This document shows positions 1 through 64,000 of a stretch of 64,000 nucleotides of DNA, piece after piece (positions within the stretch are counted from its first letter, which is position 1; each line of letters starts with the position of its first letter). The notes under the pieces were generated by a model. That model searched no databases. It saw only the letters and a program-made list of their open reading frames with translations, and was not told the origin of the DNA. The stretch covers positions 52,018,001 to 52,082,000 of the forward strand of contig OX597815.1 in the NCBI GenBank assembly GCA_951406725.2. The letters run 5' to 3'. This DNA is from Octopus vulgaris (taxonomy: Eukaryota). Both the position numbers and the translations under genes were made by a program.

Positions 1-330
1 TCAAGCACAGCATATTTCCAAAGGTCTTGGTTACTAGTCAATGCCTCAGTGAGGCCCAATGTTTGAAGGTTCTGCTTCACCATCTCATCCCAGGTCTTCC
101 TGGGTCTATCTCTTCCACAGATTCCCTCAACTGCTAGGGTGTGACACTTTTTCACACAGCTGTCCTCATCCATTCACATGACATGTCCATACTGGCACAG
201 TTGTCTCTCTTGCACACCACATCTGATGCTTCTTAGTTCCAACTTTTCTTGTAAGGTGCTTACACTCTCTCGTGTATGCACACTGACATTACACATCCAG
301 TGGAGCATACTTGCTTCATTCCTTGCAAAT
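1..330 (-). mobile_element. RTE-clade LINE 3' fragment
   Basis: ORF 174..377(-) ARNEASMLHWMCNVSVHTRESVSTLQEKLELRSIRCGVQERQ matches the C-termini at 47927..48271 and 54027..54365. Confidence 0.9.
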
Positions 331-549
331 ATATATTCCACATACACACACATACATATATATTGTTGAATGGCCATTGATTACTCATTAATTCCTACCT
401 TTGACAGGTCATATTTTTTGTCCTACAAGGTGTCCTGCAATCATACTCCTCACCAAGCAAGCTTAATGGGGTTGCTGGTTTAGTTGCTGAGGACCCAACT
501 ATGTAACAGGTTGTACTGGGTGACATGTTATGAGTAGCATTCAAGAGCG

Positions 550-1110
550 ACCAAAGTTGTTTGAGGTGGAGTGGACATCTGGTGAGAATGAATGATGAAA
601 TACTTCTTAAGTAATTTTTGTATGGTGAGCTGGAAGATGTTCAGAGACCCACACATATACCTAAAATGAGGTTCAAGGACTGCCTCAGAGTTGCTCTGGC
701 ATAGACAGGAGTTTCAGTTGTTGATTGGGAGAGGGAGGCACAAGACTGAAATGGATGGAGGAAAAAAGTGCACAGTGGTTGTTTGAAGTTTGAAAGAGAG
801 AGAATGAAGCACAAGAAAATCAAGAGAAGGCTTAAGAAGAATGATCCTGTGAAAAATGAGGAAGCATTGTTTTTCATGTGTGTGATTTGTGAGAGTAAAT
901 GTTTGAGCCATGCAGGCCTGGTCAGCCATCAGAAGACTCACAGGAATCAACTCTTTGTAAACTGTGATATGGCTATTGTTCACAACAGAACATGTACAAC
1001 ATGTGAAAAGGTGTCTGTCAGTTGGGTGATTGAAAAGGCATGTCAAAAGAGTTCATACTATGGCACCTGTTCCTTCTGCTATCCAGCACAGCTGTGCATT
1101 ATGCAACAGA
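550..1110 (+). mobile_element. Second RTE-type LINE family, 3' fragment with terminal C2H2-like finger
   Basis: Reading through stops gives LRWSGHLVRM..LYGEL..RFKDCL..DWE..W, then CVICESKCLSHAGLVSHQKTH, the typical RTE C-terminus. Confidence 0.75.
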
Positions 1111-1202
1111 ATGAGCAAATATTTGGCTGAGCTCAAAAGTCATACAAGTGTCTCATATTGCATCATCAATGGGTCATTTCAATGATTCTTTCTAGCAGCT
1201 AC

Positions 1203-1272
1203 TGTATGTATGTATGTATGTATGTATGTATGTATGTATGTATGTATGTATGTATGTATGTATGCATGCATG
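1203..1272. repeat. (TATG)n microsatellite
   Basis: Seen directly. Confidence 0.95.
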
Positions 1273-1480
1273 CCATTCAGTCAGTCAGTCATTATTCAAC
1301 TTTATTTCAAAATTTCTTGCCAATAGAGAAAGAGCCAGTTTCTATCATAGATCCAAGGATCCTTCATTGGAATTTCAACAACATCAACAAGGTAACTTCG
1401 TATGTAGATATGTCTATGTACAGATTTGTACGTTTAGTTTTATGTATGTATTTTCATGCATATAACTGCATGTCTAGACA
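1273..1480 (-). mobile_element. 3' UTR fragment of the (CATA)n-associated RLE LINE
   Basis: Reverse complement tgtctagacatgcagttatatgcatgaaaatacatacataaaac matches ~17850-17915 downstream of the RLE ORF and runs into (CATA)n. Confidence 0.65.
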
Positions 1481-1722
1481 GGCCACTTCAATGTAAAACC
1501 TACAGCTTACTTGTCACAGTAGCTGTCTTAGCTCACTGAGCCACTGTGGCCAGTCCTCCAATTCTAAAGAGTGGGATCAGATTGCATGGGCTGATGCTCA
1601 CTTTAAAACTACTAATCACAGGCAGGAAGAAAAACCCTGCTTATGTAGACACTAGAAGGCATGCTGCTCTTCTCATGATCATCAGACATGAGGAAATTGC
1701 CATTATCATCATATAATATTTA

Positions 1723-1845
1723 TACATACATACATACATACATACATACATACATACATACATACATACATACATACATACATGCATGCATGCATGCATG
1801 CATGCATGCATACATACATACATACATCATCGTCATCATCATCAT
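1723..1845. repeat. (CATA)n/(CATG)n/(CAT)n compound microsatellite
   Basis: Seen directly. Confidence 0.95.
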
Positions 1846-2195
1846 TGAATATTGAATGTCTGTTTTCATGCTGGCATGGGTTGGACAGTTTGACTGAAAA
1901 CTGGTAAGCTGGGGAGCTGCACTAGGTTCCAATATAATTTGGCATTGTTTCTATGGCTGGATGCCCTTCCTAGTGCAAACGAATCCAAGAGTGTAATGGG
2001 TGCTGTTTATGTACTACTGGCATGGGTGCCAGTTACGCAGCCCTGGCATCAGCCATAAATACAATCTCACTTGGCTTTACAGGTTTTCTCAAACACAGTA
2101 TATCATCAAACATCTTGGTCACTTGTAACTGCCTCCGTGAAGCCCAGTGATTGAATGGTGCTGTTTATGTGCCACCGGCATGGGCGCCAGTTACA
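1830..2195 (-). mobile_element. RTE 3'-tail fragment (similar copies near 8483-8765+, 9722-10020-, 12150-12350-, 28320-28445+, 34230-34450-, 39015-39250+, 48770-49118+, 58600-59425-, 59632-60065-)
   Basis: Shares aggaagggcatccagc...ccaacccatgc(c/t)agcatgga...(GAT)n with the 3' end of the long RTE at 54720-54881. Confidence 0.8.
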
Positions 2196-2244
2196 TACAT
2201 ATATAGACATGTGCACATACACATACATTTACACGAGATATATA

Positions 2245-3664
2245 CTAGGTTGGAAAGAAAGTCCTTTTACATTTTTGATATGATCATTTTGAAGATATTT
2301 TTCCAACACTTACAGTAAAATAAGCATTAATTTTTACATTCTAACCCTTTAGCCTTTAAACTGGCTATTCCTGTTCCAAAATATTCTTTCACACCTACCT
2401 TACAATGTCATTCTAAAAATAAACACTCACATCATTGAAATCTTGTACTTGTGAAATAATGCATGATTAATTCGAAGCAATGTGAATAGATAAGCATTAT
2501 ATTTAACAGAGTAATCTGAATGCTAAAGGGTTAATGTTAGTTTCTTTGCAGATTACTTTATACAATAGTAATTAAATTTGTAACCATTCTACTCTTTCAA
2601 AATAAGTTTTGATCAAACCTGTATCAGGCAAAGCAAGCTTGTTGGATTTAGAAGGGGCTGTTCAGCAATGGAGGTAGTAAGAAATATTTATGGCAATGAA
2701 GCTTTAAGTATCTAGACATACCAGAGATGGTTTGGTAATTTTGCTTGAGAAATTTTTCTCTCACAGATCCCCCTTGACCTTAGTAACCAAGTTATGTCAA
2801 CAAGCTTCTGGAAACCTTGGTTGCAGAAAATCCAAAATGATCTGCATGAGAATTAGCAAAATAGTTCAATTCAAGTTAGACTTCAATCATAAAACACCTT
2901 CATGAACTAGGAAAACGTCTAAACTTGGGCAGTGGGTCTCTCATCATCTGATTGCTTCTCACTTTAATCAAAGAGTTGCCTTTTGTTTGTCATAAAAGAG
3001 TAGATTTGCTAACAAAGCCTTCTTAGCAGAATCATCACAAGTGAGGAAAGTGGGTTCTCTATAACTATATCCAATGAAAATAACAATGATTAGCACCTAA
3101 TGGAAACAGTGTATCCATTCCCAAACCATGACTGCACCCACAAAAAGTTATGCTCTGCGTTTAGTGGAATATGAAGGGAGACACCTGGCATGAAGTATTA
3201 AACCAAAATGAAATAATTAATGCAGAGCAGTATTGTTGTCAGTTGGAAGCATTGCACAAAAATCTGCAGAAAATGTGTCCATCATCATTCATTTGAAAAG
3301 GGATGATACTTTTAGACAATAGTGCAAGACCATATGTTGCTCAAGTTACTCAGGAACATATTATGGGTCTAAATATGAAAGTTTTGCTTCTTCTTTACTC
3401 TCCTGATCTTGCTCAACCTGATTATCATCTTTTCAGATTATTGCAATATTATTTAAAAGAAAATTAGTTTGATAATTGTGAAGAGGTAAAATATGATTTC
3501 AAGTGTTTTTTTGCTTCAAAACTTGAAGAATTTGACACCAAATAAATGGGAATTAGGTTATCAATAATAACAGGAAATATTATCTTGATTAAATATATCA
3601 ATTAAGACTAAAAAAGCATTTCTTTTTTAGCTTGAAATGTGACAGGACTTTCTTTCAAACCTGA
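2245..3664 (+). mobile_element. Decayed mariner transposon with TIRs and TA flanks
   Basis: Left TIR ctaggttggaaagaaagtccttttacattt matches the right TIR at 25/30. Remnant motifs GQWVSHH (~2928) and YSPDLAQPDYHLFRLL (~3396). Confidence 0.88.
2345..2530. mobile_element. piggyBac-like MITE nested in the mariner
   Basis: ccctttagc...gctaaaggg termini, flanked by ctaa and ttaa. An inverted copy starts at 35121. Confidence 0.7.
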
Positions 3665-3681
3665 TATATATATATATATAT

Positions 3682-4010
3682 ACAGCCTTGGCCAAAAGTA
3701 TTAGGCTACCCCAATGTTTTGGGGTTCTGCTATTTCAATGCTAATGAAATTTGTGCACCTGGTAGATTATGGTATATTTCAAAATATACATTAGTTTTAA
3801 TTCTTTAGCATCAATTATCACCTTTACACTGTACTGTATATATGCAACCAATTATGAGTAAGACCAATGTCCTAAATTAACTTATGTTTCCTTGATTATT
3901 TCTGAGTTTTTATGCTAAAATACATTGTAGATACAGTTAATAAACAGCAAAATGCCTAAAACAAAGGAGTTGAGTGAGTGTGAGTGAGGTCATATCGTAA
4001 TTATCATAAA
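3682..4010 (+). mobile_element. Tc1-like element 5' fragment
   Basis: TA-cagccttggccaaaagtatt terminus; MPKTKELSE at 3952 resembles a Tc1 transposase N-terminus. Confidence 0.55.
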
Positions 4011-4181
4011 GATGATAATTGAGATGAGACTTGGGATGAAATGAAGACAGTTCTGAAGTTGTTGCTGTTTCACAAGAAATGACAAAGGACTGCATTGATT
4101 GGCAACAGTGTGAAAGAAGCTCTGTCCTCGTGTTCAGGTACAGTGTAATCAATTTTAAAATTGAATATCTATGTGCATGCA

Positions 4182-4213
<32 letters not shown>

Positions 4214-4261
4214 TGTGCATGTGTGTGTAAACTTGTATTTTAAATGTATGTATTTGCATTC

Positions 4262-4380
4262 ACAGTTTGGACAAAATAATGGGAACATCTTGTTAAATGG
4301 AAGTTTTATTATTTAATATAGAGTTGGTCCACTTTTTGCATCAATCACAGTTTTAATACTGTGGAATTAACTTGTACAGG
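4262..4380 (-). mobile_element. Tc1-like element 3' fragment
   Basis: Minus strand reads IKTVIDAKSGPTLY* (Tc1 C-terminal AKGGPTxY motif), next to TIR-like cagtttggacaaaataatgggaaca. Confidence 0.6.
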
Positions 4381-4493
4381 AAGTCATTTACCTTTCAAAT
4401 GTGATGCCACTTAGTCAAAAGAATCATAGTACTGAAGGCTGCATGACGACCTCAGTAGTGCTGATACCATGAAAAAAGTAGCCAGTATATGTA

Positions 4494-5358
4494 CGAGGTG
4501 GTATCAAATGGTTTCCAGACTAGTTATGTTTAATAAAAAATAAATAACTTATTTACCTAAGTTTTAGCATCATCTCCTTTGAAATAGTCACCTTGTGCAA
4601 CAATACATCAGTCCTAGCATTCCTCCCACTTTTGGAATCTTACCTGGAAGTTGTTTTCTGTGAGTTGAGAACCTTCTGTAATTCACTCTGAATCTCAACA
4701 ACGGTGATCTTTGAGCTGCATTTTCATCTTGGGGGAAAGATGAAAGTCTGTAGGTGCTAAATCTGGTGAATAGGGTGGGTGTAGAAGTGATACCATGTTG
4801 TTTTTGGCAAGAAACTCACAAGTGAGGAAGGCTTGGTGAAGAATCCAATTCTTCACACTCCACAGATCTGGTTGCTTTTGCCATATGTCCTCCCTCAAAT
4901 GCTTCAAAACATCACAGTAGAACTCTTGAGCGATGGTCTGGCCCTGGGAGATGAATTCTCAATGCACAATACCACATTTCTAGGGGTGATATTTGTGGCA
5001 GGTCTTCAAGATCATTCATTGTCTTCCAAGAATGCTCCTCTGCTTTTGAAGCACCTGTGACTTGAAACATTGCGTATGACCCATTGCCCCATTGCTGTAA
5101 GCTCATTGAAGCATGCTCAATGTTTCCATAGCAGACTTTCCAAGTTTAATGCCAAATTTGTCCATGACAAAATTGCAGACTACAGCATACATGTGATCAC
5201 AAATACACAAATTTCAAATTTTGTGAATAAACACAGTGATGTCACTCGGCACACTGCCTCATATAGGTCACTACTAGCTCTCACTGTGCATCCAATAATG
5301 TGCTGCCATCTGTTGGCACATTACAGATCTAGTCCAGGAACTTTTTGAAACCATCTCA
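4494..5358 (-). mobile_element. Internally deleted mariner
   Basis: TIRs cgaggtggtatcaaatggtttccagactag / ctagtccaggaactttttgaaaccatctca with TA on both sides. ORF 4695..4907 LHPPYSPDLAPTDFHL. Confidence 0.9.
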
Positions 5359-5400
5359 TATCTATGTATAAGAAACAAGAGATGAACAAAAGAATATACT

Positions 5401-5592
5401 ATTATTTTATGAACTTCATTAGCTTACAGCCATTTCCACTATGAGATGTGTTGAACTTATAGTTGAGTGCCCGAATAACACCTTATAGCTTCATTAGGAT
5501 CTCAAACATCATGTTTACTCAGGTACTCAACAATGAGTCATTGATGTCCTCTTGTGGAAACAGTTGTAAGCTAATAAAGTTCATAAGATAAT
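5401..5592. repeat. Imperfect fold-back (inverted repeat), probably a Penelope pseudo-LTR remnant
   Basis: 5401-5439 is the reverse complement of 5554-5592. Inner pair gttgagtgcccgaataaca / tgtttactcaggtactcaac. Confidence 0.7.
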
Positions 5593-5699
5593 TGCTTATC
5601 CCTATGTTCTTATTACCACTCTGTACTTGGCTAACACTTGGTTTAGAAGCATACATATATTAAGTTCTACACCAGGTTATTAGTATCATAATGCCAAAG

Positions 5700-6260
<561 letters not shown>

Positions 6261-7162
6261 ATTATCTGGTGTACAGCATATTTTCAAAGCAGTTCTTGTT
6301 CAGGATAACATGCTCCAATGCTTTACTATTGATGTTTTTCCTGATCATGTTTCTCTTCAGTGCATCTCTGAAGTGAAGCAGTCACCTCTCTCACTGGCAT
6401 GATTTATAAGAATTATTTGAGCTCTTCAGTTTACTAGTCACTGTAAGTTACTCATTATTATTCTCTTGGGTAGCATCTAAGGTGGGTGTAGGCGGTAGTT
6501 TCTGCCATGTATTTAAAAGACTGCTCAATATATTTTAATATTTACATCCCTAAGACTTGTTGAAATTGTTATCGTTATTTTCATAGCCTATCTTGAATTT
6601 TCATATATTTTTATGTTAGGCTTGTATATCTATTTCTTTGTTGGCATCAAAAGGTCAAACATAAAGTTATGTTTAAAAGAGAGAGAATTGTATTTGCCTT
6701 GCGCATTAACTATGCAGAGTCACAGGAGTGTGAATGATTGCTATGCAAAACTTCCCTGGTTCAGTATTGATTTCAAATTTTGATGCATGGTCACAATTCA
6801 AGTAGGAGGGAATATGCAGTTACTATGACCCCAGTACTTGAAATAAATGATGATTATTTAATCCACCTTGGAAGATTGATAGGTAAAGGTGCCTTGGTAG
6901 GATTCAAACTCAGAATTTTAAAGAATGCAACTGGATACTGCAAAGAATTTTGCTCAATGTTCTCCTGCAAATTCAACTTTAATCAGAGATAATGTTTTTA
7001 ATTTTGTTTATGATATACAAAATTATTTTTTGGTATTACCATCATAGCATAAATACTTTAATATTATTACTTTTGGTAAAAATTTATCTGTATTTGACTT
7101 TATAATATAAAGCATCTAATTTTACAGTGTTCATATTTAAACCCTTTTGTTACTATATTTCT

Positions 7163-7393
7163 TATTTCTTTATTACCCACAAGGGGCTAAACATAGAGAG
7201 GACAAACAAGGACAGACAAAGGGATTAAGTCGATTACCTCGACCCCAGTGTGAAACTGGTACTTAATTTATCGACCCCAAAAGGATGAAAGGCAAAGTCG
7301 ACCTTGGCAGAATTTGAACTCAGAACATAATGGCAGAGGAAATACAGCTAAGCATTTTGCCTGGCATGCTAACGTTTCTGCCAGCTCGCTGCC
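7163..7393 (-). mobile_element. tRNA-derived SINE family B (CORE-like), 13-bp TSD
   Basis: TSD ttactatatttct at 7150-7162 and 7394-7406; B-box-like gagttcaaattc on the minus strand. Confidence 0.9.
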
Positions 7394-7490
7394 TTACTAT
7401 ATTTCTGTTGAAATACACAGCTAGTCTTTCAATAAGTTTTGAAAATAATGCAGAATTTATTAAGATAACTTTGTGATTATTAAGCTGGTG

Positions 7491-7699
7491 AGGTGGTGAG
7501 CTGGCAGAAACATTAGCATGCTGGGTGAAATGCTTAGTAGTATTTCGTCTGTCTTTACGTTTTGAGTTCAAATTCTTCCAAGTTTGGCTTTGCCTTTCAT
7601 CCTTTCGGGGTTGATAAATTAAGTACCAGTTGTGTACTGGGGTTGATCTAAATGACTGCCTCCATCAAAATTTCGGGCCTTGTGCATAGAGTAGAAAAG
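7491..7699 (+). mobile_element. SINE family B, 12-bp TSD
   Basis: TSD attaagctggtg at 7479-7490 and 7700-7711; central gcctttcatcctttcggggttgataaattaagtacc. Confidence 0.9.
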
Positions 7700-8817
7700 A
7701 TTAAGCTGGTGCTTGAAGCATAAACTAACATGATATTTTGATGGAAGGTTTTATTTAGATCACATTAAAAACAGGATGTTTGTATCATAGAGTCAGGGGT
7801 GGGCTCAAGTGGGTTGGTATCAAAAGAGTTAAATTGAAATCATTTAATACAATTTTATCTCAGAATCTTTTGTTGAGTTTGATTCCAAACACTAGGTTGA
7901 TAACAAAAATCTTAGTTATGTTGTTAAATCCTTCTAAATTCTCAATTAATATGAAATTAATTGAAACATAGCATATTTGATTAGAAATGTAGCCACAAAA
8001 GAATTAAGTTGTTCCCACTTACACTAAGACATAACATCATGCTGAAAATGTAAATATAATGATAGGTCTTAATATTTTCCCTGACAAAAATGCTTGATAA
8101 CTTATCCAATTGATCTTTGGTTATGTGTTTAATTAATTTTATTCATGTTCTGCTATTAAATACTTGTTTTTCTGTAATAGCAAATGTATTGTCTTGACTA
8201 TCAATCACTTAATTCTTTAATACATAAATATATTGGATCTTCATAGCACGATTTTTTGGTTTATTTTTCTTCTACATTTAGAGCAGTTGTAGTGTTCTCT
8301 AAAATATTAATAATTAATTCACATATATAATTCACTTTTGCACCTGTTTGGGTTTTTAAGCTGTGGTTTGTTTCTGTAATTGTAATACTGCACCTGCTTA
8401 CAAACCATCTTTACTAGGTGATATATATCAGTGTGTGTGTGTATGTGTATCTGTCTGTCTGTCTGTCTATCTGTGTGTGTGTTGGCCGATGCCAGCGCCG
8501 CCTCGACTGGCTTCCGTGCCGGTGGCACATAAAATACACCAATCCGACCGTGGCCGTTGCCAGCCTCGCCTGGCACCTGTGCAGGTGGCACGTAAAAAGC
8601 ACCCACTACACTCATGGAGTGGTTGGCGTTAGGAAGGGCATCCAGCTGTAGAAACATTGCCAGATAAGACTGGAGCCTGGTGCAGCCTTCTGGCTTCCCA
8701 GATCCCCGGTCAAACCGTCCAACCCATGATAGCATGGAGAACGGACGTTAAATGATGATGATGATAAATATTACATTTCTAAATATCTCAGAGAGATATA
8801 AGCAGTAGTGGTACGAT

Positions 8818-9195
8818 AGAGTAGTTGTATACTGTTAACTTAATGAAGGGAATCACACCACTGCTATTTAGCTCTAGGAAGCATCAACGCTACCTGTCAG
8901 CCTTGACACATTTCCTGTGTCCTTATGTTTACCAGGGGGAGACAAGCACCCCCACTCAGCTAAACCTGCATCCAGAGACTAGTTTCTGAGTCTTGCTCGT
9001 CATCAGTCTGGAGTAGCATGGCCTGCTAGCTGGAGATGCAAGCTTAGCTGGGTGGGGGTGCTTGTCTTCCCCTTGTAAACATAAGGACACAGGAAATGTA
9101 TCAAGGCTGACAGGAAGCATTGATGCGTCCTTGGGCTAAATAGCAGTGGTGTGATTTGCTTCATGGGACTGTCACATTAAGTTGACAGTATACAA

Positions 9196-9202
<7 letters not shown>
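8818..9202. mobile_element. Fold-back element (155/168-nt arms) with a hammerhead in the loop
   Basis: 8818-8972 versus reverse complement of 9035-9202: by my count ~14 mismatches plus one 13-nt indel. Confidence 0.85.
8971..9012 (-). ncRNA. Minimal type-I hammerhead ribozyme motif (Penelope-type)
   Basis: Minus strand uccaga-CUGAUGA-cgag(caaga)cuca-GAAA-cuag-UC-ucugga: 6-bp stem I, complete core, GUC triplet, palindromic ACUAGU stem III; C.A mismatch at the base of stem II. Confidence 0.8.
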
Positions 9203-9254
<52 letters not shown>

Positions 9255-9257
<3 letters not shown>

Positions 9258-9705
9258 CTTTATTCAAAGCAGCAGAAAATTCAACAAAACCTGTTACTCT
9301 GAGTTTCCTGTTGCCGTTCGACGAGTACTTGAGTACTCTTTTTGAGTACTCTTTTTTCCACCTTGTTTCACATTTATGTGTTTACTCCGGTATATATATA
9401 TATTATCCAAAGTGCACAGTATTACATATCCATCATGGCTGGTCTTACCAATTGGTTTCGCAGAAAAAATACAATGGAGTGTTAGTTAACAATCTGATTA
9501 TATAACCTTACGCTCAGCAGAGTTAGCCCATAAATACAAAACAAGGTGGAAAAAAATAGTACTTGAATAATAAAGGTAGAGAAATATGGTTTTAGTGAAG
9601 CTGCAAAATTTTCACAAAACTGTTACTCAGAGTTTCATATTCCTGACAAACAGGAACATGACACTCTGAGTAAGTTTTGTGATAATTTTGCAGCTTTAAT
9701 AAAAG
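9255..9705. repeat. Nested inverted repeats with decayed hammerhead-like motifs (Penelope pseudo-LTR-like)
   Basis: Hairpin 9590-9704; outer pair 9344-9378 / 9529-9565; ctgacaa-acaggaacat-gaca-ctctgag-ta at 9643. Confidence 0.6.
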
Positions 9706-10228
9706 TACATATATATATCATTCTAATTGTTTAATGTCCGCCTTCCATGCTGGCATGGGTTGGATGGTTTGACAGGAGCTGACCTGGCAGCAGCCTATGC
9801 CAGACACCTGTGTCTGGCAGGGATTTTACAGCTGGATGTCCTTAACACCAATCAACCTGCAGAGTGGACCAAGTGCTTTTTATATAGCACAACCACAGGT
9901 GAGGTTTGGCATAGTTTTTACAGCTGAATGCCCTTCCAAATGCCAACCACTTTACAGTGTGGATTGGATGCTTTTTAAGTGACACCAGCACTGGCAGGGT
10001 CACCAAGTAACTTGCAAAACAAAGATCCTTTGAGAGGGGAGGGGCATTGGAAGAAGGAATCATGTGTCAGATGATGAAAGGTTATAGTGAAACAGAGAGA
10101 GAGAAACAGGTGTCTAGCTGTAGAGGAAGTACATGGTTACCTGGCCAGAGAAAGAGGGAGAGAGAGAGAGAGAAAGAGAAAGAGAAAGAGAGAAAGAGCG
10201 AGAGAAAAAATGAGAATAGGAACATATA

Positions 10229-10507
10229 TAGTGTACCCACCTTATTCCCAGTTTGGTATTTGTGGTCCTGGTTATTCTTTGAACTAATAATTGTTTGCGT
10301 AAGCTACTCCATATTTGCGGAATTGTAAATATCGTCCATGATTTTTTATGGCTTTTTTGTGGCAGTATACATTTTTTCACACTTTTTAAGGTTAAATTAT
10401 TAATAATAATACACCAGCTTACTGGACCCCCCTTTGCAGCTGAAGCTCCCTCTGATTAGACTAACTGCACATCACATCGCTCGTTTTTTTAAGAGAAAAG
10501 TACACTG
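10229..10507. mobile_element. Possible Tc1/mariner-derived MITE
   Basis: tagtgtac...gtacactg-TA termini; minus strand contains AAKGGP. Confidence 0.3.
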
Positions 10508-10637
10508 TATCGTGTATCTCTTATTTTTGCTTTCAATTAAAGCTTGCTAATTAGTATAGCGACATCTATCAATATTTCACACATACACACTCTCTCTCCC
10601 TCTCTCACTGTATTTTTCTCTCAACAACACCAACCTC

Positions 10638-11012
10638 TCAGGCTGTGTGGTAAGAAGCTTGCTTTCCAACCACATGGTTCTGGGTTCAGTCCCACTGTAT
10701 GGCACCTTAGGCAAGTGTCTTCTACTGTAGCCCCAGACCTACCAAAGCCTTGTGAGTGAATTTGGTAGACAGAAACTGAAAGAAAGAAGCCTGTTGTATA
10801 TGTGTGTGTGAGTGTGTGTGTGTGTGTGTGTTTCTCCCCCCACCATTGCTTGACAACCGATGATGATGTGTTTATGTCCCCAGAACTTAGTGGTTCAGCA
10901 AAAGAGACCTACAGAATAAGTACAAAGAATAAGTCCTGGGGTTGATTTGTTTAACTAAAGGCAGTGCTCTAGCATGGCCACTGTCAAATGACTGAAACAA
11001 GTAAAAGGATAA
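10638..11012 (+). mobile_element. tRNA-derived SINE family A (other copies/halves near 11270, 18025-, 18290-18676-, 26080-, 26655+, 27870-28235-, 30898-31472-, 34048+, 34800+, 46950-, 47340-, 49138-, 49415-, 50140+, 61585-)
   Basis: A-box ggctgtgtggt, B-box ggttcagtccc, internal (TG)n, 3' end gtcaaatgactgaaacaagtaaaag. Confidence 0.9.
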
Positions 11013-12607
11013 AACAGGATATATCATCATCATCATCATCCAGTGTTTTAAATCCGGGTTTTGTTCCCATTAATGGGATAGCCGGATATATCTCAATGCC
11101 ATAGCAACCACTCTCACACCATCTCACTGTCTTGCCTGGTTTTGGGCATCATGCTTTTTCAAACCAACCCTCCCAATCTCCTCCTCCACCTGTTCCCTCC
11201 ACCTTTCCTCAGTCTATCTCACTTTCGCATTCCAATTACCTCAAATGCAACCACGTTTGTCCCAGCTGATGCTGGTGAGTTTATGTCCCTGTAACTTAGC
11301 AGTTAGGCAAAAGAGAGCAATAGAATAAGTACTAGGCTTACAAAAAATAAGTTCTAGGGTCTATTTCTTCTACTAAAACCCCTTAAGGTGGTGCTCCAGC
11401 ATGGCTGCTGTCAAATAACTGAAACAAGTAAAAGAATATGTATATATATGTATGTGTGGTGTGTTTGTATGTACTTTTGTCTTGACATCATGGTTGCAAA
11501 TGAGTATCACAATCATACAAGTGGTGTTGTTTGTTTCCAGTCTTCCATGAAGAACATGTCTAGATATGGAGTTATATTATCATGTTTGGAAATAGCTGAA
11601 GGTTGTCAACAGGAAAGTTATCTGGCCATAGAAAATCTACCTCAAACTCTGTCTTAGCCATGCAAGTATGGGAAAGTGGATGCTAAATGATGATTATTAT
11701 GATGAATGAGGATATTAGATAAGCAAACTCAGGAACTCTAAGCAGTTGTTTCGCCTGCTAGAAATAGTAGTCAGATCTCCTGCAAATAACATACTACTGA
11801 CGTAAAAAACAGAAAATATATCTGATAAAGTAATCTTAGACTTATTATGTTTAGAAAAGAGGTGAAATTGCTTTGGCTGGCCAGGGATAACAACAACAAC
11901 AACCACAAAAATTATGGCCGAAGTTTTATAGAGGTTTATGGAACAGGGTAATGGTGAAGGGTTCATGATGTTTCCATATAAGTTTATGGCCAAAAATAAG
12001 CCATCAGTTAGGCTGTTGTTGTGTAGCCATCAAATTGGGCTTTGATCCAGCAGAACTGACACTAAAAGTGTTCCAGTAATAACCATCACATCTTGTTTTT
12101 TAGACAAAGGGTATCTAGGAACACATTCTTCATTGTTCCTCCTTTCCATCATCATCATCATCACCATTTAAGATCTGTTTTCCAGGCTGGCATAGTTTGG
12201 ATGGTTTGACATGGAGCTGTCCAAACTCCAACTGTCTGTTGTGGCATGGTTTCTATGGTTTCATGCACTTCCTAATACCAACCACTTAACAGAGTGTGCT
12301 GGGTGCTTCCTACATGCACCCAGCATGGGTGTTTTTTAAGTGGCACCAGCACCTGAAAGGACAAGCCTGTATGTATGGAAGGCAGCAATTTTTCTTAGCT
12401 TGACATCATTATTCAATGTGTTCTTCCTTCTGTAGGTGTAATTTGAAAGAGACTTGGCTGCTGTTTCAAACCAGTCAAATGAATGTGTATAAGAAGCTCA
12501 TTGGCTTAAGTTTGCAGTCAGGTTACTTTTTGTGGGAGTGTTCAAATGTTTCATTGACACATTAGTATGATAAGACTGCAATAACTGACGCCGTCGATTT
12601 TGACAAG

Positions 12608-12903
12608 TGTTCCAGCTGATCCGGTCAATGGAACAGCTTGCTCATGAAGTTAATGTGCAAGTGGCTGAGCACTCCATAGGTGTGTGTACCCTTAATGTAG
12701 TTCTCAGGGAAATTCAGCATGACACAGAATGTAACAAGGCTAGCCTTTTGAAATACAAGTACTATTCAATTTTTGATATCTGAGTGGACTGAAGCAACAT
12801 GAATAAAATGTCTTGCTCAAGGACAGAATGTGCTGCTGGGAATTGATCTGATGATGCTACAATCATGAGTGGCATACACTAACCACTAAGCCATGCATCT
12901 TCT
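12608..12903 (-). mobile_element. tRNA-derived SINE family C (copies 26815-27112-, partial 32595-32740+, 58290-58455-)
   Basis: Minus-strand head tggcttagtggttag...tcaattccc, then gtccttgagcaagaca; the body recurs in the window. Confidence 0.85.
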
Positions 12904-13199
12904 CTTGGGATAGCAATACATATAGACATTCGCCTCAATGTTTTTTTTATTCCATTTCTAATATCTACTATTTGCCTTTGTAATCTTTCATAACCTGGCA
13001 CAGTACTTCAGACTATTGGGGACCACTGTGACCACCACCACCACCACCACTGTTACTGTTGCTGCTGCTGGTGTATTTTTAATGATGCAGTGATAGTAGA
13101 TCCCAATTAGTTCATTTAATCTAGACAGAAGGATCATTTTGTTAAGAGGTTACCTGTACAGATGAGTTTAACATATCATTTAAAAAAGGAAGAAATAAC

Positions 13200-13670
13200 C
13201 TATAGAGAAAGTGAGAGAGGGGGTAGAGAGAAAGAAGAGTGATAAAGAGCAAGAGAGAGAGAGAGAGAGAGAGAGGGTGATAAAGAGCAAGAGAGAGAAG
13301 GAGTGCAGAGAGAGAGAGAGAGAATGATAAAGAGCACGAGAGAGAGAGGGAGAAAGAGAGTGAAAGAGTGCTAGAGAGCAAACGAGAGGGAGACATAGAG
13401 CAAGAGAGAGAGAGAGAGAGGGGTCAGAGAAAGATAGAGTTATAGAAAGTGAGAGAGAGAAAGAGAGAGGAGCAGAGAGAGAAAGAAAAAGTTATAAGAG
13501 TGAGAGAGAGAGAGAGGTAGAGAGAGAAAATGAGTTAGAGAGAGGGAGAGAGGGAGAGAGAAAGAGAGAGAGTAATAGAAAGCAAGAGAGTGAGAGACAG
13601 AGAAAAAATGAGAGGGAGAGGTAGAGAGAAAATGAGAAAGAGAAAGAAAAATGAGAGAGAGAAGATAATG

Positions 13671-13730
<60 letters not shown>
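13200..13730. repeat. (GA)n-rich polypurine tract
   Basis: Seen directly. Confidence 0.95.
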
Positions 13731-13731
<1 letters not shown>

Positions 13732-13974
13732 AGTGGTTGATTGGAAACGAGTTGTTAATCGGTCTGTTCTATAAATAGACAGGAGAAATCAGTGAGAAAG
13801 AAGTAGCTTCAAGGAAACTCCATTGTTGCTATAATGCCACAGTTTGATATCTTGCAGTCATGAGTAGCAACGATCTTTTGTTTCTCTCTGTTTCTCGTGG
13901 TTGATGTGGTGTTTCTCAATAGTCTTCTTCTTTGTTTATTGTTGTTATGTCATCCCTACTGCTTTTGTCATCCC

Positions 13975-14300
13975 CCCACCACTATCATCACAACAATCAT
14001 CTTCGTCATTACAACTACCACCACCACCACCACCACCTCCACTCCCACCACCAGCACTACCACCACCACCGCTACTCCCACCACCACTCCCACAACCAGC
14101 ACTGTCACTACCACCACCATCACCACCAATACCACCAGTGCAGCCGCCAATACTACCACCGGCACAGTTGCTTAGATTATTGCCACTGTCACTGATTCTA
14201 CCACTACCACCACTGCCGCCGCCACTGCCTCCACCACCACCACCACCGCTACCACCACCACCACCACCATCACCACCACCACCACCACCACCACTATCAT
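13975..14300. repeat. (CCA)n-rich degenerate trinucleotide tract
   Basis: Seen directly; it explains the poly-P/T/H/G/V ORFs in all six frames. Confidence 0.9.
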
Positions 14301-16005
14301 CTTTCAGTGCCAAGTAGTCATATATCCATTGAAGTTTGCGTGTTAGTGTTTGGAAAAGTGGTTTAGAGAATAATTATTGAGAAAATATTGGCACAGACTT
14401 CAGACAAGTGAAGAGGAACATAACGTGGAGTGGTGGCTGATAGTTCCATCCACTACTACAGAATGAAAAGTTTTACTTTCTTTACAGCATTATCTGCATT
14501 TAGCTTCGTTTTGGAAGAAGTCTATCATGGTATCACGACATGTCAGAACGACGAAGCCAGTGGTTGCAACAGAAAATGTAGCAGCATGGGGAATGAAATA
14601 ATTTGGTAATAGTTCTTCCACTAAACTTTCTTATCCATTCTGGCTCCCACACTGGGGATGGTAACATCAACGACAACAATAATACAGCATTAATGAAAGT
14701 TATAGCAACTTCTTCAACGCAAATGGTAATGGTAAAGATTACATAGGCAACAGCTGGAGTGGTAGCAATGAGAATGCCTCTGTGCAGTTGCTTGACCTGC
14801 TTGAAATAATAATCATATCTCCTTAAATTCAGACTCTTCTGTCTTAACCATTTTGAGACACACTGTGTTTTGGTATGTGTAACCAAAAAGATCAAAATGT
14901 TTTTTCTCTTGAGATTGAAAATGATGGGTGTATGTAGAAAACTAAGGATAAAGTGCCTAAAACTACTTTATTAGTATGTGAAACTATGTATATTGTATAG
15001 TTTTATATTATATCTATTGAAAGACAATCCTTGATAGGCTATTACACTTCAAAACGTTTGCTTCATCAGGCTGTGGATCGGCCTCACTTGTACCACTTGG
15101 ATTGATCAATTGGCCTGGGTGTCCCAAGGTTAATAAAAGAGCCACACTGAATAATGTAGCTCTATCCTCTATGTATTGTGGTTAAGTAAATAAAAAATGA
15201 TGGGATGGTTTGCTTTATCAGGGCTGACCTTGGGCTAAACAACTAATTGCAATGCCAAAAGAATTCAGAAATGCCAGTGAAAGAGTCTCCATGTAGTTGT
15301 TCACCTTGCTAGATATAACAACCAAAGCTCTTAAATTATGTAACTTCAATGAACTGACTGAACATTTTGGACTCAAGAGTTGCTGCAGAATGTGAAATGT
15401 GAAATGTCCAAAAGTAGTAAGTGAAATAATATTCAGAGGACAAGTATCAGGAGATATTGAAAAGAACAGAAAACAGGTTTTCAGAGGGCATCTCCAAAAT
15501 TTCAGAATAATGAACTGAAATTTAAATTGGAAATTTAAAAGTGAGCAGCATATGATGAATGTCCCTCGAGATTCTTTATCAGTATTTTACTGAACTGTCT
15601 GAAAGAGTAGTTCCTCCTCCTCCTCCTCCTCCTTCTCCTCATCCCCCCACCATCATCACCATCATCATCATCATCATCATCATCATTTATCATACATCCA
15701 CCTTTCCATGCCTACATGGGTCAGGTGGAGTTTGTTGAGGCAGATGGTCTTGCAGCCTGAAGACCTTCCTGTCACCAAACCTCACCTGTTTCCTAGCAAG
15801 GTAATACTTCACATACCTAAACGTGTTTTCCATAGAAGGGTGGAAACAAATGACCTCACTAGTATGACAATGGTGTTCATTTAAAACCATCACATGATGT
15901 CCAGATTAGGGTACACATAAATACTTACAAACACATTCATATATTCATACATATATGCACACACATGCATGCATGCATGCACACACACACACATGCACAC
16001 ATACA

Positions 16006-16036
<31 letters not shown>

Positions 16037-16044
16037 GTATGTAT

Positions 16045-17915
16045 GCTAAAGTTCCAGTGAGAATAGTCAAAGCCATAGCTGACCTGACTTCATTGTGGGC
16101 CACCATCTTGAAATTAAGCACAAAGTGTGAATGCATTATCACTGACATTATACAGTATCCCAAAGATATATTCCAAGGAGACAGCCTCTCTGTGATGTTG
16201 TTTATACATTCAAATAAGGAAGTTTGAAGGATATCTCATTGGTTCACAAGGAAAAGGAAATACCAAAATTACACACTGTTTCTTTGCGGATGACTTAAAA
16301 CTTTATGCAAAGAATATGCATGATATGAAAAAGAACCTTGACCTAGTTACAACATTCTCAAAGGATGTAGAGCTGGAGTTTGGTCAGGATAAATTTTGTT
16401 AAATGGTTGTGAAAAGGAGAAAATTATAAACCAGACTAGTAACATCTCCATTAATGATTTGACTTGTATCTGATAATGAATGTTACAGGTATCTAGGAGT
16501 GGATGAAAATATATCTTACAGTGACACCTGTAATAAAACATGTCACTAAAGAATATTACAGCTGAATAAAGAAAATTTGGATGTCAGAACTCTCTGCATT
16601 CAATAAAACAGTGGCCCACAATGTGTTTGCAGTGCCAGTACTTATACCAACATTTGGGCTGCTTGATTGGATGCTTGATGAGATCTGAATCATTGTTGTG
16701 CAAAACCTGAAAAATACTAACAAGTACACATAATTTCCACATAAGTGATGTAGACCACTTGTACCTAAAACGAAAACAAGGCAGAAGAGGCTTAACATCA
16801 ATCCAAAATGCTTTTGACTGTTGCATCATATCCCTTCGGCAACATCTTTTAACCACCAAGTGTCTAAGTGCATCCCTTGACCAAGTTTGCATAAATGAAG
16901 CTGAAAACATTGTAAAACTTGTAAGGTAGGTTCTTGAGCAACTTTCTTTGTCTGATAACCTAGAATACATGTCCAAAGAAGTTGCATGACTCTATTGCGG
17001 CATATCATCAGATGAAAGGATGAGCCTATATGAGCAGAAGACTATGCATGGATATGTTACAAGAAAGCTCCGCGATGATAGTAACATCAATCATCAAAGC
17101 AGTTTATCATGGACCAATAGCTGGATTACTACCTCCCACTTTGAAGGATATGTGTTTGCAATCCAGGAACAGGAAATATCAACCAAGTACCTGTTGCACA
17201 AAAGGGATAGAGATGCAGGTAAAACCATAAAGTATGACAACCGATGCAGACTTTGTGGAGTTTACATGTGAGATTTCACCCACATCATAAGCAGTTGTTT
17301 GAAAATGTCATCATGGTATTAGCTACCGATGAGACATGATGTGGTAGCTAGGACACTCTATAGTGAAATCTGTCAGAAGGATAATCCCGAAGAGAAAGAA
17401 ATAAGAACCCACAATATGGTAGAAGCTATAGCCATGCATAATAAAAAGGAATACTGTGGAATGTCCCAGTGAAAACCTCAATAAAATGTAAGCACAACAG
17501 ACCTTATATAATGATTTGGGATAGAGAAGAGAAACTGGGCACAGTTGTGGAAATTAACTGCCCAGTGGATGTTAACATAAAGCTGAATCTCAATGAAAAA
17601 GAGAACAACTATGCTGAACTATTGAGAAATCTGCAGTTACTCTATCCAGATTACAAGTTCAGGTTTTTACCAGTAATTATTGGGGCCCTGGGATATATAA
17701 CACACTGCCTAAATACCAATCTTGAGAAATTAGGCTTCTCACAACCAGAAAGGAGAAAGCTAATTTGAAGACTACAGATCCAATCCATCACTGGAACTGT
17801 AAAAATCTGTAAGACTTTCCAGAAGTTTATCATTTAAATATATATGAGCATGTCTAGGTATGTAACTATATGCATGAAAATATATACATAAAACATACAA
17901 ATTTGCACATACATA
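16045..17915 (+). mobile_element. R4/Dong-like RLE non-LTR retrotransposon, 5'-truncated, flanked by (CATA)n
   Basis: IFQGDSLSVMLF, FADDLKLY, GRRGL, CRLCG..H..C knuckle, RHD, HNRPYIMIWD..VEINCP..KENNY..PVIIGALG; many stops and frameshifts. Confidence 0.9.
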
Positions 17916-18495
17916 TATACAGACATGCATGCATACATACATACATACATACATACATACATACATACATACATACATACATACATACATACATACACAC
18001 ACACATGCATATACATACATATACATGTAGTAGAAGACATTTGCTCAAGGTGCTATGTAGTGGGACTGAGCCCAAGTCCTCTTGATTGGGAAGTAAGCTT
18101 CTTAACCACACAGCCATACCTAATCAATGGTCGGCTTTGGCTGAGTAATCTGATAAAGCAATCCAACCATAACCATCTTGCCTTATTGCATATCAGAGAC
18201 AACAATATCCAATGTATCCTTCTTTGTTTAAGATAGTAGCATGTGATTCTAAAGACATTGGCTTCTATTTCTAACAGGTCAAATGCATTTACTCTTTTAC
18301 TTGCTTCAGTCATTTGACTGTGGCCATGCTAGAGCACTGTCTTGAAGGGTTTTAATTGAACAAATTGACTCTAGGACTTAATTCTTAAGCCTAATACTTA
18401 TTTTATCAGTCTCTTTAGCTGAACTACTAGATTATAGTGTCAAATGGTGATGTGTGGACAAACACAGACACAAAGGCATAAGTACAAATAGATAT

Positions 18496-18541
<46 letters not shown>

Positions 18542-19589
18542 TGGGGCTTCTTTCTGCCTACCAAGTCCACTTTTCAAGGCTTTAGTTGGCACTTGCCCTA
18601 GGTGCCATGCTGTGGGACTGAACGCAGAACCATGTGGTTGGGAAGCAAGTTTCTTACCACACAGCCACACCTGCACCTATTTATAGAGGTTTCCTTATCA
18701 AACTCATTGGATGAACAGTAAATTGATGGGGCTGATATCAAGTTGCCATGACAATGTATAGTAAGTACCTGAATTTCAACTGAAGTATTGAAAAGTATTA
18801 AATACAGCAACAACTTTGATTGTTTTGACATTTGATCAAATGTATTCTAGCTGTGATTGTTCCACTATTTTCATAGGTGTGTAAGGATACATTTTCTGAC
18901 ACGTTCTTTATTTAAGATGGCCGAGTGTGATTTGAGAGATTTTGGTTGCTTTTGTAGTAGGTTGAATGACATTTAACTTAGAAATCTTCTTAGCTTTTAC
19001 CATAGCAGGCTTTGGTAGGCTGAACAAGGAGTATCCAAAGATAAGCTATCCAAACCAGGCTTTGGTGGTCTGCCTTTAAACTTCTATTTTTATATGACTG
19101 TCATTTTCATTTTTGTCTTAATTGTTATGTATTACTGGCAGAAATTTGTATGCAAGCAAATGAGGTAGAATAGAAAAATTTCAAATCTATAACTGCTAAA
19201 TATAAAGTTAAAGATTCTGACAAACTTATAAGTAAAGTGACTGTCTTTTCTGGAAAAGTAATTTGACTTATATAATTTTATGTAGCTGAAATGATACACA
19301 ATGAAAAATGGAGTCCCTGTGGTTTTGAGTTTCAAGCAATTTTGATGAATCAGACACACTTGACAATGTCAGCTATTGATACCTGATGCCTGTTCTAATA
19401 ATAACCAGATTTTGTTCCCACTCTAATTGTTGGATTGTCAAATATACAGCCACTTCACATTAAGAGGCAGTTTAAGGACATGAGAATTGAGTTTGTGATT
19501 CAGAGGGGAAGACCACCACAGCAGTGAAGTAAAGCACCACAGAGCACTGGAGTGGCTGGACTGTACCCACCCAAGACCCTGAGAACAAC

Positions 19590-21430
19590 AATCAGGTGAA
19601 AGGAAGGATTGCACATGCAATAGGGGTTAGTGTAAGAACCACCTTGAAGAACTACATAGTAAAGTTTAACAAGAAACTATACATGCTATATATGCAGGTT
19701 CAAGGTGTAGCCATTGGTGTCAGTGTAGCTGGAGATGTGGCTGGCCTCTTCATGACCTGGTGGGACAGAAAACTTAAGCAACCTGTAGCAGAACAGTCCA
19801 CAACTCTTTTACTATACAGTAGGTATGTAGATGACATTAATATCATAGTTAAGACCAACTCTAGTAATGGTAATGTAGAAACTGAGAGGAACATAATGGA
19901 GTGCATCCAGCAAGTAGTTAACCCCATTCATCTAAGTATCAAGGTAACTTGATAGGCACCCCAACAATAGAATTCCTGTCCTTGATACTGAACTTTGGCT
20001 AGAGAGTGTGAACAATAGAGTGCAGCTCCTCCACTCCTATTACATGAAACCCATAACTTCGAAATGTGTTGTTCACAAGAACTCAGCTTTGTCACACAAC
20101 ATGAAAATTAACATACTTAGATAGCAGACTTAGTTAGGATAATGAACAATGTGTCCCCACTATGCAAACCCTATGAAACGAAGAAACATGTACAGAACTT
20201 CATGCACTGCATGCAATTCTCTGGATACAACCAGAAAGATAGGATTCAGGTATACAGGGGAGCTAGAAAGAAGTTCGATAACATTATATGTCATGAAACC
20301 AATGGTACCTGCTCTAGATATAGAAGCAAAGACTGGATATAGAAGCAAAGAGCTTGTTACAAAGCAAACGGAATGAACACATGGTATAAAACTGACAAAT
20401 ATCAAGGAGTGATGTTTGTAGAGGCCACAGCCCATGGAGAACTAGCCCGTAGATTCAGGAAAGCTCTGAAAGAGACCAAACTCAACATAAAGATTATTGA
20501 ATAGCTAGTGAACTCCATCAGATCACAACTATGTAGGACATACCCTTTTGAGAATATTATACGCACCAATGATAACTGCATGGTATGTAGGATTAACCCT
20601 GGCAATAACTGTAGAACTAAAAATGTAGTCTGCAGCATAAGATGCATAGAAGGTGCTTGTAAAGGCATGAACAAGACATACATAGGGGAGACATCTAAGA
20701 GCATTGCAAATAGACTAAATGGACATTTGAGACAATATGACGACAAAAAACAGTCCTCCATACTCTATCAACATGCCAAGGACCAACATGGAGGCAACCT
20801 GGGTCAACTTGACACCTGCATTTTATCCAAGCACTCAAGGGACTCAACATTCAGACAAATACAGGAGTACGTCCTCATAAATGAAACATCCCCAGTACTA
20901 AATAGGAAATAAACATAGTAGGTAATCATACCCCCACACCCACAGTTTATATTTATATGCAGGAAGATTAGTTAGTGGGCTGTTATGTATGTATGTATAT
21001 GCACACGTATGTAGGCCAATGGATAAGAATGTAAACAGATAGACATACAGATGGATAGGTACATAGGTTATATGAACAGACAAGCACACATACACACACA
21101 TACATAAATGAAGACTGAAACACATGACCACATACATACACACACTTCACAGAAGGACATATATGGAGATACACATCCAGACATATGGAGGTACACATCT
21201 ATACATACAGACAGAGTACATAGTCACAAAAATCCATACATACACACAGAGACACACTCAGACATGCACACACAAAGAAACAGAAGTACACACATGCGCA
21301 AACAAACATACACAAAAAAACACACGTATATGAACACACAAACACGAACACATAAATGCGCAGAATACATGCATACAAACTTACACACATACATATATAC
21401 ATATGCACACACTCACATACATACATGCAT
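19590..21430 (+). mobile_element. Penelope-like element (RT + C-terminal GIY-YIG), decayed, with CA-rich tail
   Basis: GVAIG and YSRYVDDI RT motifs (19596..19952); CMVC..CRTKNVV..YIGETSKS..RLNGH..RQIQE..LNRK (20508..20912); tail shared with the copy at 59460-61526. Confidence 0.9.
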
Positions 21431-22060
21431 ACACACACTTACATGCATGCATAAAGGTCGTTCTTTATGTTGTTTGTCTTGTTTTCCATATGTGTCTTTT
21501 GTTGTTCGAAAAATAATTCATATTCCATGTACTTGTACTTCGTATTTTTTTGTTGTACTTGTTTCATGACATCCTGTGCCCACATATGCATATATATGTG
21601 TGTGTATATATATATATATGTATATATGTGTGTGTGTGTGCCACACTCAATATAATGATAATAAATGCCACACATCCTCTTCTAAGTAAGTTTTATCATA
21701 ATAATTCTGATGCGCACTCTACACGATCTTTTTGGTCTTTTGTTTTTCTCTCTTTCTCTTATTCTTTTATTTTCTCTTCTCCCACTATTCTATCCTATTA
21801 TTCTGTTACTCTCTCTTCCTCACTCCTCCTCCCTTGCCCTTGCTCACGTATGTATATATGCGTATATGTATATATATTATTTATATTATACATACACACT
21901 GCACACACACACTGACCCACACTCATGGGCACAAACAAACAAAAAGAACACAGCTCAGATAATGGACAGAGTCAACCACTATTGAAAAAGTTGCAAGATA
22001 AAACAAAAATTTTAGGAAAAATAAACAAGTAAATTAATGGAAACCTTACTGGTGAGTATG

Positions 22061-22340
22061 TTAAATTATAAGTCTGGTGACATATGATGTTGGATAAGGA
22101 TGCGATAAATTGGCTGGTGCTAACATTGTACCAGGAAGTGCCAAGGGGGACGATAAAGGGGTTCGGCAGAGGAGAAACCTAAGTCTGTCTAAACCAGTGC
22201 AACAACCAAGAAGACCAATAGGCAGGAATTCTGTCCAAGATTGCGGATCAGGAGTAGTGTGTAGAGTGGCCTTCAGTTGCATGTGAAAACGTTCGACCAT
22301 CCCGATGGAAGCTGGATGGTAGCTGGTCGTACGAAGGCTG
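22061..22340 (-). mobile_element. Gypsy/Ty3 integrase fragment
   Basis: LRTTSYHPASIGMVERFHMQLK..W..LP..LLG, the Gypsy integrase core around the catalytic Glu. Confidence 0.85.
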
Positions 22341-22341
22341 A

Positions 22342-22367
22342 GTGTTTGAATCACATCAAGGTCACCA
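22342..22367 (-). promoter_or_regulatory. Primer-binding site complementary to the tRNA-Trp 3' end
   Basis: Plus strand gtgtttgaatcacatcaaggtcacca versus animal tRNA-Trp ...gtgttcaaatcacgtcggggtcacca (21/26, from memory); 3 nt from the putative LTR end. Confidence 0.75.
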
Positions 22368-22370
22368 TTT

Positions 22371-22622
22371 TATAATGGAAGAAAGGTTTTTATGATACTT
22401 TTGGGGTATCTTCTTCCATTGTAATTATTCTGTTGATTCAAGGAGCTGGAAATATGAAGAAAGCAGTTCTCAGGCAGAGTAAATTCAATAGCCATTTATT
22501 CACCGGTGCTTTGTACAAGGGGTTTGCCTTCAGTAACCATCTTCACAGCATTGTGTAGTTAGCCTTCTCTCCCATACACGTGATATTTAATAACCTCTGG
22601 AGACAATGCATGTGGTATTACA
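22371..22622 (-). mobile_element. Probable 5' LTR of the Gypsy remnant
   Basis: Minus strand starts tgtaat and ends attata (alternative end attaca at 22420); internal AATAAA; abuts the PBS. Confidence 0.55.
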
Positions 22623-23494
22623 GTGAGATAAAAGTCTACTGTGAGCTCCTGGCTTCAAAATCTTTTGTGGTGTCAGTGTGAGAAGATTTAGAGGGAAAAT
22701 GTTGTCTTTTCCTTAAATAATGGTTGCAGGCAAGATCTTGTTTTGGTCTCATGTATGGCAATGGTTACAGGTGAGATCTCACTGTTTCAAAATGGCACTG
22801 GGTTCTTTGTGCCTTGCTCCATGTTCAACCCAAGTAAGCATAGAAAAGTGTATGTTAAAACAATAGATGAACTTCAAGTGAAATTGGTGAAAATGAATTA
22901 ATCTTTCACTTTAGGTCAAAACTTAAAGAAGTTTATACATTGCACCCTACCACCACCACCACCACAACCACTAACTCTTGCTGAATCTGAAAACTTGTTG
23001 ACAGAATAATGTTATCCAAAGTCATTGAGAATATATTGATGATGAAATACATCTATAGTCATCACTATTTTGTTTTCCTAAATTCCTTTGAAAATGGGAC
23101 AAAACTTTTGTTATTACTTGATGTATCAATTGACAATCTCCCTCTCACACACGCTCCCTCTTTCTCTTTCACTATCTAAATGGCCTTGAGCCAATGAGAG
23201 AAACAAACAAACATCATTATTAAAAATTTAAAACATAGTAATAGAAATATTTGTTTCATGTCAGTTTATTTCATAGAGCCTATTTCAGCTTCATTTTACT
23301 TGTGACTAATGTGAAAAACAAATGGCATTGTGTTATTCTTCTTTCTTTTACGTGTGTGAAACAGTAGTAATAGAAGTGTATGTTCAATGTCACTGCAGTC
23401 TCAACTGCAGTAAGCAAGTGCATGTATTTTGTTTCAAATACTTTTTCAATGACTTTCATTTCATTGTAGTCAAAGATTTTTTCCCAATCATCCC

Positions 23495-23935
23495 CACCCA
23501 CCCCCTCCTCCTCCCCTCCTCCTTCTTCTCCTCCTCCTCTGCCACCGCGACCACCACCACCACCACCACCACCACAACCACCATGATCCCCATCATACCA
23601 ATAGCAACTGTAATCACCAGTACCCTGCCACCAACAACATTACTACTGTCTTCCCCTCCCTCCTCTCCAGTTCATTATTTTAATATTATTACTGTAATCA
23701 TCCTGATTGTCCTAGTCATAATGATGCTGCTGTAGATTGAGGATAGGGACCGTTATAGCGATAAAGATGATGAGTATGATATGACAACCATCATCAAAAA
23801 TCCTGAAGATAATGATGATGATTAGATAGCAATCATCATCATTGTGATCCTCATTAATCCCCAATTATTATTATTATTATCATTATTATTATTATTATTA
23901 TTGGTATCTTTATTGATAATATCATTATCATAATT
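23495..23935. repeat. (CCT)/(CCA)/(CAT)/(ATT) trinucleotide low-complexity region
   Basis: Seen directly. Confidence 0.85.
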
Positions 23936-24639
23936 AGCAAGGGTATAGTAGCATAATCAATCCTCACTGACAAAGTGATGTTTCCTTTCAGCAAAGAGGA
24001 AGGAGATAATCATGTCAAACAAGAAATATTTCCTATGAAGTCCTTAGGACCTGCTATCATTCCAACAGAAGCAGGTAGAGAAGAAGAAGCATTGGCTGAG
24101 GAGGATGACTCATACACTGCCCCTCTATCACTTATACCCCTTCCCTGGTGGCACCTCTTAGTAATATGTGGGATTCCAAAGTACATAGCATTGATTGTTG
24201 TTGTTGATTAGTCCCAGGTCAGTTCTGATTGGATTGATATGGGCAGGATCAGTGCATTCTAGCTGTGATCCCATCCCAACATTTTCAGTTGTGCAGGAAA
24301 CCCAGAATTATATTGTACAGCTAACCCTTTTCTCAGACATTAGGTTATGATTTGAGGAAAATTGGTTGTTATTTCTAGCAGGATAAGTGATCATGTATAT
24401 CAGCTTGGATCAAATCCAAGCTGATAAGTGAATGTCAGAATTGATAAAAGCAGTTTTTTTTTGCTGATTTCAGTCATTGCACTGCAGCTATGCTGGGACA
24501 CCACTTCAAAGTGTTTGTTCACTCACATTGATTCTGGTACTTATTTTATTGAACTCAATTTGTTGAACTGCCAAGTTACTCAACATAAATGTAAAACAGG
24601 CATGTTTTCACACAATGTTCCCATGTGGTACAGTTAAAA

Positions 24640-25050
24640 TTGTAAAGGTCTCACTTACATGAAACTGTTGGTAGCCTTGTTAATCCACAATATATATATA
24701 TATATTGTTGTATGCCAGTTTAGCCAATGAAGTCTGTAGACTACATTTCTAGCTTTACAGTTTGCTATTGGGCTAAATATAATACAGTTTCTATCAGTAC
24801 ATGGGGTTCTATTAAGAGGGTAGGTTCTACCGACTAGGGATTTAATAGAGTTACCTGGCCTATCTACAACCTTAATTCTTAGCTTAAGCTTGTCTAGGGC
24901 CCTTCTAAAGCAGTATACTAGTTCACCTCTAGGGGTGATGTTGACGAACATGACACTCTGGTATTTGTGGCTATCATTCCATGACTTGGCCTTCCCTGTT
25001 TTCTTCTTAGTCCTACATATATGTGAGTAGAAGATTGAAAAGGAACACAC
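24640..25050 (-). mobile_element. Penelope-like fragment (linker and start of GIY-YIG)
   Basis: YQSVMFVNITPRGEL..KVVDRPGNSIKSLVGRTYPL..C..NCKARNVVY, homologous to 20400-20640. Confidence 0.85.
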
Positions 25051-25120
25051 GAATTGATATATATGGAAAAAAAGTCAAGGTAGAAAATAGTAAAATAATT
25101 TTATAAAAAACATTTCAGTA

Positions 25121-25543
25121 TAGGCGCAGGAGTGGCTGTGTGGTAAGTAGCTTGCTAACCAACCACATGGTTCCGGGTTCAGTCCCATTGCGTGGCATCT
25201 TGGGCAAGTGTCTTCTGCTATAGCCCCGGGCCGACCAAAGCCTTGTGAGTGGATTTGGTAGACGGAAACTGAAAGAAGCCTGTCGTATATATTTATATAT
25301 ATATATGTATGTGTGTTTGTTTGTGTGTCTGTGTTTGTCCCCTTAGCATTGCTTGACAACCGATGCTGGTGTGTTTATGTCCCCGTCATTTAGCAGTTCA
25401 GCAAAAAGAGACCAATAGAATAAGTACTGGGCTTACAAAAAAAGAAAAAGTCCCGGGGTCGAGTTGCTCGACTAAAGGCGGTGCTCCAGCATGGCCGCAG
25501 TCAAATGACTGAAACAAGTAAAAGAGTAAAGAGTAAAAGAGTA
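25121..25543 (+). mobile_element. Full-length, little-diverged SINE family A
   Basis: CpG-rich complete copy; (AAAGAGTA)n tail; possible 4-bp TSD agta at 25117-25120 / 25540-25543. Confidence 0.92.
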
Positions 25544-25903
25544 CCAGTTTCAGTCATTGAGATTTTTTCAACTGTAAGTATGGAAAACAATTAAATTTTG
25601 GAAAAATTAAAAGAAAAGTATTTTAAAAGAATATTTGCATAGTATTCAAATACAAGGGGCTCTCCTATGCTCCATGCTGTCTCTCCTACGTACATTGTTG
25701 TTTTGTTTCTGCACTGTCCCTCTGTACATCTTATACTGTAGACTACATTTTTAGCTTTACAGTTTCTTATTGGGCTAAATCTAGACAAGAGAGACAGAGA
25801 CAGGCAGAAACAAGGAAAATCCCCCTTGTATTTGAATACCAAGCAAATATTCTTTTAGAAAACTTTTCTTTTCATTTTTCCAAAATTTAATTGTTTTCCA
25901 TAC

Positions 25904-25943
25904 TTCAGTTGAAAAAGTCTCAATGACTGAAACCGGTACTGAA
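25904..25943 (+). ncRNA. Degenerate minimal hammerhead motif
   Basis: uucag-UUGAAAA-aguc(ucaau)gacu-GAAA-ccgg-UA-cugaa: stems I-III intact, core has 2 mismatches to CUGANGA. Confidence 0.55.
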
Positions 25944-25982
25944 ATGTTTTTTATAAAATTATTTTACCATTTTCTATCTTGA

Positions 25983-26079
<97 letters not shown>

Positions 26080-28779
26080 CATGCTTCTATACATTTTGCA
26101 TCTATCAAATTTCATTTACAAGTCATTGATTGGCCTGAGGCTATAGCAGAAGATACTTGCTCAAGGTACAGTACAGTGAGGTAGAATCCCAAAGCCTGTG
26201 CTTTCAAAGTATGCTTCTCAATCACATAGTGATGCTTTGCACCTTGTTAATAATATTTGTAATAAGATAAGTTTGTGTACTGTGTGGAAAGCTGGGTGAG
26301 TTCTGATGTTATGGACAGAGACAAATAAAGAAAATGTGTATAATGAGCTGGCAAAATTAGCTGATAGATGAGGGTATATTTCTGAAAAATACAAGTAAAA
26401 ATCAGTTGGAAATATAAATTGAAGCAGTGACCATTAGCTAACTGTTAGAGAGTGCCCGGATCAACAAGCACCAGACTTTATAATAACACTACCCAGAGCC
26501 AAATCAATAAGTTTAGGACATCACTTTCATTTTTCTCATAATTACTTATTGGCAAAAGTGAAACTAATGTCGTAAATTTAAAAACCAATGAGATCTGTTC
26601 TATTATAAATCTATTTAGATCTAGGTTGCTATTTTATTTTATCAACTCTGTAAGGCTCAGGCTGTGGGGTAAGAAGTTTGCTTGATTCAGGGTTCAGTCC
26701 CTGAACTATGGTACCTTGGGTAAGTGTGGCTCAACCAAAGCCTGTGAGTGGATTTGGTAAAAAGAAACTGAAAGAAACCCATTCTGTGTGTGTGTGTATG
26801 TTTGTGTACAATAAAGGTTCCAGTTGATCTGATCAACAGAATAGCCTGCTCATGAAATTAATGTGCAAGTGGCTGAGCAGTCCACAGACACACGTACCCT
26901 TAACATAATTTTTAGGGAGATTCAGAATGATACAGAATATAACAAGGCTGGCCCTATGAAATACAGGTACAACTCATTTTTGCTAGTTGATTGGACTGGA
27001 GCAATGTTAAATAAAGTGTCATGTTCAAGGACACAACACACTACCAAGAATCAAACTTATGACCTTATGATTGTGACCTGAATACACTAACCACTAAGTC
27101 ATATGCCTTCGCACACACACACACACACACTTCATTCAATGCAACACTAAAATTGACATAAAACTTTAACCAGTTCAATCTGAAAGGATATTACAGTGAA
27201 AACCCCGAAGAAATTACACTGGTATTATAGCAAAGTTGCAATTGCATCAGTTACTAACTGATGTAGTGGAAGCATATGCAGGTCAATATTAAGCTGTATT
27301 TAAATCAAAATCATCATCATCATCATCGTAAATTAAAATTCATGAAATGCTACTTCATCATATTCCTTATTATTATTTACTCACACACACACATGTATAT
27401 ATGCGTCGATGTGTGTTACTGTCTCTTGCCGTGACATTGCATGATAGTTGTGTCATACCACTATGCAGATGGCGTCCGTCATTTCCAATCTTCCGTGTCT
27501 GGCCAGGGGGGAATATTACCTAACTGGGAAACAGGTGAGGGTTGGTGACACAAAGGGCCATAGAAAATCTGCCTCAACAAAATCTATCCCATCCATGCAA
27601 GCATGGAAAAGTGAACATTAAAAGGTAATGATGATGCTATAAAAGGATAAAGAGAAAATTGCCCTCACTGAGTTTACAACTCAAAATGTAAAGAGAGTAA
27701 CTATTTACTGCAGCCATTGTGTCTCACACTAATGATTCTACCAACCCACCACCATTTAACTTGCTAGAGATATCAGCCAAATCTCTCACATATCATACCC
27801 TACCACCTTAATAACAGAAGGACATTTTGGATAGCATTGCTACAAATACACTATATTTTTTATCTTTGTATCTTTTACTTATTTCAGTCATTGGACTGCA
27901 GCCATAATGGGTACCACTTTGAAGAGCTTAGTTGAACAAATTGACCCTAATACCTGTTCTATCAGTCTCTTTTGCTGAACTGCAAAGTTATAGGAACATA
28001 AACAAACCAACATCAGTTGTTTAGTGGTGGGAGAGGACAAACACAAAGACGGGCACACAAATGTATATATATGTAGGGCCTCCACACAGTTTCTGTTTAC
28101 TAAATTCACTCACAAGGCATGGGTTAATTGAAGGTTATAGTAGAAAACACTTGCCCAAGGTACCAACCTGTGGTACTGAACTTGAAACAATGTGATTGCA
28201 AAGCAAACTTCTTAACCACATAAGCATGCCTGTGCTTATATCTGAAGAAAAAAAAGGCAGTATAGTCTTAGCTTGAATACCTTTAACCAGCTCTAAAACC
28301 ATGCTAAAACAGACAATCAAGCCTGGTTCTGTCCTCTGCCAAGCCAGCTCTTGTCAGACCATCCAACCCATGCCAGCATGGAAAAATGAATGTTAAATGA
28401 TGAGATGATAATGACAATGATGATGATGATGATGATGATGATGGCTTACTTTATCGGGTCTAGCCTGTGGTTAAACAAAACAATAAGAGATCGTAATCAA
28501 CAGTAAAGGGCCTAATACATATCTTATTAATAAGGATACATGTAAAGCTAGATGGTTATGAAAAGAAAAAATTAACCTCATTTGGATTTGAGCTTAGACC
28601 AGCAAACCATCAAGTTAGATAGAATGAAACATCCAGTTTAACTCTTGACTGTCTATTACACCAATCTCATTACTATTAGTATATTGATTTCTTACATAGG
28701 TTATACCCATTACCTCTCCTAAGTACAAAGCGATAGGAAAGTAATGTTGGTGAAGATGGTGCTGAAGTAAGAATGAGGA

Positions 28780-29400
28780 GAGGAAGATGGAGTTGAAAGT
28801 GGCAGAGAATTTTGTTGTGTGATGGAGAAAGAAGTGAAGGAGGTGACTGATGGTAGTGGTGGTGGTGGTGGTGGTGGTGGTAGAGAACTCATCTGTTTAA
28901 AGAATCTTGACATTTGACCATAATAACAGGTAAAAGCAAATATGAATATTTAACAGCCATTATTCTGCACCAATAACACCTCATTCATCACAATCACTCT
29001 GACTGGTATCACAACTTTAATACTGATGATAATTATGACTACCGAGGTGGTGGTGATGGAGGTGATGATGGCGGTCGTGGTGGTGACTGTGAAGCTGATG
29101 GTATTGGTGGTGGTGGTAGCAGTAGTGATAGTGATGATGATGACGAAAGTATTGATGATGAATACAATGACCATGATGATGCTGGATTTCATCATTGTCC
29201 TCATCAGCGTCACTGCATCTTAACCTCTGTTGCACCATCATTAGGTGTAACAGTAGCAACAACTTTTACAATAATCTCTTTTTCACTTTTCACAATAATT
29301 TAAAGAAATATTGTGTTTCAATGCAGTGAATAATTATTGTAACAACAACAACAACGACAGCAACAACAGTAGCAGTGGCAGAAACAGTAACATCATCGGC
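28780..29400. repeat. (GGT)/(GAT)/(CAA) trinucleotide low-complexity region
   Basis: Seen directly. Confidence 0.85.
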
Positions 29401-29704
29401 TGTAGAAACAACAATAAGTCAATGTGAGATACAAACAATAAAAACGGCAAGCAATAATAGTTTATAATGATTTCAAATGTTGGCACAAGGCTGGCAATTT
29501 TAGGGGAGGGGAGAGTCGATTAGTTCTACCCCAGTGCTCAACTGGTACTTATTTTATCAACCCTGAAAGAATGAAAGGCATGATGCATGTGCCTGGTGTA
29601 TCCTTATCAGAGGGGTAGTCATGATGGGTATACTGGGCTTCGTATATTTTACCCCAGTTTCACTTTGATGGCGTGCACTGTTCTCTCACTCAATAATAAT
29701 AATA

Positions 29705-30020
29705 AAGTCTCATAATATTAAGATCTGGAATTAGAGGCAACTTGAATGTGGAGCCTAAAGACAGAAACAATTCCTATAATAGTAGGTGCATTAGGTATGA
29801 TAAAAAAACATTCAGACAAATATATAACCAAGATACCAGGGCTTACAAAAGTATATGACATACAGAAATTAGCCCTATTAGGCACTGTGCACATTCTATG
29901 TAAAGCGCTTTCAATGCAGTTAAAATGAGAGCACCACAACGAACTACAACACATACCCAAGACATACAGAGCTGTGCTCAGTAGTGCAGTGAAAGCATGT
30001 GATAACAATAAGACTACTGG
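29705..30020 (+). mobile_element. Dong/R4-like RLE LINE 3' end in (TAA)n
   Basis: MWSLKTETIPIIVGALG..DIQKLALLGTVHIL; TAA repeats on both sides. Confidence 0.85.
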
Positions 30021-30049
<29 letters not shown>

Positions 30050-30051
<2 letters not shown>

Positions 30052-30893
30052 AACTGAAAATAGATGGGTAAAGAAAAGAATGCATGGACAATTTCATAGG
30101 GATGTTGAAGACAGACAGAGAAAAAAGATGGCTGTGGATGACTTAAAGTGATTTAAAACTGGAAACAGAGGCTCTAATCTGTGCTGCCCAAGAGCAAGCA
30201 CTAAGAACAAACTACATAAAATACAGAATAGACAACACAGCAGAAAGTGATAAGTGCAGAATCTGTGGACAAAATGGTGAAACTGTATGGCATATTATCA
30301 GCCAATGTATGCCATTAGCCCAGAAGGAATATAAGAAATTCCACAACAATATAGCAAGGCTTGTCCATTGGATGCTTTGCAACAAGTATGGACTTGACAG
30401 AGCAAAAAATTGCTATGACCACAAACCTGAAGGCATCATCAAAAATGATAATGCAAAGATCCTGTGGGATTTTATGATTCAGTGTGGCCATGAGATAGAG
30501 AATAGGAAGCCAGACATAGTCTTAATTGAGAAAGAAAGCAAACTAGATATAGCATGCCCAGCTGACAACAAAGTATGCAGTAAGGAAGAAAGAAAAGTTG
30601 ATAGATATGACAGGTTAGCTTGGGATATAATGCAGTTGTGGTTGAGGAAAAAGGTGGTAGTAGTAGTACCAATAATTGTTGGAGCCCTGGGAACAGTGAG
30701 CAAAAATCTTGGGAAGTACATGGAACAAATAGGGGCTACAATAAGAGTGGAGGACTTGCAGAAAACAGCACTACTTGGAACCATTTGAATACTCTGGAAG
30801 GTGTTTGAAAAATATGAAGTGTTACCTTAGTCCACTGGTAGTGAACAGCTGACACCATAGTACATCTCCAGTGTTAGAAGCTGTGCAAAGGCA
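30050..30893 (+). mobile_element. Dong/R4-like RLE LINE 3' fragment
   Basis: MHGQF, AAQEQALRTNY, CRICG..HIISQC, KILWDF..RKPDIVL..DIACP..PIIVGALG..QKTALLGT; 3' UTR shared with 44960-45052. Confidence 0.92.
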
Positions 30894-32869
30894 TTTTACC
30901 TTTTACTGTTTTAATCATTGGACTGTAGCCATACTGAGGTACTGTCTTGAAGGGTTTATTGAAGAAATTAACTCCAGTACTTAATTTCCGAATTCTGCTA
31001 CTTATTCAGTTGGTGCCTTCTTGCCAAATTGCTAAGTCTCAGGAATGTAAGCAATTATTACTACTTGTCAAGCAGTGGTAGGGGACAAACAAATACAAAC
31101 ACACACACACACGCACACACACATGCATGCACACGCATGCACGCATATGCATGCATGCACACATATGCATGCATGCACACATATGCACGCATGCACGCAT
31201 ACACACGCATGCATGCATACGCATGCATGCACGCATACGCACACATGCACGCACACGCACACACACGCACACACACACACATACACACACACACATACAC
31301 ACACACCCTATGACAGACCTCTTTCAGCTTCCGTCCACCAAATCCTTTCACAAAGCTTTGGGTGGCCTGGGGTTGTAGTAGTAAATATTTGCCCAACTTG
31401 TCACAGAGTAGGACTGAACCCAAGACCACATGTTTAAGAAGCAAGCTTCTTAACAATGCAGTCATACTTGTGCCTGAGCAAAATAAATGTGATTTTGAAA
31501 TTCCCAGCAATACAACTTTTTGCTGTTGTTTAGCCCAGGTCAAACATGCTAGCAGCTGCTTGAGTATTCTTATTATTTTTCAAGCATTGTCTATTTAGGA
31601 TTATATTGTGTACTGTGTCACCCAACAATTTTTGTTTTAAGACAGTAGAGTTTGATATATGAGAGAGTTGGTTGCTATTTATAGAGGGTCTGATTTTGGT
31701 TATACAATTTTGTATCATCTAATGATACTACTGAGCACATTCAAGTTGCATTTGAAATAAGTTCTGGTGACTAACATTATGTTAAATCTTTCAAAATCAT
31801 TGATTTCCTTGACACAAAATTGCAAGTTTTGAGGGAAGGATATTATTGCTAAAATTGCCTGAAGTTTCTTTCCTCAATACTAAAGGGAAGAATGGTGAAG
31901 TGACTTTCTGGTTGGATTTGAACTCCAAATGTACAGGATTGACTGTATACTTGAAGTTATTCTGGCACAAGGTTACCATTTAAATGGGAAATTTACATTC
32001 AAATGAATCAGTTCAAATACATGTCGGATACTTATTTTGGATTACCCTGCAGTGTTTGAACTCAGAACCTACATAGATGGAAATAAATATTTTGAGGTTG
32101 CTACTGTTGTTTAGTTTCAGGTCAACACTGATCAATAACATCTATGGTCAGAGGCACTACAGCCAAGATTATCCCATGTATTATTTTCAATCATACTATA
32201 TATATGCTTACATTTTCCCATCTTTTATTCAAGCATATTGCCCCTGACCCAAAGTTCTAGGGTCACTTGCGTAATTATTTGTTTTCAACAGTAGGGTCTG
32301 ATTTGAAGGATATTTAATTGCTATTTCTAGCATGATGAGCGAGCTCATAGAGGCTGGATACTGCAAGGCATTTAGTTCTGGTTCTCTATTACTTTTGTCA
32401 CTAGATTGTTTTTTTGTGCTTCTGTCTCTTAAAGGGGAGAACATTATACAGATTTACAACAAAACTATCAATAGGACATAGCAAGGTTGAATGCTTAAGA
32501 AGTATTCTTCGCAATTACTAAGTCTGATATCTTTAGAGAATGTCTTTTATCTTAGCTTCAGGTTGACCTAAACTTTGTAGATGAAATCAGATTGGCAGAA
32601 ACTCTATGGGAGTCAGTTGAATTGAACCTGTAATTTAATGGCCTACCCTTATAATACTGGCTCACTGATTCTGCCTGAGAAATACATCAATGGTACATGT
32701 GTCTGTGGAATGTTCAGTCACTAATTCAATGATCAGACAACTGGAAGGTCATTGTTGGAGAGTCATTATTAGTTAATGGAGACTCATTATTAGTTAGGAT
32801 TTTCATGTAAAACAGCAGAAACAATTTCACTGAACAAATCAATCCAAATTTATAACAAAGGGAATTTGA

Positions 32870-33715
32870 AGATGTGAACAAGAGACACAGCTTTCTCCAT
32901 CCATCTTTTCCTGTCATAAACCAACATTGTGTGTTCCACCTTCTTCCTCCCTGTTCATTCTTTGATGATGTTCATCCATCCTTTTGTGATCTTCCTATGT
33001 CTCTTTTACCAGAGAGCTTTGTCTGTGTATGATCATATTTGCTAGAGCTAGAGTGTAATGGTGTCATGCTACACAACCAAACCACTTTATTTTCCACCTT
33101 TTAACTATTTGCCAGAAGACTTTCATGGTTCACAGTCTTCTCAATAATTTCTTTTTTAACACACTCATTACTTTGATGTTGTCTTTATGAGGTGTGAAGC
33201 ACTTTTCTGTCATATTTCATTTCAAAGACCAAGATCTTTTACTTGTGTTCAGCATCAATGGACATGATTTGTACCCAAAAAGTGCAGCTGAAATGATTGT
33301 TGCTTTTGCAAAATGAAATTTGTTGTTTTAATCATTTTATTTTTCTAAACAGGGATCTTACTTTGCTAAAGCTACTGTAGCTGCTGCAAATCCTGCATTT
33401 TATTTCTTTCTTTGATCTCTCATCTCCTGTTGTTATTCTCCCTAAATATTTAAATACATCAACTTGTTTGAGTGTCTTCTCTACTATTTCAATTGAATTG
33501 ACTATTTTCTTTTTGTTCTTATTAGTCATCATTATTTTGCATTTTCAGTGCTTATTTCCATTCCATGTCTTCTGGCAATTGTGTCATGACATGTTGTCAG
33601 ATCTCTAAGTTCTTTCTCATTTTGCCATATTAGATCAATACCATCTGTAAAATAGAGAATGTTGATTTCTCTACCTCCAACTTCCACATTTTCTTGTATC
33701 TGATTATTGTATCTT
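32870..33715 (-). mobile_element. Old RTE-type LINE fragment
   Basis: LKQVDVFKYLGRITTGDERSKKEIKCRI (33332..33532), degenerate NLxFxDxIDL and C-terminal GKR.IGR...W. Confidence 0.7.
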
Positions 33716-35120
33716 GGTTAAAGATCCCCCCCACATTTTAAAAAAAAATTTGATTACTTTCCAACCAAAATCATAATTTTTGATATACATAAAATGACTC
33801 CATAATATTTTCTATTGTTCAGCTAATGTTATATTTTAGGGCCCCATGCTACACACAGTTAAAAACATTTTGAAGTTAATGAAGTTGTGGTAACCACAGT
33901 CTAACTGCAGTTCCAAGTATTTTTCTACCAAAATATTAACTTTACAAGTATTTCTCTCTCCCTGGAAACCAGCCACAAACAAACATAGGTTGGTTTCTAA
34001 CTATTGTTCTTATTGTTAGTTTCATTTAAGCAAGTTAAAAATAATAGGTGCAGGCATGGCTGTGTGATTAAAAAGCTTGCTTTGCAACCATGTAGTTTCT
34101 GGTTCAGTCCCACTGTGTGGCACATAGAGCAAGTGTCTTCTACAGTATCCCCAATTTGACCAATGCCTTGTGAGTGATTTTGGTCGACGGAAACAGTGGA
34201 AGCACATAGTATCATTATCATAATCATCATCATAATGCTCACCATTATTTAATGTCCATTTCTCATGCTGGCATAGGTTGGATGGTTTGACAGGAATAGG
34301 CAAGTCAGAAGACTAAGCGTTGCTGTCTATTTTTGACATGGTTTCTACTGTTAGATGCCCTTCTTAATGCCAACCAGTTTACAGAGTGTACTGGGAGCTT
34401 TTTATATGGCACCAGCAACAGTGAGATCACCAAATAACTTGCAGGATGAGACCCCTCAACTGGGGAAGAAAGTATTTTTAAGGGAAGAAAAGGTGTCTTG
34501 AGAAAAGAGACATGGCTTCCTCAGATAGAGAAGAGAGAGAGGTGAGAAAGATGGTGAATATGTGACAGAGAGGGGCCAGGGGCCATACACCCAAGTTATA
34601 GGGTCATGTATATCGTAGAGTGGATCAGGGATTGAAGAGGGTAGGTAGGTGGGTGAGTTCATAAAATTTTGAAAGTAGAGTGAGAGCTAGAGTTGGGGAG
34701 GAAGGGATTTAACAGGGGCATATTGTGTGGAGGTAGGTAGATGGATACCTGAGAGAGACTGGAGGGAAGTGAGGGGAATATACATATGCATATATATCTG
34801 TGTGTGTGTGTGTGTGTGCCTTTGTGTCTATTTGTCCCCTCCACAACTTAATAACGATGCTGGTTTGTTTATGTTCCCATAACCTAGTGGTTCAGCAAAG
34901 CAACCAATTGAATAAGCACCAGACTTAAAAGAAAAAGAAGTACTGTGGTCAATTTGTTTGACTAAAACCCTTCAAGGTGGTGCTCCAGTATGGCCACAGT
35001 CCAATGACTGAAACAAATAAAAGAAGATAAAGGAAGATATTGCAAAAATCTGCTTGGGTGGTTATATAAATTAAGAGCAGAGTTTGTTTGAGTTCTTTTT
35101 AGCATTTTCATTTGTTTGAA

Positions 35121-35538
35121 CCCTTTAGAATTCAGATTACTCTGTTAAATGTAATGCTTATATAGTCATACTGTTTTGAATTAGTCATGTATTACCTTGT
35201 AGCTTTAAGATTTTGAAGATTTTGATTATGTGAACGTTCATTTTTAAAATGACAAAGTAGGGTAGATGTGAAAGGCAGGATCTGGTCGGTTTGAAAAGAA
35301 AATGGGTGTAAGATTTTGGCTGGATATTCTCTTACATGTTTCAGTCATTTGACTGCAGCCATGCTAGAACACTGCCTTCAAGGGTCTAGTTGAAGAAATC
35401 GACCCCAGGACTCATTCTTCGTAAGCCTAGTACTTATTTTATTGGTCTCCTTTGTTGAACTGTCAAGCAATGGCGGGGGAGACAAATACAGACACAAAGA
35501 CACACACATGAATGTATATACATACACACATACATACA

Positions 35539-35569
<31 letters not shown>

Positions 35570-36131
35570 GTATGTATGTATGTATGTATGTGTGTATGTA
35601 TATACATTCATGTGTGTTTTGTATACATTACGAAGAATGAGTCCTGGGGTCGATTTCTTCAACTAGACCCTTGAAGGCAGTGTTCTAGCATGGCTGCAGT
35701 CAAATGACTGAAACATGTAAGAGAATATCCAGCCAAAATCTTACACCCATTTTCTTTTCAAACCGACCAGATCCTGCCTTTCACATCTACCCTACTTTGT
35801 CATTTTAAAAATGAACGTTCACATAATCAAAATCTTCAAAATCTTAAAGCTACAAGGTAATGCATGACTAATTCAAAACAGTATGACTATATAAGCATTA
35901 CTATATAAGCATATATATATATGATATATGAATGTACATACATACACAAACACATATGACAAGCTTCTTTCAGTTTCCGTTAACCAAATCTACTCACAAG
36001 GATTTGGTCAGCCCAAGGCTATAGTAGAAGATACTTGCCCAAGGTGCCGTGCAGTAGGACTGAACCTGGATCCATGTAGTTGGGAAGTAAGCTTCTTACT
36101 ACACAACCATGCTGGTTTAACTGCTAAAGCA
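35121..36131. mobile_element. piggyBac-like MITE containing a family-A SINE (about 35327-36110, minus)
   Basis: 35121-35326 is the reverse complement of the MITE at 2345-2530; the other terminus gctaaagcattaa lies at ~36123-36135. Confidence 0.7.
35151..35901. repeat. Near-perfect inverted duplication, 274-bp arms, plus inner palindrome
   Basis: 35151-35424 = reverse complement of 35628-35901 (one mismatch seen, no indel); inner palindrome ~35502-35617 centred in (CATA)n/(TATG)n. Confidence 0.95.
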
Positions 36132-36479
36132 TTAATAGTAGCATAATAGTTGATTCTGGCCATATACAGAGCCATTTTTCAGGACAGAGTCCACTATTAC
36201 AAATACCATTAGTAACATATTTACTTCTCTGCTGTAACAGTTTTGCATATGTTATCTGTTCTAAGTGATATATGACAGTTTCCTAAATGTTTGCATAATT
36301 TCTTCTGAAGTGATTTCAGATTCCTACTATATGTTAAAAGAAATTTCCTTGCTTACTATCTACTTCTGTTTTGTGGTCCTAAAGTCCTTCACAGTAGCCT
36401 CTATCTATTAATTTACTTACTAGGTTTGGTTAGTTAGTTGCTGTATTTATCAAACCTAGTTAACTTTGGAAATCATTAT

Positions 36480-38895
36480 TGGACTAATTAACTTCCATTA
36501 CATTTAACTCCCATTAACTCAAGTCCACTTGAGCTAATTTCTGTTAACTCAAGTTCCTGCGACGATCATTAGACTCAAGGTCTTGAAGTCCAAGGGTCTC
36601 ATCTACTGCAGCCCCTTGGTCGATACACTTTTGGCAGGCATTGCCAAAAGGTTTAGGTCCCTCCTGGAGGATGAGGAATACCAGCTGGCTGCTGCCTTCT
36701 ATCCCAGGTTTTGCCTCATTTGGTTGGATAAATATGAAAACACTAAGGTTGCCATGGTGAGGAAAAGCATGGAAGGTAAGGTCAAGGAAGCCATGAAGCA
36801 GCATTCTGATGAACTGAGCAGCAACAGTGAAGGAAGAAAAAACAAAGAGGAGGATGACTTCTTCAGTGGTGTCACTTAGCCAAAACAGAGCAGCAGAAGC
36901 CACAGGTCACTCAAGGACAAGGCCCAGAATTTGGTCAAGACCTGGCTGGAGGCCAACTTCAAGGACTTTCTGACAGATGCTACTTTCTTGGGTGAGCAAG
37001 TGCTGGTGGACTTGTTCATCAAGTTCAACACAGCCATCCCCACCAGTGCTGCATTGGAACATTTGTTCTCTATGAGCAAGGACATCTTGAGGGTCAAGAG
37101 ATCATATCATCCCTGTCTGATGGAAACTTTGGTATGCTAATTTTCATGATGGGCAACATGCATCTCATGAACAAAGTGGAGAACAAGAAAAGGAAGAACT
37201 ATTAGGTTGTCAAGAAAGTTCTTGCGGTTTTTAACCTTTAAATTCAGATGCACATATCTCAGCTCAAACAAAACTTTATTAATTGAAATAAACACCATCA
37301 GAATCAACACACTTTTGCCAATGCAAAACAAATTTATTTATGTCATTAGCATAAAAATCCTGCATTCTGGTAGCGATGAAGTCGTTGAAGGCGTGTTTGG
37401 CATTGTCTTGGTTTTTGAAGCATTTCTCATGCAGGAAGTTGTTGAGATGCTTGAAAAATTAGTAGTCGGTAGGCGAGAGGTCTGGTGAGTATGGTGGATG
37501 AAGCAGAGTTTCATAGCCCAATTCGTTCAACTTCTGCAGGGTAAGTTGTGTGACGTGCGGCCGAGTGTTGTTGTGGAGAAGAATTGGTCCTTTTCTATTG
37601 ACCAATGCTGGCTGTTGTTGTTGGAGTTTCTTATGCATTTCATCCATTTGCTGACAGTACTTCTCCACAGTAATAGTTTCACCTGGATCCAAAAAGCTGT
37701 AATGGATGAGACCGGCCACAGACCACCAAGCAGTCACCATTACCTTCTTTTGGTGCAACTTTGGCTTTGGGAATTGCTGTGGAGCTTTATCAGCGTCCAA
37801 CCACTGAGCTGAGTGTCACTGGTTGTCGTAAAGAATCCACTTTCCATTGCAACTCACAATCCGGACGAGAAAAGGGTTGTTCTTGTTGCGTAAAAGAAGG
37901 GAAGACAACTCTTCAAAATGGCATTGTTTTTGGTTGTCATTCAATTCATGAGACACCCATTTCTCAAGTATTTTTGTTTTTCCAATCTCTTTCAAGTAGT
38001 TGGAAATTGTCATATATGTTACGTCTAATTCAGAAGCAAGCTCTCAATCAGCTGCGCGTGGATTGGCTTCCACTAAGGCTCTTAGTTGATCATTGTCAAC
38101 ATCCGATGGCCAACCTCTATGCTTATCATCTTCAAAACTCTCATCACCCACTACAAAATTTCTTGAACCACCATTGTGCTGTACGTTCACTAGTGGTTCC
38201 TGGGCCAAATGCATCATTGATATTGTGAGCTGTTTCAGCAGCTTTTCGGCCTAGCTTGAACAGGAATAAGAAAATTGTGCAAATTTGCTTTTATTCCATG
38301 TTGTATTCAACGTTCCAGAAAAAAAAATGGTCTAATTATTCAAAAAGAAAAAGAATAACACGATTAGATAGAGCGAAAAACGGGTTTTAAAATGCTATAT
38401 AAAGTCAAAGTAATTTAATGAAAATTAATTTGAAAATACATCATTTAAAACCAAAATTAAAAATTCTGCAAGAACTTTCTTGACAACCTAATAAATAATG
38501 TATATATTGTTTTTCATTTTTTTAAAAAATTTTTCTATGGCCACTTTATCAATAAATTTTTTTAGTTTAATACTAGTATTGTGTTTCAATTGAACTTTTA
38601 AAAGTTAAAACTATAAAATCAGCATTTTTAACTCTAAAGCAAAAAAAAAAAAAAAACCTTAGAAAGGCAAAAAAAAAAAAGGCTGATTTTATAGTTTTGG
38701 CACCTTTTTAGGTGGTTTTAGAGTAAAAACTGATTTTTGTTTTTTTCTATAATAAAAATTAATGTTAATGGTTTATTGATAACTTCCGTTATATTTTTAA
38801 AGAATTAACAGATTAACGGTTATTGAAGGTAACTTTTTGGTTAATGGATTAACAGTTAACAAAGTTAACTTTTTAATTACTGGTGCCCACCTTTG
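36480..38895 (+). mobile_element. hAT transposon 3' part, interrupted by a mariner
   Basis: LLAGIAKRF..AAAFYPRF; LFIKFNTAIPTSAALEHLFS..ILRVKRS (hAT dimerisation motif); gttaac subterminal repeats and terminus ggtgcccacctttg. No left TIR found. Confidence 0.75.
37202..38491 (-). mobile_element. Full-length 1290-bp mariner (Hsmar1/cecropia-like), pseudogenised
   Basis: Perfect 24-bp TIR ttaggttgtcaagaaagttcttgc, TA TSD; FKLGRKAAETAHNINDAFGPG, KWVSHEL, KWILYDN, HPPYSPDLSPTDY. Confidence 0.95.
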
Positions 38896-39554
38896 GTATT
38901 TATCTTCAATAATGCTGAACTTTATGAGGGAGATGACAGAGGACTGAGACATATGGTGCATAGCTCTACTTGAGAAGACCTGCCTACCACAACAAAATCG
39001 AGATTCTAAAACCAAGGTGCCATGTAAAAAGCTTTGGTGTGGGTGGTGGTGCTTTGTAAAACACACTCATGCTAGTGCCATATAAAAAACACTGGTGATG
39101 GTACCATGTAAAAAGCACACAGTACATTCTGTGGAGTGGTTGGCATTAGAAACAAAGCCAAAACAGAATATGGAACCAGGCCTTACCAGTTCCTGTTGAG
39201 CCAGCCAAAGCATGCCAGCATGGAAAACAGATGTTAATTGTTGATGATGAACTTGCTATTTAGATACCCACTTTTTGATAATTAATGATTTATGGTACCC
39301 AGTATGAGAAGAAGAGTTGGCAAGTACTCAGTTGAGTAATTCATTACATAATACATATGTAGTTTGAATTCCAGCAGACTGGTACTATATTTGTTAAGAT
39401 TTGAGCTGGTGATCTTGCAATAATAGGCTTCATTTTCCTTTTTGCAAAGTTTAGGTTTTCCTTCAGTTTCAAATGATTTATGTTTAGCTATCTTTTCCAT
39501 TTTGTAAATGAATGATATCAATAGCAATAATAAAAGTAATAATAATATTGTTTT

Positions 39555-39805
39555 TGTTTCTTTATTGCCCACAGGGAGCTAAACATAGAGGGGACAAACA
39601 AAGACAGGCAAAAGGGATTCAGTCAATTACATCGATCCCAGTGCATAACTGGTACTTATTTAATTGACCCCGAAAGGATGAAAGGTAAAGTCAACCTTGG
39701 AGGATTTTGAACTTAGAGCATAAAGATGGATGAAATGCCACTAAGTATTTTGCCTGATATGATAACACTTCTGCCAGCACACTGTCTTATAATGAAAATG
39801 ATAAC

Positions 39806-39860
<55 letters not shown>

Positions 39861-40097
39861 TAATAATAATGATAATAATAAAAATGGTTTCAAATTTTGC
39901 CACAAGGGTAGCAATTTTGGGGGAGAGGATGAGTCAGTTACATTGACCCCAGTGTTCAAATGGTACTTATTTTATCGACCCTGAAAGGATGAAAGGCAAA
40001 GTCAACCTTGGCAGAATTTGAATGCAGAACATAAAGACACGAAATGGCGCTAAGCATTTTGACCAGTGTGTTAACGATTCTGCCAGCTTGCTGTCTT
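39555..40097 (-). mobile_element. Two family-B SINEs separated by (TAA)n
   Basis: Copies ~39555-39790 and ~39885-40097, similar to 7163-7393, with different 3' tails. Confidence 0.85.
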
Positions 40098-40514
40098 ATA
40101 ATAATAATAACAATAATGACCAGAGGTACACAGGCCTATGCAGGGCAGTACCAATTTCCAGCACTGTTCATATGGACAGCCACATAGAAAATTACACTAT
40201 TTGATCTGGCCTTCCTCAGTGATGTTCTGTCATGCAGAATGATTTTCCAGAGAGTCCATTGCTCACTTGTAATCTTCTTCGGTGAATAGGCACTTCTTCA
40301 GTCTTCTATAACTGTTGTCAATTACTGACTTTATAGTTGTATCTATGTGTAGTAGCAGCAGTAGTAGGGGTGGGGGTAGTGGTAGTAGTGGCAGTTAGGC
40401 CTCAGATTCATGTGCTATCAGAATAGTAGTAGTGGTAGTATTAGCAGCTGCAGCATATTATTATTATTATTATTATTATTATCGTTATCCCCATCACCAC
40501 CACTACTATTGTTA

Positions 40515-40930
40515 TCTCTTATTATAAAAGGCAGATTTTATCTGCCTCCCTTTGGGAGTTATACAAATCTACAATATAGGATTTCTTCAATTACAATTTA
40601 CCTAGCATTTTTAAGAGTACAATGCATCGCGTCATGCCAGGTCCAGTTTTTAAAATTTAAACTCCAATTAAGCAAAATTTACAGAAAACTCACATTCTGG
40701 TGTGTGTGTCAAATGCTTTTCTTAGTCTGGTTTACACCACACACAAACGCACACACACAGTGGGCAACGAATAAAGTGAAACTAGATGTAATATTTGTTT
40801 CTCTCTATCACGCTGATAGATACATGAGTAAAATGTATGGGAAGCTAACACATAAGTGTGAGTGAAAATGTTCTTGGAAGAGAGTAAATAGCCAGAGATA
40901 GTGATTTGAGGAAGACTTTACATTAAATAA
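40515..40930 (+). mobile_element. Possible Helitron 5' fragment
   Basis: A|TC start tctcttattataaaa with hairpin ggcagattttatctgcc; no CTAG end seen. Confidence 0.4.
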
Positions 40931-41335
40931 CCGTAGTGGCTTGTGTTAGTAATAAAGTAAACATACACTCATACATACATACATACATACATACATACAT
41001 ACATACACACACACATACATACATACACACACATACATACATACACACATACATACATACATATACATACATACATATACATACATACACACACACACAC
41101 ACACATACACACACACACAGTATTGAAGCTTGAGAACAATCAGATACATTTGCAACACATCTGTTGAAAATATTATTGTTCACACACATATATATACATA
41201 TATACATACAGACAGACAGACAGATAGACACACACACACACATGATCCAGCATGGCCACAACCTCAAGGCTGAAACATATAAAAGAATAACAGAATATAA
41301 ATGTGTGCATGTGTGTGAGAGAGAGAGTGTGTGTG

Positions 41336-41367
<32 letters not shown>

Positions 41368-41379
41368 TGTATATATATA

Positions 41380-41810
41380 TAATAATGCGGTTTTTTCAAC
41401 AGCTTGAACTAAAAGTCAGAGGGGAATGGGATAAACTACTTATATTAACTTGCTATAAAAGCAGGTCTTTTATCTTGTCCTTATTCATAGTGCAAGTTTT
41501 GAAGAGTGCATTTCGATTTTAACAGCTATTTTTTTCAAAGCTATATTGGAACAGCCTAGAAGACGAGCCTCATCCTGAAAGATCTGTAGAACTCGACAAG
41601 GACATCCTGAAAACCCTGGTGGAACAAAATCTCATCGTAACTGTTGAGGAACTAGCAGAGAAGCTTGGATTTGGTCATTCAACCATTCATTGAGACCTGT
41701 GTGCTATCGGAAAAGTCAGCAAATTGGGTCAATGGGTTCCTCACGAACTTTCCGAGTCTAATTGCATGCAGAGAGTGAATGTATGCTTTTCTTTGCTGTC
41801 ACATCTCACC
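41380..41810 (+). mobile_element. Mariner 5' fragment
   Basis: SLEDEPHPERS..EELAEKLGFGHSTIH..IGKVSKLGQWVPHELSE. Confidence 0.88.
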
Positions 41811-41828
41811 ACTACTGCGCTATGTATA

Positions 41829-42464
41829 TCTATATATATAAAACTGTAGTTGTGTGAGTGTCTGTCCCCTTCGATTTAGATTCCTAACTACTCCCACATT
41901 TTGCGGTGCAGTTTAACCAAATTCGGGTATCTTATAGTCGTGATTCATATCGAGCGCGTCTGAGTATTAGCGCGCGTCTACGATGAGTCTACGATTTTAA
42001 AAATAATTTAACATCATTTTTTATTCCATTTTAATGCATAATTTTTCGTGTGTCGATGGCGGCGGAGTTGGCGTCCACGCTCACACCTGCACCTGTGGGG
42101 AAGGGAGTGTAAGGAAATCAACGTCGTAATGCGTTGTCAAGGAGACCAGCGTTCTTTTAGAACAACGACTTCATGGCTTGAAGACACCAAAACAGAAATG
42201 GCTAAGAAAGCGTCTACATGAGTCTACGATTTAAAAAAAATTTACCATCGTTTTTTTTCCATTTTAATGCATTTTTTCGCTATTATATAAGGGAAGTAAC
42301 TCTCTAAAAATGTCTACGATGAGTCAACGATTTTTCAAAAAATTTACCATCATATTTTTTCCATTTTTAATGCATTTTTTGCTATTTTTTGGCTATAACT
42401 CTCTAAAAATGCTTATATAGTTATTTCCCTTACAAACCAGAGCAACGCCGGGCGATACTGCTAG
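41829..42464 (+). mobile_element. Non-autonomous Helitron
   Basis: 5' TC (tctatatatataaaa), 3' gagcaacgccgggcgatactgCTAG, inserted between A and T; internal repeats of gtctacgatgagtc; CpG-rich, so probably young. Confidence 0.85.
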
Positions 42465-42800
42465 TTATCAATATTACTATTTCCATTTATTATTAAAAGA
42501 TTCTTTATTTTTTTTTCAACTTTTGTCCTGTACTGGAGATAATCATAAATATGTGGTTGTTGAAGGAAACAGTTGGAGGACAAGTAGCAGCTTGGTGAAC
42601 AGATCAAATTCTACAGGTCTATGAATAGATTCCACAGATGGTGGGGAGGTCAGCAATAGAGACAAAAGAATCTTCACACCCCTTGGGTCAGCAGAGGTCA
42701 AATGTGTTTGCCCTTGGCCTTGAAAAGAAGCAATTCAATCTGTTCTATTTGTAATTACTGGTAGAAAAAACAATGATAATATATGGTAGAAAAATACATA

Positions 42801-42846
<46 letters not shown>

Positions 42847-43249
42847 TGATATTCATGTTGTTGAATTTTTGAATTTCTGACTTCAATTGTGTTGTTGCAA
42901 TAAAAGGTATGTTTACATATTTGGGTTGTCAGGGATAAGTTTCATACACAATTTATTATATTAAAGTTTTAAAGTTTTCTTGAGACATTCATTTGTCTGT
43001 CCAGCTGGAGAATACAGTAGTATTTTTGCAATGAAAAGGATGTTTACATTTTTGAATACCCAGGGAGAAAGGAAAGGAAATAAAAGGAAGGTAAATTTTT
43101 CACAGAAAATTATAGATATTAAGGTTTAAAAATTTACTGGAGATAATCTTTTGTCTGTCCGAACAGAGAAAATTGTAGTGTTCTTGGAATAAAGAGGATG
43201 TTTAATATAAAAATGACAAATAGTAAAAAAATAAAAACAATAATATCAG

Positions 43250-43251
43250 TG

Positions 43252-43315
<64 letters not shown>

Positions 43316-43370
43316 TAATAATAATAATAAAAATAATAAAAATAAAAATAATAATAATAATATTAATAAT
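43250..43370. repeat. (TAA)n microsatellite
   Basis: Seen directly. Confidence 0.95.
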
Positions 43371-45052
43371 GAAAGGAAGTGGGTGGAGCCTCTTCATGTC
43401 CTGATTAATGATACATCTAATGATGGTGTCACAATAAAAATACTGGTAATTGTGCAACCTGATAATCGCTACTTCATATGAGTGACAATGAAAAAACAAA
43501 ATATCATGAATAATGGTGGTAATGAAATTGAAGCAACTGATGGTGAGGGTGTTGCACCTGGCAGGCTCAGAGATTCTGGTCCAGCTCCAGCCTGTTGATA
43601 TCCAGAAAGGGACCACCACTCATGGCATAGATGGAGAAAGCAAATTAATGCTGTTGTCATGGAGTGTTACTACCTGAGCAACCAGTAGATGAAAATGAGA
43701 TTGTTTCAACTCATGGAACAGAGACTATGTGATCAAGCAAGAGCAATAAGAAAAAATCGTTGGTTCATGGAAGTAGAGCTCGAAGCTATCAAAAGACAGG
43801 TCTTGGAAAATAGCAGCAGAGATAACGATGAAAAATACAGTTCTTACTAATAGAAGTAATCTCATAGCACAGGAAAGGAGCAGTGGTAGTTTACTTGATG
43901 AGAGACAAATAGATGATCTAAAAGAAGACAATAAAACTAATGGCGACATGACAGATGAACAAAAGGCAATCTAAGACAGAATAAAGGCAAGACTACTAGA
44001 GAATGATAGTGACATCATTTGCAACCTTAAAAAGGTTGATCGGTGGAAATTTCATGGAAGTGACAACAGAAAAGATCCATGGTGAAAGAGAAGAATACAG
44101 GCAGGGTTAGATAAGCTCTCGAAGGAAATTTCTGTGTTGGACTGAAAAGAGAAAGGGGAGCTTAAAAGTGAACAAAAACACAGGGTGCTGAAAAGAGAAA
44201 CGGGAGCTTAAAAGTGAACAAAAACACAGGGCGCTGTGTCCAAGGGGACTGCCTGTCCTCACTGATCCTTGTACTGTGCTTGATACCACTAACACTAATT
44301 CTGAAGAAAGCAAAAGCTGGGTATGTCTTCAAAGGCTGCCAACAAAAAGTCAACCATTTGTTATTCATGGATGACCTCAAACTTTATGGTAAAGATGAAG
44401 CCCAAGTCAGTTCCCTCGTTGCTATGGTGTATACTTTCAGTGCTGATATCAGAATGGAGTTTGGATTGAGAAACTGTGGTGTGTTAGTCTTGAAACAAAG
44501 CAAATTCAAATGTATGAACAGGGTATCGATACCATCAGGGGAAGTTATGAAGCAGATAAAAGAGATGGGCAATAAGGGGATTTTGAAAATAGATAAATTG
44601 ATGGAGAAAGAAATGACAGAAAAATTTAAGGTGGAGTACTTGCGCAGATTGAGACTGATCCTTAAACTGAAATTAAACGGACGGAATAAGACTGAAGCTA
44701 TCAACACCTGGGCGGTTTCACTCCTTGGATATGGTGCAGGGGTAATCGTATGGACAGTTGACGAACTAAACAGCTTAGACTGAAAGACAAGGAAGTTGCT
44801 ATCTAGATACAGGTCACTCCACCCAAAAAGTGACACAGACAGACTGTATGTACCAAGAAAAAGAGGGGTAAGAGGACTTATTGGATGTGAACACAGCATT
44901 AGAGCAGAAGAAAACAACATAGCATAGTATGTAAAAAGCGCTGCGCGAATACTCCGGAAGGTGCTCAAAAAATAAGAGGTGTTACCTTAGTTCACTGGTA
45001 GTGAACAGCTGACACCATAGTACATCTCCAGTGTTAGAAGCTGTGCATAGGC
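43371..45052 (+). mobile_element. Internally deleted Dong/R4-like LINE with both ends in (TAA)n
   Basis: N-terminal RWRKQINAVVMECYYLS and EQRLCDQARAI; RT QGDCLSSL, HLLFMDDLKLY, AINTWAV, RLYVPRKRGVRGL; 46-bp tandem duplication (44142-44233) at the deletion junction. Confidence 0.92.
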
Positions 45053-45070
45053 AATAATAATAATAATAAT

Positions 45071-45705
45071 CCTTTCTACTATAAGCACAAGGCCTTAAAT
45101 TTGGGGGAGGGAGATAGTTGATTACATCGACTCCAGTACTTGACTTGTGCTTATTTTATTGACCCTGAAAGGATGTAAGGCAAAAATCAACCTTGGCAAA
45201 ATTTGAACACAGAATGCAAAGATGGACATAATACTGCAAAGCATTTTTTCCAGCATGCTAACGATTCTGCCAGCTCACTGCCTTAATAAAAATAATAATA
45301 ATACTTTCTATTATAGGCACAAGGCCTGAAATTTTGGGAAAGTTGGCTAGTCAATTACATCATCCCCAGGGCTTGACTGAAAGTATGAAAGGCAAAATCA
45401 ACCTTGGTTGGCATTTGAACTCAGAACATAAAGGCAGATGAAATACTGCTAAGCATTTTGTTTGGAGTGCTAACAATTCTGCCAGCTCATCATCTTAATA
45501 GTAATAATAATTTTTTCTACTATTAGCACAAAGCCTGAAATTCTGGGGAAGGGGACTAGTTGATTACATCAACCCTAGTGTTTCACTGGTACTTAATTAT
45601 TGACCTTGAAAGGATGAAAGACAAAGTGGCCCTTGGCAGAGTTTGAACTCAAAATACTGCTAAGCATTTCATCCAGCATGCTTAATGTTATACCAGCTCA
45701 CCACC

Positions 45706-45706
<1 letters not shown>
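45071..45706 (-). mobile_element. Three tandem family-B SINEs separated by TAA repeats
   Basis: Copies ~45071-45283, 45305-45497 and 45512-45706. Confidence 0.88.
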
Positions 45707-45758
<52 letters not shown>

Positions 45759-45782
45759 AATAATAATAATAATAATAATAAC

Positions 45783-45845
<63 letters not shown>
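45707..45845. repeat. (TTA)n switching to (TAA)n
   Basis: Seen directly. Confidence 0.95.
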
Positions 45846-47549
45846 CATGCAATAACATTTTAAACAAATGAATTTGCAATTTGCTTGACTTATCTTTCAA
45901 ATCATTTAATTTTTTTAATGAGCCCTTTAGTGTAAATGACTGATGGTGCAGATATTGTGTGTCTCTTAGTAAACCATACAGTCCACCATGTATGCGTCAC
46001 TTTTAAGGATATTGTAAGGTGTATAAATAGGATTATTACTTTTACAAAAATTCTCCTGCTGGTAAGTTTATTTATAATTGTGTAGAAACAAAGATAAATT
46101 TCCAGGAGATTCCACCACCTACATATGACCAGTGACATCTAGTAGTAAACAGTGGCAGAAATAACAACTTGTAGTCGACAAAGATAATGGACAGGTAGTC
46201 AAACTGAAAATAAAATGATCAGGGAAAATGCCAGCAGAAGTGAAAGCTAATAAATTATTGATGGAACGTCCCCTGGAGAGAGTGAAGACACTTGTTATAT
46301 TCCAAGATCATCTTAAGTTAATCTACAGCAGCTATGTATGAAGGTATATACAATCGTTTCATTTAGTGTTTTAAAGTAATTGATATTTATAATTGCTGTG
46401 AAATAAACACAAGCCGTTATTAATATTCCAACCAATTATATCAATCTAGCATCTATCTTCTTGAAATTACCATAACGATATATCTAATTAGTGTATATCT
46501 CATCTAATGGATTTATTGTTATGTTATTAGACTAATTTATTTACAGTAATGTCATTCTGAGGATGTATGTAATCTAGAAACACCAGTTATGTATAGAAAT
46601 GTAGTTTTTGATCTTTGTTGTACTTTGAGAGGGTCATATACATATATATATATATATATATAACACATCAGTTCTAGCCAAACAATATATATATATATAT
46701 ATATATATGTAAGCCACCACAGTATATAGTAGCTGAATACTCTATGCTATTAGTTGTGGAAGGTGATTAAGTATATTTTCTCTGTGTGAAGTGATCAACA
46801 AATTGTGATCAGGAAATTGTGATCAACAAATTGTGATCAGGAAACACTGCCTCCTTTTCAAATAATTAGAATTATTTCAGTACTTGTCATTCATGCTGTA
46901 TGAGCATAAATTATAGACATATATATCTTTTATACGTTTTTATACATCTTTTATCTTTTATTGGTTTCAATGATTGGTCAGTGATGATACTGGGGAACCA
47001 CCTTGAAGGGTTTAGTCAAACAAATTGACCCCAATATCTAGTTTTAAGTTTGGTATTTATTCTATTTGTCACTTTTACTGAACTGCTTGGTAATGGGGAT
47101 GTAAACAAACCACTGCAGATTGTTAAGCAGGAGTGGAGAACAAACACAAATACAAATGCACATTCACATCTTCTCCCTCCCCTACACACACATAGAGAGA
47201 GAAAGCAGTCACCATGTTTTCTTCTGTAACTGCCAATTCTGAGAAGTGCAAGGTTATATAATTGAGCTTTTACCTAACACCCTGTTGAACCCCTAGTGCA
47301 AAACCTATTGGTAAGATTGGCTGTAATGGATATATAATACTCTTTTACTTCTTCTTTTAGTCATTTGACTGCGGCCATGCTGGAGCACCGCCTTTAGTTG
47401 AACAAATTGACCCTAGGACTTATTCTTTGTAAGCCTAGTACTTATTCTATTGGTCTCTTTTGCCGAACAGCTAAGTTACAGGGATGTAAACACACCAGCA
47501 TCGGTTGTCAAGCAATGTTGGGGGGACAAATACAGACATACAAACATAT

Positions 47550-47591
<42 letters not shown>

Positions 47592-47597
<6 letters not shown>

Positions 47598-48640
47598 GAT
47601 GCACAGGGGAAATAGACTCTACAGATACTCAGAAAACAGATTCCATCACACTCCAGCGGGAGAAACTAGAAGTAGTTGATAGTTTCCGCTACCTAGGTGA
47701 CCAAGTTAGTAGTGGAGGTGGATGCTCAGAGAGTGTCACCACTAGAATACGAATAGCCTGGGCAAAGTTTAGAAAGCTCCTACCCCTACTGGTGACACAG
47801 GGTCTCTCACTCAGAGTGAAAGGTAGATTGCATGATGCATGTGTGCAAACTGCCATGCTTCACGGTAGTGAAACATGGGCTGTGACTGCAGAGGACATGC
47901 ATAGACTTTAAAGAAATGAAGCTAGCATGATCCATTGGATGTGTAATGTCAGTGTGCACACACGACAGAGTGTAAGCACCCTGAGAGAAATGCTGGACAT
48001 AAGAAGCATCAGATGTGGTGTGCAAGAGAGACGTTTGCGTTGGTATGGTCATGTACTGCGGATGGATGAGGAGAGATGTGTGAAGAAGTGCCACTCCCAA
48101 ACAGTTGAAGGTATCAGGGGGAGAGGTAGACCCAGGAAGACATGGGACGAGGTAGTCAAGCATGACCTTCGAACGTTAGGCCTCACAGAGGCAATGATGA
48201 AAGACCGAGATCTCTGGAGATATGCTGTGACTGCAAAGACTCAGCCTGCTTCCTGCACCAGTTTTACATAGCCCCAGCCCATCCAAAGTACCTTGGATTG
48301 CAGAACGACCTGCTGTGCTTACCTTGGATCGTAGGGTGACCTGCTGTGCTTGAGGAGACCTATTGAGTCAAGTACATCAATATCAAAATAAATACCAAAT
48401 GGAAATTGTAGTTACGATGCCTGTGCCGGCGGCACGTAAAAAGCACCATCTGAACATGGCTGATGCCAGCGCTGCCTTGACTGGCTTCTGTGCCTGTGGC
48501 ACATGACCTGCTGTGCTTGAAGAGACCTATTGAGTCAAGTACATCAACATCAAAATAAATAACAAATGGAAATAATAGTTGTGATACCTCTGCCAGTGGT
48601 ACGTAAAAAGCACCATCCGAACGTGGCCAATCCCAGAGAT
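47592..48640 (+). mobile_element. 5'-truncated RTE LINE
   Basis: LEVVDSFRYLGD..RIRIAWAKF..HGSETW; RRLRWYGHVLRM..GRGRPRKTW; duplicated 3' UTR modules. Confidence 0.93.
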
Positions 48641-48649
48641 TTATCATTG

Positions 48650-48726
<77 letters not shown>

Positions 48727-51270
48727 CATATATATGAAATAGGCTTCCACACAGTTATTATAATCACTTACAAGTCATTGACTGGCTTCTGTGACGGTGG
48801 CATGTAAAAAGCACCATCCAAACATGACCGATGACAGCTCCGCCTTGACTGGCTTCTGTACAGGTGGCATGTAAAAAACACCAACTGATATTGGCCACTG
48901 CCAGCCACCCCTGGCACCTGTGTCAGTGGCACGTAAAAAGCACCCACTACACTCACGGAGTGATTGGCGTTAGGAAGGGCATCCAACTGTAGAAACACTG
49001 CCAGATCAGACTGGAGCCTGGTGCAGCCTCCTGGCTTACCAGACCCCGGTAGAACCGTCCAACCCGTGCTAGCATGGAAAATGGATGTTAAACGACGATG
49101 ATGATGATGATGATGATGATAGATATACATATATATGAAAGGCTTCTTTCAGTTTCTGTCTACCAAATCCACTCACAAAGCTTTGGTTGGCCTGATGCTT
49201 ATAGTAGAAGACACTTGCCCAAGGTGCCATGCAGTGGGACTGAACCTGAAACCATGTAGTTTCGGGTATTAATTTTGATAATTTGGAATAAGAATTGTAG
49301 GTATTAATTTTGATAATTTTAATATTTAGTCCTATATGTACATATTGTGGATAATGTCATTCAATGATGATTGAGTTGCTTGAGGGTGATTCTGTCTCTT
49401 AAACCTACCTATCTATCAGTTTCGTCTACCAAATCCACTTACAAAGCTTTGGTCAGCCTGAGACTACAGTAGAAGACTCTTGCCCAAGGTACCACACAGT
49501 GGGACTGAACCTGAAACCATGTGGTTGTGAAGCAAGCTTCTTACCACACAGCCATGCCTGCACCTATATATGTTTTTACTTTAAATCAAGTTTGGTTGTA
49601 AACTGAAATGGCTTATACAACATGGAACCTTAAAAGCTAGAAATCTGGTTGGACCCTAACTCACACCTCTTGGTTGACATTTTGGTGCATTGACCACTAT
49701 GCTACATGTATGTTTACTGAGATGATTCCATATATTACTTGAATGTACATCAGTCATTAAGATCATATTTTTCATACTTGCACACATGTGTCATCCTCTC
49801 AAAGTTTTGTTTACTTTCATTAATCACAAAGATTTGATGGATTGGATTTGCTTTCTTATTCTTTGACCCAAAAGTGGTAATCTTTCATCAAATTGATTGC
49901 TGTTGTCTGAAGAAGATATAAATAACTTCCTTTTCGATCTATAAATTTAAACTGCATCAAATAATTTTGTTATGTTTGGAGGAACAATTGGAGAAAGAGT
50001 ACAGCAGAATTTATTTCTAAGAAGATGATAGCTTATGGTATCACTACTCAGAGTTTCTTGCTATCTGCAATTGTTTAGACAATAACAAGATGCTGCCTGA
50101 GTAATTAAGTAAAGGTAATTAAGTAATTAAGTAAATCATACATAGCTGTATGATTACGGAGTTTCTTTTGAAACCACATGATTTCTGTTTGATTCCATTG
50201 CACAGAATCTTGAGAAATGTCTTTTACCTTTTATTATAGCTTCAGATTGACTGAGATCTTGAGTAGAATTTGGTAGATGGAAACTGTGCAGAAACCTGGT
50301 ATGTGTATGCATGTGTGTGTGTGTGTGTTTGTGCTTATACTGGGTGTGTGGATAGTCTAACAGCTATTGGCTAAGCTGACAAGAGGGTCCACTAACCTCA
50401 TTTCATCTACTCTTCTATTCCTGCGCAGATCATAAACACCTATTAGTTCTTTTCATTATCCTGTCTATTTCAGTACCATGTCATCATGTAAATATAATTT
50501 TCAATAGTTTTGTCTTCCTTGTTATTCCCTTAAGATAACCTTAGTTCATGTATTTCCTTAACTGCAACATATTCATTGATCCATTCATGTATTAAAGTTT
50601 TATCACACAGTCACTTATTACTCTGATTTTGTCTTAGATTGTCTGACCGAAAACTCTCAGATTTCTTAATTCTATTTTACTATTATCAACATTCGCTGTC
50701 TCGTTAAATTATGCTACGCAGATCCCAAAATAATATTTTTCTCCCTTGTGTTCTTGCCCACTTCCCCCCTCTCTCTCTCTAGCTCACTCTGTCTATCTGT
50801 CTCTCTCAGCCTCACCTTGTCTGTCTGTCTGTCTCTCTCTCAGCCTCACTCTGTCTGTCTCTTGCTCTTTCGATTACCACTCGCTTCGCCAAGACTTCCT
50901 CCACCAGCACCAGCATCACCACCACCAGCACCATCAGCACCAGTACCAGCACTAGCACTAGCACCACCACCACCCTATATAAACCAGCGCAAGCAGAAGA
51001 TGCTCTCGTCTAAACTTCCTAGTTTGCGGTGCGCCCGAACTCCCACCCCCTCCCACTGCACCGGAAGTTCCTATCCTTTGTCATCCCTTAGTTGTCTCCC
51101 ATGAACACTTCTAAAGGCTTTACGCCATCCCCACCCCTACTTAGGGTTATCTCCTATGTTAGGTAGTGATCATATAGTGCAAAAATATGATAGTGTAGTG
51201 TATGCAGGTTGAACTGAATGCTAATGTTTGTTTATGAATTCTGTCAAATGCGAGCTTTCTTTTCAGGTAC

Positions 51271-54200
51271 ATGAAGTTACTGTCCCCCGTCCCAGGGTCT
51301 CAAGGGGCCCATACCTCCCACACCCTCTGGGTTGGCACTCTCAACGTTGGCACACTGAAAGGTAGGTCTGGTGAGATTGTTGAGATGCTTGAACAGAGGT
51401 GTGTCGATATGTGCTGCATCCAAGCAGTAAGGTGGAGAGAAGGTTCCGCTAGGTTCCTCACCTGCAAAGAACACAGTTACAAGATTTTCTGGGCAGGGAA
51501 CACTGACAGGGTTGGGGGCGTGGGTATACTTCTTGCTGAGAAATGGGTGGATAAGGTAATCGAGATAGTCAGAGTATGCAACAGAATACTTAAGATTAGA
51601 TTAGTGCTTCATCATGGGTTAGCAACCATTATCTCGACCTGTGCCCCTCAGCCGGGGCTACCTGATGGATAAAAAAACCGATTCTATGACACCTTCTTGC
51701 AGACAAGCTCGTTGACGAATGACAGGGACCTTCTCTTTGTGGCTGGTGACTTCAATGGACATGTTGGACAACATACAAGGGGCTTCTATGGCATACATGG
51801 AGGCTAAAGTTATGGTTCCCAAAAGAAGGAGAGAACCAGGCTGCTGGAGTTCTGTGATGCAAATGATCTTATGGTTTGCAATACTAACTTCAGGAAACAT
51901 GCCAGTCACCTAGTCACCTACCTTCTGGCAGACACGCTAGCCAAATTGACTACATCCTTGCCAGAAAAAGGGATAGATGGCTGCTTATAAATGCCAAAAC
52001 CTTCCCAAGTGAAGAATGTACCCCACAACATAGACTGGTAGTTAGTGACGTTAGGATCAGGGCTAAGTGGATGCCCAGAAGACCAACATGGAGGAAAAGG
52101 GTCTGGAAGCTTAAAGATCCTGCAAATGGACAGAGATTTAGAGACATACTACTCGAAGCCTTTGACGAAATAGAAGGGGATATAGCTTCATATGGTGTAG
52201 AAGACAACTGAAGGTGTCTACAGGACAACCTGCTGAGAGCCACTGACCAGATATGTGGATGGTGCAAAGTCCCCTCTCGACCCAAAATAACGTGGTGTTG
52301 ACGCAATGTTGTTGACAGGGCTGTTAGAGGAAAGAAACAGGCTTGGAAGGACTGGAAGAACGGTGGTAGCAGGGAATTGTATCAGACTGCCAGAAGGGAA
52401 GCTAGGAGACAGGTTTATTTAGCCAGAGGGGAAGCGGATAAGAAAAAATTTGCCAATGTTCTGCCCTGTGAGGACAAAGAGTTGAGATATTTCGTGTTGC
52501 AAGACAGTGTGTGAGAGAGAATCGTGATGTAGGAGAGAAATGTGTCCGCATGGATGATGGTTCTCTTGCACTAAATGAGCCTGCAAAGAGAGAAGTTTGG
52601 AGATACCACTATGAAAGGTTGCTCAATAAAGTAAATGAATGGGAGAAAGAGAGTCTGCCGAATGTTGACCCAACAGAGGGACCAGCTATCCGAGTTGACA
52701 GTACCTTGGTAGATAAAGCAATTAAGAGTATGAAGACAGGGAAAGCCCACAGCCCATCAGGAATTACTGCAGAGATGCTCAAAATATCTGGCAGTGTCGG
52801 CTATAGCCTAGTCACCCATATAGTTAACCAGGTGATACACAAAGGAGTCATACCCAATTACTGGTGTAGCAGCACCATAGTCAACTGCTACAAAGGTAAA
52901 AGTGACGCTTTAGATACAAATAATTACAGAGGTATCAAGTTGTTGGATCAGGTAATGAAGGTCACGGAGAGGGTCATAGCCTAACTAATTAGGGAGAGAG
53001 TTAGTTTAGATGAAATGCAGTTTGGGTTCATACCAGAGAAAAGCACCACTGATACTATATTTCTGGTAAGACAGCTGTAGGAGAAATACCTAGCCAAAGA
53101 TAAACCTCTGTACCTGGCTTTTGTTGACATGGAGAAAGCCTTTGACAGGGTCCCCCGATCCCTTATCTGGTGGTAAATGAAGAAAATAGGGAGAGATGAA
53201 TGGTTAGTGAGAGCTGTGCAAGCCATGTACAGGGATGCTGTCAGTAAGATGAGGGTTGGCAATGAGTGCAGTGAAGAATTCCGGGTAGAGGTAGGGGTCC
53301 ATCAAAGTTCAGTCCTCAGCCCCTTCCTATTTATCATAGTCCTCCAGGCAATAACAGAGGAATTCAAGACAGGATGTCCCTGGGACCTCCTCTATGCTGA
53401 CGACCTTGCTCTAATTACTGAGTCACTATCAGAACTAGAGAAGAAGTTTCAAGTATGGAAACAAGGATTAGAATTGGAGGGCCTTAGAGTCAACCTAGCT
53501 AAAACCAAAGTCCTAATAAGTAGGAAGGCAGGAAAACCACAAATCCCTTCAGGTAGATGGCCCTGCTCGATCTGTAGAAAAGGCATAGGTAGAAACTCTA
53601 TAAGATGTACCTAGTGTAAGCTATGGACACATAAGAGGTGCAGCAATGTCAAAGGAAGGCTAACTAGGAAGATAGTTTTTGTATGTGGCAGATGCTCAGG
53701 TGCTATAAACACTGAAAATGTGAAGAGAACAGCTTCTGTCACATTCCAGGGAGAAAAACTAGAAGTAGTTAATAGCTTCCGTTACCTAGGTGACCAAGTC
53801 AGTAGTAGGGGAGGGTGCACTGAAAGTGTAATTGCTAGAATAAGAATAGCCTGGGCAAAGTTCAGAGAGCTCTTACTTCTACTGGTGACAAAGCGCCTCT
53901 CACTCAGAGTTAAAGGTAGACTGTATGATGCATGTGTACAAACAGCCATGCTACATGGTAGTGAAACTGCTGAGGACATGTGTAAGCTCACAAGGAATGA
54001 AGCCAGTATGATCTCATGGATGTGTAATGTCAGTGTGCATACTTGACAGTGTTAGTAGCTTGAGAGAAAAGTTGAACCTAAGAAGCATCAGATGTGGTTT
54101 GCAAGAGAGACGACTGCGCTGGTATGGTCATGTGGTGAGAATGGATGAGGATAGCAGTGTGAAAAAGTGCTACACCCTAGCAGTTGAGGGAACCTTTGGA

Positions 54201-54881
54201 AGGGGTAGACCCAGGAAGACCTGGGATGAAGTGGTGAAGCATGACTTTCGAACTTTAGGCCTCACCAAGGCAATGACTAGTAACTGGGACCTTTGGAAAT
54301 ATGCTGTGCTTGAGAAGACTTGGCAAGCCCAAGTGAGACTCTCTTGGCCTATGCCAGGGGTGTAACCAGCCCACTTATGAGTACCTTTCTTTCATTGGAC
54401 ACTAAACTTTGCTTGCGAAGACCTGTTGAGGCAAGTGAATTCAAAATCGAAATCAAATTCGATAACTGGCATCTGTGCTAGTGGAGCATGATTGTTGCCA
54501 GAGCAACAAACTAGCCTCAATGCTGGTGGCATGTAAAAAGCACCATTTGAGAGTGATCGTTACCTTGCTGGCACTTGTACTGGTGGCATGTGAAAAAACA
54601 TTCGAGCGAGGTCGTTGCCAATGCCGCTGGACTGGCTTCTGTGCAGGTGGCACATAAAAAGTACCAATTGAGCATGGCCATTGCCAGTACCACCTGACTG
54701 GCCCTCGTGCCGGTGGAACGTAAAAGCACCCACTACACTCTCGGAGTGGTTGGTGTTAGGAAGGGCATCCAGCTGTAGAAACTCTGCCAAATCAGATTGG
54801 AGTCTGGTGCAGCCAGTCAAATCGTCCAACCTATGCTAGCATGGAAAGCAGATGGTAAACAATGATGATGATGGTGATGAT
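51271..54881 (+). mobile_element. Near full-length RTE LINE (APE + RT), pseudogenised; 5' UTR probably extends upstream to ~50700
   Basis: VGTLNVGTL..CCIQ..GVGILL (APE), AGDFNGH, YRGIKLL, FVDMEKAFD, GVHQSSVLSPFLF, LLYADDLAL, FRYLG, RRLRWYGHV, (GAT)n tail; many in-frame stops. Confidence 0.96.
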
Positions 54882-54886
54882 ATATT

Positions 54887-54924
<38 letters not shown>

Positions 54925-55522
54925 ATATATAGACATGGTGATGCAAACAGGAAAAAATAGAACTCAAAATATGAGTATATGTATATTTTTATTAATATTT
55001 AGCAGAAGCAACAGAATGACTCAAGGGGTGAGAGTTTCATGCATTGGCTTTTATCAAACTAGTTACAGATTGAAGAGTTGTAGATTTATATAGCTGGTGA
55101 AATTGTTATGTTCCTGGTTTATTCTAGAATGAATTACAAAGATATATATATATATACATATATATACATATATATATATTTATATATATATATATGTTGT
55201 TGTCCAAAATTCTATGAGTCAGAAAATAACTTGCATTCATATATTAGGTAAAAGAATGGGTATATGGTTTATTATTATTATTATATATAATACAATAGCC
55301 AAATGTGTGTATATGTTTGTGTTTGTGTCTCTTTTTTCTTTCACAATGGGCTGCTTGTAAGGAAACATGACTGTCATGTAAAAAGCAGTGTTGTTCATTT
55401 GCAGTCTTCCATGAAATCATGGTCCAGCTATTGTGCTGTTCATTTCTGAAGGACATGAGAAAATATTACTTTACTTTGAAACAGGTGAGGGCTGGTGACA
55501 GGAAGAGGGCTGGTGGTACTGT

Positions 55523-55530
55523 ATGTATAG

Positions 55531-55589
<59 letters not shown>

Positions 55590-55599
55590 GTATATATAT

Positions 55600-55673
<74 letters not shown>

Positions 55674-55703
55674 GTATGTATATATATATACATACATATA
55701 TAC

Positions 55704-55756
<53 letters not shown>

Positions 55757-55764
55757 TACATACA
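55523..55764. repeat. (TA)n-rich microsatellite
   Basis: Seen directly. Confidence 0.95.
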
Positions 55765-58190
55765 CTAGCAGAGGTACTCAGCATTGCTCAATGTGTGAAT
55801 GTTTCGTCATTCTAAGAACACTTATTTTCTAATCTAATGACCAGCGATGCTGAAGCTTTTTTTGTAAAACGCACAGAATTCCATGCCAAAACGTACCAAA
55901 ATTCACAAAAACGTACAAAATATTTTTGAAATATGTCACAACCGCAAAAATAGAGAAAAATACCGGTTATCGGCTTTTTTCTTAGAAACTGAAATACATG
56001 GGTGTATAATAACTTGAAATTGATGAAAATACATATAAAATAGAAAAAATATTGAAATTTAAAATCTCTAAAACGTACAGTACAGTCAATATTTCAGTAA
56101 AACACACAAAATTGTACAAGCATACCAAATTCAGCAGCTCTGCCAATGAGTCCTCATGGTGAAGTCCTGCCACAGAGAGTGTTTGTCCCTGCAATATGTT
56201 GCTTGATGTCGCAAAACATATGTGAACAGGAAATTGCAACCACCTGAAAGTAAAGGGGATTTCCTCTCTCTTTCCACACCCCTACACTTGAACCACAAAG
56301 AACTGGTATCACATAACATACATGTTTGCAATATCACTGCAAACAATGCCCTGAGACTTTTGGGGTACTTTGATGCAGTGACCTCTACCAGCGTTGCATG
56401 ACACTGTGCCCCATCTTCTAGCAACCCGTACTTGAAGCAGGTTTCCTGGTATATTCCACATACCTTCCCTTGAGAGGTTTTCAGATCATGGCAACACATT
56501 GGTCCTCTGACTTCATGCAGTAAAAGACTGAGGTAGAAACACACCTCTTGATTGTGATGGACCATGTAAACTCTCCCAAGGCTGGGACTTTGATGCAGCC
56601 CCCTGGTATGTTCCACATACCTTGTCATCAAAGGTTTTCAGATCCTGGAAACACTCCTGTTGACTGGGATGGACTGTGTAAACTCTGCCAAGGCAATTTC
56701 CAGGATGTCCATCAACATCTTGTCTAGCCTATCTTCATACTCACTTCTTTTTGGCATTTACACAAATTGTGAGCTTATTTGAGCAAGTACTCTGAAAGAG
56801 GTATGGAAGTAGGTACATAGAAAGCCTACAGAATGCCAGGTGAAATGCTTAGTGGTGTCTCTTCTGTTTTTACGTTCTGAGTTCAAATTCCACCAAGGCC
56901 GACTTTGCCTTTTATCCTTTCGGGGTCGATAAATTAAGTACCAGTTATGCACTGGGGTTGATGTAATCGACTTAATCCGTTTGTCTGTCCTTGTTTGTCC
57001 CCTCTATGTTTAGCCCCTTGTGGGGAATAATGAAATAATAAAGCCTACAGAACCTCTCTATAGACAATATTTTTGTTTTACCTTGCGGGGAAAATGTGAA
57101 TAGATTGTTTTTAGTCCCCACTCTGGAGTAGCCAACATACAATTGCCTTTGTGAAAAACACGACTCCTCCAGGTGAAGTCCTGCCACAAAGAAGTTTGCC
57201 CCTGCAAGTTGTTGATTGACATCACAAAACTTACATGGACAGAAATTTGCAACTGCCTGAAAGTAAAGGGAATTTCCAATCCTGATGGAATAATGGGGAT
57301 CCTTGGTATGAAGACGTCCTTCTCCCTATCCACATCTGGACAGAATAGTCACCTCAATAACATGCAGCATCATCTTCTTCACCACCAGTGGTGACCTATT
57401 GCACAGTTTTGGAGGATCCTCCTCAGCAGCATTATTGGAATGCCCACTTTCAGTTCCTATCTGTGGGGAAGGAGACCCAGAGGTTCCAGTGGGACCTCTG
57501 GGCAAAATGTTGTAGTGCATGACCATCCTTGGCACATAAGTAATGTGTGTGTGTAGTTTGGTGAAAATCGGTTGAAGACTGTAGAAATGTATACATACTT
57601 ACACACAGGCACACATACATCCTTTGTTGGGAGGACGTACAAATACCATAAAGTCAAAGATATTTATGCAATTTTTAGACAGATGGGGCAAAATTGAATT
57701 TAAACACACTAGGTGAACAAAAAGGAAAAATAACTAAATTGTTTTTCTGGGAGGATGTACAAAAACTGTAACAACAGATTTTTACACACGACAAATTTAA
57801 ATTCATGGAAAACAATTTGTAGACAGAAGTTAGTAAGTGTGTGAGTGAGTTAAAGAAAGAGAGGGAGAGAGAGAGAGAGAAAGAGAGAAAGAGTGGGAGA
57901 ACAGACATAGACTAAAAGAGAGGAACTATTACAGAGGGTGAGAGAGAATATGTGTAAGCAAGAGAAACAGAGAATGAGAAAAAGAGAGAGAAGAGAGAAA
58001 TAAACGGACAATTGGTTGAAAACTGCAGAAGTTTTTAGAGAAAAACTAGTTTCTTGCTTGGGAGCTCTGAGCAAAATGTTATAGTTTATGACTATCCTTG
58101 GTACATAAGTAATGTGAAAATCGGTTGAAAACATGTAGAAATGCATATGTACTACACACACACACATCCTTTGTTTTATATATATGTATA
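55765..58190 (-). mobile_element. Composite Helitron with RepHel/PIF1 fragments
   Basis: 3' end agcaatgctgagtacctctgCTAG|T at 55765; GRVYMVH..FYLSLLLHEVRGP..GLLED; PPKLCN; VFIPRIP..SFVMSINNLQGQT..CFSQRQLYVGYSRV; 5'-end module repeated at ~57500-57628 and ~58070-58190. Confidence 0.85.
56834..57039 (+). mobile_element. Family-B SINE, 5'-truncated, 13-bp TSD
   Basis: aaagcctacagaa at 56821-56833 and 57040-57052. Confidence 0.9.
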
Positions 58191-58259
<69 letters not shown>

Positions 58260-58479
58260 GAAACTATGTGGGTACACTGACAAGGGTTCATATTGATCTA
58301 GTCAAGGGAAATAGTCAGCTCATGATATTAATGTGCAAGAGGCTGAGCACTCCACAAACACGCATACTCTTAATGTAGTTCTCAGGGAGATTTAACATAA
58401 CAGATAATACGACAAAGTTGGCCCTTTGAAATACAGGTAGTACTCATTTTTGCCCACTGAGAGAACTATACGTATATAT

Positions 58480-58545
<66 letters not shown>

Positions 58546-59420
58546 GTATATATATATGTATATATATATATGTATATATATATATATGTATATATATATC
58601 ATCATCATCATCATCATCATCATTTAACGTCCGTTTTCCATGCTAGCATGGGTTGGACGGTTCAACTGGGGTCTGGGGAGCCCGAAGGCTGCACCAGGTC
58701 AGTCAGATCTGGCAGTGTTTCTACAGCTGGATGCCTTTCCTAGCGCCAACCACTCCGAGAGTGTAGTGGGTGATTTTATGTGCCACCGACACAGGTGCCA
58801 GACAAGGCTGGCGAACGGCCACGCTCGGATTGTGTTTTTTATGTGCCACCGACACAGGTGCCAGACGAGGCTGGCAGACGGCCATGCTTGGATGGTGTTT
58901 TTATGTGCCACCGACACAGGTGCTAGATGAGGCTGGCGAACGGCCACGATCGGATGGTGTTTGTTACATGCCCACAGCACGGAGGCCAGTCGATGCGGTA
59001 CTGGCTACGGCCACGTTCGGATGGTTTTCTTGTGTGCCACCGGCACTGGTACCACAAAGATACAAATTCCATTGATGTTCATCTATTTTGATTTGTTTTG
59101 ATTTTCACTTGCCTCAACAGGTCTTCACAAGTGTCACAAGAAGGAAGGTATGCACAGGTGGACTGACTACGTCCCAGGTAGGGGCCACAGGTTATGGCCT
59201 GACTAGTCTTGCCGGGTCTTCGGATGGTGTTTTTATGTGCCACCGACACAGGTGTCAGATGAGGCTGGCGAACGGCCACGATCGGATGGTGTTTGTTACG
59301 TGCCCACAGCACGGACGCCAGTCGATGCGGTACTGGCTACGGCCACGTTCGGATGGTTTTCTTGTGTGCCACCGGCACTGGTACCACAAAGATACAAATT
59401 CCATTGATGTTCATCTATTT

Positions 59421-59459
<39 letters not shown>

Positions 59460-61526
59460 ATTCAAGCTGCATTCTTTTTGTTTGTTTGTGTGCGCATGTG
59501 TATGAGTCAATGTGCACACACATACACATGTATGTATGTATGCATGTATGTATGTGTGTATGTGTATATATATATATATATATGTATGTAAGTTTGTATT
59601 ATGTATGTATTCTGCATATTCATGTGTTTTTGTCATCATCATCATCATCATCGCTTAACGTCTGTTTTCCATGCTGGCACGGATTGGACAGATCAACTGG
59701 GGTCAGGGAAGCCAGGAGGCTGCACCAGGCTCCAGTTTGATCTGGCAGTGTTTCTACAACTGGATGCCCTTCTTAACGCCAACCACTCCAAGAGTGTAGT
59801 GTGTGCTTCTTTTTATGTGCCACCGGCACAGGGGCTAGAAGTGGTTGGCATTGACTACATTTGGATGGTGGTTTTATATGCCACCGGCACAGGAGCCAGA
59901 GGGGGCTGGCATCGACCATGTCTGGATGGTGCTTTTATGTGCCACTGGCATGGGAGCCAGAGGGGGCTGGCATCAATCAAGTTTGGATAGTGCCTTTTAT
60001 GTGTCACCGGTATGGGAGCCAATGAAGGCGACGCTGGCATCAGCCATGTTTGGCACTGGCAGTGTTTTTACGTGTGTGTGTGTGTGTGTGTGCCTCTGTC
60101 TCCTTGTGTGTACATGTCTGAGTATGCGTGTGTGTGGGGAGAGGGGGGTTGTGACTATGTACTGTGTCTGTATGTATGTATGGATCTGTACCTCCATATG
60201 TGTGGACAAGTGTCTCCATATGTGTGAAGTGTGTGTGTATATGGTCATGTGTTTCAGTCTTCATTTGTGTATGTGCGTATGTGTGCTTGTCTGTTCATAT
60301 AACCTATGTACTTATCTTATTTCTTTATTGCCCACAAGGGGCTAAACATAGAGGGGACAAACAAACAAAGACAGACAAAGGGATTAAGTCGATTACATTG
60401 ACTCCAGTGTGTAACTGGTACTTAATTTATCGACCCCGAAAGGATAAAAGGCAAAGTTGACCTCGGCGAAATTTGAACTCAGAATGTAATGGCAGATGAA
60501 ATACTGCTTAGTATTTCGCCCGGCATGCTAACGCTTCTGGCAGCTCGCCACCTTAAACCTATGTACCTATCTGTCTGTATGTCTATCTGTTTATTTTCAT
60601 ATCCATATGCCTTCATACACGTGCATATACATATACACATATACACACACACATACATTTATCTATCTATTTATCTATCTTTCTACATAACAGCCCACTA
60701 ACTATTCTACCTGTATATACATATAAACTGTTGGTATAAGGGTATGATTACCTACTCTGTATATTGCCTATTTAGTACAGGGGATGTTTCATTTATGAGG
60801 ACGTACTCCTGTATTTGTCTGAGGGTTGGGTCCTTTGGGTGCTTGGATAAGATGTGGATGTCAAGTTGATCCAGGTTGCCTCCATGTTTGTCCTTGGCAT
60901 GTTGATAGAGTATGGAGGACTGTTTTTTGTTGTCATATTGTCTTAAAATGTCCATTTAGTCTATCTGCCATGCTCCAAGATGTCTCTCCTATGTATGTCA
61001 TGTTCATGTCTTTACAAGCACCTTCTATGCATCTTATGCTGTAAACTACATTTCTAGTTCTATAGTTAATGCCAGGACTAATCCTACATACTGTGTAGTT
61101 ATCATTGGTGCATTTGGTATTCTCAAAGGGGTACGTCCTACATAGTTGTGATCTGATGGAGTTCCCTGGCTTTTCAACAATCTTAATGTTGAGTTTGGTC
61201 TCCTTTAGATCTTTCCTAAATCTACGGGCTAGTTCTCCATGGGCTGTGGCCTCTACAAACATCACTCCTTGATATTTGTTAGTTTTATACCATGTGTTCA
61301 TCCTATTTGCTTTGTAACAAGCTCTTTGTATTGTATTCCAGTCTTTGTTTCTATATCTAGAGCAGGTACCACTGGTATCATCACATAATGTTATCAAACT
61401 TCTTTCTAGCACCCCTGTATACTTGGACCTTTATCCTTCCGATCATATTCAGAGAATTGCATGCAGTGCATGAAGTTCTGTGCATGTTCCTTCATTTCAT
61501 AGGGTTTGCATAGTGGGGACACAACA
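59460..61526 (-). mobile_element. Second copy of the Penelope-like element with nested insertions
   Basis: ORFs 60933..61412 and 60752..60955 (NVVYSIRC..YIGETS..RQIQEYVLINETSPVLNR); interrupted by an RTE tail (59632-60065) and a SINE. Confidence 0.9.
60318..60555 (-). mobile_element. Family-B SINE with ~17-bp TSD
   Basis: aacctatgtac(t/c)tatct at 60301-60317 and 60556-60572; the site is single-copy in the sister element near 21055-21070. Confidence 0.88.
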
Positions 61527-61576
<50 letters not shown>

Positions 61577-63351
61577 CTTTTTTCTTTTACTTGTTTCAGT
61601 CATTAGACTGTGGCCATGCTAGGACACTGCCTTGAAGAAATTTTCTTTGTCATTTGACCGAGATTTGCCTACCAATTCTTGCACAAAGTGGCTCCTTCCT
61701 TGTTTGCCTATGGTGGTGTTCATAAAGAGTGTAGGTAACAGTATAGTTTTGTTGCCTCAGAAAAGGTGTAAAAGCTGGTTTGTAGTGGTTATGATAGTTG
61801 TGGTAACATAACTGTTGTGCCATTGGTCTCAGCTAATTTATCATACCTATAATCAATGAAATTACATCTGTGATATCTTGCCTTTTCTTTCAGGCATAGT
61901 TTATTTATGACAATATTACCTAATGTATCCTTTATTTTTAAGGAAGATTTGACTGCTATTTCTAGTAAGTTGTGCAACTAATAGTGGCTTCCACATTTAC
62001 TTGTTTTCATATATGTTTATGTATAAGGAACCATGATAGATTTGCACATTTTTCTGTTTCACAAATTCAATTCAATAGAAGTGAAATGGAAACTTTACCA
62101 AAATATGCATTACAAAAACAAGTGAAAGTTAAAGAATGATCATAAATCTTTTCTTATAAATATTTATAAATATTCATAAGCTTGTCAGTGGGGACAACGT
62201 TGTTTTGACCTTTTCAGGTCCTCCTAGACTGGTGAGATTGATGAAGCTGATGTCTATCCAAAACATCAGCAGTAAAAAAATTGGGTGGCAGAGAGAGAAA
62301 TGGGTTTGGTCCAAATTATTGTAACAGTTTGAATTCTGCTAACAGCACTAAATGAGCTGGTAATAGTGCTGTCCCAACTTGCCTTTAATTCTTTAGGGGT
62401 TAATATAATAAACTACCATTCTGTGGTTGTGGATTGGTGGATTTGTTACAGTTTGGGACAAATACATTGTGGTATTTTGCCTGGCTCTTTGTGTTCTGAG
62501 TTCTTGGGTGGAAGACTTAATTTAATTTTAAATTTATTTTGCAAGAATTTTAATCTGAAACAATAGTGTTGAAACCAATATTGTTAAATTTCAGAAGAAT
62601 CACAACTAATAAAGTCTGTATAGATTTTTGTTAGTTATAACTCAGCAGTAAATATCAGCAGTAAAACATCAGCAGTAAAATGCCTGTTTAATGCCATACC
62701 TGGTTTGTATGTAACTTTAGCAGAGTACACTTTCTTATAAGCATTTAAGCCAGGTTTCTGCCTGAGTTTACATTCTTTCATTTCTCTGCTAATATTGGAA
62801 GCTTTGGGAAAAAAAAATTATGGATGTTGTTCTCCTTATCTTGACTAAATGGTTAAAAATCTATGTAACAAGTAGACAGAAAACTGTAAATAAAATTTCC
62901 AGTTTGTTAAAAATGTAAAGGAACAAATCATAGATATAACCAAATGAATAGTTTTGATTGAACTGTTTGTCACATTACAATATTTTATACTCTACAGTAA
63001 TAACCACACATATCTGGTTATTATTAAACAACCATTTCCTTCAACTGATAACTAATCACACTACAAAATCTCTCTGTTAGCCAGTCTCTGTACAATATCT
63101 TTACATTAATCTTCCTTAACTATTGACAATACTCTACTCTCTTAATTTCTCTTAACCAATCAAACTACAGTATAGCTCTTTTAACCAATCACAGAGCACC
63201 TCTTCCTGAACCAATCACTTCATAATATCTCTTCTTTAATCTCACATAACTAACTATCTACATTACATTATTACATCTGGTTTTTAATCTCTTACCATCT
63301 ATGGGTGTGTGTGTGTGTATACACACACACATGCGTGCACGGACATATATT

Positions 63352-63743
63352 GGTGCAGGCATGGCTGTGTGCTTCAGAAGCACACAGTTCCAGGTTCAGT
63401 CCCACTGCATGGCATCTTGAGTAACTGTCTTCTATAACCTTTAGCCATTCAAAGTCTTGTGAGTGGATTTGGTAAAAGGAAACTGGAAGAAGCCCATTGT
63501 ATGTATATATGCATATATACCTATGTATGTCTTTGTGTCTGTGTTTGTCCCCCACTGCTGCTTGACAACCGTTGTTGGTGTGTTTATGTCACTGTAACTT
63601 AGTGGTTTGACCAAAAAGGCTAATAGAATAAGTACTAGGCTTTAAAGAATAAATCCTGGGTTGAATTGTTTGACTAAAACCCTTCAAGACAATTTCCTAG
63701 CATGACTGCAGTCAAGTGACATAAACAAGAAAAAGATAAAAGA

Positions 63744-63745
<2 letters not shown>
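63352..63745 (+). mobile_element. SINE family A
   Basis: Colinear with 25121-25543. Confidence 0.9.
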
Positions 63746-63787
<42 letters not shown>

Positions 63788-64000
63788 TTTCTCTATATGA
63801 CATCACGTTGATTCTGTTTGAGCAGCAATGATGTTTGTTTGTCCTATATAAAGACAGTGCCCTGCATGTCAGTGGTTTCATCTATGAAGAATAGTAAAAT
63901 AAAGCATCCCACATGAAAGCAAGTATGGGTTGATTTTAGGAAGGGTATCTAGCTGAAGAATAGTGCTCCAAGGAATCTAATCCCATACTTCCATACCAGC

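Follow-up and report, generated by a model that had tools for sequence, protein, structure and literature searches.

The window, i.e. the whole stretch of 64,000 nucleotides of Octopus vulgaris DNA analysed here (contig OX597815.1), is AT-rich animal DNA with many microsatellites and retroelement debris. It harbours a fold-back element whose inverted arms (~8815-8975 and 9030-9205) are identical in 150 of 165 aligned columns (90.9%), the differences being 14 internal positions and a 13-nt indel near the outer end, and whose minus-strand loop carries a hammerhead ribozyme motif (Table 1). As a whole, the element folds into one long hairpin (z -28.5), and its left arm has stops in all three frames. 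It is bordered by (GAT)n on the left and by (CT)17(TA)13 on the right, the latter being the likely insertion target, and no target duplication is readable. No second copy of the element was found inside the window. An earlier sequence-only reading had described an element of ~385 bp (8818-9202) with ~91% identical arms. The arms stand, whereas the start at 8818 does not, since family contigs and reads also cover 8776-8817. The observation of a fold-back hammerhead element is partly confirmed, and its first interpretation is partly supported by the evidence given below.

Table 1. Features of the hammerhead-bearing fold-back element and Penelope-like remnants in the window.
Feature	Position	Strand	Remarks
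One-sided tail beyond the outer end of the left arm	8764..8817	-	Family contigs and RNA reads over 8776-8817
Left arm	8818..8976	-	Family sequence lying 3' of the predicted cut; a 13-nt piece of the family and the right arm is absent
Type I hammerhead motif	8971..9012	-	Core and stems, from descriptor search and pairing
5' strand of the predicted stem I extension past an internal loop	9013..9024	-	Pairs with 8962-8969
Family bases at the upstream end of the direct copy, ahead of the ribozyme	9025..9039	-	Contigs leave the window behind 9039
Inverted 5'-truncated second copy	9035..9202	+	Head-to-head with the first copy; without ribozyme and tail
(CT)17(TA)13 microsatellite	9199..9257	.	Abuts the right end of the element
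Penelope-like remnant, RT and C-terminal GIY-YIG	19533-20989	+	Broken
Penelope-like remnant, RT and C-terminal GIY-YIG	24655-25074	-	Broken
Penelope-like remnant, RT and C-terminal GIY-YIG	60684-61430	-	Broken

Other repeats in the window include remnants of one LINE family (51238-54365, 47417-48271 and 1-334), which we take to be RTE-like, with an RVT_1 domain at 53177-53611. For this reverse transcriptase remnant, 54 matches include named relatives from Octopus bimaculoides (84%) and from O. vulgaris (75%); one close relative stands in a bacterial MAG, probably owing to host contamination. Further pieces at 30147-30788, 44172-44783 and 37459-37815 comprise zf-RVT and RVT_1 domains (both under the cut-off) and a mariner-type transposase (Transposase_1, E 4e-28). 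Two inverted arrangements were also seen. A dispersed repeat forms an inverted pair at 7228-7397 and 7488-7657 (82% complementary, 90 nt apart), and a near-perfect inverted repeat of 274 nt (35151-35424 and 35628-35901, 203 nt apart) has a simple-repeat hairpin between its arms and part of a dispersed repeat inside them; it is either a very recent duplication or an assembly artefact.

On the minus strand of the fold-back element, a 6-bp stem I (9012-9007 with 8971-8976), the core segments CUGAUGA (9006-9000) and GAAA (8986-8983), a stem II of three pairs (8998-8996 with 8990-8988) with C8999·A8987 at its base, and the palindromic stem III ACUAGU (8983-8978) together form a complete type I hammerhead, with all core nucleotides and a predicted cut between 8977 and 8976. 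A structured descriptor found this motif as its sole match in 128 kb of both strands. Among 400 dinucleotide shuffles, any match appeared in one, and a 6-bp stem I or palindromic stem III in none. The minus-strand hammerhead of the sequence-only reading is hence borne out: the motif with its palindromic stem III is genuine, and self-cleavage is its predicted activity. Rfam models give the motif no score, and no Rfam hammerhead match was present in one search (0/6 matches) or among the 150 of 207 matches listed in another. The conserved core CUGANGA / GAAA / UH is nonetheless there, and its 12 positions show no variant among the listed family rows. As to further traits of canonical type I hammerheads, a 6-bp helix I and a short palindromic helix III are both present, while in place of a 4-bp helix II with a Watson-Crick closing pair, the window and the family majority have three pairs plus C·A.

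Past an internal loop, stem I is predicted to extend, with pair probabilities of 0.94-1.0 when the inverted arm is omitted from the folding; such an extension is also a trait of canonical type I motifs. With the long hairpin of this copy, by contrast, the predicted pair probability of stem I is 0.02 or less, and restoring the ribozyme fold would cost 5.6 kcal/mol with the inverted arm versus 1.7 without it. The hairpin is thus predicted to displace stem I, so that the conformational switch proposed from sequence would be the off state of one copy. An alternative pairing of 8971-8975 does exist here, but a hairpin that shuts stem I off in one insertion does not make a family-wide switch.

The evidence for a family comes from one alignment of public contigs and reads to 8776-9050 at 80% likeness, covering three DNA runs (X1-X3, with species labels A, B and C) and one RNA run, i.e. 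four of the 24 runs listed. Of these 24, 20 runs from 11 studies contain part of the stretch, none of them half its words and with no RNA run listed among them. The DNA runs yielded 1414, 2093 and 1737 family contigs. In the RNA run, 360 of 12.9 million records were family reads, which span the predicted cut and of which none is 99% or more alike. Since none of the listed pieces extends over the full stretch and the RNA reads stay below 99% likeness, the aligned pieces represent relatives and not this locus. The three DNA runs probably stem from other individuals or species, and their summed contig depth is no copy number. The claim of a non-coding high-copy family nevertheless stands, given 1414-2093 contigs per DNA run and no ORF: a high-copy, non-coding hammerhead family is real in all three species labels. 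Scans with the family pattern gave 0 matches in metagenome contigs, viral contigs and prokaryote genomes. As for the hairpin as a substrate of RNA editing, A>G changes were not in excess among the family reads, none of which is 99% alike. Starts or ends of RNA did not pile up in the one RNA run, where a fragmented library need not show this.

Variation within the family respects the ribozyme. The 39 variable places listed all lie outside the 32 core and stem positions (P about 0.004, calculated post hoc on the rows listed, with 55 more existing). Variation instead sits where hammerheads tolerate it: loop II has an insertion behind 8992, and both the base of stem II and the centre of stem III vary. 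At the latter, the rates of change of 8980 and of 8981 agree (27/27, 31/31 and 52/53 contigs; 69/72 of 130 reads), which turns the central UA into AU and thereby keeps the stem III palindrome. The predicted energy of the dimer duplex is -4.8 kcal/mol before and -4.6 kcal/mol after the double change, versus +0.3 and +0.9 with the single changes, by which the dimer helix is lost. These counts are marginal and not joint, and may reflect one inherited event. At the base of stem II, the family majority keeps A at 8987, with U as the listed alternative in 5-9% of DNA depth, in 44/120 reads and in 3/3 loose-end lines covering the position; 8999 is U in 19-37% of DNA depth, giving U-A. The family listing has no row with G on the 3' side of the stem II base, and the proposed cgag/cucg consensus is not confirmed. 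An ancestral G would be a top row and yet is absent, so that CpG-type decay does not explain the mismatch: the C·A pair is the family state. It resembles the case of the axolotl retrozyme hammerhead HHR_Amex2, which remains active in cleavage despite a U·U mismatch at the base of helix II (PMC7229834).

Beyond the outer end of the left arm, the family continues from 8817 to at least 8776 and, on this end only, forms a tail of about 50-52 nt. Its left edge probably lies at 8764-8766, abutting the (GAT)n end of a neighbouring repeat; the letters of an X2 contig resemble 8766-8775, and 8764-8775 lies beyond the aligned stretch. At the upstream end, 36, 34 and 30 contigs of the DNA runs and 21 reads, among the listed rows (430 others exist), depart from the window after 9039 and enter different AT-rich sequence. 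As contigs and reads align through 9039 before leaving, 9030-9034 is native upstream family sequence; at 9033, the listed alternative makes up just 8-28% of DNA depth. Matches to the upstream family motif in the window are at chance level (2 found, 1.66 expected). Loose contig ends also occur within the left arm, at 8843-8846, and 14 X1 contigs part from the stretch at 8992, followed by loose letters (median 242) that match nowhere on it. Where the two arms differ, the right arm has the family-majority base at 6/6 positions with a listed family row; eight more differences have no such row. The right arm also contains a short local palindrome (9168-9189) that includes the 13-nt piece absent from the left arm and adjoins an AC-rich stretch at the unit's 3' end. 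Together, they resemble the AC-rich stem-loop at which the anole element, as published, begins reverse transcription.

Four contigs from two of the three DNA runs carry head-to-tail joints of the family. Two of them join 9039 to 8776 (summed depth 487.5). In another, 9039 is joined to 8816 over 19 intervening letters (depth 100), and in the last, 9030 is joined to 8776 over 34 (depth 52.4). The 8816 end is the same place as the tail-less right end in the window. Behind 9039, the X3 loose-end consensus runs for 18 letters and then matches 8764-8775 at 10/12 positions. This match is post hoc; 18 of 63,988 places reach its level, and the three remaining consensus lines match at just 8/12. The unit is hence estimated at ~307 nt (276 + 18-19 + 13), or ~255 nt without the tail. 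Within the window, 8764-9039 holds no ORF, has stops in all three sense frames and a GC content of 43.8%, below the 45-50% used for retrozymes; the last ~18 nt of the unit lie outside the window. The joints suggest a closed, non-coding unit of ~300 nt, and we consider a non-LTR retrozyme its somewhat better than even explanation. The "retrozyme/MITE-like" label of the sequence-only reading keeps its first half, for which there is now a degree of direct evidence, and loses its second. Against a closed unit, the joints come from four contigs with unequal ends and would also fit the partial tandems of Penelope-like elements, and the long loose ends of the 14 X1 contigs are unexplained by it. Besides, no read joint closing the unit was found in the one RNA run, and the unit's folding does not exceed that of shuffles (z -1.17), unlike retrozyme circles, for which a high degree of self-pairing is described.

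Metazoan non-LTR retrozymes, as presented in PMC7229834 and 10.64898/2026.07.22.740005, share several features with the family: they are non-coding, have a GC content under 45% and a type I hammerhead of the canonical type, and occur in very many copies of head-to-tail units, likely of ~300 nt here. In line with this, canonical type I hammerheads sit in tandem units of 150-450 bp (PMC7229834). The octopus family differs in being known from contigs and reads without whole arrays, and in the arrangement seen in the window, where a near-full unit is followed by an inverted partial unit and carries a Penelope-type tail. The accessible text of these two sources describes no inverted insertions of metazoan retrozymes.

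Taken together, we read the locus, with a probability of roughly 0.55, as a single and likely dead insertion of a high-copy non-coding repeat that likely exists as a closed ~300-nt monomer (a non-LTR retrozyme), its fold-back likely having been built at insertion by a Penelope-type reverse transcriptase/endonuclease. The ribozyme motif and the family are real, and the insertion is of a known kind.

A strong rival accepts the same fold-back mechanism and takes the unit for the hammerhead-bearing end (pseudo-LTR) of a coding, autonomous Penelope-like element that was doubly 5'-truncated, the head-to-tail joints being ordinary partial tandems. We regard this as possible, at odds well short of even. 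The layout of the locus matches the published insertion unit (PMC8557442, PMC3846280), both opposite-strand pairs of motifs and single motifs from truncated elements have been described (PMC4209133), and the long loose ends of the X1 contigs are otherwise unexplained. Some Penelope elements also have a small palindromic helix III (PMC4209133). Like the pseudo-LTR hammerheads in that study, the octopus motif has CUGANGA followed by an extra base and then a G-C pair, and a palindromic helix III that implies cleavage as a dimer. Unlike most of them, it has an extra A or U before GAAA, which is seen in one row of the published alignment. In its overall geometry, it does not follow the minimal hammerhead of most Penelope pseudo-LTRs, reported to have a helix II of 7-8 bp, a helix I of 4-5 bp and no helix III. 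With a helix II of three pairs plus a variable pair, a helix I of six pairs with a predicted extension, and a helix III, it comes closer to the canonical hammerheads of PMC4209133. Moreover, the arm end and tail are not crossed by any open-frame start, in contrast to anole and rotifer pseudo-LTRs, which by published description include first codons (PMC11167929, PMC3846280).

The same rival gains from the presence, in the window itself, of Penelope-like elements with a reverse transcriptase plus a GIY-YIG domain at the C terminus. The remnants at 19533-20989 and 60684-61430 are 89-91% alike, also beyond the ORF, and full-length relatives of the local remnants exist. Their translations contain a CX4CXXC linker, which Craig et al. 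(PMC8557442) report for the Neptune and Nematis clades. However, none of the remnants resembles the unit at the DNA level (best local scores of 22-25 versus shuffled means of 23-24), and the two that reach the ORF end have no hammerhead in the next 700-880 bases. On these grounds, we rejected the local remnants as partner of the unit; the earlier claim of mobilisation by a local Penelope reverse transcriptase is supported as to the type of enzyme and not supported as to these copies. Nor did we find an ORF for reverse transcriptase and GIY-YIG attached to the unit in the window. A search for homologs of the remnants' endonuclease part returned 0/32 candidates, and related element DNA was found neither in viral contigs nor, with one protein as query, in genomes. 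One contig gave an alignment: this 2.7-kb contig, filed in a Desulfobulbaceae MAG and probably animal host DNA, carries a Penelope-like RT-endonuclease ORF (296-2292), behind which no hammerhead motif was found.

The inversion junction bears on a second alternative, which had been put forward by the sequence-only reading: a MITE-like fold-back family that contains a conformational switch, moves as a unit and has its second arm copied from the 3' cleavage product. The inverted arm had been thought to start at ~9030, in correspondence with the cut. However, 9030-9034 is mostly the family's own upstream sequence, and the strand switch lies inside GATGC (9035-9039, the reverse complement of 8968-8972), a 5-nt microhomology. 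That the junction is just 4-9 nt past the predicted cut, with gapped similarity (CTG..GATGC) to within 1 nt, that both pairings of 8971-8975 exist in this copy, and that RNA coverage extends to 9046-9050 with about one read (mean depth 0.8) all speak for such a family; we still judge it very improbable. Depth at 9046-9050 is 0 in all three DNA runs despite their 1414-2093 contigs each, and although such a hole proves nothing alone, four other opposite-strand joints (8898/9032, 8932/9019, 8943/9025 and 8952/9028; one contig each, depth 22-45) are all different. They omit 24, 33, 44 and 78 nt, so that 4/4 lie 24-78 nt from the cut, and their side lengths (33-86) appear to fit only the head-to-head geometry of the window. 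The junction of the window is not amplified in the runs aligned, and the many copies sharing arms and centre that define a MITE were not found. Since the joints sit at different places and 9046-9050 lacks DNA contig coverage, the inverted half seems to have been made anew each time. Besides, ribozyme-dead RNA of the anole element inserts normally, with no RNA ends at the cut (PMC11167929). Varied joints, microhomology and a junction seen in no DNA contig thus argue for a one-off Penelope-type insertion, rather than for a MITE-like family with fixed arms or a switch defined by cleavage. Equally improbable is that a direct copy gained its inverted arm later, by fold-back repair at the site or when another member of the family inserted independently beside it: the divergence of the arms would fit, as would the inverted duplication at 35151-35901, which shows that such events occur here, yet the right arm ends at the recurrent 8816 end of the family, without tail or flank, and other family copies have the same head-to-head geometry.

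For the reading of a retrozyme unit inserted by a Penelope-type enzyme, the following course can be proposed. The enzyme would nick AT-rich or microsatellite DNA and two cDNAs would be primed, one per strand, from internal start points ~50 nt apart (8764-66 and 8815-18). One cDNA may have run almost the full unit (to 9039) and the other stopped just short of the ribozyme, before both were joined head-to-head at the GATGC microhomology; the arms would then have drifted apart at their 14 internal sites. In tandem source copies, the ribozyme could cut as a dimer through its palindromic stem III, freeing monomers that could circularise. Published Penelope-like insertions have an adjacent inverted 5'-truncated copy, a one-sided tail of 30-40 bp and a bias for microsatellites (PMC8557442, PMC3846280), and Arkhipova et al. 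2013 favoured self-priming as the source of the inversion (PMC3846280). For the anole protein, nicking and extension of both strands have been described, with synthesis starting at two sites inside the RNA that delimit the tail (PMC11167929). Like insertions of endonuclease-positive Penelope-like elements in these three sources, the octopus element has a head-to-head inverted 5'-truncated copy, with a junction that varies between the window and the four other joints, a one-sided tail, two alternative 3' ends, a microsatellite border, a hammerhead 5' of the 3' end and partial tandems. It differs in that the unit lacks an ORF or ORF start and in its tail of ~52 nt, which is longer than described.

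No octopus hammerhead family or cephalopod retrozyme was found described in the literature as far as it was accessible, and supplementary lists may contain one; the available text of a 2026 repeat annotation of O. vulgaris lists Penelope-like families without using the word "ribozyme" (PMC13282606). Tentatively, and at slightly less than even odds, octopuses may carry an undescribed, very high-copy hammerhead retrozyme of ~300 nt with an insertion signature known only from Penelope-like elements, namely two internal start points ~50 nt apart, a one-sided tail, head-to-head inversions and microsatellite targets. Penelope elements have been proposed as movers of retrozymes from shared features, co-occurrence and trees, and arguments about which enzyme mobilises animal retrozymes still draw on co-occurrence and sequence kinship. 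Should the unit be no more than the terminal part of a coding Penelope element, this locus is a dead stump of the ordinary sort. If, on the other hand, the retrozyme reading is true, the locus would add evidence of a structural kind, going past co-occurrence and tree kinship, for Penelope enzymes as movers of animal retrozymes, and it would name two RNA sites to test in vitro, while the natural UA/AU swap in stem III offers a ready-made test of dimer cleavage. A retrozyme family with Penelope-specific footprints would make the mobilising enzyme testable.
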